Part shown: positions 1 to 64,000 of the stretch, one piece after another
How the letters are laid out: the number at the start of each line of letters is the position of its first letter
Numbering within the stretch: position 1 is the first letter of the stretch
Sequence record: OK148440
DNA: 64,000 nucleotides
From: Escherichia phage MLP3
Direction: 5' to 3' (one strand)
Program-made: the position numbers and the translations under genes
Notes under the pieces: generated by a model
Seen by the model: only the letters and a program-made list of their open reading frames with translations
Databases searched by the model: none
What the model was told of the DNA's origin: nothing

Positions 1-365
1 AACCAACCCAAATCACCTTTCAGTGCTTGAACACTTGGGTCGATCATTTTAATCAGATTTAGAATACCAGAGTTCTTAGCTCGTGGGTTTACATCGAAAG
101 ATTTAAACTGGCAAGCAGGACGAGGGTCCAGAGGTTTGCCTTCATTATCAGTCCCTGTTGCATCCACGCCAATCAGTTCAAAAGCCAAGTCCATACGGAA
201 AGCTGGGTTCTTAGGAGTAACTGCTTTAGTCTTAGGGTCAATCCAAGGGTCACGATTGTGAACACCTAAACCTACAACACGAACAATACGTGCTTCGTAC
301 TCACCATCAGGGATTACATCGTAGTTGGATTTACGGGATACAGACAGTTCAGGGATCATAGACAT
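1..365 (-). CDS. hypothetical protein, C-terminally truncated by window edge
   Basis: ATG at 363-365 (minus) with AAGGA about 10 nt upstream; frame open to position 1; absent from ORF track because incomplete. Confidence 0.45.
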   Translation of the reverse strand, partial: MSMIPELSVSRKSNYDVIPDGEYEARIVRVVGLGVHNRDPWIDPKTKAVTPKNPAFRMDLAFELIGVDATGTDNEGKPLDPRPACQFKSFDVNPRAKNSGILNLIKMIDPSVQALKGDLGW

Positions 366-781
366 ATTAATATTTCCTTATATAAATTTAAGATTGTTGC
401 TCTCTTTGAGCGGTTTGTATACTATATACATTACACTTATACAGATAAGGTTCTATTATACTATAACCTTTTTGGTAGTAGATAATGACAAGTAGTAATG
501 TATATATGGTATAGCTAGTAAAGCTATTGCAGGCTTGTATATTGGGCAATTCATAGAATCCCTTGCAAGTACCGAAGGGCAGGAGCCACCTGCGAGATAA
601 AAATAGAGAATTAAGGAAATCCTTGATTTAGGTTGTAGGGACTCCTAGGGACTTTGATTCTCTATTTAAAAGAATATTAATTACTTACTACCTAAATAAT
701 TAACTAACTTACTTAAACCAAACTCAAGAATAATAGATAAAAAGATTATTCCTAAGAAAGCTAAAAAGTAAAGGATATAAG

Positions 782-946
782 TTACCATTCAAGTAAACCT
801 TTAAAGTTAGTTTGTTCTACTATCCTCTGATAATGAAGATTAGAATCAGCTTGTTTCTTTAACATCTCATTATATTTATCTCTGATAGAGTCTTTATAAA
901 CTACAGGTTCTTTAAATAATGAGATCTTGTTCTTTTCTTCTTTCAT
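782..946 (-). CDS. small hypothetical protein (ORF-track ORF 782..1030 trimmed to internal ATG)
   Basis: Internal ATG at 946 preceded by AGGAAGG at 6 nt; the longer form overlaps the phosphatase gene by 118 nt. Confidence 0.35.
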   Translation of the reverse strand: MKEEKNKISLFKEPVVYKDSIRDKYNEMLKKQADSNLHYQRIVEQTNFKGLLEW

Positions 947-1433
947 CGAAAACCTTCCTAATCTCTTGCAGAGAAACAGCTTTATAATTAATTTGCTCCA
1001 TTGATGTACAGAAATATCTCCAATCATCAATTACATGATTATGGGTATGAGCATAAATATTAAACTTCCCTCTCATTTCATCAGTGTGAATAGGAATATG
1101 AGTTACCCAAAACTCTTTATATTTATAATCACCAGAGATTCTACGGAAGACTTTCATCATATCAGGGAGAAGTTCTAACCTGTCATGGTTTCCTAAGACT
1201 AGATGCTTCTCTCCTTTTACTTCAGCGATGATATCAAGGGCATACTTTTCAAACACCCAATCACCGGTAAAGAAAGTTTTATCACGTTTAGTAACATGGT
1301 CAAACGCTGCTAAGATAGCTTTGTCGTGTTCTTCAATACTACTAAACCTCTTCCTAAAGCTACAGATGTTACGATGGCCTAGGTGACCATCACCTGCAAA
1401 ATAAACTTCAGCCATTCTCGTATGTGTCCTCAT
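912..1433 (-). CDS. calcineurin-like metallophosphoesterase
   Basis: Motifs GDGHLGH, GDWV, LVLGNHD, HTH typical of metallophosphatases; true start may be the internal Met (MAEVYFAGDGH). Confidence 0.75.
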   Translation of the reverse strand: MRTHTRMAEVYFAGDGHLGHRNICSFRKRFSSIEEHDKAILAAFDHVTKRDKTFFTGDWVFEKYALDIIAEVKGEKHLVLGNHDRLELLPDMMKVFRRISGDYKYKEFWVTHIPIHTDEMRGKFNIYAHTHNHVIDDWRYFCTSMEQINYKAVSLQEIRKVFDERRKEQDLII

Positions 1434-1558
1434 AATATGAGTAGTTGAAGGATTCAGCTTTCGTTTCAGCCTCCTCCATATCGTCTGTTTCCAGAATCAC
1501 TTTCCAGCCAGAACCATCAGGATACTCAGCTCCTTCGTCTAGCCAGACTTTATATCGT

Positions 1559-1762
1559 TTAGATAGTGCAACCATCGCAGATGTAATCTCCGCTTAGAGA
1601 CTCTTGCAAGAGCCGGGATTGTTCATCTGATACCAACTTGTCAACCTCTTCTTTCAGAGCCATAAGGTCAACAAAGGTTAGTAGCTCGTGTCGGTCAGCA
1701 ATCACTTGGTATTTGTAGTCATTAGTATGTGGTGCGCTTTGTACGACGTAAATATTAGACAT
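1559..1762 (-). CDS. hypothetical protein
   Basis: ORF in co-directional tightly packed minus-strand array. Confidence 0.45.
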   Translation of the reverse strand: MSNIYVVQSAPHTNDYKYQVIADRHELLTFVDLMALKEEVDKLVSDEQSRLLQESLSGDYICDGCTI

Positions 1763-1986
1763 TATAAGATCTCCCTTTGTTTAGCGTTAATGACTGACAT
1801 TGCTGTGATTGGGTTGTTTGTTCCAAGATACTCTAGAACAGGTGGACTACTAACTGGTTTACCAGCCTCCACGTAATTCTTAACCTTTCCACCAAGAACT
1901 GCTAGAGAAGCCTGAGCTTCTGCTTCATCAGTATGAACTCGGTCAACTACTTTCTTTCCAATCTTATAAGTATGAACCCAAATCAT
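1762..1986 (-). CDS. hypothetical protein
   Basis: ORF in minus-strand array, abutting neighbours. Confidence 0.45.
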   Translation of the reverse strand: MIWVHTYKIGKKVVDRVHTDEAEAQASLAVLGGKVKNYVEAGKPVSSPPVLEYLGTNNPITAMSVINAKQREIL

Positions 1987-2189
1987 TTAACTTCCTCAAT
2001 ATCAACTAGTTCAAAACTTCCTATTTCTTCAAGCTGGATAATCTCTTTAACCTTCTCAACAGCTTTAATAGGGTTTTCTTCTTCTACAACTTTACACCCT
2101 GACACTTCAAGACTGCCTGTTCCACGAAGGTATAAATTCAACTTATAAACTACTTTGTAGTATTTCATCGTGCTCCCAATTTCTTTCAT
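1983..2189 (-). CDS. hypothetical protein
   Basis: ORF with 4-nt overlap to upstream gene. Confidence 0.45.
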   Translation of the reverse strand: MKEIGSTMKYYKVVYKLNLYLRGTGSLEVSGCKVVEEENPIKAVEKVKEIIQLEEIGSFELVDIEEVK

Positions 2190-2322
2190 AATATCCAGAG
2201 TTGTAGTTTAGGGCGCATTTCTCGGCCTCTTCTATGTCGTCTGTGTTTAGGATATTAACCCAACCACCAACTTCATCAAAACCCTCTTCTACCTCATTGA
2301 ACCACACGCTGTATTTCTTCAT
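2143..2322 (-). CDS. hypothetical acidic protein (alternative longer start at 2358)
   Basis: Internal ATG at 2322 forms ATGA overlap with stop of the upstream small ORF. Confidence 0.4.
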   Translation of the reverse strand: MKKYSVWFNEVEEGFDEVGGWVNILNTDDIEEAEKCALNYNSGYYERNWEHDEILQSSL

Positions 2323-2498
2323 CTTGATAAGACCCTTCCCCAATCCTTGATGTAACATCGACCATCAACCCACTTGGTCTCTGATTTAAACTCTTGAGAG
2401 ATTCTTGTTTCACAGTCTTCTTTACTGTAATCACCAAGAGCATCCATCACCCAAAGAAACAGAGCAATTACAATAGACCAGATTAGAAACTTCTTCAT
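2319..2498 (-). CDS. small membrane protein (59 aa)
   Basis: ATG at 2498 overlapping stop of 2495..2887 gene (ATGA); hydrophobic N-terminal segment IWSIVIALFLWVM; below ORF-track size cutoff. Confidence 0.35.
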   Translation of the reverse strand: MKKFLIWSIVIALFLWVMDALGDYSKEDCETRISQEFKSETKWVDGRCYIKDWGRVLSR

Positions 2499-2887
2499 CG
2501 TATCACCAGAGGCTCTTCAGAGTACACAGGAGAGGCTATTTCTACCGGAGGTGCTGCTCTAAGGTCATTAAGCCTTACGCCCTTCAGCATACCATCTAGG
2601 TGGTCCATTTTAGGGATACCTACAGGGAAGTCATCAATCCAAACATCCACAAAGAAACCCAAGCTCTGAGTGACGGAATCCTTCTGAACACCATTGCAAA
2701 AGATAACAGGAATATCTAGACTTGCTGCATCTGCTAGAAGCTCCTCATTTGAATACCCATTAGGTTGAGCAAAACGATAGGTGACAATACGAACATCATG
2801 TCCACGAGATTTCATAAGACCTACAATGTGGGTCCACATCTCTTTGTCCACTGTAAAAGTATCATCATAATCTAAACCAATATTCAT
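2495..2887 (-). CDS. HAD-like hydrolase (putative nucleotidase/phosphatase)
   Basis: N-terminal DYDDT matches HAD motif I DxDxT; size about 130 aa. Confidence 0.5.
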   Translation of the reverse strand: MNIGLDYDDTFTVDKEMWTHIVGLMKSRGHDVRIVTYRFAQPNGYSNEELLADAASLDIPVIFCNGVQKDSVTQSLGFFVDVWIDDFPVGIPKMDHLDGMLKGVRLNDLRAAPPVEIASPVYSEEPLVIR

Positions 2888-2898
2888 ATTAGCCTCTT

Positions 2899-2927
2899 AG
2901 ACAAGAAAAGCCACCCGAAGGTAGCTT
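2899..2927 (-). terminator. intrinsic terminator-like hairpin
   Basis: Minus strand AGCTACC-TTCG-GGTGGCT followed by TTTTCTTGTC immediately after stop of 2926..3171 gene. Confidence 0.45.
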
Positions 2928-3171
2928 ATTTATTCTGTGTTTCCAGTTCGCTGATACGAACTTTCAAACCGTTAATCTCAGCCTGAGCAGCTTCTAGTTT
3001 AATTAGAGCTTCTTCAGCGTCAGCTTCTGTTTGAAGAACCGCAGTGGTTAGTTCGTATAAAGCTTGGCGGAGAGAATCTTTTCCCATAGCATGAATCTGT
3101 GCAACAAAGAATTGCTTACCTTCCGTGGTTTCCAAAGTCTCTTTTAATTCTTTAGATGTTAAAGTCATCAT
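2926..3171 (-). CDS. coiled-coil protein
   Basis: 81-aa helical, heptad-like sequence; SD GGGAG upstream of ATGATG. Confidence 0.5.
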   Translation of the reverse strand: MMTLTSKELKETLETTEGKQFFVAQIHAMGKDSLRQALYELTTAVLQTEADAEEALIKLEAAQAEINGLKVRISELETQNK

Positions 3172-3338
3172 TACTCCCTTTCATAAATTTTAAGAACTGT
3201 ACCGCCATCTGCTTCAATCTGAGCAACTACTTCATCGCGCTCTTCATCAGAATAAACCAGTTGGTTGTGAAATTTGCCTGTACTATCTTGGAAATACACA
3301 TTCCATTTTGGAGCAGGTTTACGAATCAAATCCATCAT
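3171..3338 (-). CDS. small hypothetical protein (55 aa)
   Basis: ATG at 3338 with AGGAG 9 nt upstream; stop overlaps next start as TAATG. Confidence 0.3.
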   Translation of the reverse strand: MMDLIRKPAPKWNVYFQDSTGKFHNQLVYSDEERDEVVAQIEADGGTVLKIYERE

Positions 3339-3550
3339 TGATCTTTCTCCTCTCGTTCAACCCATGTATGGAAAAGCTCCCCATACACTTTGGCATCATC
3401 AAAACGTCCTTCTTCCTGTGCGAGTTTTTGTTGCTTCAAGCACCATTCAGAACTTTTTACTTCTTCCACTTCCTTGTCTCCTTAAAAAGAACTAATCAAT
3501 AAGACTAGTTCATTTCGTAATACGATTCAGCTCTTCCACTGAACTAATCA

Positions 3551-3862
3551 CTACTTCTCCACCACAAAGAGGTTAACTTCAATGAAAGTTTCGTATTGTG
3601 TTGACTCCTGCTTACGGGTGTAGTAGAAATGACGACCTTCTAATGCACCTCCGTACTGAGTGGCACATCTTTTAACCATCTCTTTTATCACATCTACAAC
3701 TGATTCGCCTTTCCACGGACGTAACCCCTGAGTTGGGACTTTTGCTGTACAGGTTACTTGTGTGTAACCTACATCTTGTAGAGATATCTCAAGAATCAGC
3801 TTTGCCCAAGCATCAAAATTAAGCTTGGGGTTATATTTAACTTCAGTTTTGATATCAATCAT
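3551..3862 (-). CDS. hypothetical protein
   Basis: 103-aa ORF directly downstream of polymerase gene with ATGA overlap. Confidence 0.5.
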   Translation of the reverse strand: MIDIKTEVKYNPKLNFDAWAKLILEISLQDVGYTQVTCTAKVPTQGLRPWKGESVVDVIKEMVKRCATQYGGALEGRHFYYTRKQESTQYETFIEVNLFVVEK

Positions 3863-5709
3863 TAGTGAGTATGATTCCAGTTTAATCCAATCTTACAATC
3901 TGATGCAAGAGGACATTCCATCTTGAGGTATTCCCCTGCTTTACGAACACATTCTTCAGTGAGGATACGAAGTTTGTTAACATCATCACGATGTACAGTG
4001 AACTGTCCTTCATCATGCATGTCAATAACCTTCGCACAACGAACACCATCCCGCTCAATCCATTTATTGAGGAATAGCATTGCATACTTCATAACAATCG
4101 CCCCAGCGCTCTGTAAGAGTGTATTTAAGGCTTTATGGACCATAACCTTTCCAGTTGCATCTCTTCTCATTGTAATACGACGTCCATCCACACCGTAGAT
4201 GTATCCACTTTGCGCTTTCTCTGTCATACGTTCAATAAGGATTGCAATACAAGGGTTCTCTGCTAAGAATCTTGCTCTCATGATAGCCCCTTCGTCAGAG
4301 CCACCACCTACAATACTTCCTAATTTAGCGTCACCTGCCCCATAGTTAAAGGCATATATAAACGTCTTAGCGTTATCACGAGTAGGAAGACCAGCAAGTT
4401 TTTGGTTATGTGAGTGAATGTCTCCTTCTAAAAGAATATCTCTGTACATAACAGCAGAAGCTAGACCACGTTCAGCTTCTCGTTTCTTAGCCGGGTTGTT
4501 TTCTCGCTCTGCTTCAGCGAGCATCTCACGACATTCTTTAATAAGGTAGTGAGCTAGCATCCTCAGCTCAAGACCAGAGCCATCGTAACCTAAGAAGATT
4601 TCACGACCAGCAGGAACATAGAACTTATAGGCACCTACAGGTTTGTCTTTCTTGCCCGGTTTTCCCACTTCGTAGATAATGTTAGTACCCTTTCGTACGT
4701 AACACCCATCAGGGATATGGTTGGTAATGATGAAAGGATGGTTATGACTATCGTCTGAGGAATAGTCAGATTGAAAAAGACTGCGGCACTCGTGACCAAA
4801 CAAACCGCGAGAAGGAATATTAACAACAATGCGATGTTTAAAACGAAATGTCGGAGTAGCGCAGCTATTAGCTTCGGCGGACAACTTACCATCTTTACGT
4901 TCCTTGTCGATAAGCCCGCTAATCAAACCTAGCCTGTGAGCCGCTACAACGCGTCTCTTAAGCAAACTTCCTACACCCCCTAGCTCACCCCCAAGCCCCT
5001 CTTCAAGAGTCTCCTCAAGGTTTGTAGGGGCTGTGGGCCACTTGTTTGATGTAGCCAAAGCTTTTTTGATTTCATCAAAGGTTACAGGTTTCTTCCTATT
5101 CGGATTAAGACCTAAACCACTGACGTAGGCTTTCATGTAGTTGACAGTGTGATAACGGAAATGTTTATCCAAAAATCTTCGGATATCAGCATCTATCATC
5201 TCCGCTGTCTGTTTCTCTTTAGCATTACCTCGAATCCAAGCAGAATACCATGCAGAGTATGTACCATACTTCTTCATAGCTCTACGGATTTCAAATGTAT
5301 TCCAAGGTTTCTTAGAATAATTCCACTCTGGAGGTATGAAGCCCTCATCCATCAAGGCTTCTTTAATACGTGCATCTTTCGATGGGTCGAAGTCTACATA
5401 CTCAACGCAAGTAAACGCCCCACCGATATCTTCTCTTTTAAGACCAACCCTATCGCAATAGAGCTGAGGCCACTTCTGTAAAGCACCTGATTTCTTAAAA
5501 GGCTTAGCATAAGTTGAACCATCCACCCGCATTTTAGGGAGGAGAGGAATCAGTTCTTTATCAATATTGACAATAATCTCTTTGAGAAGGTGAACAAACC
5601 ACCGAGCGTTTCTTCTGTTGAAGTTGACTCCATGCTTCGCTTGTTTTGAGATTATATCAGCGACTGTCATCTCCGTTATGAAAGGTAACTTATCAGGGTT
5701 ATCCATCAC
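3862..5709 (-). CDS. DNA polymerase, family A polymerase domain (no exonuclease domain)
   Basis: Motif A DGSGLELRMLAHY, motif B RDNAKTFIYAFNYGAG, motif C VIDMHDE. Confidence 0.9.
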   Translation of the reverse strand: MMDNPDKLPFITEMTVADIISKQAKHGVNFNRRNARWFVHLLKEIIVNIDKELIPLLPKMRVDGSTYAKPFKKSGALQKWPQLYCDRVGLKREDIGGAFTCVEYVDFDPSKDARIKEALMDEGFIPPEWNYSKKPWNTFEIRRAMKKYGTYSAWYSAWIRGNAKEKQTAEMIDADIRRFLDKHFRYHTVNYMKAYVSGLGLNPNRKKPVTFDEIKKALATSNKWPTAPTNLEETLEEGLGGELGGVGSLLKRRVVAAHRLGLISGLIDKERKDGKLSAEANSCATPTFRFKHRIVVNIPSRGLFGHECRSLFQSDYSSDDSHNHPFIITNHIPDGCYVRKGTNIIYEVGKPGKKDKPVGAYKFYVPAGREIFLGYDGSGLELRMLAHYLIKECREMLAEAERENNPAKKREAERGLASAVMYRDILLEGDIHSHNQKLAGLPTRDNAKTFIYAFNYGAGDAKLGSIVGGGSDEGAIMRARFLAENPCIAILIERMTEKAQSGYIYGVDGRRITMRRDATGKVMVHKALNTLLQSAGAIVMKYAMLFLNKWIERDGVRCAKVIDMHDEGQFTVHRDDVNKLRILTEECVRKAGEYLKMECPLASDCKIGLNWNHTH

Positions 5710-5722
5710 CCACTCCTTATAG

Positions 5723-6076
5723 TTATTGGTATATTAAGTCTGTGAATGCTTGGTTGTCTTCAACAATATCTAAAGCTTCATATGAATCAGCCAATTCATC
5801 CACATAAAAGACTGCTGGAATATCTTCTGCTCGCTGTCTACGAGATTCCCTTTGTTCATTGATATTTCTTTGAACCTGTGCAAGTTTCATACCCCACACC
5901 TGCTCATACAACTCTGGATATTTGTCACTAACCACTACATAGTTTCGAGCTGGTTGGTTTCTATTAATCTTCGCTGTCAACTCAATAAACTGGCGAAACT
6001 CTTGAATAGAGAGGTTGTCATGAATATTATCCCATTTGAGAACGCAGTGACGTTCTAGGCGTTGAGGTACTGGCAT
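5723..6076 (-). CDS. hypothetical protein
   Basis: 117-aa ORF in minus-strand array. Confidence 0.5.
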   Translation of the reverse strand: MPVPQRLERHCVLKWDNIHDNLSIQEFRQFIELTAKINRNQPARNYVVVSDKYPELYEQVWGMKLAQVQRNINEQRESRRQRAEDIPAVFYVDELADSYEALDIVEDNQAFTDLIYQ

Positions 6077-6079
6077 AAC

Positions 6080-6349
6080 TTACTCCACTGTCGGGAATGG
6101 TTTTAGGTTGTTCATGGCTGTACGAACATCAGCACAGATTTCAGGATCACGATAAGAGAGGAATTTACCATCCTTACCACGAATCATTACATTAGTCCGT
6201 GCTGTTTTATTAGGCAATAAAGAAATCCCTCCAATAAGATGGTTGGTAGGGTGTTGTCCTTGATTAACCTTGTAGTCATGAGTCTGAGCGTCACCATTAA
6301 AGAGATGATCACGAATTTGGATTAAGCTAATCTTCATATTATGCACCAA
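6080..6349 (-). CDS. hypothetical protein, tandem paralog (ARTNV-RG-DGKF-S-RD family)
   Basis: Shares NKTARTNVMIRGKDGKFLSYRD...NLKPFP with adjacent gene. Confidence 0.5.
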   Translation of the reverse strand: MVHNMKISLIQIRDHLFNGDAQTHDYKVNQGQHPTNHLIGGISLLPNKTARTNVMIRGKDGKFLSYRDPEICADVRTAMNNLKPFPTVE

Positions 6350-6626
6350 AGTTAGGGAAAGGTTTCAGATTTTCAATAGACTTAGCAATACGCTTAGGAA
6401 CAGCCTTATCACGGAAGGAGATGAACTTTCCATCAGGACCACGAAGGGCTACATTAGTACGAGCTGTTGTTTTGTTAAACTGAATCATCTCAACAGAGCT
6501 TGTAACATTTTCTACAGGAAAAGTATAGCTCTCAGTTGTGTTCAGAGAAGGGAGGAAATCAGTTACAGTGATGTAAGTTACTTTAGACATATTTATTACC
6601 TTAGGTTCTATAAAAGAAAAGGCCAC
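6339..6626 (-). CDS. hypothetical protein, tandem paralog (ARTNV-RG-DGKF-S-RD family)
   Basis: Shares KTTARTNVALRGPDGKFISFRD...NLKPFP with adjacent gene. Confidence 0.5.
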   Translation of the reverse strand: MAFSFIEPKVINMSKVTYITVTDFLPSLNTTESYTFPVENVTSSVEMIQFNKTTARTNVALRGPDGKFISFRDKAVPKRIAKSIENLKPFPNFGA

Positions 6627-6645
6627 CCGAAATGGGTAGCCTTAT
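6611..6645 (-). terminator. intrinsic terminator-like hairpin
   Basis: Minus strand GGCTACCCATTTCGGGTGGCC followed by TTTTCTTTT downstream of 6647..6964. Confidence 0.4.
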
Positions 6646-6646
6646 A

Positions 6647-6964
6647 TCAACTTGAGCTTAAAGCTCCTTTGCGACCGCCTGCTGATTTTCCAGCACGATC
6701 TCCACTTTTGCCGCCGTTCGAGCGATTTCGAGAGACTGATTCAACACGTAAGTTACTTGACGCATTAGAACCTCCCGACTTGATTGATCGTTTGTGTCCA
6801 ACATCTTTACCTCGGACAGCAGCTTTTCCATCGCGCTTTTCAACGATGCGACGTGCACGGTGGCGCTGAGCATCTCCGCTCTTGCTACCAACGCCGGTCT
6901 CACCCCTTGCGATTGCAGTTCTTCGTTCTTGTGCATAATCACGTTTCGCCTTATCGGTCATCAT
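6647..6964 (-). CDS. basic Gly/Ser/Arg/Lys-rich protein (possible nucleic-acid-binding)
   Basis: ATGATG preceded by strong SD AAGGAG; third-codon composition resembles neighbouring genes better than the overlapping 6658..6942 frame. Confidence 0.45.
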   Translation of the reverse strand: MMTDKAKRDYAQERRTAIARGETGVGSKSGDAQRHRARRIVEKRDGKAAVRGKDVGHKRSIKSGGSNASSNLRVESVSRNRSNGGKSGDRAGKSAGGRKGALSSS

Positions 6965-7008
6965 AACTCCTTAATATATCAGTGTACACTAAGGAGTATA
7001 CATTATGT

Positions 7009-7746
7009 TTATGATTTTTCAGATTCCATTGCTTTAACAATAGCTTTACAGAAACCTGAACGAACAATATCATCTGATTCGCCATCTACTAGAGCGGCAA
7101 ATTCAAATAACTGGTGACGGTAGATGAAATCAGTAGCCCAATCAAGACCGCTCTCACCACGCATGTCGTGCTGGTTAGTGTCCCCCATGCAGAACATCTG
7201 AGAGGTTTCACCAAGACGTGTCATGATTGAATATGCTTCATCAGGAGTAGTGTTCTGGAACTCATCAACAATCACGATAGCATCGTTGAACGAGCGACCA
7301 CGTAGATATTCCAGAGGTACGAACTCAATATTACCATTACCTACTTGACATTCGTAGAAACCTTTACCGTAGCGCTGAGTAATAACATCAACGATTGGCA
7401 TTAGGTATGGTTCAAACTTCTCACGAAGCCCACCGGGAAGTAATCCAAGACTATTACCCATACCAACAGCAGGTCGGCTTAGGATAATCTTCTCAATCTT
7501 CCCACTCTTCAGAGCATCGATCACTGTAGAAGTGATTACGAAGGTCTTACCACATCCAGCAGGAGCATCTGTGAATACAACCTGTTTTGTTTTGATTGCA
7601 TCAAGCAATTCACTCTGGAATTGGTTCTGAGGTACTACCGGCTTAGCAAGAACTACTTCTTCAAATTCCCGCTTTCCTTTCTTGGTGACGAGAGCTTCAC
7701 GACGTAATTCTCTCCGTGATGCTTTCCGAGATTCTCTACGACTCAT
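7009..7746 (-). CDS. phoH: PhoH-like ATPase
   Basis: Walker A APAGCGKT, LSRP, LLPG...EKFEPY, VIVDEFQN motifs. Confidence 0.85.
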   Translation of the reverse strand: MSRRESRKASRRELRREALVTKKGKREFEEVVLAKPVVPQNQFQSELLDAIKTKQVVFTDAPAGCGKTFVITSTVIDALKSGKIEKIILSRPAVGMGNSLGLLPGGLREKFEPYLMPIVDVITQRYGKGFYECQVGNGNIEFVPLEYLRGRSFNDAIVIVDEFQNTTPDEAYSIMTRLGETSQMFCMGDTNQHDMRGESGLDWATDFIYRHQLFEFAALVDGESDDIVRSGFCKAIVKAMESEKS

Positions 7747-7924
7747 TTCCTACCTCCGTGTTCTTCATATAAGAAGCTACAGGATTTACACTCTGAGCAA
7801 TGGATACCTATAACCTTAATTTCGACAAACTTCTTATTCTTCCCTTTAGTCGGGGAGCCTTTGGCAAGCTCCCGTATTACTTTCGAGTCCAAATGGAGAA
7901 GAGTTGATTCACATTTAAAACATT

Positions 7925-8245
7925 TCAGATTGATTTGTCCTTATGTAAACGGTATACTTCAGTAGCCATACAAGCTATACGCTCGTCATGTGGGAGATGC
8001 ATACCAGTAGAGCCGTTCCATCCTTCGAACTCTGAATCAAAGAATCCAATAGGCTCGGGATACATCTCTTGCAAGGTGGTTAAGTCATCAGCCACTTGTT
8101 GCCATTTATCGTCAGACCAGATTGGGTCATCCAACCAATAATACAAATAGGAGTGGATAAGCATCTGTGTTCTATGTCGTTTAATCACTTCAGCAGGACT
8201 GATTTCATTTCCGTTACCAGTCCTAAATGTATTATTGTTGATCAT
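7925..8245 (-). CDS. hypothetical protein
   Basis: 106-aa ORF. Confidence 0.5.
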   Translation of the reverse strand: MINNNTFRTGNGNEISPAEVIKRHRTQMLIHSYLYYWLDDPIWSDDKWQQVADDLTTLQEMYPEPIGFFDSEFEGWNGSTGMHLPHDERIACMATEVYRLHKDKSI

Positions 8246-8721
8246 TCCAAAACCCTTTCTTCTAAATCATAAAAGATTTGATTTGTCCCATTATTCTCAA
8301 CAAGCACTGTTCCATTATCTAGCAGGGTAGCAACTTGGGAATAAGGAATGTTCTTTAACATCAGAGCATTAATGGTCGGCTTGTTTTTGAAGTAAGCGAC
8401 AGGCTCAACATAGAAGGAAATCCCACGACTTCCTTTAATTGGGGTGCTTGAAGATAGAACCCAAATTGTTTCTGGCTTGTCTATTTCCTTTTCAACACCA
8501 ACCTCAACAAGCGAGTCAGCAGCGAAACCTACAGGACGACTAGAAGAGCCAAGCGCCCGAATAAATCCCGGTAATTTTGACATATTAGACCAACTACCAG
8601 TGTTTTCATTAAACACAGGTCTTACATCACCATATGCCCAAACCAGATTATCATAGTCACGGGCTATGTATTTGGTCCAATCAGGAACATCATACTCTCT
8701 TCCTTCAAAAATAGCTTTCAT
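8242..8721 (-). CDS. hypothetical protein
   Basis: 159-aa ORF. Confidence 0.5.
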   Translation of the reverse strand: MKAIFEGREYDVPDWTKYIARDYDNLVWAYGDVRPVFNENTGSWSNMSKLPGFIRALGSSSRPVGFAADSLVEVGVEKEIDKPETIWVLSSSTPIKGSRGISFYVEPVAYFKNKPTINALMLKNIPYSQVATLLDNGTVLVENNGTNQIFYDLEERVLE

Positions 8722-9030
8722 TTAGATAACCTTGTGCTTGTAGATGCTAGGGTTGAAGTAATGCAACCAGTTTATGTATTGTTTCTGTTCAAGGTAGTGT
8801 CTGCAATCATGACAAAAAGCATGACCCAAACCTGTTTCCTCGTTCAGCTTGAAGTTGATAAGAAGCTTCTGCTTTTGACAGAAGCTACATGCTTTAGTGG
8901 GCTTCACGTAGTGCATCCCATGAGATTGGGAAAAGTTTACGAAGCTCTTCATCAACAGTTGATGCGAACACTCGTACTTCATACTGAGCATGGTCGGACA
9001 GTCGCTGACGACATAACTCTGACCAGCCAT
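8722..9030 (-). CDS. Cys/His-rich small protein (start uncertain; overlaps 3' end of thyX)
   Basis: CSFCQ...CHDCRHY zinc-finger-like motifs; no convincing SD at any candidate start. Confidence 0.35.
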   Translation of the reverse strand: MAGQSYVVSDCPTMLSMKYECSHQLLMKSFVNFSQSHGMHYVKPTKACSFCQKQKLLINFKLNEETGLGHAFCHDCRHYLEQKQYINWLHYFNPSIYKHKVI

Positions 9031-9544
9031 ATAAAGAACCTGTCCACACCCACTCAGTGATCATACCTTGAGGTAGAACGAATCGGGCTTGCTCTGGAGC
9101 AATAAACTTAATCAACTCATCATATGACTCAAGAGCTGTTTCATATGCCCGATTAATCAGAACTAGTGCAGAGTTTTGCGCTCCTGTGGTGAGGAGATTC
9201 CCCGCACCTGCATGGAGGTCCGAAGGTCTTTCAAAAATCTCTTTAGGGATGAAGAGTTCAACTGCTCCATCTTTATACCGCCGGGACATTTCGTTCCACG
9301 AGAATCCAACTTGATGCTTGCCCAGCTGTCTCGCAATTGCGATTGGCGCTTTGCATCGGAAGCTAATTGTCGGATGGCGGAATGGTGTGACATGCTTTTC
9401 TCTGGCAAGGAACTTGATAAGGCGTTCATCTCGTTCATTTAACTCTCCTTCACGAGTAACCCCAAAGGAAACTCGAGCTGCATTAACAACAGATTTATCA
9501 GAACCCATTGCTTCAATTAGTGTTGCTTGTAATTGTTCGTTCAT
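8894..9544 (-). CDS. thyX: flavin-dependent thymidylate synthase ThyX
   Basis: ThyX signature RHP(x)...S and SRRY (RHR-x7-S-like motif). Confidence 0.8.
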   Translation of the reverse strand: MNEQLQATLIEAMGSDKSVVNAARVSFGVTREGELNERDERLIKFLAREKHVTPFRHPTISFRCKAPIAIARQLGKHQVGFSWNEMSRRYKDGAVELFIPKEIFERPSDLHAGAGNLLTTGAQNSALVLINRAYETALESYDELIKFIAPEQARFVLPQGMITEWVWTGSLYGWSELCRQRLSDHAQYEVRVFASTVDEELRKLFPISWDALREAH

Positions 9545-9558
9545 CCTTGAATTCTTCC

Positions 9559-9774
9559 TTAGTAATGAATCTTTTTATAAATCAGGTTGCTTCCACTTTC
9601 TGTTTCAATCCCTTTCTGGATTGTAATCTTAGAAGCACCGGTATTAGCAATTTTTAAAGCTCGTTTAAAGCGGCGAGCCTCTCTCCGTGTTGTGTATGAG
9701 GAGAAGCTAGGGATTGTACTATCAAAATTAAACCACTTAACTACCCAAAAAGTAATCCAAGGTTTCTTTTCCAT
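9559..9774 (-). CDS. small basic protein, paralog family A (TRQEAR...KK...Y-Cterm)
   Basis: Similar to 11431..11646 and 11646..11858 (W-rich N-term, RREARRFKRALK, C-terminal KKIHY). Confidence 0.5.
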   Translation of the reverse strand: MEKKPWITFWVVKWFNFDSTIPSFSSYTTRREARRFKRALKIANTGASKITIQKGIETESGSNLIYKKIHY

Positions 9775-9775
9775 A

Positions 9776-10105
9776 TTAAATACCTTTCAGAGCTATATCT
9801 AAAAACGCACGGAGGTTTGATTCAGTTTGCATACCGGACAAGCTGTAGTGAGCACCACTGTTCATATTAGGAACTACAAAGGCTGGGATACTACGAACAC
9901 CGTATTCAACAGCTCGCTCTCGACCATCACCTTCAGTGATATTCACTTCTTCAACCTCTACGTTGTAATCAGCTACAACTTTCTTAAACACAGGAGCCAT
10001 AGCTGCACAGGGTGCACAGGAATTACTATAAAACTTAATAACTTTACTCATTCTATTCCTTGTTAATAAACAGATTGATATGACGCTGGGTAGCAGGAAC
10101 AACAA
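9776..10105 (-). CDS. thioredoxin-like protein
   Basis: CAPC active-site motif, SIPAFVV strand, about 109 aa. Confidence 0.65.
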   Translation of the reverse strand: MLFLLPSVISICLLTRNRMSKVIKFYSNSCAPCAAMAPVFKKVVADYNVEVEEVNITEGDGRERAVEYGVRSIPAFVVPNMNSGAHYSLSGMQTESNLRAFLDIALKGI

Positions 10106-10228
10106 TAAAAGACTTATACTGCCCTTTTGCTAAATCATGGGCAATCTTCTTCGTCTGACCAAGACCCATTACACAGCCACTAACGATAATGGCATGTGCT
10201 TGTAGCTCTTCAGGGAGGCTTAATTTCA

Positions 10229-10450
10229 TTATGCAGTCCACAGGTGGAGAAGGAAAGGAATCACAACAGAGAAGACTACCAGAGCAATGCTGCCATGTTT
10301 AATGGGTTTAGCGTCATTCGGGTTCTCTTTAAGCATCTGTTTCTGAGCTACATAAACGATACCGCCAACAAAAATTGCCCATACAGACCATACGATTGCT
10401 GAAAACATACTCATATCCTTATAAAGAAGTTCGCCCCACCTCTTGAACAA
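10229..10450 (-). CDS. small membrane protein
   Basis: Two hydrophobic segments (FSAIVWSVWAIFVGGIVYV; IALVVFSVVIPFLLHLW). Confidence 0.4.
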   Translation of the reverse strand: MFKRWGELLYKDMSMFSAIVWSVWAIFVGGIVYVAQKQMLKENPNDAKPIKHGSIALVVFSVVIPFLLHLWTA

Positions 10451-10471
10451 AGAGACAGGGCGGAGGTTTGA

Positions 10472-11047
10472 TTAGTAAGACACGTCACCACTGGAGTGGG
10501 ACATGTTGCTCTTGACGAAGTAACAGAACTTGCCAAGACCTTCATTAATTTCTTGAAGCATACTCTGATCAACTGGATAGGTGCACAAGTCTGAATCAAA
10601 CTCGTCCATCTTCTCAATGATACACATAAGAGTCATGCACATGTCGGAAAGCATACCGTCCATGTCGAGATCAGCGTTACCTTCTCGGAACCAAGCGTGA
10701 CCTAAATAGTTACTAGCAGTGGCATCCACCTTAACACAATGGAAGCGCATACGCTCTGCTATTCGGTCGCCTGCCTCACGGGCATAATCTTCTAGTTCAT
10801 CGAACATACCATGAACACCTTGGAAACCAGCTCCAGAGACGTTCCAGTGGTAGTTCTTTGCTTTGATGTGTAGAAGTTCAAGGTTAGCCTGCACACCACA
10901 AAGAATGTGCTCTAGGCTGTTACTGCTAATCAGTTTATTCATTCCCTCAAGACGAGAGATAGAAGAATCAGTAGTAGAGAATGGATTACTAGAACCCACT
11001 CTTGTTAGTTCTGGTAAGTCGAAGACATTATTATGCATTAGGTGCAT
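10472..11047 (-). CDS. Dps/ferritin-like protein
   Basis: HWNVSGAGFQGVHGMFDE resembles the Dps ferroxidase-site helix (HWNV...F...H...DE). Confidence 0.55.
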   Translation of the reverse strand: MHLMHNNVFDLPELTRVGSSNPFSTTDSSISRLEGMNKLISSNSLEHILCGVQANLELLHIKAKNYHWNVSGAGFQGVHGMFDELEDYAREAGDRIAERMRFHCVKVDATASNYLGHAWFREGNADLDMDGMLSDMCMTLMCIIEKMDEFDSDLCTYPVDQSMLQEINEGLGKFCYFVKSNMSHSSGDVSY

Positions 11048-11378
11048 CCCCTTCTAAGTTAGTTGAATTAGCTACATTACGAGCAATGTTATCCATGACC
11101 TGCTGTGTAATAACAATGCAATTCTGAGGGTCTACCGATTTAGAACGCCCCATCTCAGGGTCATAGACTTTGACTCGCTTGGCTGTTGAGCCAGTAACTT
11201 GCAACACTTTGAGAAGATAACCTTGGTTTCCAATAGACCATGCAACAACATCACGATTCTTGATATAACGACCAAGCATATCACGATGATAGAACTGCTG
11301 CATAACTTTAGCTTTGCTAATCTCTTCAGATGGCGGGGCCACTTTACTCAAATCTAACATAACTCTCTCCTGTTTCAT
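11031..11378 (-). CDS. hypothetical protein
   Basis: 115-aa ORF. Confidence 0.5.
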   Translation of the reverse strand: MKQERVMLDLSKVAPPSEEISKAKVMQQFYHRDMLGRYIKNRDVVAWSIGNQGYLLKVLQVTGSTAKRVKVYDPEMGRSKSVDPQNCIVITQQVMDNIARNVANSTNLEGDAPNA

Positions 11379-11430
11379 ACAATATTCTTATACTGTATAT
11401 ACATTTGAGAGTTATCATATCTACTACCAA

Positions 11431-11646
11431 CTAGTAATAAACCTTGCTGGATATGAATCCAGCACTGTTATGGATATTTTCAATCCAACGATGAATCTCC
11501 ACCTTTTCAGCGATTCCTAAAGCTTTTGTAGCTTTTATAGTTTTCTTAGCAAGACGAGCCTCTTGTCTTGTGTTGAATAATTGAATACAATCACCACCAA
11601 GAGTTTTGTTAGCCCATTTAGTACGAACTGCCCATAATTTATCCAT
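11431..11646 (-). CDS. small basic protein, paralog family A
   Basis: WAVRTKWANK...NTRQEARLAKK...SKVYY; tandem with 11646..11858. Confidence 0.5.
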   Translation of the reverse strand: MDKLWAVRTKWANKTLGGDCIQLFNTRQEARLAKKTIKATKALGIAEKVEIHRWIENIHNSAGFISSKVYY

Positions 11647-11858
11647 TAGTAATGTACCTTTCCGCTGATATAGAAACGACCTGATTTAAAGTCTTGAGCT
11701 TTGTGGATAGTGATCTTATTAATTGTGCTTTCACAACTTAATAAGAACTTCTTATGAGCGCGAGCTTCTTGACGGGTATTCCTAATACCCATTGACTCTG
11801 TACCACTGCTCCAGTGAATACGAACTACCCAACGTCTTTTCATTGTTCCAAACTCCAT
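11646..11858 (-). CDS. small basic protein, paralog family A
   Basis: WVVRIHW...NTRQEARAHKK...GKVHY. Confidence 0.5.
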   Translation of the reverse strand: MEFGTMKRRWVVRIHWSSGTESMGIRNTRQEARAHKKFLLSCESTINKITIHKAQDFKSGRFYISGKVHY

Positions 11859-12049
11859 TATCTGTCAACCGATTTAGGGACAAACTGCATTACACAGACC
11901 TGACTACGAGGGAGATTTATTTCACAAGCGGCTCTTCTCGTCTCAATCTTAACGCTAGAATCTGGACCAACGTTAGATATAAATACTCCCATAGCAAATG
12001 CCCCAACTACAAAACCTATAGCTAAGTAAGTAGCTTTTTCTTCTTTCAT
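11858..12049 (-). CDS. small membrane protein
   Basis: N-terminal hydrophobic helix LAIGFVVGAFAMGVFI. Confidence 0.4.
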   Translation of the reverse strand: MKEEKATYLAIGFVVGAFAMGVFISNVGPDSSVKIETRRAACEINLPRSQVCVMQFVPKSVDR

Positions 12050-12054
12050 CTTGG

Positions 12055-12588
12055 TTATACACCCTTAGATGCAACTACACCATTACTGCCGTTGTATCGA
12101 CCCTTCACTGCATAAGAGTCATCACCAGCGTGAGAGTGTTCGAACATAACCATTTGACCAACACGCATCCCAGCACGAACTCGTAAGCTATGATTATGGG
12201 TAACGTTATGAAATTCAAAGGTTAGTTTACTGCTGTTAAACCCTGCATCAGCCCAACCAGCATGGAGGTGGTTTAAACCACAACGAGCCATTGAGGAGCG
12301 AAGTACAAACAGGCTTGAGATGTTATCTGGAAGGTTAAACTCTTCCATTGAGTGCGCTAAGAAGAATTGCCCCGGAGTGATAACAATACCATCTTCAGGG
12401 ATTTTTACTTCTTTCCACTTGAGGTTTTCTTTAGCATCAATGTCAACAATTCCGTCAGCCTGTTCTTCAACAAGGATAGTATCACCAATACGGATATCCA
12501 CGCTAGCAGCGTTAACATATTTATGCTCCGCATCTAAAAAGCCATTATCAATAACGCTGTGTAATTCTTGAGAACCTAAAAGACTCAT
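12055..12588 (-). CDS. dcd: dCTP deaminase
   Basis: dCTP deaminase/dUTPase-fold motifs VDIRIG, GWADAGF, GRYNGSNG. Confidence 0.8.
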   Translation of the reverse strand: MSLLGSQELHSVIDNGFLDAEHKYVNAASVDIRIGDTILVEEQADGIVDIDAKENLKWKEVKIPEDGIVITPGQFFLAHSMEEFNLPDNISSLFVLRSSMARCGLNHLHAGWADAGFNSSKLTFEFHNVTHNHSLRVRAGMRVGQMVMFEHSHAGDDSYAVKGRYNGSNGVVASKGV

Positions 12589-14036
12589 GAGTTTCTGTTT
12601 CCTTGTACAGATGATGCCAAATTATTAATCATGTTACGAGCTGTTTCACGAGATAGTGTAACACCTGCTAAGTTGTTATGAAGCTCACCAGATAGCTCAC
12701 GAGCAGCAGCTCGAAGTTCTGTACCAAGTGTAGTATCGGAGTGAGCCAAACCATTACGACGACTATAAGGTCGAGGAGCTTCGTTAGCGTCATTAGCCAA
12801 TGATGCAAAACCAATACGAGCAGCTTCACGAGCCGCTATAGTTGACACTCGATCTTCCGTAGGGGTTGGCAAATCACCAACTTCTACACGTTCTATATCA
12901 CCAGCACGTAGACCCTGAGCGACTGAGCTTACTGTTTCCCATGAACGACGAGAACGCTGTAAATCACCCATTGACGGAGAAGGAATAGGACGAGCAGTTC
13001 CTCCTTGGACATGCCATGTACGAGTATCCATTCCAGAAGAGCGTGCACTACCAAAACTGCCAGTGAAAGTGTCACGAGGTGCCATTGTAGGAGGAACTGC
13101 GAATCTTTCCTGTTGCCAAGAATCGCGTCTGTTAGTTCCCGGAGTCCAAGGTTGTTCAATTGCTTCAGCACCGATAGTAACTAATCCACTAGACCATTCT
13201 GTCTGTAGGTTAACTTCTTCATCAAGATAAATACGACCCCTTTCCTGAGGAATATTTAATGCAACCTCCATCATCTTCAGGGTATAATGACGACGTTGAT
13301 TCTGGTATAAGTTTACACCAGCCATAGGTCCAACTAACTCACTGATTGGATAAACTTCTGGCTCACCAAAAGCACCCATCGCAAGGTGCATGTATTCGGT
13401 AGAACTGCTATAAACTGCAACAGTTGCTTCAGGCCACTTTTTGTAGACATACTTCATTTCACGGCCTGTCACCACAGGGATAGAATCAGTATATGCCATT
13501 GCAAACAAACCTTCGTTTGACACATACATATCATTAAGAGTCATAAATCCTTGACAGATCATAGGGAAACGACGACTCAAAGTATCCATATCCAAAGGTA
13601 GATTAATCATCATCTGGATTTTAACTTGATCAATCTCAATTTCCAGAATCTCTTGGAAAGTGAAAAGTGATTCAGTATAGGTTGTTCCACTGATAGGCTG
13701 AACTAAGCGAGATGTGGTTTGAAGTCCTTTACTTTCTGTCCAAGATAAGAAGTTGTCAAGGAAAAGTGCAGCATTACCTGCGTTAGCAGGGCTGTTTTCC
13801 TGACGAGTGTTCCAACGAAACCCTCCTTGAACTAGGAAGATATCAACATCATTCGGAGTTCGATTTTGGAAGAACGTATCACGGATAGCACCACCTGCAA
13901 TAACAGGATAGATGCCATCAGGAACTACGTTGTCTCTGATCAGATTGCGAATCAGATCAAGCCCTACGCTGAGGGCTTCTCCTTCTTGAAGGTTTAATTC
14001 AGACAATGGAATCTTAATCATTTCTACATTTTCCAA
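12585..14036 (-). CDS. Pol-beta superfamily nucleotidyltransferase (CCA-adding/polyA-polymerase-like head domain)
   Basis: IAGGAIRD ... DVDIF matches the GG-x-VRD / DxD motif of tRNA nucleotidyltransferase head domains; C-terminal 250 aa low-complexity. Confidence 0.55.
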
Positions 14037-14572
14037 TTTAGAGATGGGGGATTCTTATAATCAAATCCAGCCATTTGACAAAGACACATGTAAACTTTAA
14101 CTGTCAAGTTAACGTCTTGCTCACAATAGGCGAACATGTCTTCAGTGAATGCGTCCCATGCCTCCTCCTGTTCTCCATAATCTCCTTTCAGCTCCCCAAG
14201 AAACTCGCCCCATTGTTTGAGGCCGTGACCACGAGGGCCATGTCTAGGGTCGCCTTTGGGGTATTCTGGACTATCACCAATACGGTCAGGCTTGAGATAT
14301 CTACTCAGGCACAAAGTATCGAAGACGTTAAAGCGAAAAGGTATCACATGAGAATAAAACTTAAACAAAGCAGGAAGGTCAAAATCAATAATATTGTGAC
14401 CTATTACTACATCAGCTTCTTTCAGTTTGTGTAGTGCTTCTTCAATTTGGTGAGGGCGATACCCCCACCGCTCTCCAGATAATACATCAAATATCCAGAT
14501 ACACCAGACATTCTGAATACCATCATAGAGATTATCCCCCTCAATATCAAACGCATACAGTTTCTTTACCAC
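14024..14572 (-). CDS. DEDDy 3'-5' exonuclease (stand-alone PolA proofreading domain)
   Basis: Exo I FDIEGD, Exo [11 protein letters not shown], Exo III YCEQDV. Confidence 0.8.
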
Positions 14573-16356
14573 GGACGTGCCTCCCCTTCTTGTGCAAGTA
14601 AGGAAGCTGCATCCTCTCCATTGGTAACGGTAAAAGGATGCTCTTCATCAACTTCATGATCTTCTCGTTCTACAAGACGACCTGTTTCATTGATGTATTT
14701 GGTATAGCAAACCCCTGTCTGTCCATAGTTACGCTCTTTGAGCAGTCGTATGATTGACAAGTTTTTACCTAACCCATCCGCTTGTTTGTTACGTTCAAAA
14801 CCAATAATACACTGACACCAGCGCATCAATGAACGTGAACCAGTAAACTGTACTTCTTTAACCTGACCACCTTCTTCGTGGGGTGCACCACCTGCCGGAG
14901 CGTTCAAGTGAGATAATACAAAAGCAGTGAAGTCTAATTCCTTACACATACCAGCAAGCTCTGAAGCAATCTTGCTGATTTCTGTGTTTACCTCAGATGG
15001 GGTTAAGTGAGATACCAATGCAGTGATGTTATCAAGAATGATAAATTTACACTGATTCTCAACTACCCAAAAGCGAATACACTGCTTAATGTCTTCCCAC
15101 TCGTTCTGCCCAAAGTTGTCATACAAGAAAAACTTATCAGCGTATCGAAGTGCTTCATCTCGTAGCTGGCTTTCTTCGTACTCAACATCCGGTCGGTGGA
15201 ATGGAATAGATGCAGATTTACCTGCAATGTTCTTAACAGACATGCCTACCTTCTCTTCCAAGAAGAAGCCACCACCATTAAAACCATGCTCAAGGCAAAG
15301 CCATGCTACTAGTTCGTGTGCGATTAAGGTTTTACCTGAACCAACACCACCGCCGATTGCAACCATCTCTCCCCAACGAATACCAAAGGTCATGTCGTTA
15401 AGAGTTTTCCACGGATAAGGAATACCCCATTCCGCTTTCTTCAGAGCATCTTCGAGGCAATCAAAAACTGTAACAGCGCCGGCAGGAGATTCCCGCTTAG
15501 CTGAATACTTCAGATTGTTGAAAAGCTCTTGACCTCTCCCTGCAAGTAACATGTCGTTTGCATCTTTGATTTCCTTTTCTTGTCCGTTATAAGTGAACGT
15601 ACCTTTTGGAATCCTTGCAAACTTAACATGCGGGTACAGAGAACGACCCTTAGTTAAAGCAATCTCACCTGCATCATCATTGTCCATGCAGAGTACAATC
15701 TCCTCGAAACCATTAATAAAATCACGGTTTCTTGATAATACAGAAGAGATTGAACCTGCACCGAACGGAAGAGAGACGCAAGCAGGTTTGATGTTAGTTG
15801 CGTTTGTAAACGCGGTAAGTACGTGGAACCCAGACATACAAGAGAGAGGATCTTCAAAGATGAAGAGTTTCTTGTTGTATACGTCACCACGTTGTGCTTG
15901 AGCCATACCAAACAAGTCGGCTTCTTTCACATTACCTACATAATAGAACTTCTTGCTGTCTAGAAGTTTTACTTCATATCCAACAATGTTCCCATCACGT
16001 TCACGAGGGAAGAAGTAGCTGTCAGGAGTTTGACCATCTGTTTGGCTTAAACCGATACGGCATCCATAACGTTCAGATACAGCTTTAGGAATTAAGCGAC
16101 GAGTCAACTCTCCCTGAGGAAGCTCTAAGCAATCGTCTAAGACTTCTCGGAGTTCTTCAGGGGACAGCTCTTTCTTTTCATTAGGAGTGGGCGTCGTTCC
16201 TTTCTCGAAGATTTCATACGCACCACATCTGTTACATGAACCCCACTCCTCACCGGACTCTTCATTTCGGAAGAGAATCATGTGATTGCGGGTCTTATCA
16301 CGACCATGAGAGATACACTCTTTACAGCCTGTGTCTCCCAAAATGATCTTTGACAT
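14566..16356 (-). CDS. primase-helicase (T7 gp4-like; zinc-finger + TOPRIM + DnaB-type helicase)
   Basis: N-terminal CKEC...CNRCG zinc ribbon; Walker [10 protein letters not shown]; helicase motif SHLN. Confidence 0.85.
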
Positions 16357-16391
16357 GCTCTATCCTCCTTGGAATTCCTTGAGCAATCTTC

Positions 16392-16598
16392 TTAGTAAAA
16401 CGATCGTATTTCTTCCCACACATCATCTTGCAAGTTTCTAAAACCCTGCAAGGTTTGCTTTGTTCTGTGAATAAATTCTTCAGAGTGCTTATCAGGTGTG
16501 AGCATACTGACAAACTTTTCATAGCGATTAATCTTCCACCGCATCTTCAAGTAGTCAGATTCCAGCTTTCTTAACTTCTGCCTGTCAGTTACTGTCAT
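16392..16598 (-). CDS. small hypothetical protein (ORF 16392..16694 trimmed to internal ATG)
   Basis: ATG at 16598 with AGGTGAGAAGG upstream; longer form overlaps the GGCT-like gene by 110 nt. Confidence 0.35.
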   Translation of the reverse strand: MTVTDRQKLRKLESDYLKMRWKINRYEKFVSMLTPDKHSEEFIHRTKQTLQGFRNLQDDVWEEIRSFY

Positions 16599-17016
16599 CC
16601 TTCTCACCTGCCAGATATGCTGTCCAGTCACCAGATTCAACCAGAACATCTTGTTCTTCGTCGATGTGATAAATCCATGCTTCCACAGTTTCACCGCTAT
16701 CCAATAATACTGGAATCAGCGTACGCTTGTAAAAGGTGTATGGGTTATCATTACCACGATGACCTTCTAGACCGTCATACGGACCTTCCAGACCAGCTTG
16801 GGTTGTTTCAAAGACTTCTACACGAACAGGCTTACCATTGCTATCATGCTCCAAAGATACACTTGGGAAGTATGCTGTGCAATACTGATACAGGTTACAG
16901 TTGTTGACTGTCCACCCTTCACCAATAGACACACCACCTGCACGAGCGTTGATAGCGTGGTTGTGTTGACCTTTACGAAGAGAACCATACGTTGCAACTA
17001 ATACTTTATCAGACAT
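16585..17016 (-). CDS. gamma-glutamyl cyclotransferase-like (AIG2/GGCT fold) protein
   Basis: N-terminal VATYGSLRKG motif characteristic of GGCT/AIG2-like proteins; about 143 aa. Confidence 0.6.
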   Translation of the reverse strand: MSDKVLVATYGSLRKGQHNHAINARAGGVSIGEGWTVNNCNLYQYCTAYFPSVSLEHDSNGKPVRVEVFETTQAGLEGPYDGLEGHRGNDNPYTFYKRTLIPVLLDSGETVEAWIYHIDEEQDVLVESGDWTAYLAGEKDDSN

Positions 17017-17020
17017 TACA

Positions 17021-17218
17021 TTACCTTTTGTTTAAGATTTCTTTTGTACAAGAAGTCCCGTTACACACGAGAATTGTTTGAGTTACAGAATCGACAACCG
17101 TTACATGACTGCCACATTGAGTTATGATTTGACCTCTCCCTGAATCTTTAGAGATACACTCATCAGCGGCAATTGCTGATACGCTGAACAAGGAGAGTAG
17201 GAGTAGAATCTTTTTCAT
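17021..17218 (-). CDS. small secreted Cys-rich protein
   Basis: Signal-peptide-like N-terminus MKKILLLLSLFSVSAIAA; six Cys. Confidence 0.5.
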   Translation of the reverse strand: MKKILLLLSLFSVSAIAADECISKDSGRGQIITQCGSHVTVVDSVTQTILVCNGTSCTKEILNKR

Positions 17219-17224
17219 GGCAGC

Positions 17225-17641
17225 TTACCAATCATATTCGAAACCAGAATAGCCGGAGAAGAGGATTGATCGGATTGTCTTTTCAGGAAATTCTTCAAAA
17301 CTTTCCTTAATAGCCCCCTTGGTTTCATCAGACACTGATCCTTTTTCACCAAACCAATATTCTCCAAAAATGTCAGAGAAGGTATAGGTTCGATATTTTT
17401 CCAAGTAGTAACAACCTTCCACCGCATCGGTAACCTCCTCACTGATGACACAAGAAGCTACAGGGAAAAGTGAGCTGTGCTCCATAAACAAACACCAACG
17501 ATTAAAGAGAGGAATCTCTTCATCTTTCAGAAGACTTTCTAATTCTTCCTTTGCCTCTTTCTTGTGCTTCTCAAAGAGGTTTTTGGAATACTCTACATCT
17601 AAGATATGGCTTTTAAACATATCCAGTTTATTGTCAACCAT
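17225..17641 (-). CDS. hypothetical protein
   Basis: 138-aa ORF. Confidence 0.5.
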   Translation of the reverse strand: MVDNKLDMFKSHILDVEYSKNLFEKHKKEAKEELESLLKDEEIPLFNRWCLFMEHSSLFPVASCVISEEVTDAVEGCYYLEKYRTYTFSDIFGEYWFGEKGSVSDETKGAIKESFEEFPEKTIRSILFSGYSGFEYDW

Positions 17642-17698
17642 TTTACAACCTCCAGTTAAATTCGAACTAGCCCCCTCTTTCGAAGAGGCTAAAGCAAA

Positions 17699-17884
17699 TT
17701 ATTCTACTTCGAAGTGTTTGATCACACCAGTCAGTACATCAGATTGGAACGTACCTACTAGCTCTGTACCTCGGAAAAAGTTAACACTTGTTCCAAGTGA
17801 TTCAAAGCGATCTGCTTGAATGTCCAGAGATTGAATATTTCCTTCTGCTGACATTGTACGAAACATGATTGTGTATTTATTCAC
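17699..17884 (-). CDS. hypothetical protein
   Basis: 61-aa ORF. Confidence 0.4.
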   Translation of the reverse strand: MNKYTIMFRTMSAEGNIQSLDIQADRFESLGTSVNFFRGTELVGTFQSDVLTGVIKHFEVE

Positions 17885-18123
17885 AGACTTGTTACTCCCT
17901 TATCTGCTTGTGCAATTGCGATGATACGCTCAGCACATTCCATTGAATATTTATCACCTCGTTTGAGGAAGGTGATGATTGCAGAGAACTGATTACCAAT
18001 CATTCTCTTATTTGTGATACCGAACTCTTCACAGAGTTGGTTGATAGCTTTACGAGAGCCTACAATCAGAGGCTCTTTTTCTTCGGTCATTCCACGGCTG
18101 ATCAAATCTTCGATAGACAACAT
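17881..18123 (-). CDS. hypothetical protein
   Basis: 80-aa ORF. Confidence 0.45.
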   Translation of the reverse strand: MLSIEDLISRGMTEEKEPLIVGSRKAINQLCEEFGITNKRMIGNQFSAIITFLKRGDKYSMECAERIIAIAQADKGVTSL

Positions 18124-18149
18124 TACAAATTCCTTTTTGTTTAATTTAA

Positions 18150-19385
18150 TTACAGAGTTACTGCTACTTCGCTACCCTCAACATTGACAGACTCTAACTT
18201 GCGAGGGTTATGAATCTGGACTGGATTGACCGGAACGTTCCAACCACTGCGGTAGAAGTTACGACCATCACAGAACAGGATGACATTGGCAGACATTGCA
18301 TTCGGTTGCAGGTTGTTGTGGACATGACGGATATTTGCAATCCAGTAGCCACGAGACAAAGTGTAGCCAGTAGGTGCATTACGAATAGTTTGAGTATTCA
18401 TCTGACCTTCCAGTTGCATTTCTTCAGGAACCACATCAACTGAATCAATCGGCTGTGCTACTTGTCCTTCCAGTGCAAAGTTTTCATCATCAGCACTTTC
18501 AATATCATCCACCAACTCACCGTCTCCATCTTCAATCGGAGTCTGGTAAACCACTTTATACTGAGGAGTATAGAGAGGGTTTTGAGCTTTAACAAACTCA
18601 AGAATGTTATGACGGTAGGTATCCAGAGTTGTACCAGTCAGGCCCGGTGCTGTATTAACTTCCAGTACCCACGCTTCTTGACCTTTGGTGATAATATCAA
18701 CTGCACCGAAATCCAGACCCATTGATTCAACAGCTTTCACTGCATTGATCAGAGAGGCGTCATTCGGAGCATCTGTGAAGGAGCTTGAGTAAACCCAGCC
18801 AGTGTGGTGATTACGAATATCTTCACGATAGTTAGGGTCTTCGCGATAACCATTGCGACGAATCTTCTTCTGAACATAGGTGATTACACCTTTGAACACA
18901 TGGACACGCCACTCACGACGTGGGCCTTGAATGCCTTTAGTGTACAGTTCAGCTCGACCAAGACCATCACCCGGTTCTACAACAACAATGCCCGAACCAG
19001 AGTGACCAGTCAGCTCATGGCGCTCATACACAATATTACCAGTGTTTGACCACTCTTGAGCAGTCTCTTGAGCATCTGTGTATTCCACAGTTTTAACACC
19101 TGCTTGGTCCATCACGCTGAAAGCACGACGTTTGTTCGCTGCCATATGTAAGGCTGCGGTACGGTTAAGGACGGTTGCAGAACCAAAGAATGATTCAGGA
19201 TAGCGACGGTTCCCGTAGTTAACAACCACATCACCTTCACGAGAACGCCAGCGGCTATTCTCTGAAAGAAGACCCATCACGTTAGCATTGATGCGTTCAT
19301 CACGGATAGTATCACTGATAGCAGATACTAGAGCGTTAACAGAATCAGACGGGCCATACGGAAGAACACGGATACGAGTAGTCAT
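18150..19385 (-). CDS. ATP-grasp family ligase
   Basis: ATP-grasp signature WVLEVNTAPGLTG and glycine-rich ELTGHSGSGIVVV. Confidence 0.7.
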   Translation of the reverse strand: MTTRIRVLPYGPSDSVNALVSAISDTIRDERINANVMGLLSENSRWRSREGDVVVNYGNRRYPESFFGSATVLNRTAALHMAANKRRAFSVMDQAGVKTVEYTDAQETAQEWSNTGNIVYERHELTGHSGSGIVVVEPGDGLGRAELYTKGIQGPRREWRVHVFKGVITYVQKKIRRNGYREDPNYREDIRNHHTGWVYSSSFTDAPNDASLINAVKAVESMGLDFGAVDIITKGQEAWVLEVNTAPGLTGTTLDTYRHNILEFVKAQNPLYTPQYKVVYQTPIEDGDGELVDDIESADDENFALEGQVAQPIDSVDVVPEEMQLEGQMNTQTIRNAPTGYTLSRGYWIANIRHVHNNLQPNAMSANVILFCDGRNFYRSGWNVPVNPVQIHNPRKLESVNVEGSEVAVTL

Positions 19386-19387
19386 TT

Positions 19388-19618
19388 TTAGATACCTTTT
19401 AGTTTAAGAATTTCGTTACGACAGGATTGAATTTTAGCTTCGATTGCCCAATACTCAGCGAACATTTCGTCTTCTTGGTCATCGCTTGGAGAGTCGATTA
19501 AGTTAAAAGCAAACGGATACAGCTTTCGCTGCTCCGTTACCAGTTGTTGAAGTCGGAGTTGTTGATACTCCAGCATTGTCAGGTGAGGCTTAGCTCCCTT
19601 GCTTGACATGAGGCTCAA
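19388..19618 (-). CDS. hypothetical protein
   Basis: 76-aa ORF. Confidence 0.45.
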   Translation of the reverse strand: MSLMSSKGAKPHLTMLEYQQLRLQQLVTEQRKLYPFAFNLIDSPSDDQEDEMFAEYWAIEAKIQSCRNEILKLKGI

Positions 19619-19823
19619 CTTTAATCCCCTTCATTTTAACATAGTCAGCCAACACGTTATTGATAACGGTTGGAAAAGGGATTTCTACTGGAGAGTCAAC
19701 CAGCTTCCCAATACCTTCTTGCATCCACTTCTGGATTGCTCGGAGGTTATCACATCCTGTGCTTGTCATCGGAATACGGCGGGTAGTTACCACGTTATCC
19801 AACATCAGTTTACGAACTTCCAT
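19590..19823 (-). CDS. hypothetical protein
   Basis: 77-aa ORF. Confidence 0.45.
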   Translation of the reverse strand: MEVRKLMLDNVVTTRRIPMTSTGCDNLRAIQKWMQEGIGKLVDSPVEIPFPTVINNVLADYVKMKGIKVEPHVKQGS

Positions 19824-19834
19824 AACTATACCTC

Positions 19835-21868
19835 TTAGTGTTTACCTTTACAGTAATCTGAATTACAGATCACCCTGTTTTCTTTGTTCAGTGAGCAAGT
19901 TTCTGCATCACGCCACGGAATTTGTTTATAACAAACTGCACAAAACCCAATTGAAGTCCAGAGGGCTTTTGTAAACTCAGCTGTTCGTTGTCCATCGTAA
20001 CTGACAACTGTTTTTCGGAGAGAGGTTGACTTTTCTGGAAATGTCTCCGCTTTCTCAGCGGGTACCTCCTTTGGGGCATTCTTTGGACCATAAACAGAGA
20101 TGGCATAAGTATCACCACCACGTTTTTCCAAATACGAATTAGGAACATCTGCAAGTGTGATGTCCCCTGAACGTTTTGCTGAGCTGACCATTACAATCAT
20201 ACGGCTAAGCATACGTTCATCAACACGAACAGCTACTTCAGGACGACGTGGGTTGGTTGTGTCCACTGCTTTAGTCCAAATATAACCCTCAGACAGCGTA
20301 ACATTCTTTACTTTGTCTTTGATTTCTTTGGAGCAGATATAACAAACATCTTCACCACGAAGTTTACTCATTTCGTTGTCAAACTCGAAATCAGTCTTGA
20401 CTTCACCACAGATAGCACATACACCCAAAGGCACATCTTCTTCCTCTTCAGAGGTTTTAGATAACGCTTCGAAGCATTCTGGATGCCAGTATGCCTGATA
20501 AGCAAACACAGCCTTACGAGCATCTTTCCAGTCAATGTGCTTATCACAACCACCACAGTCACCATGAGAGTGAGATTCCCAGAACTTACGAGTGACTTCT
20601 ACACCATTCTTAGTGATGAAGGAGTCCTCTGCATCAAAAGGGATATCATCATCAAAATCAGCAGTAGTGCTTTGAGGCTCCTTATCTGTAGCATCAACAA
20701 ACAGCCCTGAAGTTAGTACGAGGCGAATCATACTGTCCACTTCGGAGATACAAGCAATCGTCCCGCGATATACTACCTTTGGGTTTTCAAGAGCCTTAAG
20801 ATATTCATCTTTGGCTACGTTGTGAACATCCCCTTCGACATACTCTTGAGCTTTATCATCGTAGATGTAACCAACCATCTTACCACGATCTGTGTTGTTA
20901 TAAGCATGGAACTCGTGAGGAATAATATCCACACGACCATCACGACGATAAGGAAGACCACGATCGGCAGCCAGTTTGTTCTGGTCTTCAATCGCTTTAC
21001 GACGACGAATGTCTCCGCTTGTCACGCCGGGCTTGTCGTCTTTGTTTCCGTAAATGTCGCTTGTGCTGCTGCTTGATTTGTTTGTCTGTTGGTTCTGATA
21101 AAGAGAGGAGTTCGAGTAATAGCCGCCCCAGCGACTCGTTACCGTAAAAACCGGAAGCGTGTGCTCCACCTCTTGAACCAGAGTCATACGACTGTTAGAC
21201 ACATCAAAGATATACTCAGTTCCCACTTTACATTCGAAGTGGTCATTGATACGGTTCTTATGGGACTTAGAACGCTCTAAAATCCACATAAGCATAGCTT
21301 CTTCAGAAGCTCCAAACCAATCCAAACCACAGCGGGCTAGGTGGAAAGGACGCTCATCATTACGGATAATGTGAAGTGTGTTGTCTTTAGCATCATGCCA
21401 AATCAAAGTGAATGCACCATCCAGTTTTTGGATAGTCTCTGCTGCTCCAATGGTGTTAATTGAGTGGCAGATGTTTTCACTATCAACTTCGAAACGCTTA
21501 CTGTCAGGAAGGAGATCTTGATCTAACAGGGTTCCATTATGAACCAGAGTAATATCCCCGTGAGTAAATGGGTGAGCATTTCGAGCATTGACAGCCCCAC
21601 GAGTGGCATGTCGGCTGTGACCAACAATCCACGAAGGAGGAACTACGTAGTTCGTAAGCCCTTTGGTAATATTTGTATATTCTGTCTGGAGCATAAAAGC
21701 ATAAGAAGGAAGAGCTTCTTTATAAGAGAAGACTTGCTTTTCACCTTTACGCTGACCAAACACACCAGTTGAGTGCTGTCCACGGAAAACACCAGCATAC
21801 AGAAGTTGGTTGAAAATGTCCAAATCTGCTGAGGTCATGTTGCCGCCAGCTAATACGATACCACAAAT
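19835..21868 (-). CDS. class II (Ntn) glutamine amidotransferase fused to a Cys-rich C-terminal domain; probable AUU start
   Basis: GlmS-like HSRHATRG...NAHPF and LVHNGTL motifs; in-frame upstream codons ATT-TGT-GGT-ATC-GTA encode (I)CGIV matching the MCGIV N-terminus of GAT-II enzymes; AGGTGG SD 8 nt upstream of ATT; TAG two codons further upstream. Confidence 0.7.
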   Translation of the reverse strand: MCGIVLAGGNMTSADLDIFNQLLYAGVFRGQHSTGVFGQRKGEKQVFSYKEALPSYAFMLQTEYTNITKGLTNYVVPPSWIVGHSRHATRGAVNARNAHPFTHGDITLVHNGTLLDQDLLPDSKRFEVDSENICHSINTIGAAETIQKLDGAFTLIWHDAKDNTLHIIRNDERPFHLARCGLDWFGASEEAMLMWILERSKSHKNRINDHFECKVGTEYIFDVSNSRMTLVQEVEHTLPVFTVTSRWGGYYSNSSLYQNQQTNKSSSSTSDIYGNKDDKPGVTSGDIRRRKAIEDQNKLAADRGLPYRRDGRVDIIPHEFHAYNNTDRGKMVGYIYDDKAQEYVEGDVHNVAKDEYLKALENPKVVYRGTIACISEVDSMIRLVLTSGLFVDATDKEPQSTTADFDDDIPFDAEDSFITKNGVEVTRKFWESHSHGDCGGCDKHIDWKDARKAVFAYQAYWHPECFEALSKTSEEEEDVPLGVCAICGEVKTDFEFDNEMSKLRGEDVCYICSKEIKDKVKNVTLSEGYIWTKAVDTTNPRRPEVAVRVDERMLSRMIVMVSSAKRSGDITLADVPNSYLEKRGGDTYAISVYGPKNAPKEVPAEKAETFPEKSTSLRKTVVSYDGQRTAEFTKALWTSIGFCAVCYKQIPWRDAETCSLNKENRVICNSDYCKGKH

Positions 21869-21945
21869 TTTCTAATCCACCTGAAGGGTAAACCCTTTCA
21901 TCTAATTAACCTTTAAATGCGCCCTGTATAAGAGCGCCCGTTGTG

Positions 21946-23046
21946 TTACAGCAGTCGTTCTAATTGCATTTCCAGATGGTCTGGAATATAACCAGTGACG
22001 TTATCATCACTGCTACCTGATTCACGCATCAATGCAAACATGTGACGAATTTCACGAACCGTTGCGATTCGAGTGCTTTCAATCTGAGGGGTGTAGTAGG
22101 TCATGATCTCTTCGTAGACACTGTTGGCATTACCGCGCACATATCCCAAGAAACCATAGAAGTCATTCATATCACGTAAGTTGATAAGGACTTCACCATC
22201 AGGGCCAGTCTGTTGCACACGAACACGACCAACCAAAGTTACAGATTGCTCACGACAGAAGAGAATATCACGAGCAAGACGATACCCTTCAGTGAGATCA
22301 CTGTCTCTTGGAGTATAGTCTAGGGGTAGATGTTGAATCATAGGAGCGAAGCGCAGCTCATTCAACTTCTCAACATAAGCTTCATTGTCTAAATCTGCAT
22401 ATTCAACAGCAAGTTTCTTGAGAACCAAGAAGCGGTTGACCAGATTCAGAAGTTGGCTCTTTTTCCACTTCGGCTCTGAGATACGGAACTCAACAGAACC
22501 AAATTGAGATAGAGGCAAAAGATTAAGGGAGGTATATTTATCCCAGCTATTAACAAGAGAGTGGAAGAAAGCTTCCCCGTCTCGGTTGAACGCTGACGAA
22601 GCATTCATAACTTGTGCTTGAACGACAGCAAAAGCTGGACAGAAGTTGCTACGATAGCGATGGTATCCAGAACATTTGAACATCATCTTTTCATAGAACG
22701 TCCATCCAAGAATAACTTTCTTAAGGATATTACTATCAGCGTCACGCATATCCATATGAACGTGAGTGGAGCAGCGCCAAGTTCCCTCGGCTCCAGAATC
22801 CTGTACTGCTTCACTCAGATTGTTAATAGCACGAAGTAATTCTTCACCGTTGTAAGGTCGTGCACATACTAATTCACAACCATCACGAAGAGAGCCATCT
22901 TCAGTACAAACCCACATATCAGCGTCAATGTCAGTTGTACCTTCGACTTCTAACTCAATACCAACACCACACTGAAAAGCAATACTTGGATGCGGTTCAG
23001 ATAAGCGAGGGTTACGGTATCCAAAAACTTGTGCTACGGTTGTCAT
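21946..23046 (-). CDS. carboxylate-amine ligase (amidoligase / GCS2-like)
   Basis: GVGIELEVEG and STHVHMDM motifs resembling GCS2/YbdK-type carboxylate-amine ligases. Confidence 0.55.
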   Translation of the reverse strand: MTTVAQVFGYRNPRLSEPHPSIAFQCGVGIELEVEGTTDIDADMWVCTEDGSLRDGCELVCARPYNGEELLRAINNLSEAVQDSGAEGTWRCSTHVHMDMRDADSNILKKVILGWTFYEKMMFKCSGYHRYRSNFCPAFAVVQAQVMNASSAFNRDGEAFFHSLVNSWDKYTSLNLLPLSQFGSVEFRISEPKWKKSQLLNLVNRFLVLKKLAVEYADLDNEAYVEKLNELRFAPMIQHLPLDYTPRDSDLTEGYRLARDILFCREQSVTLVGRVRVQQTGPDGEVLINLRDMNDFYGFLGYVRGNANSVYEEIMTYYTPQIESTRIATVREIRHMFALMRESGSSDDNVTGYIPDHLEMQLERLL

Positions 23047-23669
23047 AATGATTCCACCAACTCTACATTATATGATGACAGGTCTGAAGAAATATGCTTG
23101 AACTTCTCCAGAAGGTTTAAAGATTGACGACCATTGTCGCCATAACCAGCTTCAAGAAGCACGTTTCCAACGTAAGCCCCTTTGTAATAAACTTTTCCAT
23201 CGACAGGATTGATATAGATGAAACGAGTAACCAACCCTTCAAACTCTGGATTAAACAGGTTATACACCAAATCACCCGGAATCGAACGTCCGAGAGAAGG
23301 TGGAGTACCACGAAGTTTATTCCCCATCAAGCCTTTAGCTCGCTGACGAACAGGGTTGATATGGGTCCAGCTCACCATGTTATTACCATGCTGAAGGTAT
23401 CCTACATCTGGAGACTCCAGAATGAGGCTGTGATCAAACACTGGGATATTACTAACAATCTGACGTTCAAACTGACCTTCAGAGTTTTTAGTCCAGCGTT
23501 CCGCCTCAAACACTAAAGACATTTCAGCGTCGTGTGAGTAGTCGTCAATATCAAAGTTACCTTGCTGACGAACATCAAGCACATATAGAGGGAGGTTTTT
23601 ACCATCAGGTGATCGCTGAGCAATCCATGTTCCACAATAATAGTGTTGAAAATCTCTTAACAAGCTCAC
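23043..23669 (-). CDS. hypothetical protein in amidoligase cluster
   Basis: 208-aa ORF translationally coupled to neighbours. Confidence 0.5.
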   Translation of the reverse strand: MSLLRDFQHYYCGTWIAQRSPDGKNLPLYVLDVRQQGNFDIDDYSHDAEMSLVFEAERWTKNSEGQFERQIVSNIPVFDHSLILESPDVGYLQHGNNMVSWTHINPVRQRAKGLMGNKLRGTPPSLGRSIPGDLVYNLFNPEFEGLVTRFIYINPVDGKVYYKGAYVGNVLLEAGYGDNGRQSLNLLEKFKHISSDLSSYNVELVESL

Positions 23670-23678
23670 AATATCACC

Positions 23679-24530
23679 TTATACAATCTGGAGTTTAGAG
23701 GAGAATTTATCCGCTTCTTTAACATCGTTACTGTTGATGATGTTGTGAAGCTTTTCAATTGGAAGGCGAGAGTGAAGTGACATCAATACTTCCATATCAC
23801 AGCCTTGAACAACCTTATCAACTTGCTCATAAACAAACTTGCGGGTTGACTTCTCGCCAATCCAGAAGTTAGAAAGAGAACGATATTCAATACCGTAATC
23901 TTTGTAGCGAATGGCAGAAGCCTTTCCGTATAACTCTTTACGACGAGTATCTTTATCCATGATCACAGCTGGCAAGGACAGGAAGTAATCACACAACACA
24001 CCCAACATCATTTGAGTCTGACGACTAATTTCCAGCGTACCAGTGACGCCAAGGTGAACATGACCGCCAGCAGTACGCAGACCTTTGTCTGTCGCTACTG
24101 GAGATGGGTTTTTCTGACCAGTGAAGGCGTTGAAATCAGGAGTACAACCAAATACAAAGGCTGACGGATGGAAAGATTCCAGCTCTTCTGAAGTGAACAC
24201 ATGAGAGCTAATCCCAAGTGCTGCCTCCATGCCACGTTCATTGAGAACTTTGTTAGTCAGATCAATACCACGCTGAATGTTATCATTAAACGCTTCAAAC
24301 CCTTTCTGTGGGTTAATATCGAACTCGGCCAGAACGTTGTCTTCTTGAAGACGAACATCAGGGGCCAGATCAATTTTGTTGTCTTTAGAGCAGCCCAGCT
24401 TACCAGCCACAGAGGTGATAATACCAGAAGCAGTACGAACAAACATTTCAGGGTCAGAACCAATAAGGAAAGCACGCTTAGTCATTGTAATACTCCACGA
24501 GTTCATCAAAAAGGGAAACAACACGAGCAC
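23679..24530 (-). CDS. second amidoligase-like protein (tentative)
   Basis: FLIGSDPEMFV and GGHVHLGV motifs reminiscent of the E-x-E and HVH motifs of carboxylate-amine ligases. Confidence 0.4.
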   Translation of the reverse strand: MLVLFPFLMNSWSITMTKRAFLIGSDPEMFVRTASGIITSVAGKLGCSKDNKIDLAPDVRLQEDNVLAEFDINPQKGFEAFNDNIQRGIDLTNKVLNERGMEAALGISSHVFTSEELESFHPSAFVFGCTPDFNAFTGQKNPSPVATDKGLRTAGGHVHLGVTGTLEISRQTQMMLGVLCDYFLSLPAVIMDKDTRRKELYGKASAIRYKDYGIEYRSLSNFWIGEKSTRKFVYEQVDKVVQGCDMEVLMSLHSRLPIEKLHNIINSNDVKEADKFSSKLQIV

Positions 24531-25428
24531 CAGCTTCTTCTGGTGTCATTGAGGAAGGTACTGCTTGCATCAGTCGTTCGATAAAACTGCGAACAGTAAT
24601 TCTGTCCATACGCTGATCTAATACTTCTCTCTTGTGACCTGCACAAGTTGACCAGAGACGCAACCACTCACTCATACTCTCGTAATGGTCAGGGTCTTGG
24701 TCACGACGACGTGCCATACGACGGAGAACTCCATCATTGTGGTTTCGTACATAACCATCTCGGTTATCATCAACACCGAACACATTCTGAACCCATACGT
24801 TTTCAGAAAATTCATCAGTGGTGCAAATTAGTGGCAGAAATGCAATTGCACTCATGTCACCATCAAAATAAGTCGCTGCTGACTCGTCAGTTGAGTCTAC
24901 GTCATTACTATAACACCAGCGACCAAAGAAGTTACGACTTAAACCAGCTAAGCGTAGAGCTAAACCGATTCGTTGTCGCTTAAGCAACTCTTCCTTGTCT
25001 TGTACGCCTTCCTGAAGGAACTCCATTCCATTAAAATCACCATCCAAATAGCTACGGATGGTCATTAGTCCAGTAAACACCTTGTCTGCTGGATGGTTTC
25101 GAAGGTTCACGGCAATGGAGTTCACCGAAGTGACAGAGAACATATCTTTATAGCAAGACATTGAGTTAAAAATATCTGTTGCTTCAACTAAAGCTCTTTC
25201 GATATCTTTAGCTGGCACGCCATAAAAATTGTGAGGCCAGAAGTTAATAACTTCAATTTCTGAAGTTCTATCACGAAGGCTTGTTCGGTTACGACTTTCA
25301 CCGTTAATGTCTGTAACAGAATACATGTGCATACAGTTAAAAGTACCAAAGCAAGCTCTTCCTTTGAACACTGACTCACCGAAATCCTCTGCCGGTGTTA
25401 CCGGAGCAATCGATGCGGAGATTGACAT
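24478..25428 (-). CDS. hypothetical protein in amidoligase cluster
   Basis: 316-aa ORF. Confidence 0.55.
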   Translation of the reverse strand: MSISASIAPVTPAEDFGESVFKGRACFGTFNCMHMYSVTDINGESRNRTSLRDRTSEIEVINFWPHNFYGVPAKDIERALVEATDIFNSMSCYKDMFSVTSVNSIAVNLRNHPADKVFTGLMTIRSYLDGDFNGMEFLQEGVQDKEELLKRQRIGLALRLAGLSRNFFGRWCYSNDVDSTDESAATYFDGDMSAIAFLPLICTTDEFSENVWVQNVFGVDDNRDGYVRNHNDGVLRRMARRRDQDPDHYESMSEWLRLWSTCAGHKREVLDQRMDRITVRSFIERLMQAVPSSMTPEEAGARVVSLFDELVEYYND

Positions 25429-25436
25429 ATTCGCCT

Positions 25437-26654
25437 CTATTTATTAAAGAATAATTTTTCCATAATGGTTTCCCACTCTTCTGAGGGGAGGGTTGAGAAC
25501 CCGTTTCCGTGAAGCCTGTTTGTCATGCAACTAATAATATTGTACATGTTGTAGCTTCGGGTGGATTCTGTTCCATTGTTCCAGTTATAACCGAAAACAA
25601 TTTTATCGAAGGAGGTTTTATCCGTAGTTACTTCTCGGATGAACTCAACCAAGAGCGATTTCTCTGTGATGACCGCACGTTCACCATCTGGCAGATTACA
25701 ATACTGAGGAAGAAGGATTGGTAAGAACATCGAATTGTTCACTCGACAATCACGAACACCTTCACTGCGATAGATTAGGCTTGAGAAGTCTTCATCACGC
25801 AGGTGTCCTTCACCTTCAGTGTATTCACACTGTCGCCATTTGGTCTGGCGAGGTTCAATCATTGTACTGCCAACGCCTACTGTATACAGAGACGCTTGGA
25901 AGATACACGAGTCGTAATCATTCCCTGTTAAAGCAACTTGCTCATTGCCGAACACATCCACTGAAGAGTTAATCAGTCGGCTGAATGCAAGAGAGGCTAG
26001 TGGAGACCAACCTTTCTTATACATCTTGTTCAGCATTTCATACACAGCAGATTTTTCATCATCTGTATAGAATGTACGATTCAGCATCAGATAGAACAGA
26101 GCGCGATCAGCAGGACAACCATCAGTACAAACACCCATGAATCCTACTTCATGCCATACCAGACATGAGTCAGAATCTTTATCCATGAATGCTTCAAAGG
26201 CTTCCATTACAGCCCTGTCAGTAACATCAGGACGGTTGTTTTCTTCTGCCCATGTTTCTACATGAGAAGGAGGACGAGGGTCTCCATTCTCCACCCCTTC
26301 GCGGAAATATTGAGTGGTAATAGGCTTTTTATCACCATAACGTTTTACACCATAAGCGGGAAGGTGTGTACCAGAGTTCCAGATGTACTTAATTTCGGAC
26401 ATAGGCATCATGTTTTCGAGAACGTTCTCTTCAGCAGTGCCTTGACGAACCATCATATTTTCACTCCACACCTTAATGCGGATATTCCAGCCGTAGTTGC
26501 TGTCATACGTGTTATAATAATCAGGATCACCATCTTCATCTTCATCATAATCACCACCCTGATAGTAACCTGCTTTCAGGAAACCATAACAAGGAGGCCA
26601 GACGGTTACAACATCATCTGATTCTTTCCAGCTTTGAAGTGTTACAGGGAACAT
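25437..26654 (-). CDS. hypothetical protein in amidoligase cluster
   Basis: 405-aa ORF. Confidence 0.55.
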   Translation of the reverse strand: MFPVTLQSWKESDDVVTVWPPCYGFLKAGYYQGGDYDEDEDGDPDYYNTYDSNYGWNIRIKVWSENMMVRQGTAEENVLENMMPMSEIKYIWNSGTHLPAYGVKRYGDKKPITTQYFREGVENGDPRPPSHVETWAEENNRPDVTDRAVMEAFEAFMDKDSDSCLVWHEVGFMGVCTDGCPADRALFYLMLNRTFYTDDEKSAVYEMLNKMYKKGWSPLASLAFSRLINSSVDVFGNEQVALTGNDYDSCIFQASLYTVGVGSTMIEPRQTKWRQCEYTEGEGHLRDEDFSSLIYRSEGVRDCRVNNSMFLPILLPQYCNLPDGERAVITEKSLLVEFIREVTTDKTSFDKIVFGYNWNNGTESTRSYNMYNIISCMTNRLHGNGFSTLPSEEWETIMEKLFFNK

Positions 26655-26665
26655 CTTTTACCTCT

Positions 26666-27028
26666 TTACTCTGCTACCAAAAGGCTCAGAGATTTGCGAA
26701 TGTAGTCAATACTACGGAAGTTTCGATAATTCTCTTGGAAGCGCATCTTTTCAAACTCTGCTTCCTGAAGCTCTACCTCTGCTGCTTTATATCCTGATAA
26801 AGCTAAACTTACCACATCCTGAGGTAAGGTATTACGACGGCGAATAAGATATTTATTCGCTTTTAGTTTACCTTGTGCACGAGCCATTTTGGCCTTTGCC
26901 GCCTTGATACCATGAGAAATCCAAAGCAGTTGCTGTTTCAGATCTTCCTCATCCATACCACCTAAATCATTTGCTACTTTATGCAGCGTAGACAGGTTCA
27001 CATGGCCTTTAATGGGGCGTAGGTTCAT
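26666..27028 (-). CDS. hypothetical protein
   Basis: 120-aa ORF. Confidence 0.5.
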   Translation of the reverse strand: MNLRPIKGHVNLSTLHKVANDLGGMDEEDLKQQLLWISHGIKAAKAKMARAQGKLKANKYLIRRRNTLPQDVVSLALSGYKAAEVELQEAEFEKMRFQENYRNFRSIDYIRKSLSLLVAE

Positions 27029-27192
27029 AACTTCTCCTGTTTGTCACATTGATTGGTTAGCCAGTTGTAAGACCCACTGTTGTTCTTGCTTAACTCGCAA
27101 GATGCAAAAGAGTACATCCTGACAAACCCCACAGTGGCTAAGCAAATAAAGATTGCTGCCAATAAGAATTTAGCTTTCAACTTATTATCCAT
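27025..27192 (-). CDS. small membrane protein (55 aa)
   Basis: ATG at 27192 with GAAGAGG SD; hydrophobic LLAAIFICLATVGFV; stop overlaps next ATG (ATGA); below ORF-track cutoff. Confidence 0.35.
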   Translation of the reverse strand: MDNKLKAKFLLAAIFICLATVGFVRMYSFASCELSKNNSGSYNWLTNQCDKQEKL

Positions 27193-27212
27193 ACAACCTC
27201 TTCTTTGAGCTT

Positions 27213-27237
27213 AAAAAAGGACTCTCCTAAGAGAGCC
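27213..27237 (-). terminator. intrinsic terminator-like hairpin downstream of conserved element R1
   Basis: Minus strand GGCTCTC-TTAG-GAGAGTCC followed by TTTTTT. Confidence 0.45.
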
Positions 27238-27300
27238 AAGCTTTAAGGCCAATTAAATAGATATCACCCAATATCTGTGGATAACCTGCTCTTAAAATAT

Positions 27301-27436
27301 TCTATCCGACGGATGTTCGAGGATTATTCCTCTCCCTAGCATCGGCCCCATACGGGAAAGATTAAATTAAGTTTAGGTTAGTTGAGCCAGAATAGCTCAC
27401 ATAGCCCTCTGATACTCACAAGGGCTATAGATGTTA
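27301..27436 (-). promoter_or_regulatory. conserved ~130-nt element R1 with 8-bp hairpin (copy 1 of 2)
   Basis: About 70 percent identical to 32598..32722; shared blocks TCTATC, TCTCCCTAGC, CTCACATAGCCCTCTGATA-N-CACAAG-GCTATA; hairpin 27401-27408/27421-27428. Confidence 0.5.
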
Positions 27437-27682
27437 CTCTGTGGCTCCGTCGAATCGGAGGATTGCTGCTGGAACAGGGTATACTTCCAGATCTTCATCC
27501 AGTCGGTATAGATGCCCTGTACTTAAATTTACAGCTGTTACTGGCTTAGAGTGGCCTCCAGCCTGTATGGAAGGAACTCTGATAAAGAACTCTTCTGGAT
27601 ATTCAACAGAGTGGAACACACTTCCTGAATAAAGATCTTTTATTTTAGAAGTTTGTTTAGGAGTTTTATCAGCAATTTTCAT
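27434..27682 (-). CDS. small protein, paralog family B (L-x-DL-x-PG-x-VF core)
   Basis: MKI...KDLYSGSVFHSVEYPEEFF; family also at 28803, 29073, 32721, 32946. Confidence 0.5.
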   Translation of the reverse strand: MKIADKTPKQTSKIKDLYSGSVFHSVEYPEEFFIRVPSIQAGGHSKPVTAVNLSTGHLYRLDEDLEVYPVPAAILRFDGATE

Positions 27683-27915
27683 TACAGACCTTTCTTAGCA
27701 CGATCTTTGGCAGTTTTGCCAGTGCGGATACGATGGGAAACATTAACCAGCTCGCCACCTTCGACGATGGTTACGCTTTTGTTTTTCGCAATATCAAACA
27801 CAGTTTTCTCTGTGCCGCCCAGACGAATCTGTTTAGGCTCACTGTGGGTCTGAGTTGATTTAGACTGGAACTGGAACGGCTGACGGATGGCATCAATTGC
27901 GCTAACTTTAGACAT
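27682..27915 (-). CDS. hypothetical protein
   Basis: 77-aa ORF. Confidence 0.45.
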   Translation of the reverse strand: MSKVSAIDAIRQPFQFQSKSTQTHSEPKQIRLGGTEKTVFDIAKNKSVTIVEGGELVNVSHRIRTGKTAKDRAKKGL

Positions 27916-27943
27916 GTTTTTATTACCTTACATTAAAGAGAGA

Positions 27944-28357
27944 TTAAACAACGAATTGGAACGCTTCGTATCCAAACTTATATAAGAAATCGTGTTTGAA
28001 CTTCGTTACACGACCACGGTCACGGAAAGATTTCAGACGGTTACTGAACCCAGCCATCGGCTCAGGGTCAATAGGACTACGAATCTTCATAGCTACAGAG
28101 TGCAGCTTGAAGCGCTTACCAGTGCTACATGCCATCATCACATACTCCATACGAGTAGTCCAGATGTTAAGCACCATACTTGTTTTCTCCGCTGACCAAC
28201 CAGTCTTGCGGGCGATTTCCTTATGGATGTTAAGCTCCAAAGGAAGTGGGAATTGCTTGTTGAATGAAGCCGGATAGAGTTTGACCAGAAGATCAATGTT
28301 TTCTTTATACGTTAAGTAAGCTAATTTCTTGCTTACGTTGGGGAATTTCCCAGACAT
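27944..28357 (-). CDS. ProQ/FinO-domain RNA-binding protein (tentative)
   Basis: N-terminal region LVKLYPASF...PLPLELNIHKEIARKTGWSAEKTSMVLNIWTTRMEY resembles the ProQ/FinO domain. Confidence 0.45.
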   Translation of the reverse strand: MSGKFPNVSKKLAYLTYKENIDLLVKLYPASFNKQFPLPLELNIHKEIARKTGWSAEKTSMVLNIWTTRMEYVMMACSTGKRFKLHSVAMKIRSPIDPEPMAGFSNRLKSFRDRGRVTKFKHDFLYKFGYEAFQFVV

Positions 28358-28390
28358 TTTTGAAGCTCCAAAACAGCGCCGAAAAGAGAG

Positions 28391-28432
28391 GCGTCATAGT
28401 AGCTAAAAGGAGGAGAGAAGAGGGCTTATTTA
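28391..28432 (-). promoter_or_regulatory. bipartite conserved motif GCGTCATAGTAG-N13-AGAAGAGGGCTTAYTTA (copy A)
   Basis: Second copy at 34508..34550; both preceded by a short hairpin; located just upstream (minus sense) of the ProQ-like gene. Confidence 0.4.
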
Positions 28433-28555
28433 CTTGCCTTTTTCTGTCCGTTAATGTACCAGATAACTGAACCGTCAGGCTGTCGTTGACCGAAGCCTTT
28501 CAAGTTAACCATTTCTTCTTCAGAGTAGGCACGTTTTCTCACTGATTTTCTCCTG

Positions 28556-28813
28556 TCAGTAGAAGGTGTGTGTAGAGTCGTCGTTCATAGATAACCAAAC
28601 GAAGAAGACAATCACACAGAAAGCAATAACACCGAGAATTGCAAGGATTATAGTGTTAGCTAATGTGATATCTAACACGCTTTGCAGATACATAAAGAAC
28701 TGTACGACACCACATACCATCAGCACAACCCCAACGACAATGAGGAGCCAATATGTGCAGAGAAGGACTGCATCTAATAGTGATACATACTTTGGATGAT
28801 CTTTATGTCTCAC
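28556..28813 (-). CDS. membrane protein
   Basis: Several hydrophobic helices (LLCTYWLLIVVGVVLMVCGVV; ILAILGVIAFCVIVFFVWL). Confidence 0.45.
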   Translation of the reverse strand: MRHKDHPKYVSLLDAVLLCTYWLLIVVGVVLMVCGVVQFFMYLQSVLDITLANTIILAILGVIAFCVIVFFVWLSMNDDSTHTFY

Positions 28814-29069
28814 TGATCTTTTCCACTAAATCCAGAGTTGCTGATTCAAATACAACACCAACTACCATATTAGGTGCCATATTACGAACGTATCCGCTCT
28901 GCATAGACACGGCCCGAGAGTATTCAGAACCGTTAGAACTTTTGTTTACCTTCATGTAAAGGGTTTGCTCTTTATCTTCTTTCAGAGTAAAGAAAGAGCC
29001 GGGAAGAAGCCTCTGAACAGTCAGAGGGATATCTGCAACATGAGTCTTATTGATAGTAAGAACTGTCAT
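28803..29069 (-). CDS. small protein, paralog family B (divergent)
   Basis: LLPGSFFTLKEDKEQTLYMKV matches family core. Confidence 0.45.
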   Translation of the reverse strand: MTVLTINKTHVADIPLTVQRLLPGSFFTLKEDKEQTLYMKVNKSSNGSEYSRAVSMQSGYVRNMAPNMVVGVVFESATLDLVEKISET

Positions 29070-29072
29070 TGC

Positions 29073-29327
29073 TTATTCCTTAATAGTTGCTTCAGCTTTA
29101 ATAGGAATAACAGCAACATCTTTACGAGGTGCTGTCGCTCGACCTGTGTTAAGGCAGGCTACAAGTCTATGCTCGTCCGCACCCTTGATGCAGAGTCGAG
29201 TTGAGAACTCAGTAGACAGCAAGATGTACAAATCATCATCTTCACTGTTAGGGTACATGAAGCAATCCCCAAGTCGTAAAGCACTGAGAGGTATTGCACT
29301 CTTACCTGCTGGTTTATTAACTTTCAT
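29073..29327 (-). CDS. small protein, paralog family B
   Basis: LSALRLGDCFMYPNSEDDDLYILL matches family core. Confidence 0.5.
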   Translation of the reverse strand: MKVNKPAGKSAIPLSALRLGDCFMYPNSEDDDLYILLSTEFSTRLCIKGADEHRLVACLNTGRATAPRKDVAVIPIKAEATIKE

Positions 29328-29603
29328 TTTACCACCTTTAGTTATGGACCAATTTATGAGAGAACTCTCGGAAGAATGCTTTCATAAATAGGGGGAGGGG
29401 ACGAATCCTCCCATATCCTATTAATTAATATTGCATGTAAGATCTAACAATTCGATGCTGTAGTGGATAGCGTAAAACGCTTACCGGCATTAAACCCAGC
29501 CCATGAGGGGCTTATGTGAATAAAATGCTCAACATTGAGCGGTTAGTTGATAGGAGATCTGAAGTCCTATCTCAAAGGACTCTCGTAAGAATCCTTCACG
29601 ATA

Positions 29604-29870
29604 TTACTTAGTAATAAAGACTGTCACCTTATCCATTACCCAGCCTATCAGCATAAGGAAAGGTAAGAAGAGGATAAAGATCAGCATAAAAGGCCAGAAG
29701 AATATCACCGTCCAAATAGAGTATTCATCAGGCTTACCACTCCATGAGGAATGGAAGAAGTTGTAGAGTGTATTGGTTTTGAAGCACCATTTAACTACAA
29801 TGGCTGCCAACCACCAACCAATAACATAAATCAGGAGGACATACGCTGCTGTAACCATTGACCGTTCCAT
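29604..29870 (-). CDS. membrane protein
   Basis: Hydrophobic helices throughout 88-aa ORF. Confidence 0.45.
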   Translation of the reverse strand: MERSMVTAAYVLLIYVIGWWLAAIVVKWCFKTNTLYNFFHSSWSGKPDEYSIWTVIFFWPFMLIFILFLPFLMLIGWVMDKVTVFITK

Positions 29871-30085
29871 TGATAGTTGCGAGTTACCACGTTTCCGTGG
29901 ATAAGAAAGTGCTGGCGGCGAAGGATATCTTTAACGTTGTAATAGGCAGCGTTACCGAGATGGCCTTCTTTGATAAGCCAACGAAGATTACGAATATCAA
30001 CCAACAGCATTTTTACTTGCTGTTGGCATGAAGTTTGAGCTGCTGTTTCAAGTAGAGCTTTCGTATCAGAATAATGACCGGACAT
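29831..30085 (-). CDS. hypothetical protein
   Basis: 84-aa ORF. Confidence 0.4.
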   Translation of the reverse strand: MSGHYSDTKALLETAAQTSCQQQVKMLLVDIRNLRWLIKEGHLGNAAYYNVKDILRRQHFLIHGNVVTRNYQWNGQWLQQRMSS

Positions 30086-30086
30086 A

Positions 30087-30419
30087 TCACCACTCCTTAC
30101 CTGTTGTTGTCACAGAGCCACCACACAGCTCACCACGGGAGATGAAGTCATAACGTGACCAATCACCTTGGGTAGCCATATCACGATCTGCATAAGCTTT
30201 CTCGTCAACAGCACCGCCATTGGAACAAGAAGCACCGGCATAACGTATATCAACCTCACCACTAGGAATCTTCTCCCCGCTATGCCAACGGGAAACACAG
30301 ACACCTTCTACAGATAATGCACACCATCCATCAGGACGATGCTGTACACAGCCTGTAAGAGCTACACAGGCGATAAAGATACAGGTTAAGGTAATTACAC
30401 CACCCCAACTCATAAGCAC
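30087..30419 (-). CDS. putative lipoprotein
   Basis: Signal peptide ending in lipobox LTGC (ACVALTGC). Confidence 0.5.
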   Translation of the reverse strand: MLMSWGGVITLTCIFIACVALTGCVQHRPDGWCALSVEGVCVSRWHSGEKIPSGEVDIRYAGASCSNGGAVDEKAYADRDMATQGDWSRYDFISRGELCGGSVTTTGKEW

Positions 30420-30430
30420 CTCCTATTTGA

Positions 30431-30520
30431 TTTGGTGGACTATCTGGAATCGAACCAGAAGCTCACTAAGAAAGCAATTCCCACTGTTATAAAAGCACTT
30501 GCCTCAACAGGGATACACTA
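30431..30520 (-). ncRNA. tRNA-like element (non-canonical; possible second tRNA or pseudo-tRNA)
   Basis: Minus-strand sense ends ...TCTGG-TTCGATT-CCAGA-TAGTCCACCA (canonical T-arm and CCA-like end) but no canonical acceptor/D/anticodon fold found by eye. Confidence 0.3.
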
Positions 30521-30551
30521 ACTCTGGTGCCGTACCCATACTAGCCCTAAA

Positions 30552-30627
30552 TGTGGTGCACCCTACAGGACTCGAACCTGTAACCAACGACTTAGAAGGT
30601 CGCTGCTCTGTCCGTTGAGCTAAGGGT
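30552..30627 (-). tRNA. tRNA-Arg (anticodon UCU)
   Basis: 76-nt cloverleaf folded by hand: acceptor GCACCCT/AGGGTGC, D-stem GCTC/GAGC, anticodon stem GCGAC/GTCGT with loop CTTCTAA, T-arm ACAGG-TTCGAGT-CCTGT, encoded CCA. Confidence 0.9.
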
Positions 30628-30638
30628 GCTGAATTTGT

Positions 30639-30848
30639 TTAACTGAAGATACGCAAGGCCACATCGTGACCGATATGACCGGGAACTTTATGCTGTTCTA
30701 TTTTCAAACAGTGTTTACAGATACGAGATACACGAGATTCTTTTCTCTCTACTGGAGTGTCTTTAGCGTGAGTGATATGTAAGTTTTCAGTGACCACCCA
30801 TTCATGTTTACATCCAGAATCTTCGGGCTTTTTCTTACGAAAGAACAT
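30639..30848 (-). CDS. small zinc-ribbon protein
   Basis: CKHEW...CKHC Cys/His pairs. Confidence 0.45.
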   Translation of the reverse strand: MFFRKKKPEDSGCKHEWVVTENLHITHAKDTPVERKESRVSRICKHCLKIEQHKVPGHIGHDVALRIFS

Positions 30849-30856
30849 AACACCCC

Positions 30857-31021
30857 TTAGATCAGATCTGTTTTCTTGTGCTTACCACACACTTTACAGC
30901 GGGAATAGATACGCAACCCCTGTCGCTCTCCTCCAGCAAGACGATGTGTAACCTTCAATTCATAAGTAGAAAGATCTTCCCACTCATGGAAATGAAAGAG
31001 ACGCTTGAACCATTTAATCAT
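30857..31021 (-). CDS. small zinc-ribbon protein (54 aa), paralog of 31031..31216
   Basis: MIKWFKRLFHFHEW...CKVCGKH parallels MIKWLKRVFHCHDW...CKVCGDV; below ORF-track cutoff. Confidence 0.4.
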   Translation of the reverse strand: MIKWFKRLFHFHEWEDLSTYELKVTHRLAGGERQGLRIYSRCKVCGKHKKTDLI

Positions 31022-31030
31022 AATGATTCC

Positions 31031-31216
31031 TTAGATTACATCACGATGACTAACATCACCACACACCTTACACTGAATAACGTAACGTGTGCCCTTGTCA
31101 TTGTTCCCATCTGAATCTGTATAGACCAGAGGACGGGTGTTAATAATCTTCCAATCATGACAATGGAAGACACGCTTTAGCCATTTAATCATACTAAGCA
31201 CACGCCGGTAATTCAA
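31031..31216 (-). CDS. small zinc-ribbon protein
   Basis: HCHDW...CKVCGD motif. Confidence 0.45.
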   Translation of the reverse strand: MNYRRVLSMIKWLKRVFHCHDWKIINTRPLVYTDSDGNNDKGTRYVIQCKVCGDVSHRDVI

Positions 31217-31451
31217 TTAACTGAGGAGTACGACAAGGGCCATCCTCATACACACCTACTAGTGTTGGCATGTAAGGCCCAGCGCACTGGTATTCATCGA
31301 ACAGTTCATTGTAAGTAGGCTTCCACTTCCAAGCCCACACATAACCCATTCGATCAATGGCAATGTAACGAGTGTTCAGAGGAACCTGCATCATCACATC
31401 ACCAACTGCTATTACTTTCGTAATAACTACTGCTCGGAAGTTTGTCTTCAT
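31194..31451 (-). CDS. hypothetical protein
   Basis: 85-aa ORF. Confidence 0.45.
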   Translation of the reverse strand: MKTNFRAVVITKVIAVGDVMMQVPLNTRYIAIDRMGYVWAWKWKPTYNELFDEYQCAGPYMPTLVGVYEDGPCRTPQLIELPACA

Positions 31452-31756
31452 GACTTTGCAGCCTCCATCATTTTATTCATTTTAGCCACACCTTTACGGA
31501 TAAGAGGCATAAATTCATCAGCCAGTTCAGTGGATAAAAGTTTAAGCCCGCCTGATTTAATACCGTTCACCGCCTTCTCAACTTCATCCGACAGCAATGT
31601 CATTGTTAACCACGGGGATTTTATTACCACAGTAAAGCCTGGTTCATACCGCGAGTGACTGTAGGTGAACTCTAAATGAGTAACACCGGGCATCTTAGAC
31701 ATTTGAGCACGGATATCTACATTAGGGTTGCAGCGAGTTGAAGATGAAATTGTCAT
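31448..31756 (-). CDS. hypothetical protein
   Basis: 102-aa ORF. Confidence 0.5.
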   Translation of the reverse strand: MTISSSTRCNPNVDIRAQMSKMPGVTHLEFTYSHSRYEPGFTVVIKSPWLTMTLLSDEVEKAVNGIKSGGLKLLSTELADEFMPLIRKGVAKMNKMMEAAKS

Positions 31757-32094
31757 GGCGCTTTAATCTCAATCTGAACGTTGACGACGAATACAGTATG
31801 GTTTGCACTGTACACTGAAGTGCCTATGATTGGCTTATCATCACTGAGGATTTCAACAGCGTGCTCAAGGTTAATCTTCAGATGAAGACGCCCTGATTCC
31901 ATGAAGAAATCACCAGCACGTATCTCACCGAACTTAGCTGGCACACCGATAGAGGGTATCAGTATGTCAGTGCGACCTTTACGGTCAAATAAACGATTGA
32001 ACATATCAACCTCTCTTGTTAGTTTAAGTAAGAGTTGTCCCTTAATTAAAACAACAAAGGCCACCCCTAAGGGCAGCCTCTTATTTAAGCGCAA
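31753..32094 (-). CDS. hypothetical protein
   Basis: 113-aa ORF. Confidence 0.5.
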   Translation of the reverse strand: MRLNKRLPLGVAFVVLIKGQLLLKLTREVDMFNRLFDRKGRTDILIPSIGVPAKFGEIRAGDFFMESGRLHLKINLEHAVEILSDDKPIIGTSVYSANHTVFVVNVQIEIKAP

Positions 32095-32300
32095 GCACTA
32101 CGCAGTTTGTTATTCAAGAAGCGATCTTCTGCATTATACAGGAATGCATAGAACAACTCTTTTGCTACATCCCGATCGCAATTGAGACATTTAGAGATCT
32201 GTAACAACAAACCATCACGACTATTAGGATGATCAATTATCGCAAGACGAATAATCTCACGAATACCAATGTCATGCTCAGCCGCCATAGAACCAATCAC
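32085..32300 (-). CDS. hypothetical protein
   Basis: 71-aa ORF. Confidence 0.45.
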   Translation of the reverse strand: MIGSMAAEHDIGIREIIRLAIIDHPNSRDGLLLQISKCLNCDRDVAKELFYAFLYNAEDRFLNNKLRSACA

Positions 32301-32457
32301 CCTGACGTTTACGAATGTTAGTTGTCAGACGAAGCATGGCAGACTCAATCTTCAAAGCACCATTTGCTACTGCATCCATACGTTCAGGACGGTTCATACG
32401 TTTGGTTGTCTTTTTCATAATGTTCTCTCTTTATTGATGGAGGCAGGATTGCCAGTT

Positions 32458-32493
32458 AATATAAAGGGAAGCCCTACACGTTAAGGCTTCCGC
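32458..32493 (-). terminator. intrinsic terminator-like hairpin downstream of conserved element R2
   Basis: Minus strand GGAAGCC-loop-GGCTTCC (7 bp) followed by CTTTATATT. Confidence 0.45.
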
Positions 32494-32597
32494 TTGTACA
32501 AACTGTCGAGAACTCTCTACCCCTAGAATGTTCTCTATCCCAAACCGATACATACCCCTACATATCGGAATGCCATTCGAAAATTAACAGGTTTTAG

Positions 32598-32722
32598 TCT
32601 ATCACCGGATGTTTGAGACAAGTCTCTCCCTAGCGGTGAGCCATATGGCGTTGAGATTATAGTTAATTGAGGAACACCCTCACATAGCCCTCTGATAAAC
32701 ACAAGAGCTATAAGTCGATGTT
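32598..32722 (-). promoter_or_regulatory. conserved ~130-nt element R2 with hairpin (copy 2 of 2)
   Basis: Homolog of 27301..27436; hairpin 32684-32691/32704-32711; the single stem mismatch on the plus strand becomes a G-U pair in minus-sense RNA. Confidence 0.5.
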
Positions 32723-32945
32723 ACTTGTTGGTTAGTCGTGCGTTAGGTACAGGTCTGACTACAGTCGATTTACACTCAGAATCACGCTTACCTGTATAAA
32801 GGTTAACAAAATAACTTTTGTTTTCACCATAACACGCAGTACGCATGTAGTATTGAGTTTCATTGTAGTTAAACTGGAAGACTTCACCCGGATTTAGGTC
32901 TCCGAGAGTTACAACCTCTGGCGTACTATCAATGTCAATCTTCAT
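32721..32945 (-). CDS. small protein, paralog family B
   Basis: MKI...LGDLNPGEVFQFNYNETQYYM. Confidence 0.5.
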   Translation of the reverse strand: MKIDIDSTPEVVTLGDLNPGEVFQFNYNETQYYMRTACYGENKSYFVNLYTGKRDSECKSTVVRPVPNARLTNK

Positions 32946-33176
32946 TTAACCACCAATATTAGTCACTTGAACATCAAATACAGGGATAACTTCATGATGT
33001 TCCTGTAACTGGAATAGTGTTCCCTGACGAAGACCAACCACACGATGCATATCATTCAGGCAGGTGTCTGTCTTTAGATAGAGGTGTTCAGAGTTAGTTG
33101 GTAGACGGAATACATCACCCGGACGTAGATCGCTGAGTTTTTTAGTAACAACTAAAGATGGGAGATTAATTTTCAT
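32946..33176 (-). CDS. small protein, paralog family B
   Basis: MKI...LSDLRPGDVFRLPTNSEHLYL. Confidence 0.5.
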   Translation of the reverse strand: MKINLPSLVVTKKLSDLRPGDVFRLPTNSEHLYLKTDTCLNDMHRVVGLRQGTLFQLQEHHEVIPVFDVQVTNIGG

Positions 33177-33364
33177 TTGATTAACACCAAATCAGTACGA
33201 CGTTCGAAGGAAGGGGAGGATTCACCATTCCACTGAACAAGATAACAGAGAACACCATCAATCGTTGTTCTCCGACGAATAACACCTGTAACAGTTCCAC
33301 CAACAAGGCGAACGGTGTCGCCAACGGTAAATTTAACCTTTGATCGCATCTCCTGTTTCCTCAT
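33173..33364 (-). CDS. hypothetical protein
   Basis: 63-aa ORF. Confidence 0.45.
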   Translation of the reverse strand: MRKQEMRSKVKFTVGDTVRLVGGTVTGVIRRRTTIDGVLCYLVQWNGESSPSFERRTDLVLIK

Positions 33365-33638
33365 TCTGGCGTTTAATTTCTTCAGTGAGTTGTTTGTTTA
33401 GATCTTGAATACGCTTAATCTCCCAACCCAAAGAAGCCAAACGATCGTTACGTGCTTCGATTTGTTCCTGCATTTTGAGTAATTTGGAACGAACATCAGC
33501 ATTAAAAACTTCTTCTTGCTTAAGAAGGAACTCGTAACGACGCTTCCAGCTTGCTGATTTATTTCTTAAAATAATAAACCCTAGAGTAGAAACCGTTACA
33601 GTGAGTACGAAAAGGAACTTATAAACCTCTAAAGACAT
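33333..33638 (-). CDS. membrane-anchored coiled-coil protein (spanin- or FtsB-like architecture)
   Basis: N-terminal TM helix FLFVLTVTVSTLGFIIL followed by charged coiled-coil. Confidence 0.45.
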   Translation of the reverse strand: MSLEVYKFLFVLTVTVSTLGFIILRNKSASWKRRYEFLLKQEEVFNADVRSKLLKMQEQIEARNDRLASLGWEIKRIQDLNKQLTEEIKRQNEETGDAIKG

Positions 33639-33839
33639 ATCTTTATCCTCTTAAAGTAAGATATTATAAGAAATATTATTTAGAATTTATTATTTCTAAA
33701 CTTAATTTCTATCAATAATTTTCAGAGGTCTATATACAGTCATTACCTCTGGTCCCAAATCACTTCCACTTTTTACAGAGAAAATCATAAGTGTGTGATT
33801 TATAAGGAAATTTAGTTTGTCAATATTGGCACCTACGAA

Positions 33840-34226
33840 TCAGTCACGGGAGCTATTATTGAACACTAAATCACCACAATACATCGGATTGGTATACCAC
33901 TTTGGCACCCCTTCGCTCTTACTCTGAAAGTATGTACCACTGTATAAAGGCACATAATCTTTCTTCAGTGCACGCCTTGCAAGCCGCTCGCTTTCTCTGA
34001 TTGATTTCTTTATCAGAGGGTTATCATCACGAATTAGCTTTACATAACGCTTAAAAGGTTTCTCCTTCTTTAATAGGACGGGTATCCACTCGAACTGGTT
34101 TCGTTGATTTATAACCTGCTCGGCAGTCAGTTTTCGTTGTGACATTCTGTTTATTACGGTATCCGCTACTAATGCTTTGCAAGCGGTTGGCTGATTCCCT
34201 GCCTCATAATAAATAGTCAATGTCAA
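33840..34226 (-). CDS. SleB/CwlJ-like cell wall hydrolase domain protein (TTG start as in ORF track)
   Basis: LTIYYEAGNQP...ALVADTVINR resembles the Hydrolase_2 (SleB) N-terminal motif. Confidence 0.45.
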   Translation of the reverse strand: MTLTIYYEAGNQPTACKALVADTVINRMSQRKLTAEQVINQRNQFEWIPVLLKKEKPFKRYVKLIRDDNPLIKKSIRESERLARRALKKDYVPLYSGTYFQSKSEGVPKWYTNPMYCGDLVFNNSSRD

Positions 34227-34278
34227 AAGTAGCTGGGCTGTCGTTATCAGAACTTACTACCCCCTTGTTTTACGGGCA

Positions 34279-34307
34279 TAAAAAAGCCCCATCCGAAGAC
34301 GGGGCGA
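34279..34307 (-). terminator. rho-independent terminator
   Basis: Minus strand GCCCCGTC-TTCG-GATGGGGC (8-bp stem, one G-U) followed by TTTTTT. Confidence 0.6.
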
Positions 34308-34360
34308 CCTGAAAGAGTGAACATGACCTCACTCATTTAAGAATCCTCGTAAAGACTCTT

Positions 34361-34386
34361 AAAAAAGCGGCCTCGTTAAAGGCCCG
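34361..34386 (-). terminator. rho-independent terminator
   Basis: Minus strand GGCCT-loop-AGGCC followed by TTTTTT. Confidence 0.5.
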
Positions 34387-34465
34387 GTCAAATGACCATC
34401 CAATAGGGATTGAACCATGCCAATGATTCACAAAGGGAGTTCCCTTTAGGTATCACTAGCTACGC

Positions 34466-34486
34466 AAAAAGCCGCACAAAGGCGGC
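34466..34486 (-). terminator. rho-independent terminator
   Basis: Minus strand GCCGC-CTTTGT-GCGGC followed by TTTTT. Confidence 0.6.
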
Positions 34487-34507
34487 AGACAAAGACGCTC
34501 AAGAAGA

Positions 34508-34550
34508 GCGTCATAGTAGTTGACCACTGGTACAGAAGAGGGCTTACTTA
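34508..34550 (-). promoter_or_regulatory. bipartite conserved motif GCGTCATAGTAG-N14-AGAAGAGGGCTTAYTTA (copy B)
   Basis: Matches 28391..28432; preceded by hairpin GACGCTC-AAGAA-GAGCGTC (34494-34512). Confidence 0.4.
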
Positions 34551-34987
34551 ACTCTTGCTGTTTTGAGTGGGTCAATATATTTTTCAACTCCCCACTTATG
34601 TTTACTATCAGCGTAGAAAACATCTGGTGCACATTGGCTAGTAGTAGGAAATGCTTTCGGTGGCTTAGTGCTACCTTTATTCTTCTGCTTACCTTTAGTG
34701 CGACCGTTACAAAAGATTTCTAAACGCTTTTCTTGTTCCGTTTTCGCCGCCCCGTTGATTAACAAGGAACGCTTGTGATCAGCAAGAAGAAGCGCATCAG
34801 CACGATGAACACGACGACCTAGTACCTTTGGTACAGGAGATTCTTTATGTTCTTGAGCGGCCTGTTTCATAGCCCTGCGTTTAAGGCTACGTTTGCTAAT
34901 ATGGTTAACAGCGGCTGGCTTTTCTTTTTCCAGCTCATTCATAGAGAACACTCGTCCGCCTTTCATGCTGATTTTAGATTTAGCCAT
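34544..34987 (-). CDS. basic hypothetical protein
   Basis: 147-aa Lys/Arg-rich ORF. Confidence 0.5.
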   Translation of the reverse strand: MAKSKISMKGGRVFSMNELEKEKPAAVNHISKRSLKRRAMKQAAQEHKESPVPKVLGRRVHRADALLLADHKRSLLINGAAKTEQEKRLEIFCNGRTKGKQKNKGSTKPPKAFPTTSQCAPDVFYADSKHKWGVEKYIDPLKTARVK

Positions 34988-35057
34988 TGTTTTATTCCTT
35001 TCGCTGATAAATTATATCGTGCAAGCCTTACCACATAGCAAGGCTTAACCAAATAAC

Positions 35058-35267
35058 TTAATCAATTAAACTAAACGATTTCCAACTACGTGTAATTGCT
35101 ACCTTTTCGCCATCAAAGAGAACACTTACAGAGATCAGTTTACCGCGACAACTGGATACCGTGGTAATACGTCCGGTTAATGCCTTACCTTTATTCAGGT
35201 AGTGATAGCGGACACGACGTCCTAACAAACGAGTAGCTTTCTTCTCTAACGTGCTTAAGCTGGTCAT
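35058..35267 (-). CDS. hypothetical protein
   Basis: 69-aa ORF. Confidence 0.45.
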   Translation of the reverse strand: MTSLSTLEKKATRLLGRRVRYHYLNKGKALTGRITTVSSCRGKLISVSVLFDGEKVAITRSWKSFSLID

Positions 35268-35488
35268 TAAATAGCCCCTTTATATTGGAGTGATCTTACA
35301 CGACGATACATAACAGTTGATGCACTAATCGCCGCTTGTTTTCTTTCGTGCTCATGCTGATTCTTTCGAATCTTATCCATCTCGGCATCATTACGACGAC
35401 GTTGTAAGATTCTGCTACATTTGCGATGGTTATTATTAGCACGTGCTTTCTTACAGATAGGGCACAAATGGGATTGAGTTAAGATCAT
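35267..35488 (-). CDS. basic zinc-finger-like small protein
   Basis: CPICKK...HRKC motif; Arg/Lys-rich. Confidence 0.45.
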   Translation of the reverse strand: MILTQSHLCPICKKARANNNHRKCSRILQRRRNDAEMDKIRKNQHEHERKQAAISASTVMYRRVRSLQYKGAI

Positions 35489-35709
35489 TTGCGTAACCCC
35501 AGCTTACGAAGGAATCGGCCTAACTTAGTTTCTTGCGTGATAGTGTAAGTAACAGAGTTATCAATCAAGGCTTGTTCTTGAATCGGCGACGGATACCATT
35601 CACCGGTAAGAATGCATTTGCATTCGATTCCATATTTATCGGTTTTACGATAGGTCATGTTGTTGAGAATGTTACGATACATCTTAACTTCTGTTTTCAG
35701 TTTTGGCAT
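35485..35709 (-). CDS. hypothetical protein
   Basis: 74-aa ORF. Confidence 0.45.
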   Translation of the reverse strand: MPKLKTEVKMYRNILNNMTYRKTDKYGIECKCILTGEWYPSPIQEQALIDNSVTYTITQETKLGRFLRKLGLRK

Positions 35710-35764
35710 GGTGTTTATCTCTTTTTAGTTTCTTTGATTAGCACACTGAATCAATGCACTAGTA

Positions 35765-35797
35765 AAAGAAAAAGGCGCTACCCTTTCGAATAGCGCC
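35765..35797 (-). terminator. rho-independent terminator
   Basis: Minus strand GGCGCTA-loop-TAGCGCC followed by TTTTTCTTTT, downstream of 35817..36728. Confidence 0.55.
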
Positions 35798-35816
35798 TCA
35801 TGTGTTTTATTGTTGG

Positions 35817-36728
35817 TTATGCTGCCAGTTGACGCGCCGCCATAATCTCGGCAGCTTTGCGTAACACTTCCTCTTCTTCCTGCGCAGCTTTCTCATTAGC
35901 TTTGACAGTTGAAGCGTTTGAGATACGACCGCGAAGGTTAGACAATTTTTCAGTCATTTCATTGATCACCTTTTCCATTTCATCGGCGTACGAGTCCAGA
36001 GATTCAAGCTCTTTAGTTGAGGCATTAATCAGGTAGTCATCGCTGATAGAAACAGTTGAAGCGGTTACTTTCTTAAGGAGTGAATCGAAAGTTTTCTTAA
36101 CTTTGCCTACTTCTTCACTCAATGCGATAGTATTGTCAGAAGATGCGCCGTTGCGTTCATCTGCCAGTAGTGCCGCTTCAATACGGATTGCAGCCAGACG
36201 GTCAACCAGTGCATAAATATCCTGATTAAAGTTTTCGTTAACCTTCTGGTTGATCTGGTTTGCTACCGGAACATTGTCGTTGCAACCTTTGTAGAATGCT
36301 GGGTTATCAACCTGCACGTCTTCACCTTTAGCAAAGCGTTCAAAGGAATTAGACCAGCGGGCGCGGTTTTGTTCCATTTTGGCCTTAACTTGTTCCGGTT
36401 TAGCATCCTCTTTCGCTTTCGCTTCACCTTCCAGATTAATCCATTTCTTTTTACCGTTCGCCCCGTCGCTGTTGTACTTGATCGGGGTTAAGAAAGAGAT
36501 GGCAACCGCAATCACGTCTAAGTCACGATAACGCTCAGTTAACAAGAAATCAACCGCCGCCTGCAATACATCCAGTTTCTTACCGTTGGTGCGGAAGTGC
36601 TGCAAATGGCCTAACAGGAAGTTAGAAACATCTTGTTTGATTGCCGCGTTGTTGCTACGAATGTTGTTAGCCAGTGCATTAAAGCCGGATTCGTTAACCA
36701 GATTAAAAACTTTAGCCATGATATTCAC
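35817..36728 (-). CDS. hypothetical protein (303 aa)
   Basis: Long ORF; first gene after the 1.9-kb non-coding gap. Confidence 0.55.
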   Translation of the reverse strand: MNIMAKVFNLVNESGFNALANNIRSNNAAIKQDVSNFLLGHLQHFRTNGKKLDVLQAAVDFLLTERYRDLDVIAVAISFLTPIKYNSDGANGKKKWINLEGEAKAKEDAKPEQVKAKMEQNRARWSNSFERFAKGEDVQVDNPAFYKGCNDNVPVANQINQKVNENFNQDIYALVDRLAAIRIEAALLADERNGASSDNTIALSEEVGKVKKTFDSLLKKVTASTVSISDDYLINASTKELESLDSYADEMEKVINEMTEKLSNLRGRISNASTVKANEKAAQEEEEVLRKAAEIMAARQLAA

Positions 36729-37541
36729 CTTTCAATTGTAAGGGCACTATGCCCCGCTCTCTATGAGCTTTTTAAGTCACTATTGACTTATCAATAATCA
36801 CTCAATATCAAGTAATTATTGATAAGCGAGGCGGTCTTATCAGGAGTTAACCTTGCCGCCTCCTTATCCGTGATGTTTCATCTGGTATCTTTAATTAGTC
36901 GCTATAAATAAAGCCGACCTGATAGCGATGATCAATCATCACAATAAGGCAGTGCGTCCGACTCTATTTAATTACTTTATCGTAACCGTCGGCAATATCG
37001 TCTACTTTGCTTTCGCTCCCGCCTATCCTTTTGTACTAACTCTCAATCGCTAACCATCGCCCACTACGGGAGGTTATTGCGAAAGAGTCATTAGCCGTCT
37101 AATACATTGACGTTTTATATCTTTCAGCAGGTTTACTACATAAACTGATTATGTACGCCATCAATAGTGGCCTCAAATCATTCACATCGTAAACGTTCAC
37201 ACTAAACCTTATTGTTAAATAGCAATTTGCCACTTTTTAACCATTCACCGCCGCCCCCAATTGGGCGTTAATTCGTCGGATTTGCCTACCCTGATAAACT
37301 TCTTTCACTGTAGCACCTTGTTAGCGATGGCCGCCGCTACCCTTTAACCGTGGGCGATTAGTTTAGGCCGTTGCGTGTACTCAATGAATCCGTTTTATCA
37401 GTGGTGACGTTTCCAGTTAAGGGATTGTAAAAACTGTTTACCCTGATAATTTAGGGAGTCTTACGCCGTTTTATCTGGTATGTTTTCCGATGGTTATTAT
37501 CATCCAACATATTCAACCGATATAGGAGAATGTTTAAATTG

Positions 37542-37552
37542 TTAAAGAGCGG
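37542..37552 (+). promoter_or_regulatory. TTAAAGAGCGG motif copy 1
   Basis: Exact 11-mer repeated at 37772 and 37908, variant at 38311; followed by TATCAGTGTG. Confidence 0.3.
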
Positions 37553-37771
37553 TAAATCTATCAGTGTGCTTTCTCACACTATGCAACTGTTAGCCGTTGT
37601 TACGCTTTTCTTAAGCGGTGAATTGCTTAAGTGTGCTCATTATGAATCATGCTGTTTTAGCTGTCAACCGCTTTTTAATCTTTTTCGTCGTTCCCTTTAT
37701 TGGGAGGATATATCAATCAGCTATATTTGATTGAAGATTAAGCGGTAAGGCTTAACTCGCGATTCATATTT

Positions 37772-37782
37772 TTAAAGAGCGG
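37772..37782 (+). promoter_or_regulatory. TTAAAGAGCGG motif copy 2
   Basis: Exact 11-mer; followed by TATCAGAGTG. Confidence 0.3.
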
Positions 37783-37907
37783 TGTTTCTTACTGCTTGGT
37801 GAACATTCTATCAGAGTGTTTCACCTTGTCAACTCTTTTTATCATCTTCTTTTATTCTATTCCCTTATCTCGCTTGAATCTATGCGAAAGGGCAAGATGA
37901 TAAATTG

Positions 37908-37918
37908 TTAAAGAGCGG
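37908..37918 (+). promoter_or_regulatory. TTAAAGAGCGG motif copy 3
   Basis: Exact 11-mer preceded by AAATTG as in copy 1; followed by TATCATAGTG. Confidence 0.3.
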
Positions 37919-38052
37919 GGCACTAAGTGCCGGATGTTTCAAGTCATCGCTGACCGTGTGAACATCTTATCATAGTGATTCGATGTGTCAACAACTATTT
38001 TTCGATTAATGCATCTTGATAAACTAGCGACCATTAAGGCCGCTAACCTACC

Positions 38053-38253
38053 TCAGTTCATACGTTTAAAGGTTAAATCTTTATCCGTACTTACCAGCGA
38101 AAGCACCGCAATAGCTTTGCCTTTATCGGCATCGGCTACCATCTCTTTAGCTTGCTGTAGCGTACTACCGACTATTCTCATAATCATGTTAGTAACGTTA
38201 ATGCTAGTGCAAGTGATTTGCGTGTCTTTGCTTGAGAAGGTGTAAATATTCAT
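38053..38253 (-). CDS. small hypothetical protein (66 aa)
   Basis: ATG at 38253 with TGAGGA SD 8 nt upstream (ORF-track ORF 38053..38292 trimmed). Confidence 0.35.
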   Translation of the reverse strand: MNIYTFSSKDTQITCTSINVTNMIMRIVGSTLQQAKEMVADADKGKAIAVLSLVSTDKDLTFKRMN

Positions 38254-38310
38254 TGATAAATCCTCATTATGGCATGGTTGGGAGTTTATCAAGATACACT
38301 AATCAGATTC

Positions 38311-38320
38311 TTAAAGAGCA
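38311..38320 (+). promoter_or_regulatory. TTAAAGAGCA variant motif copy 4
   Basis: Variant of the 11-mer. Confidence 0.2.
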
Positions 38321-38568
38321 AGGCTAAACATCTAGCCTATCAGGAGGTAATTTACTGCGTCACGTCCTGACAAGATTCAATATACACTATCCTAAAACCG
38401 TTGCAAGCCTTTTTCTAAAATAATTTCACTTTCTTTTAGGCATAGAGGAACACGCGCACGAATAGCATCAAGGGAGGAAGAAAACAAGCCTTATAATCGA
38501 AAATAAGGCATACAGGAGGCGTTCTAACGAGCTAAACAGGGGCAAGATGTGCAATCACCTTAGAAATG

Positions 38569-38591
38569 AAAAAAGCGCCTCAAAAGGGCGC
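38569..38591 (-). terminator. rho-independent terminator
   Basis: Minus strand GCGCC-CTTTTGA-GGCGC followed by TTTTTT, immediately after stop of 38603..38974. Confidence 0.6.
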
Positions 38592-38602
38592 TTAGGGAAG
38601 TT

Positions 38603-38974
38603 TTACGGATTGGTGCAAGTGCCGTTACCGGATGATATTTCGTTCATCGACTCATCAAACAACGTCATGCTAGACCGCATCATGTGATCTATAGTGATTT
38701 GCTTTCCGGTAATTTCGTTAACAAGCATCGCATACTTGCCATCAACGACACGACGATCATAGTCATTCAGGTCAATCAATACTACCTTGCTAGACTTCTT
38801 TCCAGTGTCGTAGTTTTCCATAAGGTAGGTGCATTGCAGACCATCAAGGCTAGACTCATTGAATACGGCAGCATAGGACACGGAAGAAATAGCGAACAAA
38901 GCAGAACATACAGCTAATTTAATTTTCATGATCCAACCCTTAAGCGGAACGTGCAACAAAGAAAAACAAGTCAT
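38603..38974 (-). CDS. secreted protein
   Basis: Signal-peptide-like N-terminus MKIKLAVCSALFAISSVSYAA. Confidence 0.55.
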   Translation of the reverse strand: MTCFSLLHVPLKGWIMKIKLAVCSALFAISSVSYAAVFNESSLDGLQCTYLMENYDTGKKSSKVVLIDLNDYDRRVVDGKYAMLVNEITGKQITIDHMMRSSMTLFDESMNEISSGNGTCTNP

Positions 38975-39021
38975 AGATAAATGCTATGATACAGAGAACT
39001 AACAGACAATGCAAAAAATAC

Positions 39022-39294
39022 TTATGTAACATTACTCACCACTTTATCTAGATGATCATTGAACGTTTCACAAATGGATTGCACTTCGTCAATATCTAAT
39101 AGCAGACCGTGACGGGCAAAGAATTGAGCTAACTCAAGATAATCCGCACCAATAAGCATGACACCATTGAAAGGGGCGATCTTAACATCTTGAGATGTTA
39201 CCAATAATAAATTACCAATATCAGCAATAGCGTCATAATTCAGCGTAACGCCTACACCGTAATTGTGTGTTTCAATAATGGCAATAGTTTCCAT
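39022..39294 (-). CDS. hypothetical protein
   Basis: 90-aa ORF. Confidence 0.45.
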   Translation of the reverse strand: METIAIIETHNYGVGVTLNYDAIADIGNLLLVTSQDVKIAPFNGVMLIGADYLELAQFFARHGLLLDIDEVQSICETFNDHLDKVVSNVT

Positions 39295-39296
39295 CG

Positions 39297-39545
39297 TTAA
39301 TTATCCTCGACGGTTAGTAGTTCTTCCAGTGACAAACCGGATTTAACCAGCAAATCACGATATTCGTTAGCATCCATCGGATCGAGGCCGGATAATCGGG
39401 CAACGGTCATGCGTGCATGTGCTGAAGACAAGGAAGCTAAAGCACGGATAGGAATCAATACAAGCCCATACTTGCCACTAATAACTAAATCACCGTGCTG
39501 GATGCACATATGAGCATTTACTACGATTGCAAATGATTCGTTCAC
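39297..39545 (-). CDS. hypothetical protein
   Basis: 82-aa ORF. Confidence 0.45.
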   Translation of the reverse strand: MNESFAIVVNAHMCIQHGDLVISGKYGLVLIPIRALASLSSAHARMTVARLSGLDPMDANEYRDLLVKSGLSLEELLTVEDN

Positions 39546-40405
39546 TTGATAGCCTCACAATTAGCAAAGTTAATAAAAGTTGTATAGACTGCTATACCGT
39601 CATTGTAGGCAGTGGTAGCGAGTACAGTTTCGCTAACATCGCCATAACTAACGAGATTAGTTACAAACTGTAATTTCTCTTTCTCAATCTTCTGATATAG
39701 AGAATAAGTTACCATGTCATGATCACTATCAGCACGCTTTAAATTAATAACCGATTGAACGCCAGACTTATCACCTAAGGGGGTAAGAGTGACACGCACA
39801 CTACTAACACTGACGTCATTGAAACGAACACGCCAAAAGGCATCATTTCCATCACTTCCAACGTCACGGCAAGCCATATCAGGAGCGTTTTTAAACGTGC
39901 TAACAAAGGATTGCAGACCAGTAGAAAGAGAGTCTTTTGCCTGAACATTGGTAGAGATAGCACTAACACCGATAGCTGCAACCAGTGCATAAGAAGCCAG
40001 ATTAACAGACTTCATAATCTTACTTGCAATAGAAGGCTTGCTATCTTTCTTCTTCTTGTTCTGAATAGCTTCAACCATAGCAGACAAGCGGGATAATACT
40101 GCGTTAGCATCGCGGCAAGATTCAGGCCAATCCTTTTGAGTCCAACTATCTAAATTAGCCTGAATGTAACAGTTGATAGCATCTTGCATATCGGTAAAAC
40201 CATTCTCTTTCATCGACTCTTTATCTTCACACTGTAAGGCGTTCGCGGTGGAATCAATGATGAGGCAAGCCAGAATGACAGAGTTTTTGAAGCTGGTACG
40301 AGCTTGCTGGTTATCCATCCATTGAGAAGGCACACCAACGGAAAGACCTAACGAAGAAAGTACATCATTTGCTTGATTCAAGTATTTAATTGCTAACTTT
40401 GACAT
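39542..40405 (-). CDS. hypothetical protein (287 aa); first gene of the leftward block
   Basis: Long ORF adjacent to the divergent intergenic region. Confidence 0.55.
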   Translation of the reverse strand: MSKLAIKYLNQANDVLSSLGLSVGVPSQWMDNQQARTSFKNSVILACLIIDSTANALQCEDKESMKENGFTDMQDAINCYIQANLDSWTQKDWPESCRDANAVLSRLSAMVEAIQNKKKKDSKPSIASKIMKSVNLASYALVAAIGVSAISTNVQAKDSLSTGLQSFVSTFKNAPDMACRDVGSDGNDAFWRVRFNDVSVSSVRVTLTPLGDKSGVQSVINLKRADSDHDMVTYSLYQKIEKEKLQFVTNLVSYGDVSETVLATTAYNDGIAVYTTFINFANCEAIK

Positions 40406-40789
40406 TTCCTTATCCTTTCGGTTGATGTGAATTAAAAACTACGATTGCAACTATATATTAAAGGAAAAACCTGTCAACCACTTATTTTCAAACTATTTCA
40501 TAACTCACTGAATATAAAAGGAATTTAATTTACTAAACTTTCTTGTTCAGAGATACAGCTTACCAAATAGATGTTATTTTATAACACTTACAGAACGGGT
40601 AGCAGACCAACGGGATAGATAGATGGGTAAGACGTGCCGCATAGGTTAGCCAATGGGTAAGAAGCCTAACGAGGAAGGGGAAACGGGTAGGATATAATGT
40701 AAGTTAGTTACAGTTAACAGGTCAGACCATGCGGTAATAAATTACCAGTCAATTCGCTACTATCGTAGCTCATATCAAATTCCTACTCA

Positions 40790-40870
40790 TCAAAGATAAA
40801 AGAAAAAGAAAAAAGAAACGCTGAAAAAGAAAAGAATAAAAGAAAGAATAAAAATAATAACTAAAGTAAA
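40790..40870 (+). repeat. oligopurine A-rich tract (AAAGA-type low complexity)
   Basis: aaagataaaagaaaaagaaaaaagaaacgctgaaaaagaaaagaataaaagaaagaataaaaataataa, almost pure purine on plus strand. Confidence 0.5.
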
Positions 40871-41357
40871 CAACTACCAGTCTAAACATACATACATCAA
40901 TAATCCACTCATGAATAATCACATAAGTTATTACATTCAAACTATGGGGGATGGTCATCAATGGTATAGTTTACATAGGTTATCATTAATGTTCTTACTA
41001 TTAATACCGGTTAGTTATAGTCTTCTATTAGTATGCCTGTACAGTGCTAGCCTTTCATCCCTTCTCAACATGAGTAAGAGAAATACGGGTAGGAAATCAC
41101 TGGTTAGATATACATGGGTAAATAATCAATGTGTAATATCAATGGGTAGGTTATTTATGGGTAGGTATGCCACTGAACGCAGGTAGGGCAAGGCTTAGAG
41201 CTTAAAGGCTGATTGATTTCCTAAAGGCAATTGCATTGGTAATAACCCTTTTTTAAATGAGGACTCCCCCCTTTTAGGAAACGCGCTCGGAGCGGCTAGG
41301 TCCATCCGGTCAAATTGAAATTTTAAACTCTTATATATAAGAATAAGGAACTATTTT

Positions 41358-41522
41358 ATGTGGAAGATTAAGTTACTAATTAAGCAATTCAAATGTCAAC
41401 ACGAATACTACCCGATACGGATATCGAGAGGAGATGAACGGTTACACGCTTATTACAAGAGTACATGGAGATGTGCAGACTGTGGTAAGGTTAGGAATAG
41501 TAAATGGGTGGATAGACCATAG
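41358..41522 (+). CDS. small zinc-ribbon protein (54 aa)
   Basis: ATG at 41358 with AAGGA upstream; CQHEYY...CADCGK; below ORF-track cutoff; lies between repeat clusters. Confidence 0.3.
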   Translation: MWKIKLLIKQFKCQHEYYPIRISRGDERLHAYYKSTWRCADCGKVRNSKWVDRP

Positions 41523-41714
41523 AGAGTATGGGGTGGCCTTAACATGACATGGCCTTAATGGGTAAGCACTACTTCGTAGTGACGATGCCTTAATGTGGGG
41601 TAGCCTTTATGGAGTCCCCTTTACATCAGCGTACACGGGTTAGTACACGGGTGGGCCTTTAGATGAGTACGCCTTTATGGGTTGATCACTCTCGTTTATC
41701 AGAGGAGAATAAAT

Positions 41715-41963
41715 ATGTTTCTAGACTTTTTATCAGAGGTACTTCCCTACTTCCGCACTGAGAAATGTGCATTTGTATTTGATGAAGGGGAGGAGTCAAT
41801 GACTTGTTTGGGTAGATTGGTAGACCTAGACGACGATGAAGATTTTGATGCTACGATGGACATTAGTTCATTGGGCTGGTTGTACATGAGATGCTTTGTA
41901 AGTTACAAGGCTGAAACGTTTAAAGATTATCGCTATAGCGCTGAAGGAGAGAATGATGAATAA
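41715..41963 (+). CDS. hypothetical protein (first gene of rightward block)
   Basis: ATG at 41715 with GAGGAG 8 nt upstream (internal Met of ORF-track ORF 41682..41963). Confidence 0.45.
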   Translation: MFLDFLSEVLPYFRTEKCAFVFDEGEESMTCLGRLVDLDDDEDFDATMDISSLGWLYMRCFVSYKAETFKDYRYSAEGENDE

Positions 41964-42609
41964 CATGACAGGAACTAATACACTGAATGCAATCTATGAG
42001 AACATGGGATGTAAAGGCGAAGTTACTTACAATGGTTCACTCCGTCCTTTATCAGAGGACACTTTCTATCTGAATCGTGTTCATGAAACTACTGGAGGTA
42101 AATCCCGAGTTGAGATGGTAAAACAACTGGCTCATGGTTCTGTGTACGGTTATGCTCCTTCAACCCGTGAAATATGGGAAGGTTTGATTCCTCGTACAGA
42201 AGCTAAAGATGTGAAAGACTATTTCACTGTGGCAAAAGAAGTTAAACGTAAGTGTCCATCCAATTTAGAAGTTGTTCCGTATGTAGCTGACAAACATGCA
42301 CACCTACCGGACTATGCCCGTGAGATGATTGAGATGATTGAAGAAGCCGAGTATGAAGCTCTGAATAATTATTTAAATTCAAAAGATCAATGGTCACGTA
42401 ATGTAGTAATTGATGAAGAAGGTAATGAAGTAGTTACGTGGGTACATGCTAGTGAACAAGCTCTGGACCCCGAGCTTGAAGAATACAAAAAATTTTTGGC
42501 GTCCTCTTCTTTTGATGTAGAGAATGACAAATCTGTTCCAGTTAGCTGGGAAGGTGAAACTGTAGCTCTCCAGACTTTGTTCAACCTACACGTAGGTGAT
42601 GTAGATTAA
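41953..42609 (+). CDS. hypothetical protein (218 aa)
   Basis: ORF with AAGGAG SD; followed by terminator. Confidence 0.55.
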   Translation: MMNNMTGTNTLNAIYENMGCKGEVTYNGSLRPLSEDTFYLNRVHETTGGKSRVEMVKQLAHGSVYGYAPSTREIWEGLIPRTEAKDVKDYFTVAKEVKRKCPSNLEVVPYVADKHAHLPDYAREMIEMIEEAEYEALNNYLNSKDQWSRNVVIDEEGNEVVTWVHASEQALDPELEEYKKFLASSSFDVENDKSVPVSWEGETVALQTLFNLHVGDVD

Positions 42610-42620
42610 TAAAAGGTGTT

Positions 42621-42646
42621 GCCTCCTCTCGTGGGAGGCTTTTTGT
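42621..42646 (+). terminator. rho-independent terminator
   Basis: GCCTCC-loop-GGAGGC followed by TTTTTG. Confidence 0.6.
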
Positions 42647-42674
42647 TATAACGATAATGTAGAAGGAGTATAAG

Positions 42675-43142
42675 ATGTTTGGAGAAAAAGGAGAACTCAC
42701 GCCTGCACAGGTAGCTGAGATTACAGGAAGACTGCCCGGAGTAACGGAAGAACTTGAATCCAAGGGCATGGAACCAAGCACAGGGAAGTTTACTAAAGGT
42801 AATAAATTTGGACGTCCCAAAGGTAGTAGAGGTAAATTGACACAGCTCATGCTCGATCGTGTTGCTGCTAGTCATCTGTCTCCCGATGAAGTGTTGATTC
42901 AGATTTATGAAGATCCAAATATTCCACCCGATCTTAGATTCAAGGCTGCAAGTAAAGTCGCTGATCTGGTATATCCTAAGGCAGCTTCTGTTGAGGTTAA
43001 GATTGAGGAAGAGAATGTAATCAATGAAGAATCACTGAACGCACAGATTCGAGACTTCTTGACTGGTGCACTGAAAGTGGATGTGCTACCTCCAGAGGAC
43101 TCTGAGGACGCTGAAAAGGAGGAGGAAGCGGACGAGAGTTAA
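42675..43142 (+). CDS. terminase small subunit (putative)
   Basis: 155-aa protein immediately upstream of TerL; N-terminal HTH-like LTPAQVAEITG; acidic C-terminus. Confidence 0.6.
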   Translation: MFGEKGELTPAQVAEITGRLPGVTEELESKGMEPSTGKFTKGNKFGRPKGSRGKLTQLMLDRVAASHLSPDEVLIQIYEDPNIPPDLRFKAASKVADLVYPKAASVEVKIEEENVINEESLNAQIRDFLTGALKVDVLPPEDSEDAEKEEEADES

Positions 43143-43149
43143 TAGGAAT

Positions 43150-43198
43150 AGAGGGGAGGGTTCTTTTCGCGAGGGATCTCTCCCTTTTTTATTTTATT
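43150..43198 (+). terminator. terminator-like structure (attenuator?) between TerS and TerL
   Basis: GGGAG...CTCCC stem followed by TTTTTT-A-TTTTATT. Confidence 0.4.
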
Positions 43199-43208
43199 GG
43201 AGGAATAT

Positions 43209-44750
43209 ATGTCGTTAGATAAAGAAATCTATGAAGCTCTAACTGGAGACAAGTTGAGTATAGAGGAAAAGAAAGCTTTGCTCAATATGTTAAAAGAAAG
43301 GGACCAGTGGAGAAAATATAACAAGATGTTGGCTTTTAAAGCTTACGACTTTCAGAAGAAATTCTATGCAGCAGGGTTGAAGCATCGCTTTCGATTCCTG
43401 TGCGCAGCTAACCGTGTTGGTAAATCTTACAGCGAGGCATACGAGTTTGCTTGTCATGTCACAGGTCGCTATCCAACTTGGTGGACAGGTTACAGATTTA
43501 ATCGACCCATATTGGCTTGGGCAGTAGGGATTACAGGGGACTCTACAAGAAAGGTATTGCAAAAGGAATTGTTTGGAACACCTATCGGAAAGGATATGAA
43601 TCTAATAGGAACAGGTGTTATTCCTCGTGATGCTATCGTATTGGACACGATAGAACGAGATGGGAACAAATTACAGATTGTACAAATTAAGCATCAAAAC
43701 GCGAGAGGCGAGTTTGACGGTTTAAGTACATTAGAGTTCCGTTCTACCCAACAGGGTGAACATACATTGATGGGTGCTACAGTTGATTATATTTGGCTGG
43801 ACGAAGAAGATCCATATGAATCTATGGCAATCTTCTCTCAGTGCGTAACACGTACACTTACAACTAAAGGTTTAGTTACTATTACAGCTACACCAGAGAA
43901 CGGTTTAACAGAGCTGGTGGATAAGTTTATGAAAGGTGAAGGAGATGAGAACACAGGTTCTCTGTATTTCCAGAATGCTTCTTGGTGGGATGCTCATGTA
44001 GATTTAGGTGGACATATCACTGACCAAGATATTAAAGACATGACTGAAGGTATCCCAACATGGCAGTTAGAGATGCGTTCAAAAGGTATGCCGTTGCTTG
44101 GTTCTGGTTTGATTTATGATGTATCAGATGACATGATTAAGTGTGATCCCTTTGAGATACCTGATACGTGGAAACGTGTTTGTGCTATTGATATTGGTAT
44201 CGATCACCCGACAGCCGCTGTTTGGACAGCATACGATGCTAACACTGATACGATTTATGTTTATGACTGCTATAAAGAAGGTGGATTTACTCCGGTGTAC
44301 CATGCACCAGCTATTAATGGTCGTGGTCAGTGGATTCCAGTTATTCTTCCTCACGATGCCGATAATATTGAGAAGGGAAGTGGTTCGTCTGTTGCTCAAT
44401 TCTATAAGAATGCAGGGGTTAATGTACAGAGTGAGACCTTCTACAACAAGATTGGAATGGATGGTAAGAAGAACTTCTTTGTAGAGCCGGGAATTACTGA
44501 TATTCGTGAACGTATGATGTCAGGTCGTTTTAAAATCTTTAACATTGCTTCGTGTGCTAAACTCTTTGAAGAGAAAGCTCGCTATCACCGTAAGGTTGGC
44601 AAGATTGTTAAGGAACATGATGACTTGATGGATGCTATGCGATATTCAGCTTGTTCTGTAACACATCGTGGACGTAGTAAGCATGATGCTAGTTATGGTA
44701 GTTCATCGCTTTATCAAGACAATATTAACAGATGGAATTCGAGTTACTAA
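43209..44750 (+). CDS. terminase large subunit
   Basis: ATPase Walker A-like AANRVGKS; nuclease-domain DIGIDHP; ATG at 43209 with GGAGG SD (ORF-track start 43197 is TTG). Confidence 0.9.
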   Translation: MSLDKEIYEALTGDKLSIEEKKALLNMLKERDQWRKYNKMLAFKAYDFQKKFYAAGLKHRFRFLCAANRVGKSYSEAYEFACHVTGRYPTWWTGYRFNRPILAWAVGITGDSTRKVLQKELFGTPIGKDMNLIGTGVIPRDAIVLDTIERDGNKLQIVQIKHQNARGEFDGLSTLEFRSTQQGEHTLMGATVDYIWLDEEDPYESMAIFSQCVTRTLTTKGLVTITATPENGLTELVDKFMKGEGDENTGSLYFQNASWWDAHVDLGGHITDQDIKDMTEGIPTWQLEMRSKGMPLLGSGLIYDVSDDMIKCDPFEIPDTWKRVCAIDIGIDHPTAAVWTAYDANTDTIYVYDCYKEGGFTPVYHAPAINGRGQWIPVILPHDADNIEKGSGSSVAQFYKNAGVNVQSETFYNKIGMDGKKNFFVEPGITDIRERMMSGRFKIFNIASCAKLFEEKARYHRKVGKIVKEHDDLMDAMRYSACSVTHRGRSKHDASYGSSSLYQDNINRWNSSY

Positions 44751-44847
44751 AACATGGATGCCGGAGTCTAAGTTAACCGGATATGTAGGGGAGGCATAGT
44801 CCTCCCTTTAGTAATTCCTTCCAAGCTATCACCGAGGGAGAGATTAG

Positions 44848-47091
44848 ATGGCTAAGAAGAAATTTAGTGAAGATGTTTTGGATGAATTACGCGTTGACCT
44901 TCAACGTCGATTCAATTATGCTCAAGGATATGTAGACTTAGCTGTAAAAGGCTATGCTCGTGAGGCTTGGGAATACTTCTATGGGAACCTTCCTGCTCCA
45001 GTTACTGCTGGTAGTTCTAGTTGGGTAGACCGTACAGTATGGGAATCAGTGAACGGTACGCTCCAAGATATCATTAACGTGTTCTGTTCTGGTGACGAAG
45101 CGGTAACTTTCGTAGCCGATAACCAAGAAGATAGTGATGCTGCTGACGTAGCCACTAAACTTGTCAACCAAATTTTGTTACGTGATAATCCGGGATACAA
45201 TATTATCTCTTCAGCGGCACAAGAGTGTCTGGTTACACGTAACTCTTTTATTAAATATTATTGGGATGAACAGACTTCTACTCAAACAGAAGAAGCAGAG
45301 GGTGTTCCTCCGGAAGCTTTGGCTGCATATGTCCAAGGTTTAGAAGCTGGTGGGCTTCAAGATTTAGAAATCTTTACCACTGACAATGAAGATGGTACAG
45401 TGGACGTTAAAGTAACTTACAAACAAACAGTAAAACGTGTTAAAGTAGAATATGTTCCTTCAGAACAGATTTTTGTTGACGAACACGCTACCTCTTTTGC
45501 AGATGCTCAGTACTTCTGTCATCGCACACGTAAATCTAAAGAAGATCTGGTTGCTATGGGCTTCCCTAAAGACGAAATTGAAGCTTTTAACGATTGGACG
45601 GATATGATGGACACTACCCAATCGACTGTTGCTTGGTCACGTACTGACTGGCGTCAGGATATAGATTCAGATATCGGTGTAGACACTGATGATATCGCTT
45701 CTATGGTTTGGGTTTACGAGCATTACATCCGTACTGGTGTACTGGATAAGAATAAAGAAGCAAAACTCTATCAAGTTATTCAAGCAGGTGAGCATATTCT
45801 CAGTTGTGAAGAAGTAACTAGCATTCCTTTTGTAACATTCTGCCCTTATCCTATTCCGGGTTCATTCTATGGACAATCTGTTTATGATATCACCAAAGAT
45901 ATTCAGGATTTGCGTACCGCTTTGGTTCGTGGTTATATCGATAACGTAAACAATGCTAACTATGGTCGATATAAGGCGCTTGTAGGCGCGTATGACCGTC
46001 GTTCTTTGCTAGACAACCGTCCGGGCGGTGTAGTAGAAATGGAGCGTCAGGATGCGATTGATCTCTTCCCATACCATAATCTACCTCAAGGTATCGATGG
46101 CTTGCTGGGAATGTCTGATGAGTTGAAAGAAACTCGTACTGGTGTTACTAAGCTTGGTATGGGTATTAACCCTGATGTGTTTAAGAATGATAACGCATAT
46201 GCAACTGTTGGATTGATGATGAATGCTGCTCAGAACCGTCTCCGTATGGTCTGTCGTAACATTGCTCACAACGGTATGGTTGAATTGATGCGTGGTATTT
46301 ATAATTTAGTCCGAGAAAATGGTGAGGTTCCTTTACAAGTACAAACCCCTCGTGGTATGGTTCAGGTTCATCCTAAACAACTGCCTGCTCGTCACAATCT
46401 ACAAGTTGTTGTAGCTATCTCTCCTAGCGAGAAATCAGAACGTGCACAGAAACTCATTAGTCTGAAGCAATTAATTGCTGCTGATGCTCAGTTAGCACCT
46501 CTGTTTACTCTGGAGCAAGATCGTTACATGACTGCACAGATCTTCGAGTTGATGGGAATTAAAGACACTCACAAATACTTAATGCCTCTGGAACAGTATC
46601 AACCGCCAGAACCTTCTCCGATGGAAATCCTCCAGCTTGAGATGACTAAAGCACAGGTTGAGAACGTACAGGCTTCTTCTCAGAAGATGATTGCTGATGC
46701 ATTCGACCAGCGTGAACGTACTACGTTTGAACAGCAGAAAGCTGCGGACGAGTTCAGCTTACGTCAAGAAGAACTGCAATTTAAGCAAGAGAATGCTGCT
46801 GATCAGATGACTTTGGAGAATCGTAAAGAAGACAACAGTGCTACACTTGAACAGGCTAAGCACAAGTTGGCTCTGCTCCAGCAACAGGTCCGTCAGTATG
46901 AATCTGTACTTAAAGAATTGCAGATGACTCTTAATCATCAGGTCGATGTTGAGAAAGTTGCAAATCAGGCTAAAATTCAAGATAAGACTTTGGAACTCCA
47001 AAAGAAAGAAGCAAATGAAACTAAGAAAGAACAGCAAAGTTCAATCAAAGATTCACGGATTCCTAACCGTCGTCTTGGTAGTAGAAAATAA
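44848..47091 (+). CDS. portal protein
   Basis: 747-aa protein directly after TerL in canonical order; coiled-coil C-terminus. Confidence 0.75.
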   Translation: MAKKKFSEDVLDELRVDLQRRFNYAQGYVDLAVKGYAREAWEYFYGNLPAPVTAGSSSWVDRTVWESVNGTLQDIINVFCSGDEAVTFVADNQEDSDAADVATKLVNQILLRDNPGYNIISSAAQECLVTRNSFIKYYWDEQTSTQTEEAEGVPPEALAAYVQGLEAGGLQDLEIFTTDNEDGTVDVKVTYKQTVKRVKVEYVPSEQIFVDEHATSFADAQYFCHRTRKSKEDLVAMGFPKDEIEAFNDWTDMMDTTQSTVAWSRTDWRQDIDSDIGVDTDDIASMVWVYEHYIRTGVLDKNKEAKLYQVIQAGEHILSCEEVTSIPFVTFCPYPIPGSFYGQSVYDITKDIQDLRTALVRGYIDNVNNANYGRYKALVGAYDRRSLLDNRPGGVVEMERQDAIDLFPYHNLPQGIDGLLGMSDELKETRTGVTKLGMGINPDVFKNDNAYATVGLMMNAAQNRLRMVCRNIAHNGMVELMRGIYNLVRENGEVPLQVQTPRGMVQVHPKQLPARHNLQVVVAISPSEKSERAQKLISLKQLIAADAQLAPLFTLEQDRYMTAQIFELMGIKDTHKYLMPLEQYQPPEPSPMEILQLEMTKAQVENVQASSQKMIADAFDQRERTTFEQQKAADEFSLRQEELQFKQENAADQMTLENRKEDNSATLEQAKHKLALLQQQVRQYESVLKELQMTLNHQVDVEKVANQAKIQDKTLELQKKEANETKKEQQSSIKDSRIPNRRLGSRK

Positions 47092-47100
47092 GGATACTGA

Positions 47101-47337
47101 ATGAATACAAGACAGCAATTCAATAAAGAGCACGCCGCCGCTTTGGCGGCTCTCAATCACAACGGCATTCTTGACGCAGCATTAGAGGCATTAAAAGAAA
47201 CCCTCATGAGAGATATTGTATTAACCGAGGCTCATGAGAATAAGAAACGCGAAGAGTGTTATCAAAAGTATAAAATGGTTGGTAGCTTAAAAGAGGTCAT
47301 AAAAGCTGCTATCAATAATGCAGGAGATATTTCCTAA
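47101..47337 (+). CDS. hypothetical small protein between portal and scaffold
   Basis: 78-aa ORF with AAGGA SD. Confidence 0.5.
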   Translation: MNTRQQFNKEHAAALAALNHNGILDAALEALKETLMRDIVLTEAHENKKREECYQKYKMVGSLKEVIKAAINNAGDIS

Positions 47338-48419
47338 TGGCAAATGATTATATTGACCCGAACGATTTTAAATCTTTCCTCCAACTAGACGACTTAAAAG
47401 GCTCCTTCAAAGAAGAGCTTAGTCAATTAGAATCAGAACGTGAACCAGAAGTGAACATTGATGATGAATTCCCAGAACAGTCTGAGACTTTTGATCTTGA
47501 TGCTTCCGACCTTCTCGGTGATGACGATACGTTAGCGTTCGAAGATGAAGATGGTTGGGAAGATCGTGAAGAGGAAGGCGAAGAAGAAGAGGAAGAGTCT
47601 GAGTTCTCTGATGAAGACGGTGAAGAAGATGATTCCGGTGAAGCAGATCACGATGAAGCTGCTAACAGCGATGAAGATGGCGAAGAAGGTGAAGTCTTTG
47701 ACGTAGATTATGAAACTGTTATCACCCTTCCTGATGGTCGTGAGATGACTATTGAAGAGTTGTCTAATGGCTATTTGACTGGTGCAGAAATGTCCGAACG
47801 TGAGACTACTTTGCAGCGTCATGTTGAAGCTTTTGAAGAACGTGTTGCTGGCTTGGGGGATGTATTAGAACTAGCTGCCCTAGAAGCAGACCGAGTAATT
47901 GAAGATTACAACGGTTTTGATTGGGACAAACTTGCACAAGAAGATCCTCAAGCTTATGTAGAAAACAAACGTTTCTTAGAAAAATATACAGCTCGTCGCC
48001 AACAGCTTGAACAAGCTCAGCTTAAAATCAAGCAAGAAGCACTAGCAAAAGAACAACAGCTCTTCCAAGCTAAATGTACTGAGTGTGTAAGCGTACTTAA
48101 ACGTGAGATTCCTAATTGGGATGACAACTTGTATCAGAACCTGATGCAGTATGCAATCGACTTAGGTGCTACAGAAGAAGAAGTGCTGAAAGAGAACCGT
48201 CCGTCAATCTTCCTAGCTCTACACAAAGCATACCAGTTTGATAAAGGTAAGCAGCAGGTGATGGCTAAGATTAAACGTCCCGGCTCTCCACGCAAGGTTG
48301 TGAAGTCCGATGCTTCTAAGTCTCGTTCTTCCAATACGCCAGACAACGCTAAGGTTGCCAAGGCATTCTCAGAGGGTCGTATTCGTCACGAAGACGCATT
48401 TAAGTATCTCGTAGATTAA
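47337..48419 (+). CDS. scaffolding protein (putative)
   Basis: Position before capsid gene; highly acidic Glu/Asp tract and coiled-coil segments. Confidence 0.55.
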   Translation: MANDYIDPNDFKSFLQLDDLKGSFKEELSQLESEREPEVNIDDEFPEQSETFDLDASDLLGDDDTLAFEDEDGWEDREEEGEEEEEESEFSDEDGEEDDSGEADHDEAANSDEDGEEGEVFDVDYETVITLPDGREMTIEELSNGYLTGAEMSERETTLQRHVEAFEERVAGLGDVLELAALEADRVIEDYNGFDWDKLAQEDPQAYVENKRFLEKYTARRQQLEQAQLKIKQEALAKEQQLFQAKCTECVSVLKREIPNWDDNLYQNLMQYAIDLGATEEEVLKENRPSIFLALHKAYQFDKGKQQVMAKIKRPGSPRKVVKSDASKSRSSNTPDNAKVAKAFSEGRIRHEDAFKYLVD

Positions 48420-48459
48420 TCGACAAATTTATTTTTAATAGTATAGGAGCTAATATAAC

Positions 48460-49515
48460 ATGGCAAATCCAACTTTATTTGTATCTTACGACCAGAATGG
48501 TAAAAAACTTTCTTTTGCTAACTGGATTTCTGTCCTGTCTCCGCAAGACACTCCGTTTGTGTCTATGACTGGTAAAGAGTCTATCAATCAGACTATTTTC
48601 AGCTGGCAGACCGATGCTCTGGCGAGCGTAGATGCTAACAACGCCCACGTCGAAGGCTCTCGTGCTGAAGACGGCGAAATGAAACCGACTGTAATCAAGT
48701 CCAACGTTACTCAGATCCTGCGTAAAGTTGTTCGTGTTTCTGATACTGCTAACACCACCGCTAACTACGGTCGTGGTCGTGAACTGATGTATCAGCTGGA
48801 GAAGAAAGGTAAAGAGATTAAACGTGACCTCGAGAAAATCCTGCTGTCCGGTCAGGCTCGTACCGATATTCTGGCAGACCAGTATCTGACCAACTCTGCA
48901 ACTGATCCTGCTGTTGTAGGTCAGAATGATACCTCAGCTGCTCGTAAGACTGGTGCTTTCCAGTTCCTGTGTGCACACAATGGTGTTGCTGGTGGTGTTG
49001 TTAAGAAAGAAGATGGTCCTGCTGACCCGGATACTGGTGCAGTAACTGTTAAAGTTGCACAGAATGCTTCTAACCCGACTACTAACATCGGTTTTGATGA
49101 AGCTGATATCTTTGATATGACTCTGCAATTGTATACCGCTGGTTCTGAAGCAGACATCATCATGATTAACCCTGCTCACGCTAGTATCTTTGCTAAGCTT
49201 CAGGAAAACTCTGTTGGTTCTCGTCAGCGTATCTTTGAGAACACCAAACAGTTCATCTATGAAGTTAACAGCATCACTGACCCGCTGGGCCAGAGCTATA
49301 AAATCATCGTTAACCGTTGGATGCCTGCTGATGCAGTTTACTTCTTCCGCAGCTCTGACTGGACTCAGATGGTTCTTCGTGCTCCGAAACGTACTGAACT
49401 GGCTAAAGATGGTTCTTACGAGAAGTGGATGATTGAAATGGAAGTTGGTCTGCGTCACCGCAACCCGTATGCTTCCGGCGTTCTGTTCACTGCTGCGGGA
49501 AAGGTGGCGGCGTAA
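48460..49515 (+). CDS. major capsid protein
   Basis: 351-aa ORF after scaffold gene; strong SD; highly biased codon usage. Confidence 0.8.
   Translation: MANPTLFVSYDQNGKKLSFANWISVLSPQDTPFVSMTGKESINQTIFSWQTDALASVDANNAHVEGSRAEDGEMKPTVIKSNVTQILRKVVRVSDTANTTANYGRGRELMYQLEKKGKEIKRDLEKILLSGQARTDILADQYLTNSATDPAVVGQNDTSAARKTGAFQFLCAHNGVAGGVVKKEDGPADPDTGAVTVKVAQNASNPTTNIGFDEADIFDMTLQLYTAGSEADIIMINPAHASIFAKLQENSVGSRQRIFENTKQFIYEVNSITDPLGQSYKIIVNRWMPADAVYFFRSSDWTQMVLRAPKRTELAKDGSYEKWMIEMEVGLRHRNPYASGVLFTAAGKVAA
49497..49503 (+). other. candidate -1 programmed frameshift slippery heptamer G_GGA_AAG
   Basis: X_XXY_YYZ motif 4 codons before capsid stop; -1 frame continues open into the Ig-like ORF. Confidence 0.5.
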
Positions 49516-50039
49516 CAGTAGACAGTGTGACTGTTAGCCCTGCGTCTTTAGCAAGCCTAGAGACAGGGGCTACTCGGCAGTTCACTGCAAGCGCGGAGAA
49601 AAGTGATGGTTCTACCGAAACAACTGGCTTTACTTGGTCAGTGACAGGAGGTGGTTCTATCACTCAGTCGGGTTTGTATACTGCTCCGAGTGCGTCTCAA
49701 TCCACTGATGTATCCATTACTGCAACTTTAGAAGGTGTTTCTGGTACAGCAACCATTTCTGAAATTGTTGCTCCTGCTCCTACTATTGTAGCTAAGGGTC
49801 CAATTACGGGTAAAACTGGTGGTTCTTCCACTAACTTCACTACCATGTTTACTGTAACTAATTCTACTGCTGCGGATTACACGTTTGTTGTAACCCCTAC
49901 AGAAGCTGGTACAGTAAGCGCCGCTGGTGCGTTAACCTTAGATGCTGCTGCAAGTGGCGAAGTTACTGTTCAAGCAAGTTTGACAGCTGACCCGTCCATC
50001 AATGCAACATGCACTTTTACTGGTGTAACACCTGCTTAA
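49497..50039 (+). CDS. Ig-like (Big_2-type) C-terminal extension of capsid protein, expressed by -1 frameshift (long form)
   Basis: -1 frame from the slippery site is open to 50039; Thr/Ser/Gly-rich beta-strand sequence typical of Ig-like domains; no SD for an independent start at 49527. Confidence 0.5.
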   Translation, partial: GKGGGVTVDSVTVSPASLASLETGATRQFTASAEKSDGSTETTGFTWSVTGGGSITQSGLYTAPSASQSTDVSITATLEGVSGTATISEIVAPAPTIVAKGPITGKTGGSSTNFTTMFTVTNSTAADYTFVVTPTEAGTVSAAGALTLDAAASGEVTVQASLTADPSINATCTFTGVTPA

Positions 50040-50046
50040 AACTAGA

Positions 50047-50076
50047 CCCTGCCTTCGGGCGGGGTTTTTTCGTTTT
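50047..50076 (+). terminator. rho-independent terminator after capsid module
   Basis: CCCTGCC-TTCG-GGCGGGG followed by TTTTTT. Confidence 0.7.
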
Positions 50077-50140
50077 AAGACCTATACAAGCTAGTGTGTA
50101 ATGTATATTCTTTGTCTACATATAACAAGGAGGACAACCT

Positions 50141-50653
50141 ATGGCAATGCCAGATTTCAGAGGAGCTTTTACATATAACCCAAATACAGGGCATCTTTTC
50201 TGGTCTATGAGTAACATATTCAATAAACAGAAAGGTCAACGTGCTGGATGTATTAATAGTAAGGGATATCGTGTGTTAACCTTCAAGAAGAAATCTTACC
50301 TAGAGCATAGAGTCATAGCTGAACTCTTTCTTCCTAAAGTAGAAGGGAAGGAGTATGTCAACCATAAGAATGGAATAAAAGATGACAACAGGATTGAGAA
50401 GCTAGAGTGGTGTACTCAACAAGAAAACTGTGTACATGCTTATGAAACAAAACTCTCAACACCAAGGAATCTTGAGGATAATCCTAATTCCAAACTTACT
50501 AAAGAACAAGTTCTTTTCTGTTTAGAGAACTATAAACCGAGGGACAGACAGTTCGGAGCTAGAGCTTTAGCTAGGAAGTTTGGAGTCTCTTCAAGCACAA
50601 TAAGCCTAATAATCAATGGCACAAACTGGAAGGAGGTATCCTATGTTGCCTGA
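50141..50653 (+). CDS. HNH homing endonuclease
   Basis: HNH_3/NUMOD-like motifs YLEHRVIAELF, VNHKNGIKDDNRIEKLEW, QQEN; AT-rich insert between capsid and tail genes. Confidence 0.75.
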   Translation: MAMPDFRGAFTYNPNTGHLFWSMSNIFNKQKGQRAGCINSKGYRVLTFKKKSYLEHRVIAELFLPKVEGKEYVNHKNGIKDDNRIEKLEWCTQQENCVHAYETKLSTPRNLEDNPNSKLTKEQVLFCLENYKPRDRQFGARALARKFGVSSSTISLIINGTNWKEVSYVA

Positions 50654-51392
50654 CGTTCAATACCCCATCAATACCTATGGGTGGCTAAAGAAGGCCGTGT
50701 CCCTCTGGGCAGATAGGGACGATGACGAATTTGTTAATCAAATTCCAAACTTTATTAACTTTGCAGAGAAAGAGATTTATCGTAACTTACGTATTCCTCC
50801 TCTGGAAAAAGAAGTGTATTTAGATATTAAAGATGGAGTAGCTTATATTCCTCCTGATTACTTAGAAGCTCAATGGATGATGAGAGCCAAAGATGGCACA
50901 ATCTTCCAAGTAACCTCTCCTGAAGAGATTAGCTATCGTAGACAGCATGGAACAATTAACCCATCTCACTGGAATAACCAACCTGTCAACTTTGCTCGTT
51001 TCGGTAGTCGTTTCATTTTCTACCCTAGCATCGAAGCAGATACTCCGTACTACCCTGATGATGGAAGCCCTTTGATTCCAGCAGAAAACTCAGTGATTCT
51101 TAGCTATTATGCAGACCCACCGGAATTCCATGAAGATACAGATACTAGTACTATTCTTACTATAGCACCAGAACTTCTTCTGTACTTCACCCTACGTCAT
51201 GCTTGTCTCTTTGTTCAAGATGATAATGGTGTTCAGAAATGGTCAGCATTAGGAAAAGCTATCCTTGATGAAATAGTAGAGCAGAATAAGAAACAAGAGT
51301 ACTCAGGTTCACCTATCGCAATTCCGAATAACATGACTCGACTTCAGAGCAGCTTGCCTGATATTTATGGTATTCGTACTTCTCGTGTATAA
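50643..51392 (+). CDS. structural protein (putative head-tail or tail component)
   Basis: ATG at 50643 with AGGAGG 6 nt upstream (ORF-track start 50616 lacks SD); overlaps HNH stop. Confidence 0.5.
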   Translation: MLPDVQYPINTYGWLKKAVSLWADRDDDEFVNQIPNFINFAEKEIYRNLRIPPLEKEVYLDIKDGVAYIPPDYLEAQWMMRAKDGTIFQVTSPEEISYRRQHGTINPSHWNNQPVNFARFGSRFIFYPSIEADTPYYPDDGSPLIPAENSVILSYYADPPEFHEDTDTSTILTIAPELLLYFTLRHACLFVQDDNGVQKWSALGKAILDEIVEQNKKQEYSGSPIAIPNNMTRLQSSLPDIYGIRTSRV

Positions 51393-51401
51393 GGAGATAA
51401 T

Positions 51402-54044
51402 ATGATCGTTTATAATAACCAAGCACCCGATGCAGTGAATAATGTTGGGCAGTTTGGTGCTACTGAAGGCTCTATTGGAGCTTATAAGCAAGCCGCAGAA
51501 TATGCAGCTGACTCTAAATATTGGGCACTGTTAGCAGAATCTAAGTTTGGTACAATTGATGACTTGATCGCTGAAGTAGAACGTCTGTATCAACAGGGTG
51601 TTCTTATGAAGCAAGATATTGAAGATCTTAAGCAGGACTTTAAAGATCAAGATGCTCGTCTGATGAACTTGATTGCTCAGACTAATGCAGCAGTATCTGA
51701 TGCAAATAACGCAGTCGCCCTTATTAACCAGAAACTCATTGAGGTTCAGAAACAGCTTGATGTTCTGTTGGGAATGTCCGTTAATGTGACTACCCTTCCT
51801 CCGGGAACTCCGGCTACTGGTTCTTTTAATCCTAACACTGGTGTAATCTCTCTAGGTATCCCAGAAGGCGAACCCGGAAAGGATGGTTCTGTTAAGGATT
51901 TAGACACAGCTCCTACTGGTGTTCCAGAGCTAGGTGACTTGGGTTTCTATGTTGATAAAGATGACAACACCGTCCATAAAACTACTCTAGAGAATATTGC
52001 TAACTTAATCCCATCTGTTCGTTCTGTCTCTGTTAACGGTGGTCCAGCTCTTGATGGAGAAGTTGCCTTAACACTTAACAAGGAGACGGTTGGTTTAGGG
52101 AATGTTCTGAACGTCGCTCAGTATAGTCGTCAAGAGATTAACGACAAGTTTGACAAAACCACAAAGACATACCAATCGAAAGCAGAAGCTGATGCTGACG
52201 CTCAGTACCGTCAAGTTGGTGAGAAGGTTTTAGTCTGGGAAGCTACTAAGTATGAGTTCTACACTGTTGCTGCTAACAAAACACTAACCCCTGTTAAAAC
52301 TGAAGGTAGAATTCTTACCGTTAACTCTCGCTCTCCAGACTCTAGTGGTAACATTGACATTACCATTCCAACAGGAAACCCTTCTCTATATCTTGGTGAG
52401 ATGGTGATGTTCCCTTATGATCCAACGAAGAATATCTCCTACCCAGGAGTTCTTCCTGCTGATGGTCGTCTGGTATCAAAAGAATCTGCTTCAGATTTAG
52501 GCCCATCCCTTGTCAGCGGACAGCTCCCTGTTGTTTCAGAAACTGAATGGCAAGCGGGGGCTAAACAGTACTTCTCTTGGGGTAAGTTAGCAGACGGTAT
52601 TACCGATGCGGATTCTACTAATTTTATCAACATTCGACTCCCTGATTGGACTGGAGGGGAGGCAATAAGAGCACCAGATTCTGATAAAGACTCTCAGTAC
52701 AATGGGTCTGTACAGGCTCAGAAACCTTATGTTGTTACTGTAAATAACCAAGCTCCTGATGAGATTACTGGTAATGTGAACATCTCCAGATCAATTTTAG
52801 GTGCTGCTTCTTCTGGAGCAAACTCTGACATTACATCTTTATCTGGACTCACAACACCGCTATCCATCTCTCAAGGTGGTACTGGAGCTAAAGATGCTGC
52901 TGGTGCTCGTTCTAATTTAGGTCTAGGTTCAACAGCTACCCTCAACACAATACCTGTAGCCAATGGTGGCACAGGAGCAACTACTGTTGATGTTGCTCGT
53001 TCCAATTTATCCATAGACCGAATAGATCAAGCCTCCGGGGAGAGTAAATTATTATCCCCTAACAAAGAAACCTACCTCTTTGTGGATAACAATGGGTGGG
53101 GCTGTTATAGTACCTCAGCTGGAAGGGTTGGTGATGTGGCTCTTTCTGTTGAAAGAGGTGGTACTGGAGCTAAAGATGCTGCTGGTGCTCGTTCTAATTT
53201 AGGGTTGGGGAGTGTTTCCACTCTAGATAACGTTCCTATCGCTAGTGGTGGGACAGGGGCTGGAGATGCTGCTGGTGCAAGGTTTAATCTTGGGTTAGGT
53301 AACTCAGCCACAATGAATACCGGAACTAACAGTGATAATGTTCTTAAGGTTGGTGATTTTGGAATTGGAAGACCTGATGGTGCTCTTGTTTTTGATACTA
53401 CTTCACAAGACCAACTTCTTGCTGGACTTGACACTTATGGGCTGTGTGTGTTTAGGAATAACCAACAAATAGCAGCACCTTGGGATATATGGAATTACTC
53501 CTCAAACCTCTTCTTTAGGGCAGGAGACACATACAGTATGATAAGTATTCCGTTTGAGTCTGCCGGTAAGATAAAAGTTTTTGGTGGTGCAGCAGGCAGT
53601 GGGTGGAAAACCTCAAGGACGGTATATGATACTGTAAATACAACTGTTGACGTCAATGGCTTTATCAAAGCAGCGTCACCAATAGTTAAGGTATTCCATG
53701 ACGGAAGTTTTGAAACAAACGAACAATCTGATGGAGTTAGTGTTAAGAAAATCTCCACCGGGGTTTATTTAATTTCAGGGTGTCTTGGTCTTAATTCTGA
53801 TGCAGGATGGGGTGGTGTAGATGGAGGTTTTGAAATCCCAATAGACCGAAACAAACAACCTAGAGTTTGGCTTGACTATGAGGTTAAAGAGGATGGTTCT
53901 CTTTTAATTAAAACTTATCATAGAACCCATTCAACATCCCCAGCTTTTGCTAGAAACGAGTTGGAAGGTTTTTCTGACGGAGACCCTGTTGACATTCCTA
54001 AGGATGCTTTCATTTCGGTTCGTGTTGAAATGCCTTCTAAGTAA
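51402..54044 (+). CDS. tail fibre protein with internal GGTGA...SNLGLG repeats
   Basis: N-terminal coiled coil; repeated QGGTGAKDAAGARSNLGLGS and GGTGAGDAAGARFNLGLGN segments; 880 aa. Confidence 0.65.
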   Translation: MIVYNNQAPDAVNNVGQFGATEGSIGAYKQAAEYAADSKYWALLAESKFGTIDDLIAEVERLYQQGVLMKQDIEDLKQDFKDQDARLMNLIAQTNAAVSDANNAVALINQKLIEVQKQLDVLLGMSVNVTTLPPGTPATGSFNPNTGVISLGIPEGEPGKDGSVKDLDTAPTGVPELGDLGFYVDKDDNTVHKTTLENIANLIPSVRSVSVNGGPALDGEVALTLNKETVGLGNVLNVAQYSRQEINDKFDKTTKTYQSKAEADADAQYRQVGEKVLVWEATKYEFYTVAANKTLTPVKTEGRILTVNSRSPDSSGNIDITIPTGNPSLYLGEMVMFPYDPTKNISYPGVLPADGRLVSKESASDLGPSLVSGQLPVVSETEWQAGAKQYFSWGKLADGITDADSTNFINIRLPDWTGGEAIRAPDSDKDSQYNGSVQAQKPYVVTVNNQAPDEITGNVNISRSILGAASSGANSDITSLSGLTTPLSISQGGTGAKDAAGARSNLGLGSTATLNTIPVANGGTGATTVDVARSNLSIDRIDQASGESKLLSPNKETYLFVDNNGWGCYSTSAGRVGDVALSVERGGTGAKDAAGARSNLGLGSVSTLDNVPIASGGTGAGDAAGARFNLGLGNSATMNTGTNSDNVLKVGDFGIGRPDGALVFDTTSQDQLLAGLDTYGLCVFRNNQQIAAPWDIWNYSSNLFFRAGDTYSMISIPFESAGKIKVFGGAAGSGWKTSRTVYDTVNTTVDVNGFIKAASPIVKVFHDGSFETNEQSDGVSVKKISTGVYLISGCLGLNSDAGWGGVDGGFEIPIDRNKQPRVWLDYEVKEDGSLLIKTYHRTHSTSPAFARNELEGFSDGDPVDIPKDAFISVRVEMPSK

Positions 54045-54052
54045 ATTAACAA

Positions 54053-54073
54053 TGCTCCCTTCGGGGAGCTTTA
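54053..54073 (+). terminator. terminator-like hairpin
   Basis: GCTCCC-TTCG-GGGAGC followed by TTT. Confidence 0.45.
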
Positions 54074-54084
54074 AGGAGATTTAA

Positions 54085-56253
54085 ATGTCTAGAGAATTAA
54101 TGCCCAAATCTGGTATAATGATGCCTCATGTGGTTGTAACCAGAGATGCGGCTGTTGTTGGTGTTTCTACCGTAGATGGACAGGTAGGAGCTGTGAATCT
54201 GACTGATAAATACTTACAGAAAACTGACGCAGCTGCTACATACCAGACTAAAGTAGAAGGGGCTACTAAGCAATATGTAACCGACGCTATCAATCCCATT
54301 ATGACAAATGCTCTTTTTAAAGATGACCCCTTTGTTAATAATGACACACCTATCCGCTCCGGTGGTGGTAATGGTGTTGAATCGGTAGACATGATTAAAG
54401 TCACTCCTGAGAATAATATCAAACTGGGGAGCTATGCTTCTTCTGTTCAGGGGGTTGAGATTCATTCTGCTGGTCGTCTTCAGGTTGTTGATCAGAACGA
54501 TTCTGGAGTCGAAACTAAATACCCGATATACTCCAAAAGGTATCGCCCGGAAGTTGAGGATTTACCTTTCGCTTCAATCGGTTCCTACGTCAAAGATTCC
54601 AAAGGACGCACTATTGGTGTAACTCGTACTGGTATCAACTCTGATATCAAACAACTTACCCAGAAGGTAACTTTCACTCAACCCGTTACTGTTCCTGATG
54701 CAGTTGGTGATTATGATGCGGTTACTTTGAGACAGCTTCGAAACAGCGGTGGTGGTTCTGGTGGTCCTACAATGAGTGGAATTTCTAACTTTGGGATTGG
54801 GGATTTTCATTTACGTGACAGCCGTGCTTTCATCCCAGCTTTTGAGGTAGTGTCTGATGGGCAGCTTTTGAATCGTGCTGACTACCCAGATTTATGGGCT
54901 TATGCACAACTGCTATCTCCAATCGAAGACTCTCTTTGGTTGTCTAATATCTATCAGAGGGGTAGGTATTCTACCGGAAATGGTACAACAACTTTCCGTG
55001 TTCCTGACCGAAATGGTATCCAAGAGGGGTCACTGAGAGCTTTATATGGCCGTGGTGATGGTGGTAATTCTGCTGCAAATGGTCAAGTGTTTGATTCTGC
55101 TGCACCGAATATCACATATGCGTCCCCTCACACAATGGTAACACTAGCCTCCGCTCCGGGGCAGGTGGCGACTAACGGGGCAATTCAATCAATCACCTCT
55201 ACAGACGATGTGGCTCCAGTGGGGGCTGGAGGTAAATACATATCCACAAACTTTGACGCATCGCGTTCCAGTCCTATTTATGGTCGCTCCACTGAGGAGA
55301 TTCTGACCCGTAACTTTGTAGGTGTTTGGACTATTCGTGCGCATGGTGGTTTTACTGCTGCTAACACCTCTTGGTCAGTTATTAACAGTGATGCAAACCG
55401 TCCTGCTGGTGGAACTAAAGCTTCTAGCGGTTCTGTTGTTGCTGAATATAAAATTGGTTCAGAAGTAGAGGCTTCTACTACGCTCCAAACTGATGCTTAT
55501 ATCGACGGAGCTTATTATGGGATTATCAATGTTTATAATAAAACCAAAGGAGTTACCAAGCAATTAGCTTTTGACGATTCTGGAACCCTGAACTCTGATA
55601 GATATGTTGCTCGGTTTGGGACATTGATGTCTTGGAGTGAAACAGGAAGTCGCAGAGGGACGTTTTCTACAGACAACCAAGGGGTTGGTGCTAACTACTC
55701 TTTTAACTCTATACTGAGTGCTTCCCAAGCATCCCAAGGTGGATACAAAACTACTACCCATGTAGGGATGATTCACAATGATGCTGGAACTTTTGCTGAT
55801 TCTTGTTGGCACGTAGCTGGGGATGAAGATAACAAGTATGGTTGTCGTTTAACTCTTCGACCAAACAGAAATGAGATTTATTACTACACTTGGCAGCCAA
55901 GTTCAACCGGAACTTATACTCTTGCTATGAATCCTGTATCTGATGAAAAGTTGAAACATAACATCCAAGATATCTCTCCTGATGAAGCAATTCGTGCGAT
56001 AAAAGGTTTGGATTTCAAATCGTTTGTGTACAACAATGATAATCAAGGAAGAACTCGTCGTGGTATCATTGCACAGCAGGCAGAGAAAGTTGAACCTCTT
56101 TATGTTAAAACTCGTAAATTCCATGACAACGATGGGGTAGAGCAGGAACAGAAAGAGTTGGATGCAACTCCAATGCTTTTAGATACCATGCAGGTTGTTC
56201 AAGATCTGCTGAAGCGTATTGAAGTTCTAGAAGCGAAGTTAGCAGAGAAGTGA
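54085..56253 (+). CDS. tail fibre/spike with C-terminal intramolecular chaperone (peptidase S74) domain
   Basis: C-terminal SDEKLKHNIQDI motif (S74 Ser-Lys dyad context) followed by coiled coil. Confidence 0.7.
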   Translation: MSRELMPKSGIMMPHVVVTRDAAVVGVSTVDGQVGAVNLTDKYLQKTDAAATYQTKVEGATKQYVTDAINPIMTNALFKDDPFVNNDTPIRSGGGNGVESVDMIKVTPENNIKLGSYASSVQGVEIHSAGRLQVVDQNDSGVETKYPIYSKRYRPEVEDLPFASIGSYVKDSKGRTIGVTRTGINSDIKQLTQKVTFTQPVTVPDAVGDYDAVTLRQLRNSGGGSGGPTMSGISNFGIGDFHLRDSRAFIPAFEVVSDGQLLNRADYPDLWAYAQLLSPIEDSLWLSNIYQRGRYSTGNGTTTFRVPDRNGIQEGSLRALYGRGDGGNSAANGQVFDSAAPNITYASPHTMVTLASAPGQVATNGAIQSITSTDDVAPVGAGGKYISTNFDASRSSPIYGRSTEEILTRNFVGVWTIRAHGGFTAANTSWSVINSDANRPAGGTKASSGSVVAEYKIGSEVEASTTLQTDAYIDGAYYGIINVYNKTKGVTKQLAFDDSGTLNSDRYVARFGTLMSWSETGSRRGTFSTDNQGVGANYSFNSILSASQASQGGYKTTTHVGMIHNDAGTFADSCWHVAGDEDNKYGCRLTLRPNRNEIYYYTWQPSSTGTYTLAMNPVSDEKLKHNIQDISPDEAIRAIKGLDFKSFVYNNDNQGRTRRGIIAQQAEKVEPLYVKTRKFHDNDGVEQEQKELDATPMLLDTMQVVQDLLKRIEVLEAKLAEK

Positions 56254-56257
56254 GATA

Positions 56258-56277
56258 AGCCCCTTCGGGGGCTTTTA
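56258..56277 (+). terminator. rho-independent terminator
   Basis: AGCCCC-TTCG-GGGGCT followed by TTTT. Confidence 0.6.
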
Positions 56278-56342
56278 GGAGTGAAACTGGTGAATAAGTA
56301 ATGAAACTACTATATCCAAAAGGAAAATGAAAGGAGAAGAAA

Positions 56343-56561
56343 ATGAAAATGATGAAACAGGTAACTTATGGTCTAGCTTGCTTAGGGACAGGTTTTGTGA
56401 TTTCCACAGCAGTACCTGTAAATGCAGTAGGCTCTCATTCTATTATAGAAGCTCCTGTAGAGAAGCTTAGTTCTCAATGTAAACAAAGGACCATTCAAAA
56501 TAATTTGGTTGTTATTTGCCCAGACGCTCAATCTTCAGCTCTGAGAAAAATTCTTCCTTAA
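56343..56561 (+). CDS. small secreted/membrane protein upstream of endolysin
   Basis: Signal-like N-terminus MKMMKQVTYGLACLGTGFVISTAVPVNA; AAGGAG SD. Confidence 0.45.
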   Translation: MKMMKQVTYGLACLGTGFVISTAVPVNAVGSHSIIEAPVEKLSSQCKQRTIQNNLVVICPDAQSSALRKILP

Positions 56562-56594
56562 TTGACCTAAAATAACAACAAAAGGAGGTCAAAG

Positions 56595-57086
56595 ATGGAC
56601 GCTATCGCATTGCCGCCTATACAGATGAGCCTAAGTCCGGCTGGTATGGAGTTTATCATGAAGCATGAAGGCATGAGAACTAAAGCCTATAAAGACTCCG
56701 CTGGAATCTGGACTATATGTGTAGGGGCTACGCGCGATATGAATGGGTATCCAGTAAGACAAGGATTAACGTATTCTATAGAGGATTGTCTAGCTCTGCT
56801 AGATAGAGACACACAAGACTCTGTTCGTGCTACTCAGAAAAACATAAGAGTTCCTATGCTAGCTCATGAATTTGATGCTGTCACTTCTTTCAACTTTAAT
56901 GTTGGTGGTGGTGCTTTGTCAGCTTCAAAACTTAGGAAAGTGATCAACGGAGATGTGAAGGGTGATGTTTACTCAGAGTTCTTACGTTGGGATAAGATAA
57001 CTGTTAAAGGTGTAAAGCAGCGGAGTCCGGGACTTCACAATCGCAGGGTTGCAGAAGCAAATCTATACACTACAGGAAAATATTAA
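56595..57086 (+). CDS. T4-type lysozyme (GH24 endolysin)
   Basis: HEGMRTKAYKDSAGIWTICVGAT matches the catalytic E-x8-D-x5-T region of phage lysozymes. Confidence 0.85.
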   Translation: MDAIALPPIQMSLSPAGMEFIMKHEGMRTKAYKDSAGIWTICVGATRDMNGYPVRQGLTYSIEDCLALLDRDTQDSVRATQKNIRVPMLAHEFDAVTSFNFNVGGGALSASKLRKVINGDVKGDVYSEFLRWDKITVKGVKQRSPGLHNRRVAEANLYTTGKY

Positions 57087-57098
57087 TGGAGGTGCCTT

Positions 57099-57902
57099 TT
57101 GGCTATCGAAACAACTGCGGTAGTTACTACCGATTTAAACCCCCTATACCCACGGGACAGGGATTATCTTTATGAAGGGGCTGCCCAGATACGACTGGTC
57201 AAACAAGTATTAATTAACACCTTTCCTAACATCACAGAGCCAGTTCAACTTGACTCAGATTCTTTCAACATCTTAGCAAACAAGGTTTCCTTTACTGGAG
57301 ATTCTATGGATGTTGGAGGTTTGATGATCAAAAACTTAACTCCGGGAACTGGTGATAAAGATGCTGTAACCAAAGGTCAGATGGAAGCTTTCATGTTAAA
57401 CTGGATGCAGAATAAACTCTATCGTATTGGGGCTTACTATATCACTGAAGAAGATATCAACCCCGGAGATTCTAGCTCTCTTGGTTTTGGTTCTTGGGCT
57501 AAAGTAACTGGTGTTGTTATGGGTACTGGTGTTGTTAACCCTGATGGCTCTGTTCCTAATGCTCAGCGTGTAGAGTTCCAAGCAGGTGGTACTGGTGGTC
57601 GTGTATTTAACACAATTCGTGCTGACAACATGCCTCTGACTACAATCAATGGTTCTAGTTTTCAAGTTAGTTCTTATTCTCACTCACATAATATCACAAT
57701 GGGTCGTGGAGATGCTAGTGGTCACAACAGCAGTCCTAATTGGTATAGTCCGGGTGGTGGTTATACTCAGGTAACTGACACTAACACCCACTCTCACTCA
57801 ATTACAGGTTCTGTTAGTTTTGGACGTGATGATGTATCGAGACAACCCATCAACACTTTGCCGCCTTTCAGAGCAGCGCATATCTGGAGACGTATTAGCT
57901 AA
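57099..57902 (+). CDS. tail fibre-like protein (TTG start)
   Basis: TTG at 57099 with GGAGG 6 nt upstream; GDKDAVTKGQ motif common at tail-fibre N-termini. Confidence 0.5.
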   Translation: MAIETTAVVTTDLNPLYPRDRDYLYEGAAQIRLVKQVLINTFPNITEPVQLDSDSFNILANKVSFTGDSMDVGGLMIKNLTPGTGDKDAVTKGQMEAFMLNWMQNKLYRIGAYYITEEDINPGDSSSLGFGSWAKVTGVVMGTGVVNPDGSVPNAQRVEFQAGGTGGRVFNTIRADNMPLTTINGSSFQVSSYSHSHNITMGRGDASGHNSSPNWYSPGGGYTQVTDTNTHSHSITGSVSFGRDDVSRQPINTLPPFRAAHIWRRIS

Positions 57903-57911
57903 GGAGGAACT

Positions 57912-60900
57912 ATGGCGCTTTATCCAATAAAATCTTTAGGGGCTGTAGGGGTTATTGCTGACCAAGCTCCGACTGATTTAGCACCTAATGCTTTCACTAA
58001 TGCTATCAATGCCCGCTTTGTAGAGCAAAGAGTTTTTAAGACGGGGGGCAATGCCCCTCTTTCTTATGTAGAAGAAGATAAAGAGATTACACCACTTTCT
58101 TTTATATCAATGCCTTTTGACTACTATAGTGCAGGTAATAGCTTTCTGATTGTTGGTACAGACAAAAAGCTATACAAGCTAACAGATGAAAGTTTGACAG
58201 ATATTAGCCGAAAGGTTGCTACTGTCACAAAAAGAGCTTCCGCTTCTATTAAGATATATCCGGTTGTTTCTCAGATTGTTCCTAAAGAAACTTCTATTTC
58301 AATGAATTTCAATCAAACTAAAACCTTGGAAGTTTCTATTCTTCCTGAAGATGCTAATAACACAGCTTTAGTTTGGGAGGTTAGTAATTCTTCTTATGGT
58401 AAAGTAGAAGCTGACACCGAGAACCCTAAAACTGCAACCTTGACGTCTTATGAAAAAGAAGGGAATTTAGTAGTTACTGTATCAACAGCTGATAAATCTA
58501 TTAGTGCTCAGATTGCAGTAAACATCATAGATGGTGATTCTGGTATCTTCTTAAGTCAGGATACAATAACTGTCCGCAAAGGTGGTAACACAACGCTAAC
58601 TGCTGTTACTGGAAAAACTCCTGTAACTTGGGTCTCTAGTAATGCTTCTGTTGTGTCTGTAACACCTAATGCTAATACACTGACAGCTACTTTGTCTGCT
58701 AATGGTGAGGGTACTGTAACAATAACTGCTGATAACGGAACTAAGAGTGCTTCTTGTCAAATTACTGTTATACCTCAGATAGACAGTATCACTCTGAGTC
58801 AGACAAGCGTTCAAATGAGCAGGGGTACTCAGTATGTTTTAACTGCTACGGTTAATCCTTCAGATGCTCCCAATAAAAGCATAACTTGGACTTCCTCTAA
58901 TCCTGCCATTGCCACAGTTTCTGGAAATAGTACAGAAGCGGTAATAACAGGGTTACTAGCTGGGTTTACTGAAATCACAGCTGTTACTCAAGAGGGTGAT
59001 AGATCAGCAACCTGTACAGTGAGAGTTGATTTAGCTGGGAGAATGATGCGAACTTCTGCAATGGCTTTATCAGAACCTGTTGTAGATTCTATACAAGAAG
59101 AAGAAACCAATAATACTCCTATCGAATCAGAAGAGGTTTTATATTTTGTTAATGAGCCATCTGGAGTTGATACCTCAGGGATGTATGAAGGTAACAACTT
59201 CTATGATTACTCAAACGTCAATGATATGGAAGGTTTTGCACGAGCTGCACTTATGTCCAGTGATACTCCGTTGCAATCTTTATCACTAGATATCATCGAT
59301 GCCTCTCTTGATGTTGGGGAAGATATTGTAATTACAGCCAATGCTTTGCCTGAGGGAGAGTATTTCTATCAGTGGACAGTGGACAAAGCAGGATATGTTT
59401 CAACCACATCTACTACCGGGAAATCTCTAAAACTGACAGCTATTCGTAAAGGTGAGATCAAAGTTACTTGTACTGCTAGTCAAATGACTCAGAAAGATTA
59501 TGATGCTTTTGACGACTATCCTTGGTATCACACCATAATCTCTAACTGTGCAGTGGCTACCACTCACTATGAAACACCACAGGTCAAAGAGTTTGAATCT
59601 GAGTATTTCGTAGATCTTCCGGGATGGGGTGAGCAAACAGTCGTTGATAATGATGGCAACCCTTCTGTTAAGAAATTTAACTGGAAGTGTGAGCGTATTC
59701 GTGCATTCAACAACAGACTTTTTGCTCTGAATATGAGGGAATCTAATGCATCTGGTGTAACTACTCACTACCCTCTAAGACTCCGGTGGTCGAATTTCGC
59801 TAACGAAAACAAAGCTCCATCTCTTTGGGATGATTATGCTTATGATCGTTTAACAACTTCAGACCTATCAGCAAACATTGTTGGTCAAACTGAGGCTTTG
59901 GAAAATGGGTACGCTGGGTATATAGATTTAGCAGATTCTAACGGAAGCTTGATTGATGTACTTCCTCTGAAAGATTACCTTTTTGTTTACACGGAGTTCG
60001 AAACCTACATTGGTTCTCCAACCAATAACACATATCAGCCCCTTATGTTTAAGAAGCTGTTTAATGACTCTGGCATACTTGCTCCTGAGTGTGCAGTTGA
60101 AGTCGAAGGTGGACACTTCGTAGTAACTCAAAATGATGTGATCTTACACAATGGTGCATCTAAAAAATCTATAGCATCTAACCGAGTCAAGAATCTTCTC
60201 ATTAATGAGATCTGTCTAGTAAACCCTCTAGCTACTAGAGTTCACCTACACCAAGACAAGAAAGAGGTTTGGGTTTTATATGTAGGTCCGGGAGAGCCTA
60301 AAGAGAGTTTTGCTTGTAATAAAGCCGCTGTTTGGAATTATGAGTTTGACACTTGGTCTTTCCGTACAATACCATATGCTCAGTGTATTGGGTTAGTCGA
60401 TCCACCAGTTCTTGAGAGAGGTCCAATCTGGGCAGATTTTCAAGAGATCACTTGGGATGATCCCTCTATTAACCAATTAGTCTGGAGAAAGGATGCTAAT
60501 AACTTCCGTCAAAGGATTACAATAGTTGGCTCTTTCCTGAAGGGATTCTATCAAGTGGATGTTGGTGCTCTGGACTACATCTATGACAGAACCAATGATA
60601 GGATTATAGAAAAACCTTTAGAAATGAGGCTAGAAAGAACTGGTATTGATTTTGATAGTGTCACTAACGAGTGGAATCAAAAACATATTAATAGATTTAG
60701 ACCTCAAGTCACTGGTACGGGTACTTATACTTTTGAAGTCGGTGGAAGTCAATTCTCAAACGAATATGGACACAATCACTCAACTAAAGAGTTTAGGGTA
60801 GGCTCAGATCGTCATGTATCCGTGAGACTGAACCATCCATACCTATTCTATAATGTTATAGATAATGATGTTAACAGTAATGCTTCTATGAATGGTTTAA

Positions 60901-60932
60901 CCATAGAGTTTAGTGTTGGCGGTCGAAGATAA
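57912..60932 (+). CDS. large structural protein with three Big_2 (bacterial Ig-like) domains
   Basis: Three about 80-aa repeats ending ...TVTV/TITA...; 1006 aa; strong SD. Confidence 0.65.
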   Translation: MALYPIKSLGAVGVIADQAPTDLAPNAFTNAINARFVEQRVFKTGGNAPLSYVEEDKEITPLSFISMPFDYYSAGNSFLIVGTDKKLYKLTDESLTDISRKVATVTKRASASIKIYPVVSQIVPKETSISMNFNQTKTLEVSILPEDANNTALVWEVSNSSYGKVEADTENPKTATLTSYEKEGNLVVTVSTADKSISAQIAVNIIDGDSGIFLSQDTITVRKGGNTTLTAVTGKTPVTWVSSNASVVSVTPNANTLTATLSANGEGTVTITADNGTKSASCQITVIPQIDSITLSQTSVQMSRGTQYVLTATVNPSDAPNKSITWTSSNPAIATVSGNSTEAVITGLLAGFTEITAVTQEGDRSATCTVRVDLAGRMMRTSAMALSEPVVDSIQEEETNNTPIESEEVLYFVNEPSGVDTSGMYEGNNFYDYSNVNDMEGFARAALMSSDTPLQSLSLDIIDASLDVGEDIVITANALPEGEYFYQWTVDKAGYVSTTSTTGKSLKLTAIRKGEIKVTCTASQMTQKDYDAFDDYPWYHTIISNCAVATTHYETPQVKEFESEYFVDLPGWGEQTVVDNDGNPSVKKFNWKCERIRAFNNRLFALNMRESNASGVTTHYPLRLRWSNFANENKAPSLWDDYAYDRLTTSDLSANIVGQTEALENGYAGYIDLADSNGSLIDVLPLKDYLFVYTEFETYIGSPTNNTYQPLMFKKLFNDSGILAPECAVEVEGGHFVVTQNDVILHNGASKKSIASNRVKNLLINEICLVNPLATRVHLHQDKKEVWVLYVGPGEPKESFACNKAAVWNYEFDTWSFRTIPYAQCIGLVDPPVLERGPIWADFQEITWDDPSINQLVWRKDANNFRQRITIVGSFLKGFYQVDVGALDYIYDRTNDRIIEKPLEMRLERTGIDFDSVTNEWNQKHINRFRPQVTGTGTYTFEVGGSQFSNEYGHNHSTKEFRVGSDRHVSVRLNHPYLFYNVIDNDVNSNASMNGLTIEFSVGGRR

Positions 60933-60937
60933 CAAAT

Positions 60938-60965
60938 AGGGGCTTCGGCCCCTTTTATTGTTTTT
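60938..60965 (+). terminator. rho-independent terminator
   Basis: AGGGGC-TTCG-GCCCCT followed by TTTTATTGTTTTT. Confidence 0.7.
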
Positions 60966-60967
60966 AA

Positions 60968-61948
60968 TTGGAGGTACTTATGGGTGCTGGAGGTTTTCGA
61001 AAGAATACTGGTAGAAACAACACCACACTTCCGTACAATGTTGGTTTTCTAAACAATGTGCAGGATACAGAAACTTACAACGTTGCCGTCTATGATGAAC
61101 TACAAAAAGTTAGTACAGCAACTAATCAGATGTTTCAAGCCATTGATGAAATACATGAAGAAATTGATGTTAGGATTAAAGCTCTTAATGCAATGAATCT
61201 TCAATTTGATGAACTTGAAAACAGAATTACTACAGAGATCGAAACAGCTATTGCTGATATTCAAACACAGATGGGCAATCTGTCCACTGAAGATATTTGG
61301 GATAATTCAGTACAACCGCCAGTTAAGCTAGAAAGTTCTATGGCAGGGTTTAAAACTTCTATAGAAGGTAATGAGGTTAAGATACAATCTGTTGAGGGAA
61401 TCGTAAACCAGCAGGGAGAGGAAATTGGCTTAGTTCAAACAGAGATCTCCAACATTAACAGCAGTCTATCTTCTTATATGAAGCTATCTGACTACGAGGC
61501 TACGTGGGGGGTTAACTCAAATGTCAACGGTAGGTATGCTGGTGTCAAGTTAACTAACAACGGAACAAACAGTCAATTCCAAGTAACAGCTAACAAATTT
61601 ATTGTTGGTGATGGCAGCTCTGGTAACACACCTTTTGTGTTTGAGGGTGGTAGGGCTAGAATGGAGTTCGCTGACATAAAGAACGTCAACATCACAACTG
61701 CTCAGATTGCCAACGCTAGGATCCAATGGGCACAGATTGATAACGTATCTATCTCCAATGCTCAGATTCAGAATTTATCAGCGGATAAAATCACTGCTGG
61801 TTCTATGTGGGGTTCTAACTGGAGACTTACTGTTGGTGGTGATTTTGTTATGGGTGGTACAGGTGGTTCTCAGTTGTGGATGAATGGTAATAGAATAGAT
61901 TTTTATGATGGGAGTGGAACTCTTCGCATAAGAATAGGGAGTTGGTAA
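60968..61948 (+). CDS. tail protein (coiled-coil N-terminus; fibre-like C-terminus)
   Basis: 326-aa ORF with GGAGG SD; repetitive IANARIQWAQIDNVSISNAQIQN segment. Confidence 0.5.
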   Translation: MEVLMGAGGFRKNTGRNNTTLPYNVGFLNNVQDTETYNVAVYDELQKVSTATNQMFQAIDEIHEEIDVRIKALNAMNLQFDELENRITTEIETAIADIQTQMGNLSTEDIWDNSVQPPVKLESSMAGFKTSIEGNEVKIQSVEGIVNQQGEEIGLVQTEISNINSSLSSYMKLSDYEATWGVNSNVNGRYAGVKLTNNGTNSQFQVTANKFIVGDGSSGNTPFVFEGGRARMEFADIKNVNITTAQIANARIQWAQIDNVSISNAQIQNLSADKITAGSMWGSNWRLTVGGDFVMGGTGGSQLWMNGNRIDFYDGSGTLRIRIGSW

Positions 61949-61949
61949 C

Positions 61950-62984
61950 ATGGCATATGGAATATGGACACGCCCGGTTGGTCCGGGTCCAGCGGCCCCT
62001 GCTGATATTTATATTGATAGTGGTAGCACATTCCCTCAACTCAGAAATAGGGTCAGTGGGAATTTCTCTTTTAGTGGAAATACCTGTGACTTGCCTATAA
62101 GTGGTTGGGATGGTAGTGGTCAGATAGTTATAGTTCCAACAGGGTCTGTTGTTTGGGAGAGATACATACCTCCCAATTTAACATCTGATGTATATTGGAT
62201 AACTGACATATCTGTTATTAATAACTCAACCTTCAGAGTTACTATGGACTATAATGTAAACGGTTGGATATTTGATATGGCTTTTAATGTGTATCAAATA
62301 TGGCCTAGAGCTAATAGGAACTATGGAATCACATTCTCCAACTCTGCTGACTATTTCTCAATCTCTGATTCTGGAGTTGTTGGTCAATGTATTTGGGCTT
62401 GGGAAGGTGACATAAATGGTTCTCTTCAAATACCAGATATTGGTGGTTTTGATATGAGCCGAGCAACTGTCTACGCAAATTGGAGTAACGGAGGAGCAGG
62501 GCTTCTATACAATCCATCCAATAGGGTTGTTTATGTGTACCAGAACAGGTCTCATGATAATGGTAACACAAACCAAACAGGATCCATTGGCGGTGTTAGA
62601 ATTGCCGTCTTCTGTGATGGTTCTGGAGTACCGACTCATAATGGAGGTTTAAATATCTTTTCTCCAAATGGGTCTCAGTGTGTATTTTCTACATATAGAA
62701 CCCCTTTTAGTGTTGAGGGATTTATGCCTATGAGTGGTGGTAACACATCTCTGGCCTATCCAATGATACCACTATCTTACGGAGCCGGAGCAATAAGAGG
62801 CAGGACTAGTGGTTGGTATTTTCAACACACAAGATCTCACATGATGAATGGCTCTTCTTTCAGCACAGGTTTCGGTAGGATGATTTACTCTTGGAGTGAC
62901 CAATACGATTTAGGAGGGGGTGGTGCTCTCGGATTAAGCATTCCGATATTAGATGCTAGGAAAATATTCAGGAGTATACAATAA
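61950..62984 (+). CDS. tail protein (hypothetical)
   Basis: 344-aa ORF translationally coupled to previous gene. Confidence 0.5.
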   Translation: MAYGIWTRPVGPGPAAPADIYIDSGSTFPQLRNRVSGNFSFSGNTCDLPISGWDGSGQIVIVPTGSVVWERYIPPNLTSDVYWITDISVINNSTFRVTMDYNVNGWIFDMAFNVYQIWPRANRNYGITFSNSADYFSISDSGVVGQCIWAWEGDINGSLQIPDIGGFDMSRATVYANWSNGGAGLLYNPSNRVVYVYQNRSHDNGNTNQTGSIGGVRIAVFCDGSGVPTHNGGLNIFSPNGSQCVFSTYRTPFSVEGFMPMSGGNTSLAYPMIPLSYGAGAIRGRTSGWYFQHTRSHMMNGSSFSTGFGRMIYSWSDQYDLGGGGALGLSIPILDARKIFRSIQ

Positions 62985-62993
62985 GGAGTTATT

Positions 62994-63791
62994 ATGTCAA
63001 TTAGAATGGGTATTGAAGAACTAGACCCAATGGTTCAACAGGCTTCAAAGAAGTATGGGATTCCTGCTGCTTTGATTCATGCTGTAATCCAAAGAGAGTC
63101 TAGTGGTCGTCCTACAGTGGCTTCTGGAACTGGTCCTGTAGGTTTAATGCAGATTAGTAAAGGGTTGGCTAAAGATTACGGTTACAAACTTGAAGATAGG
63201 TTAGACCCTGCAAAGAATATTGACATGGGTGCTAGATATTTAAGAGATAACCTGAAAGCTTTTGACGGCGATGTGAGGAAGGCTTTGGTGGGGTATTCAG
63301 AAGGGACTGGTGGTGCTAAGCAAATGTTTGCTGGTAAGAAAGGGTTTACACCTCAAGCTTTAGATTCAATGAATAATAAGCTGTTCCTACCATTCTTTGA
63401 TAAGAATACAGCAGCGGCACAAGTGGCTAATCCTGTAGGTGCTTTGAAAGCAGTACAGCCTGTGGACCAGTTTGATTCTAATACGCTGACTAGAGAAGGT
63501 GCTGCAAACGCTCCTACTCAAGCAGAGATAGCTGCAAGCAAGGCTGGAGCTTTAGGTGGTCGTCCTGTAGAGTTTTACTCTGATGAACAATCTACTGGGG
63601 AAAATCAAAAACCTCAACAGAACTTTGGAAATGCTGTATTGGCAGCTGCTTCTATGCTTGCAGGAAAACAGCCTAACTCTCAAACCGTACAGAGAGCACA
63701 TGCCCCTACTCAAGCAGGTTCTCGATACAGTCCACAAACACAAGCCGTGCTGAGACGTTTGTCTAGCATAGGTACTGATATTTACAGATAA
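62994..63791 (+). CDS. lytic transglycosylase (SLT domain), probably virion-associated
   Basis: SLT motifs QRESSGRP...GPVGLMQI...YLRDNL; located among tail genes. Confidence 0.8.
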   Translation: MSIRMGIEELDPMVQQASKKYGIPAALIHAVIQRESSGRPTVASGTGPVGLMQISKGLAKDYGYKLEDRLDPAKNIDMGARYLRDNLKAFDGDVRKALVGYSEGTGGAKQMFAGKKGFTPQALDSMNNKLFLPFFDKNTAAAQVANPVGALKAVQPVDQFDSNTLTREGAANAPTQAEIAASKAGALGGRPVEFYSDEQSTGENQKPQQNFGNAVLAAASMLAGKQPNSQTVQRAHAPTQAGSRYSPQTQAVLRRLSSIGTDIYR

Positions 63792-63800
63792 GGAGGACGT

Positions 63801-64000
63801 ATGTCTCTTTTCGGTTCTGCTCCTAAATCTAAGACTACGGTAGCTCCGTCTTCTCAGGTTGATGCTCTTCTGAAACAGATTGTAGCAAATGCTCAGGCTA
63901 TGAATCAAAACGATCAAGGTTTTATTAATCGTAACATAGCAGGTTTTAATGAAAATCAAACAGCAGCTCTTTCTAATTTAGCAAATTCTAACACACTCAA
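63801..64000 (+). CDS. hypothetical protein, truncated by window edge
   Basis: ATG at 63801 with AAGGAGG SD; open to end of window. Confidence 0.5.
   Translation, partial: MSLFGSAPKSKTTVAPSSQVDALLKQIVANAQAMNQNDQGFINRNIAGFNENQTAALSNLANSNTL

Follow-up and report, generated by a model that had tools for sequence, protein, structure and literature searches.

In the rrn operons of E. coli, the leader carries a boxB-boxA-boxC antiterminator that works with NusB, NusE, NusA, NusG, SuhB and S4 (the rrnTAC). The published gamma-proteobacterial BoxA consensus is GYTCTTTAANA, with TGCTCTTTAACAA as its rrn form. So far, rRNA, CRISPR arrays and a few host genes are the known users of this N-independent system, and lambdoid phages those of the N-dependent form. 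The known N-independent BoxA elements guard untranslated RNAs, for example rRNA and CRISPR arrays (PMC7665894, PMC5725501).

Here, we analysed a 64-kb window (the whole stretch of DNA under study) from Escherichia phage MLP3 (OK148440), a phiEco32-like phage of the Gordonclarkvirinae. phiEco32 serves as a model of how a phage controls the RNA polymerase of its host, here through the sigma factor gp36 and through gp79. Nearly all annotations of phiEco32-like phages leave a 1.9-kb spacer blank, and in phiEco32 itself no gene is annotated between phi32_124 and phi32_125. Three sigma-70 promoters were reported in this spacer for phiEco32 and SU10 (PMC4281155); the promoters described below are our predictions, alongside this one second-hand statement. 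Our literature searches found no paper joining "boxA" with "phiEco32" (the primary papers PMC2587145 and PMC3275717 were outside their scope and may mention it) and nothing relevant on boxA, lytic-phage early promoters and antitermination together. The papers on Kuravirus, SU7, SU10 and gp79 mention neither a structured RNA nor BoxA. We propose, with a probability of about 70%, that the spacer serves the phage's main early transcription unit as control region and untranslated leader, equipped with rrn-operon-like boxB/BoxA antitermination and read leftward on the minus strand.

First, the limits of the spacer had to be corrected. A sequence-only reading of the window had placed the start of the downstream gene at a GTG (36728); this gene starts at the ATG at 36719, so the gap covers 36720-38602. 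On its right side, an intrinsic terminator (38573..38593, minus strand; a 7-bp G+C stem followed by a T-run), also annotated in SU7, closes the upstream operon (genes 38603-40405). The same reading saw no convincing ORF in the gap. This holds for 36741-37538, which is non-coding, but not for the rest, where a 66-aa ORF homologous to SU7_114 lies at 38053..38253 on the minus strand behind an AGGA ribosome-binding site. Six relatives carry this accessory ORF with 95-100% amino acid identity, phiEco32 and NJ01 lack it, and it is annotated in SU7 and PAS59. A 31-nt inverted repeat flanks it on both sides (38274-38304 and 38004-38034) and, as RNA, would pair into a continuous 22-bp duplex. A tRNA search of the window returned a single tRNA, at 30554. 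The suggestion that the gap is a junction of genome termini can be rejected: the right terminus of phiEco32 maps near position 41297 of the window, about 2.7 kb further right.

The repeated 11-mer that had drawn attention to the gap, TTAAAGAGCGG, is indeed present on the plus strand at 37542, 37772 and 37908, together with the variant at 38311, which reads TTAAAGAGCAA. It exceeds chance: allowing at most one mismatch, there are five matches in the 64-kb window against 0.97 expected, and none of 100 shuffles reached five. TTAAAGAGCGG is the reverse complement of CCGCTCTTTAA. The published consensus GYTCTTTAANA has five perfect matches in the 64 kb (0.61 expected), and four of them fall within 780 nt (37540-38319), all on the minus strand, which is the strand of early transcription. 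These four cores (37540-37550, 37770-37780, 37906-37916 and 38309-38319) define the proximal BoxA-1 (37551-37539, CGCUCUUUAACAA), BoxA-2 (37769..37781, CGCUCUUUAAAAA), BoxA-3 (37917-37905, again CGCUCUUUAACAA) and BoxA-4 (38320-38308, UGCUCUUUAAGAA), the last matching the consensus as perfectly as the others. Their common form, (C/U)GCUCUUUAA(N)AA, is identical to the BoxA of the E. coli rrn leader. At BoxA-3 the identity with the rrnB leader extends over 19 nt (GCTCTTTAACAATTTATCA, 37916-37898), and no other 14-mer of the window is common to that leader. Judged by these matches, CCGCTCTTTAA is a BoxA, the predicted RNA site for host NusB/NusE, and the 11-mer is a putative antitermination element rather than a promoter or an operator. 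No conserved GU-rich element of the boxC type was found 3' of the BoxA copies, where the information content drops to background about 6 nt past the core.

The second motif, TATCAKWGTG, had been described as following each copy of the 11-mer. It does so for three of them (37559, 37809 and 37968), but the fourth is followed by TATCAGGAGG, which does not fit. These are the only three occurrences in the window, all inside the gap, against 0.77 expected. Two of them are the extended -10 regions of promoters, TATCAGAGTG being the TG/-10 region of P2 on the opposite strand and TATCATAGTG the reverse complement of that of P3; at the first copy, the motif is one arm of a boxB-like hairpin. Both motifs can thus be interpreted solely on the minus strand, the direction of the flanking genes.

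A small hairpin usually precedes BoxA, which gives the arrangement known from rrn operons, a boxB-like hairpin first and BoxA second. In the proximal module (37539..37580, minus strand), the hairpin AGUGUG-AGAAAG-CACACU (37580-37563) is joined to BoxA-1 by an 11-nt linker, and thus occupies the place immediately 5' of BoxA that characterizes an rrn-type boxB. Its six pairs are paired in 100% of the sequences, five of them with compensatory changes, and its purine loop is nearly invariant (AGAAAG, or AGAAAA in EK010). A hairpin is predicted at the equivalent position in most distant relatives. Hairpins also stand directly 5' of BoxA-3, BoxA-4 and most copies in relatives. In the P3 leader (37905..37954, minus strand), a GNRA hairpin GUCA-GCGA-UGAC (37954-37943) is followed by the hairpin GGCAC-UUA-GUGCC (37931-37919) and BoxA-3; the stem of the GCGA hairpin covaries, with AUUCA/UGAAU in phiEco32 and AGUCA/UGACU in EK010. 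In the distal module (38308..38338, minus strand), the hairpin AGGCUAGAUGUUUAGCCU (38338-38321) directly abuts BoxA-4, and relatives keep its stem and vary its loop.

The strand and the core of these elements are conserved well beyond MLP3. For the comparison, we took the window with 14 other Gordonclarkvirinae sequences, 15 in all, and added nine distant phages from metagenomes, whose gp124 is 45-70% identical. Each of the 14 relatives and nine metagenomic phages has two to five BoxA copies on the gene strand, with unrelated flanks. In the 15 Gordonclarkvirinae, 64 consensus matches lie on the early strand and 4 on the opposite one; in the metagenomic relatives, the numbers are 26 and 0, respectively. 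Around the invariant BoxA core, the sequences are of many unrelated kinds, and the information content declines from 2 bits in the core to less than 0.5 bit in the distal flanks. Phage 7-11 is more distantly related and has a similar early region; no BoxA was found near its early promoters.

Regarding promoters, the sequence-only reading had proposed phage-specific ones. Promoters are associated with the motifs, in the form TTGACA-16/17-TAnnnT, but the 11-mer itself is not one, and those that we predict are of the ordinary host sigma-70 type. On the minus strand, P3 (37964..37991) reads TTGACA-16-TAAGAT with an extended -10 TG, and P2 (37805..37832) reads TTGACA-16-TAGAAT, also with an extended -10 TG, matching 11 of 12 consensus positions; the P2 region is a 77% copy of the P3 region. 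The proximal P1 (37639..37667; TTGACA-17-CATAAT, 11/12 matches) recurs 66-89 nt before the proximal BoxA, in this form or as TTGACA-18-GATAAT, in nine of the ten Gordonclarkvirinae sequences scanned (O18-011 has TTGACG) and in five of the nine metagenomic relatives. Three of the four BoxA copies lie 18-82 nt downstream of a predicted near-consensus sigma-70 start, BoxA-2 at about +18 from that of P2. Just upstream of BoxA-4, no promoter scores at least 10/12, and only a weaker one (38406-38379) and an extended -10, TGaTAGGCT, are seen. The promoter-then-BoxA order recurs across all lineages, a near-consensus promoter preceding most copies and BoxA lying at +18 to about +190. A further extended -10 candidate at 37561-37553 (TGATAGATT) was discarded: its TG is lost in NC-B, PAS59 and L029, and the hairpin that overlaps it covaries.

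The left half of the gap is different in nature. Between 36741 and 37538, on the minus strand, conservation and covariation delineate a structured non-coding RNA of about 800 nt. A non-coding RNA had been among the candidates of the sequence-only reading and is strongly supported by covariation, but it sits in the motif-free half rather than at the motifs. Full-length copies were found in 97 of 97 relatives at 76-100% identity; this is the level of the adjacent coding sequence, but with indels of 1-3 nt. RNAalifold proposes 225 pairs, with 99.3% of cells paired; 70 pairs show double changes, compared with 4-9 in slid controls and with none of 500 shuffles reaching this level. When distant relatives are included in the alignment, 128 of 189 pairs covary (48-65 in slid controls). 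The fold is strand-specific, with 356 G-U cells and 99.3% paired versus 89.1% on the opposite strand, and its MFE z-score is -7.2. Substitutions in the helices are compensatory, and a protein-coding role finds no support in 36741-37538, where the longest ORF is 44 aa, none is conserved and single-nucleotide indels are many.

The RNA is organized in three domains. Domain I is closed by 37538-37525/37249-37236 and Domain II by 37215-37206/36950-36941. The 3' domain comprises a 19-bp helix (36942-36921/36889-36870), a hairpin with an invariant loop (36862-36828), a 17-bp hairpin (36827-36786) and a last hairpin at 36755-36741. An inverted copy of the motif at 36750-36763 on the plus strand was set aside, being merely part of these 3' hairpins. 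The hairpin 37235-37217 bears a degenerate BoxA-like sequence, GCUAUUUAACAA. A fifth BoxA-like copy in the gap (37213-37223) was not counted as a BoxA, because the critical C4 position fails (C4 is replaced by A) and it is base-paired; it is conserved as part of the RNA fold.

Covariance-model scans, which the sequence-only reading had suggested, assigned the region to no family. Two stretches were compared with Rfam 15, 35500-40000 at E up to 1 and 36700-37600 at E up to 10. Neither had a hit at the gathering score, and what matched did so at chance level, with at most 20 bits and all eukaryotic or unrelated; the families without a match include GOLLD, ROOL, OLE, HEARO, group I/II introns, 6S and RNase P. 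Nothing similar to the structured RNA was found in E. coli genomes, and an IMG/VR scan with the invariant loop returned three contigs only, one of them metagenomic. This three-domain, heavily base-paired RNA is a family absent from Rfam.

The RNA is tightly linked to the gene that follows it. This homologue of gene 124 (35817..36719, minus strand; 300 aa, phrog_13018), with the ribosome-binding site AAAGGUGA at 36733-36726, occurs in the same 97 phages. In the window, about 830 nt of non-coding RNA separate the proximal BoxA from its start codon. In the nine distant contigs, the gene is again preceded by BoxA and RNA, the proximal BoxA lying 870-936 nt upstream of the ATG. The protein has no Pfam match; its AF2 model has a pLDDT of 84.7, and fold comparison of this model gave no informative match. 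Immediately after the gene, a strong intrinsic terminator (35772..35799, minus strand; a 12-bp stem followed by a T-run) likely marks the end of the promoter-BoxA-RNA-gene 124 unit. In SU7, a terminator is annotated after the gene 124 homologue and a new promoter past it.

Altogether, we propose the following course of events. Host sigma-70 RNA polymerase would start at the three tandem near-consensus promoters P3, P2 and P1, and perhaps at weaker ones upstream, producing transcripts in which BoxA follows each start by some 20-80 nt. Host NusB-NusE (S10) would bind this BoxA RNA and, with NusA, NusG and SuhB, would form an rrn-type elongation complex that is termination-resistant, fast and RNA-chaperoning. 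The modified polymerase could then cross about 0.8 kb of untranslated RNA (for the distal modules, as much as about 1.6 kb) without Rho-dependent termination, read on into the gene 124 homologue and stop at the terminator 35799-35772. The untranslated stretch would itself be a functional product: most likely, the structured RNA acts as RNA, possibly with gp124, very early in infection. BoxA is specifically linked to the unit with a long untranslated RNA, and none was found in the neighbouring early operon (promoter 40477-40450), which counts for the antitermination reading. Against it stand BoxA-4, which lacks a strong promoter of its own, the missing boxC-like element and the BoxA-less phage 7-11. 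As to the need for antitermination, we only infer it, because the RNA is G-rich and highly structured and so not an obvious substrate for Rho; in the C and G content along the transcript, no clear C-rich, G-poor stretch of the rut type stood out. More important than antitermination may be what the Nus complex does as a chaperone or for the speed of elongation.

What the RNA does is a matter for more tentative proposals. One, which we would sooner bet against than for, is that this RNA of about 800-900 nt represents a new class of large ornate phage RNA. The phage would have copied the layout of the rRNA operon, with its tandem strong promoters and boxB/BoxA and with the Nus complex doubling as a folding chaperone, and would therefore produce the RNA at rRNA-like rates in the first minutes of infection; the RNA would be a machine or scaffold, probably as an RNP with the always-linked, fold-orphan gp124, in host takeover or counter-defence. 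A second, which we think unlikely though deserving of attention, is that the structured region is a cis-acting 5' UTR without free-RNA function, which would govern how gene 124 is translated, how stable its message is or when it is expressed, acting perhaps as a processing platform or a sensor. Its place directly before a gp124 homologue never changes, the distance from the proximal BoxA to the ATG being a constant 830-936 nt; this would agree with a 5' UTR, as would the lack of a terminator between RNA and gene and the end of the unit right after gene 124. However, a size of about 800-900 nt with three covarying domains is far above that of known bacterial cis-regulators, the last hairpin (36755-36741) leaves the ribosome-binding site uncovered, and nucleotide identity of the RNA between the window and phiEco32 (about 90%) exceeds that of the gp124 protein (about 80%).

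The BoxA copies could also act mainly as a decoy that titrates NusB/NusE/SuhB away from host rrn operons and so aids the shutdown of host ribosome synthesis. Four to five consensus-strength copies per genome behind near-consensus promoters might serve this end, all the more in the rrn form, which Nodwell and Greenblatt are said to have found in 1993 to bind NusB-S10 more tightly than the lambda form. Nevertheless, the layout of one BoxA per promoter and the exclusive link to the long-untranslated-RNA unit are more simply explained by antitermination in cis, and distant relatives have just two or three copies, which makes the decoy improbable.

A replication origin, another candidate of the sequence-only reading, appears slightly more improbable still. 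Here, the structured transcript would be a primer or R-loop former and the promoters origin activators, as for ColE1 RNA II or the T4 origins; RNAs of this kind also covary. The large non-coding region, strong promoters and structured transcript are what one would look for. Yet iterons, DnaA boxes or an AT-rich unwinding element were not found in the region, the GC-skew switches at about 40.4-41 kb, away from the gap, the covariation is that of an RNA and specific to one strand, and neither the tight linkage to gene 124 nor the BoxA elements would be expected. Finally, that CCGCTCTTTAA is a DNA operator, through which a phage or host protein controls the early promoters, is very improbable: it is repeated near promoters in a type of phage known to shut off early transcription, but the shut-off factor gp79 targets RNA polymerase rather than DNA, and the motif is orientation-biased (64:4 and 26:0), not palindromic, set at a variable distance from the -10 (about 2 to 50 nt in the window, with a wider spread among relatives), and an exact host RNA-level BoxA down to the flanking bases of the rrn leader.

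If the antitermination reading is correct, a virulent phage uses the N-independent, rRNA-type Nus antitermination of its host, which points to the Nus factors as host dependency factors of a therapeutic coliphage family. The phage would moreover express, immediately on infection, a large RNA with very strong covariation and no known relatives, genetically tied to an orphan protein. Such an RNA would be a tractable entry point to function, cryo-EM structure and the chaperone role of Nus factors, because it is of a rare kind in an easily manipulated E. coli phage.

Among known systems, the early region of T7 (A1/A2/A3 and the RNase III site before gene 0.3) resembles the locus in its three strong host-type promoters near a genome end and its untranslated leader, and the long duplex around the small ORF (38004-38304) may be of the RNase III type. 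To our knowledge, T7 has no BoxA elements and no covarying RNA of 0.8 kb. The nut sites of lambdoid phages, which require the N protein, also combine phage BoxA RNA and host Nus factors for early run-on (predicted here), with a purine-rich hairpin loop adjoining BoxA. They differ in their order, which is boxA then boxB rather than the rrn order of hairpin then BoxA, and in the weaker lambda sequence CGCUCUUA in place of the full rrn consensus. Moreover, the phage studied here is virulent, with a later switch to a sigma factor of its own (gp36/gp79), and no N-like protein was identified, the nine neighbouring ORFs being without Pfam match. GOLLD, ROOL, OLE and HEARO share the size (about 800-900 nt), the dense covariation-supported multi-domain structure and a phage-borne location; unlike them, the present RNA, which has no sequence or structure match in Rfam 15, is found in coliphages, upstream of one protein gene and behind BoxA-equipped promoters.

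Also comparable are the BoxA elements upstream of CRISPR arrays and in the suhB 5' UTR (Stringer 2020, PMC7665894; Baniulyte 2017, PMC5725501), where a stand-alone GYTCTTTAANA soon after the promoter precedes an untranslated RNA and needs host Nus factors only; those loci are on host chromosomes and have one BoxA each, whereas here the element is multiplied in a lytic phage. The rrn leader differs from the phage locus in having a boxC element, in carrying leader and spacer copies rather than one BoxA per promoter (4-5 copies), and in its product, which is rRNA, whereas the present locus, which belongs to a virulent phage, yields an RNA of about 0.8 kb with a protein gene behind it. Both nonetheless have tandem, very strong sigma-70 promoters, then a hairpin and the same BoxA, (U/C)GCUCUUUAACAA, the identity extending over up to 19 nt, and downstream a long, untranslated and highly structured RNA with long-range helices.

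The gap region (36720-38602) matched 97 phage records at 80-99% identity, Bas86 being the top match (98%). They are without exception E. coli or Shigella podophages of the phiEco32 type, and the genera among them are Kuravirus, Suseptimavirus and Nieuwekanaalvirus (Gordonclarkvirinae). In phiEco32, the counterpart of the gap is the unannotated spacer from phi32_124 to phi32_125. The window also carries a tRNA-Arg gene (anticodon TCT; 30554-30629, minus strand), as is known from other phages of the group. Since all flanking genes are leftward, the minus strand is the one on which features are read. The sequence-only reading had placed a gene-free gap at 36729-38600. A gap is indeed present, but the downstream gene, the gene 124 homologue (35817..36719), starts at ATG 36719, and at 38053-38253 (minus strand) there is a conserved 66-aa ORF that has a ribosome-binding site; the left half has no conserved ORF. 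Six relatives conserve this accessory ORF, which is annotated in SU7 and PAS59 and is missing from phiEco32, NJ01 and others. A 31-nt inverted repeat (arms 38274-38304 and 38004-38034, minus strand) flanks it. As RNA, the repeat is predicted to form a duplex with 22 continuous pairs, the same in seven phages; it may serve as a stem for RNase III-type processing or mark the edge of a cassette insertion. A junction of genome termini in the gap is excluded by the right terminus of phiEco32, which maps near 41297; the window is therefore a permuted assembly spanning the physical genome ends. At 40350-41300, the sequence is AT-rich (GC 0.30-0.37) and the GC skew switches.

The 11-mer reported as repeated in the gap was found at every position given for it and is commoner than chance permits. 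Its minus-strand form is (C/U)GCUCUUUAA(C/A/G)AA, that is, BoxA, the RNA site bound by host NusB/NusE. We compared it with the rrnB leader of MG1655, in which the rrn BoxA reads TGCTCTTTAACAATTTATCAG: this leader and the phage copy at 37916-37898 agree at 19 consecutive bases, and 14-mers common to the leader and the whole window occur only at two motif copies. The gamma-proteobacterial consensus GYTCTTTAANA (Baniulyte 2017, PMC5725501) has five perfect matches in the 64 kb (0.61 expected), and a stretch of 780 nt holds four of them, each minus-strand. Selection was tested on the window and 14 relatives, a set of 15 Gordonclarkvirinae sequences with 64 consensus matches on the early strand versus 4 on the opposite one. 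Among them the core GCTCTTTAA-AA never varies, the flanks fall into many unrelated classes (e.g. phiEco32, TH34, Bas88, NJ01), and information content is at background within a few bases of the core on both sides.

Most BoxA copies have immediately 5' a small hairpin whose sequence varies by module. In the hairpin before the proximal BoxA (37580-37563 and 37551-37539, minus strand), which carries a purine loop AGAAAG (AGAAAA in EK010), pairing is 100% and five of the six pairs show compensatory changes. No boxC-like element is evident at the phage BoxA modules. Many lineages (L021, L024, L028, L029, L031) have a conserved stretch CUGAYUAGUG...CUGAUAAG 3' of the distal BoxA (38320-38308). In the window (38290-38307, minus strand) it makes up the inverted repeat's 5' arm; candidate roles are those of a boxC-like element or of a site for processing.

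A consensus scan revealed three near-consensus sigma-70 promoters on the minus strand, P3 (37991-37964) and P2 (37832-37805), both with TTGACA and an extended -10, and P1 (37667-37639) with TTGACA; a BoxA lies ~41, ~18 and ~82 nt downstream of their predicted starts, respectively. Sigma-70 promoters in the spacer are already known, three being described for phiEco32 and SU10 in the SU10 genome paper (PMC4281155). The second motif, TATCA(G/T)(T/A)GTG, is confined to the gap; thought to follow every 11-mer copy, it is absent after the fourth. In reverse complement it gives the TG-plus-(-10) region of P3 and P2; at the first 11-mer copy it supplies a hairpin's 3' arm. The neighbouring early operon has a consensus promoter (40477-40450), lacks BoxA and is translated throughout, which fits BoxA being present because of an untranslated RNA. 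A second terminator-like hairpin, GCCUUAUUUUCGAUUAUAAGGC then UUGUUUUCUU (38488-38509, minus strand), lies 60 nt past the strong terminator of the upstream operon, ahead of the first BoxA module.

The suggestion of a non-coding RNA is strongly supported by a covarying minus-strand fold in the gap's left half. The stretch from the proximal BoxA to gene 124 (812 nt) is full length in 97/97 relatives (76-100% identity) and as conserved as the adjacent coding sequence, yet with scattered 1-3-nt indels and no conserved ORF. For the 15 sequences, RNAalifold predicted 225 pairs, over which an independent count found 99.3% of cells paired. Both sides had changed in 70 pairs, versus 4-9 when the partner column was slid by 1-3 positions, and the covariation score was 0.29 versus 0.04-0.07 in these controls; 0/500 shuffles attained the observed value. 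The fold contains 356 G-U cells, and the opposite-strand reading would pair just 89.1%; the minus strand also folds much better relative to shuffles (z = -7.2 versus -3.2). This asymmetry indicates selection on the minus-strand RNA. In the predicted architecture, the long-range helices 37538-37525/37249-37236 and 37215-37206/36950-36941 each close a large domain, and long hairpins make up the 3' domain. A covariance-model scan against Rfam 15 found nothing similar, and no similar sequence was present in E. coli genomes.

In the hairpin at 36828-36862, the 20-nt internal loop AAGGUUAACUCCUGAUAAGA is near-invariant in 15/15 sequences (two single-base variants) and the stem covaries, a pattern pointing to a site that specifically binds protein or RNA. 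When part of this loop was searched for exact matches in IMG/VR, only three contigs were returned. Within the RNA, a BoxA-like GCUAUUUAACAA (37213-37224) is invariant in nearly all Gordonclarkvirinae sequences (AAU in place of AAC in TH34) and still recognisable in distant relatives. Off consensus at C4 and divided between hairpin 37235-37217 and helix 37215-37206/36950-36941, this sequence is possibly either a relic or a BoxA under regulation.

Homologues of the gene 124 product (gp124) are found in the same 97 phages of the phage collection. In a 5.8-billion-protein set, metagenomic phage contigs as long as 100 kb encode relatives at 45-70% identity. In nine such contigs, the 1.4-3.4 kb upstream of the gene are always gene-free or nearly so (a few small ORFs called), with two or three perfect BoxA matches each, all on the gene strand (26:0). 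Most copies have a near-consensus promoter upstream, as in the window. From the proximal BoxA to the ATG the distance is 870-936 nt, compared with 831 nt in the window, and the RNA was recognised by its nhmmer profile in 9/9 contigs (E from 1e-11 to 1e-103). With these sequences added (mean column identity 55%), 128 of 189 pairs show compensatory changes versus 48-65 in slid controls, with a covariation score of 0.46 versus about 0.09. In the 3' domain this alignment yields a revised fold, a 19-bp helix (36942-36921/36889-36870), with which close relatives agree. Since the arrangement is shared by distant contigs, the promoter-hairpin-BoxA-RNA-gene 124 module is, as judged from sequence comparison, old and conserved. 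The 300-aa gp124 homologue gave a confident AF2 model, with an N-terminal alpha/beta part and a C-terminal helix of ~65 residues, for which the only structural matches were uninformative coiled coils; it has no Pfam match and its PHROG family is of unknown function.

A strong terminator (35799-35772, minus strand; 12-bp stem) directly follows gene 124, so the RNA and gene 124 may be a self-contained operon. The main alternative for the RNA is a purely cis-acting leader for gene 124. The multiple BoxA copies could alternatively act as a Nus-factor decoy. An RNA-primed replication origin is unlikely, as is a DNA operator. The proposal of promoters at the 11-mer holds only by association: the promoters are of the host sigma-70 type, and the 11-mer is BoxA.

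Altogether, the observed parts are host-type promoters (predictions and one literature statement), consensus BoxA in the predicted nascent RNA, a long untranslated structured RNA, a linked gene and a strong terminator. BoxA action is established in rrn operons, suhB (Baniulyte 2017, PMC5725501) and CRISPR arrays (Stringer 2020, PMC7665894). By analogy, NusB-NusE would bind the phage BoxA and, with NusA, NusG and SuhB, would confer resistance to Rho on polymerase transcribing untranslated RNA; this complex would also quicken elongation and assist long-range RNA folding. Rho has no obvious C-rich loading tract in this G-rich, structured RNA, and the benefit may come as much from speed and folding as from Rho blocking.

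Among the publications covered, which include the Kuravirus, SU7, SU10 and gp79 papers, we found none tying BoxA or a structured RNA to these phages, and the chance is substantial that the RNA itself, or a particle it forms with gp124, is new. The hairpin-BoxA order is the boxB-then-boxA order of rrn and differs from that of lambda. The phage module is of the N-independent type of rrn and CRISPR systems, which a virulent phage appears to have taken up and multiplied, and it would drive a large RNA outside Rfam.

Follow-up and report, generated by a model that had tools for sequence, protein, structure and literature searches.

A predicted -1 frameshift that would add two Ig-like domains to the major capsid protein of Escherichia phage MLP3

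The major capsid gene of Escherichia phage MLP3 (sequence record OK148440) very probably has two products, and we put at about 0.9 the probability that a -1 programmed frameshift on the heptamer G_GGA_AAG makes a minor long form of the capsid protein with two Ig-like domains. Positions given here are those of the window, that is, the whole stretch of 64,000 nucleotides that was analysed. An earlier note, made from the letters of the window, had proposed such a fusion, and the proposal is supported by conservation of the junction, by the lack of a conserved start codon for a separate product, by dN/dS and by publications on the group. Capsid frameshifting is not new in these phages, and the accompanying claim that Ig-like domains are added in this way elsewhere is borne out by published cases in phiEco32, SU10, Paul, Privateer and YF01. 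Nucleotide identity over the region is 99.6% with Escherichia phage 4E8, 99.1% with SU7 and IME267, and about 94% with phiEco32 and SU10, and by sequence the phage is a Kuravirus, a phiEco32/SU7-like coliphage.

The slip site and the predicted long capsid form

The features of the locus are as follows.

48445-48449, plus strand: Shine-Dalgarno sequence AGGAG of the capsid gene, 10 nt upstream of the capsid ATG
48460..49515, plus strand: major capsid protein gene, 0 frame; HK97 fold, Pfam SU10_MCP at E 2.6e-79
49497..49503, plus strand: slippery heptamer G_GGA_AAG, putative -1 tandem tRNA slip site (GGA to GGG, AAG to AAA), from sequence and conservation
49513..49515, plus strand: 0-frame stop TAA of the short, major capsid form, from sequence and the list of open reading frames
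49503..50039, plus strand: -1 frame extension, beginning with a Gly linker (GGG), from translation, dN/dS and PHROG
join(48460..49503,49503..50039), plus strand: predicted long capsid form, 526 aa, 55.6 kDa
49509..49539, plus strand: candidate frameshift-stimulating stem-loop, GGC.G.UAACAGU / ACUGUUAGCC
49518..49757, plus strand: Ig-like domain 1 (Big_2), extension residues 8-87, from Pfam and an AlphaFold model
49537..49571, plus strand: conserved RNA hairpin within the Ig-coding sequence, with compensatory changes and present in the fold of every clade
49782..50030, plus strand: Ig-like domain 2, extension residues 96-178, Big_2-like by fold
50044..50077, plus strand: intrinsic terminator, 4 nt 3' of the -1 frame stop, end of the capsid transcription unit

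The heptamer GGGAAAG at 49497-49503 stands in the register G_GGA_AAG (X_XXY_YYZ) within the 0-frame codons GCG GGA AAG GTG GCG GCG TAA, with its AAG four codons 5' of the capsid stop, just as had been claimed. No other in-frame X_XXY_YYZ heptamer occurs among the 351 codons of the capsid gene. In the 64-kb window the motif is if anything under-represented, with 3 copies observed against 7.75 expected, and neither of the two remaining copies lies in slip register inside a long ORF. Translation bore out the claimed -1 frame of about 180 codons ending at 50039: the frame is open over 49437-50039, counts 180 codons from the heptamer and stops at 50037-50039. Since it is closed upstream of 49437, any shift giving the fusion is confined to 49437-49515. 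Four nucleotides further on, the terminator that had been noted after the Ig ORF consists of a 10-bp stem at 50044-50067 with 6 G-C pairs and a loop of 4, followed by a T-run, and a terminator is annotated at the same place in the records of 4E8, SU10 and Paul.

Under the preferred reading most ribosomes would stop at the TAA at 49513 and yield the 351-aa major capsid protein (38.6 kDa), while a minority would slip back by one base on 49497-49503, the tRNAs on GGA and AAG re-pairing with GGG and AAA, and would go on to read the GGG linker and two tandem Ig-like domains as far as the stop at 50037-50039. The computed mass of the long product, 55.6 kDa, agrees with the roughly 55 kDa that had been expected. 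The translated junction reads ...FTAAGK followed by GGGVTVDS..., the stretch of the predicted long form that spans it contains ...LFTAAGKGGGVTV..., and GGGVTVDSVTVSPASLASLETGATR is a predicted tryptic peptide whose sole possible source is translation of the -1 frame upstream of the GTG at 49527. The capsid protein itself, for which SU10_MCP is the sole Pfam family match, is nearly identical to the solved major head protein of SU10 (7z45, E 5e-222). Because the long form would contain the complete capsid protein, it would be expected to co-assemble in the shell; on the outer face of the prolate head, Ig domains would then be shown by a few percent of the subunits. Such outward display and an adhesion role for the domains are what we infer for the long form.

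Lambda G/GT carries the identical heptamer G_GGA_AAG, which is read in E. coli. Recorded frameshift rates are about 3.5% for lambda and about 10% for the T3/T7 capsid gene (PMC9965538), and from the shared heptamer a rate like that of lambda, a few percent, would be expected here. The head of SU10 has 715 capsid subunits (PMC9509320), a few percent of which would amount to tens of Ig-bearing subunits per virion. The analogy with lambda is limited to the slip, as G/GT is a tail chaperone gene, its product is no component of the virion, and no Ig domain is added there.

The extension itself matches the PHROG family annotated as Ig domain containing protein (E 1.3e-80). The suggestion of a single Big_2-type domain held as to type and fell short as to number, as the model points to two. 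Domain 1 matches Pfam Big_2 over residues 8-85 (E 1.5e-5, 25.2 bits, with a gathering cut-off of 22.8 bits), while domain 2, at E 0.0034 and 17.7 bits, stays below that cut-off. An AlphaFold model of the extension, resting on 27 homologues, has a mean pLDDT of 96 and shows two beta-sandwich domains at residues 8-87 and 96-178; among PDB structures it comes closest to the segment of tandem Big_2 domains in the LigA protein of Leptospira (8gyr, E 6.9e-11). On the model, then, the extension is two tandem Ig-like domains of Big_2 type. Codon usage had been said to match that of the capsid gene, and this stands only weakly: both sequences favour NNT, which is a general preference of this phage, but their RSCU values correlate at only 0.09, and the extension lacks the strong codon bias of the capsid gene (Leu CTG 71% versus 0%, GC3 0.43 versus 0.28). 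Codon usage unlike that of the capsid gene is expected if the extension is rarely translated.

Conservation of the junction and competing readings

The comparison of the junction took in 21 Kuravirus-like loci, drawn from GenBank and IMG/VR, together with more distant relatives; of the 11 loci that the IMG/VR scan gave, 5 were Kuravirus-like. None of the 21 Kuravirus-like loci departs from GGGAAAG, and two Privateer-type phages, Privateer and vB_CsaP_009, have it as well. The 9-12 nt between the heptamer and the 0-frame stop differ among the Kuravirus-like loci, with indels that are multiples of 3, and these 3-nt changes of length in the overlap leave the -1 ORF linked to the heptamer. The linker read in the -1 frame stays Gly/Ser across loci (GGG, GGS, GSGG, GGSG, GSG); in the 0 frame the capsid tail drifts (VAA, AAA, AGA, AVAA, VEAA and others). 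The -1 ORF is 180, 181, 182, 266, 273, 372, 374, 459, 461 or 547 codons long among the relatives and is intact in 20 of 21, the one exception being SU10, where a 1-nt insertion ends the frame after 13 codons. For the extension, Nei-Gojobori estimates put dN/dS at 0.21-0.26 when it is read in the -1 frame and at 1.3-2.5 for the two remaining frames, compared with 0.09-0.11 for the capsid gene, and we take it from these sequence comparisons that purifying selection acts on the extension in the -1 frame only.

The strongest alternative, which we nonetheless consider very unlikely, is that the Ig domains belong to a separate gene, with a start or re-start at GTG 49527 giving a free two-domain protein. 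Such a product would be of 16.6 kDa, rather than the 18 kDa that had been quoted for it, and would either sit on the capsid as a non-covalent decoration, as Hoc and epsilon15 gp10 do, or have some other role. The GenBank records of 4E8, SU7 and phiEco32 are written in this way, with a 'major head protein' and a separate 'Ig domain containing protein' CDS from GTG 49527, and the SU10 structure paper considered that gp10 might be a minor capsid protein in its own right. With only 11 nt between the capsid stop and the GTG, termination-reinitiation is possible. However, as the earlier note had observed, the Ig ORF has no Shine-Dalgarno sequence of its own: there is none in the 18 nt before GTG 49527, nor before any candidate start. 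In most other clades (ECBP2, 172-1, Bas89, Paul, TH42 and EK010) the GTG is replaced by GTA or ATA, and the first ATG, GTG or TTG falls within the first Ig domain, after 17, 35, 48 or 74 codons of the extension, and yet the residues upstream of these later starts (VTVD.VTVSP...) are still conserved and under selection in the -1 frame. In the phage studied here, both the Big_2 match of domain 1 and its first beta-strand begin 5' of GTG 49527. Conservation of the heptamer and of its frame linkage would moreover have no reason under a separate gene. Taken together, the comparative results make an Ig protein with its own initiation hard to sustain, and gene callers give the Ig ORF arbitrary lengths of 110-254 aa.

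It is still less probable that the heptamer is there and slippage is useless, the extension being an unexpressed or decaying remnant as in SU10. SU10 does propagate without an intact extension, thus the extension is not essential in the laboratory, and the cryo-EM head of SU10 shows no extra capsid density, nor was a long band seen (PMC9509320). As the -1 ORF of SU10 is truncated after 13 codons, its cryo-EM shows only that the extension is dispensable. Against a remnant stand the 180-codon frame, intact here and in all but one of the relatives, a dN/dS of about 0.2, domains modelled at the high pLDDT given above, and the enlargement of the extension up to 547 codons in relatives. Transcriptional slippage was rejected, the A run being only 3 nt long.

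RNA structure downstream of the heptamer

Folding of the RNA downstream of the slip site, which the earlier note had listed as a check, gave a candidate stem-loop of 10 bp with one bulge at 49509-49539 (arms 49509-49519 and 49530-49539), of modest stability (-11.1 kcal/mol, z -1.4). The spacer from the heptamer is 5 nt, or 8 nt where a clade has 3 nt inserted. It pairs in 98.6% of cells over 14 distinct sequences, and its arms are invariant, hence without covariation. No strong, well-placed stimulatory structure was found near the slip site by folding and covariation across clades, no Shine-Dalgarno-like stimulator occurs in the 20 nt upstream of the heptamer, and an Rfam scan of 49300-50200 gave chance-level matches over the terminator only.

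Compensatory change between clades was found in the hairpin at 49537-49571, with a stem at 49544-49548/49560-49564, where pair 49547:49561 is U-A, G-C or A-U and pair 49548:49560 is U-G or G-C; a synonymous Ser site covaries here with a non-synonymous E/Q/P/L site. The hairpin is paired in 99% of cells, as against 22-50% when the partner is slid. It begins 33 nt past the heptamer, which is too far for a classical stimulator. Among codons invariant in amino acid, 9 of 18 are fully invariant up to 29 codons past the slip site versus 3 of 27 beyond (Fisher p = 0.006; p = 0.05 without the codons constrained by the heptamer and the stop), which suggests RNA-level constraint of some kind after the slip site. 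The downstream hairpins may have a stimulatory role in frameshifting.

Several other candidates were set aside. The one structure that Mirzaei 2014 proposed, for SU10, is a stem enclosing the heptamer (PMC4281155). Here this stem (UGCUGC/GCGGCG) has -9.6 kcal/mol and z -0.3, with two pairs broken in the ECBP2 clade, and it would be no downstream barrier since its 5' arm is inside the ribosome during slippage. An 18-bp hairpin at 49529-49582 was rejected as a classical stimulator because it begins 25 nt past the heptamer; it is well conserved (99.6% of cells paired) and is kept as an alternative conformation. A pseudoknot between the G-rich spacer and the hairpin loop was dropped, as it had by eye 3 possible pairs and no consistent covariation.

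A tentative idea, to which we give rather low odds, is that the first 30 or so codons after the slip site form a conserved two-hairpin RNA element, with adjacent or alternative hairpins, that tunes the rate of frameshifting. The segment ACUGUUAGCC could pair either with UAACAGU..GGC, 5 nt past the heptamer, or with GCAGUU further downstream. If such an element exists, it would determine or adjust how many subunits of each head bear Ig domains, and it would be a stimulator of unusual geometry, undescribed for this phage group.

Known capsid extensions and the phage group

Slippage on GGGAAAG was described as fusing gp9 and gp10 of SU10 'as in phiEco32', and forms of 38.5 and 55.4 kDa were listed (Mirzaei 2014, PMC4281155). 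For phiEco32, the gp11/gp12 frameshift is credited to Savalia 2008 as cited in PMC4281155 and PMC7881722. For Privateer a frameshift signal was described, SDS-PAGE gave two bands of capsid protein, and mass spectrometry found the longer, minor form in virions (PMC7881722); a passage of the same paper states that the frameshifted product is seen in phiEco32 and SU10. The YF01 paper places the slip site across the whole Kuravirus-like group, including the truncation in SU10 (PMC9965538), with which the truncation found here agrees. By analogy with these papers on relatives, the long form would be expected in virions of the phage studied here.

The closest case is phiEco32, which has a homologous extension, 98.3% identical in nucleotides (about 98% over 49440-50039), and an identical junction, and essentially no difference from our phage. 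With phiEco32 and Paul the phage shares the capsid family, the position of the heptamer 12 nt before the end of the CDS, and the terminator, while the extension is far longer in Paul, where it has 547 codons, and in YF01. In GenBank the frameshift is entered as a join for both Paul and Privateer, and the note in the Paul record (MN045231) cites PMID 18294652 for phiEco32. Privateer is alike in having an SU10_MCP capsid protein and GGGAAAG at the end of the gene. However, Privateer and vB_CsaP_009 differ in that the capsid identity is 58%, the family is a different one and the heptamer abuts the stop (G_GGA_AAG_TAA), and their extension of 171 codons (I-set and Big_2) is not homologous in sequence. 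In Privateer a 10-bp hairpin begins 6 nt downstream of the heptamer.

A separate route to a comparable product is seen in Salmonella phage SE131, whose second capsid gene encodes SU10_MCP and two Big_2 domains in one frame (586 aa). SE131 and 7-11 resemble our phage in carrying an SU10_MCP core with C-terminal Big_2 domains beside a short capsid protein, but they got there by gene duplication and in-frame fusion, with no heptamer and no frameshift. From its sequence, the second capsid gene of SE131 is a natural in-frame equivalent of the predicted fusion. Similarity to the extension is weak in both cases (BLASTP E 0.24 for Privateer, E 0.005 for SE131), and the two are, as far as sequence goes, analogous modules that are not clearly orthologous.

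T7 has a slip site unlike the one here, and its 10B extension is short and is not known to be a tandem Ig module. The capsid protein here matches SU10_MCP alone, and the likeness to gene 10A/10B is one of mechanism only. In T7 and T3 a -1 shift near the end of the capsid gene likewise yields a minor, longer, co-assembling subunit (PMC9965538). T4 Hoc-type decorations are separate products that bind the assembled shell, whereas here the domains would be covalently carried by a subset of the capsid subunits. As to function, surface-exposed Ig-like (Big_2/I-set) domains of phage capsids have been proposed to be weak binders of carbohydrate or cell surfaces (Fraser et al. 2006, as given in PMC9965538).

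For the annotation of this genome, the frameshift reading means one product, the join given in the feature list, plus the short form. The RNA conservation downstream of the slip site and the contrast between frameshifting and gene duplication are modest additions that leave current understanding unchanged. The relatives vary the module (180-547 codons), lose it (SU10) or use a second capsid gene in its place (SE131), and the phage group is a convenient natural series for asking what Ig domains borne on a capsid do.

Length and integrity of the Ig-like extension in close relatives

The extension, the -1 frame ORF that follows the slippery heptamer G_GGA_AAG and adds Ig-like (Big_2-type) domains to the major capsid protein, was found in discrete lengths of 180-182, 266-273, 372-374, 459-461 and 547 codons across the length series (L022 and L027-L034: Bas89, Paul, EP335, NC-B, Bas86, SR02, TH42, EK010). 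The step between length classes is ~90-100 codons, and this spacing suggests that whole Ig-like modules have been gained and lost among close relatives.

Phage SU10 (L001, KM044272) carries a 1-nt insertion 24 nt 3' of the heptamer, at about 2565-2580 of its locus. As a result the -1 ORF is cut short at 13 codons. The Ig ORF itself shares the 0 frame of the capsid gene, from which two stop codons separate it; the insertion accounts for the absence of a long band and of density in the SU10 cryo-EM study (PMC9509320). The 2014 proteomics table of the same phage gives a 55.4-kDa form (PMC4281155), with which the insertion is hard to square.

An HNH ORF downstream of the capsid unit

Two features follow the capsid unit:

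50141-50653, + strand, HNH_3 homing-endonuclease ORF (Pfam E 1e-11)
50616-51392, adaptor gene

The HNH_3 ORF is bounded on one side by the capsid terminator and on the other by the adaptor gene, with which it shares a 38-nt overlap. The adaptor's ATG and ribosome-binding site lie within the stretch that the ORF occupies. It is missing in phage 4E8 (99.6% identical) and in most other Kuravirus-like loci; XT32 and Bas86 carry it at the identical site (98% and 74% aa, respectively). It looks like a sporadic mobile insertion.

Slippery heptamers in distant relatives

In Privateer (L004, 4461-4492) the heptamer runs straight into the stop codon (G_GGA_AAG_TAA). Downstream, at a distance of 6 nt, begins a hairpin of 10 bp (-10.8 kcal/mol, z -1.8), a geometry closer to the canonical stimulator than any seen in Kuravirus sequences. 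A different classic slippery heptamer was identified at the end of the capsid gene of a distant relative:

L021 (IMGVR_UViG_3300033688_000038), 3921-3927, A_AAA_AAG

The gene ends ...GT A_AAA_AAG GCG TAA, placing the heptamer 6 nt before the CDS end, and the -1 ORF comprises 44 Pro/Lys-rich codons. Heptamer and ORF may represent an independent short frameshift extension, or their co-occurrence may be due to chance.

Capsid paralogues in place of the frameshift

In three related prolate podophages the frameshift is replaced by two or three tandem capsid-gene paralogues:

SE131 (L006), 2485-5261, tandem capsid-gene paralogues
GAP52 (L009), 3492-5629, tandem capsid-gene paralogues
APT65 (L010), 1569-4427, tandem capsid-gene paralogues

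The second copy in SE131 encodes 586 aa, with capsid and 2x Big_2 in frame. Capsid paralogues are another genetic route to short and long capsid forms.
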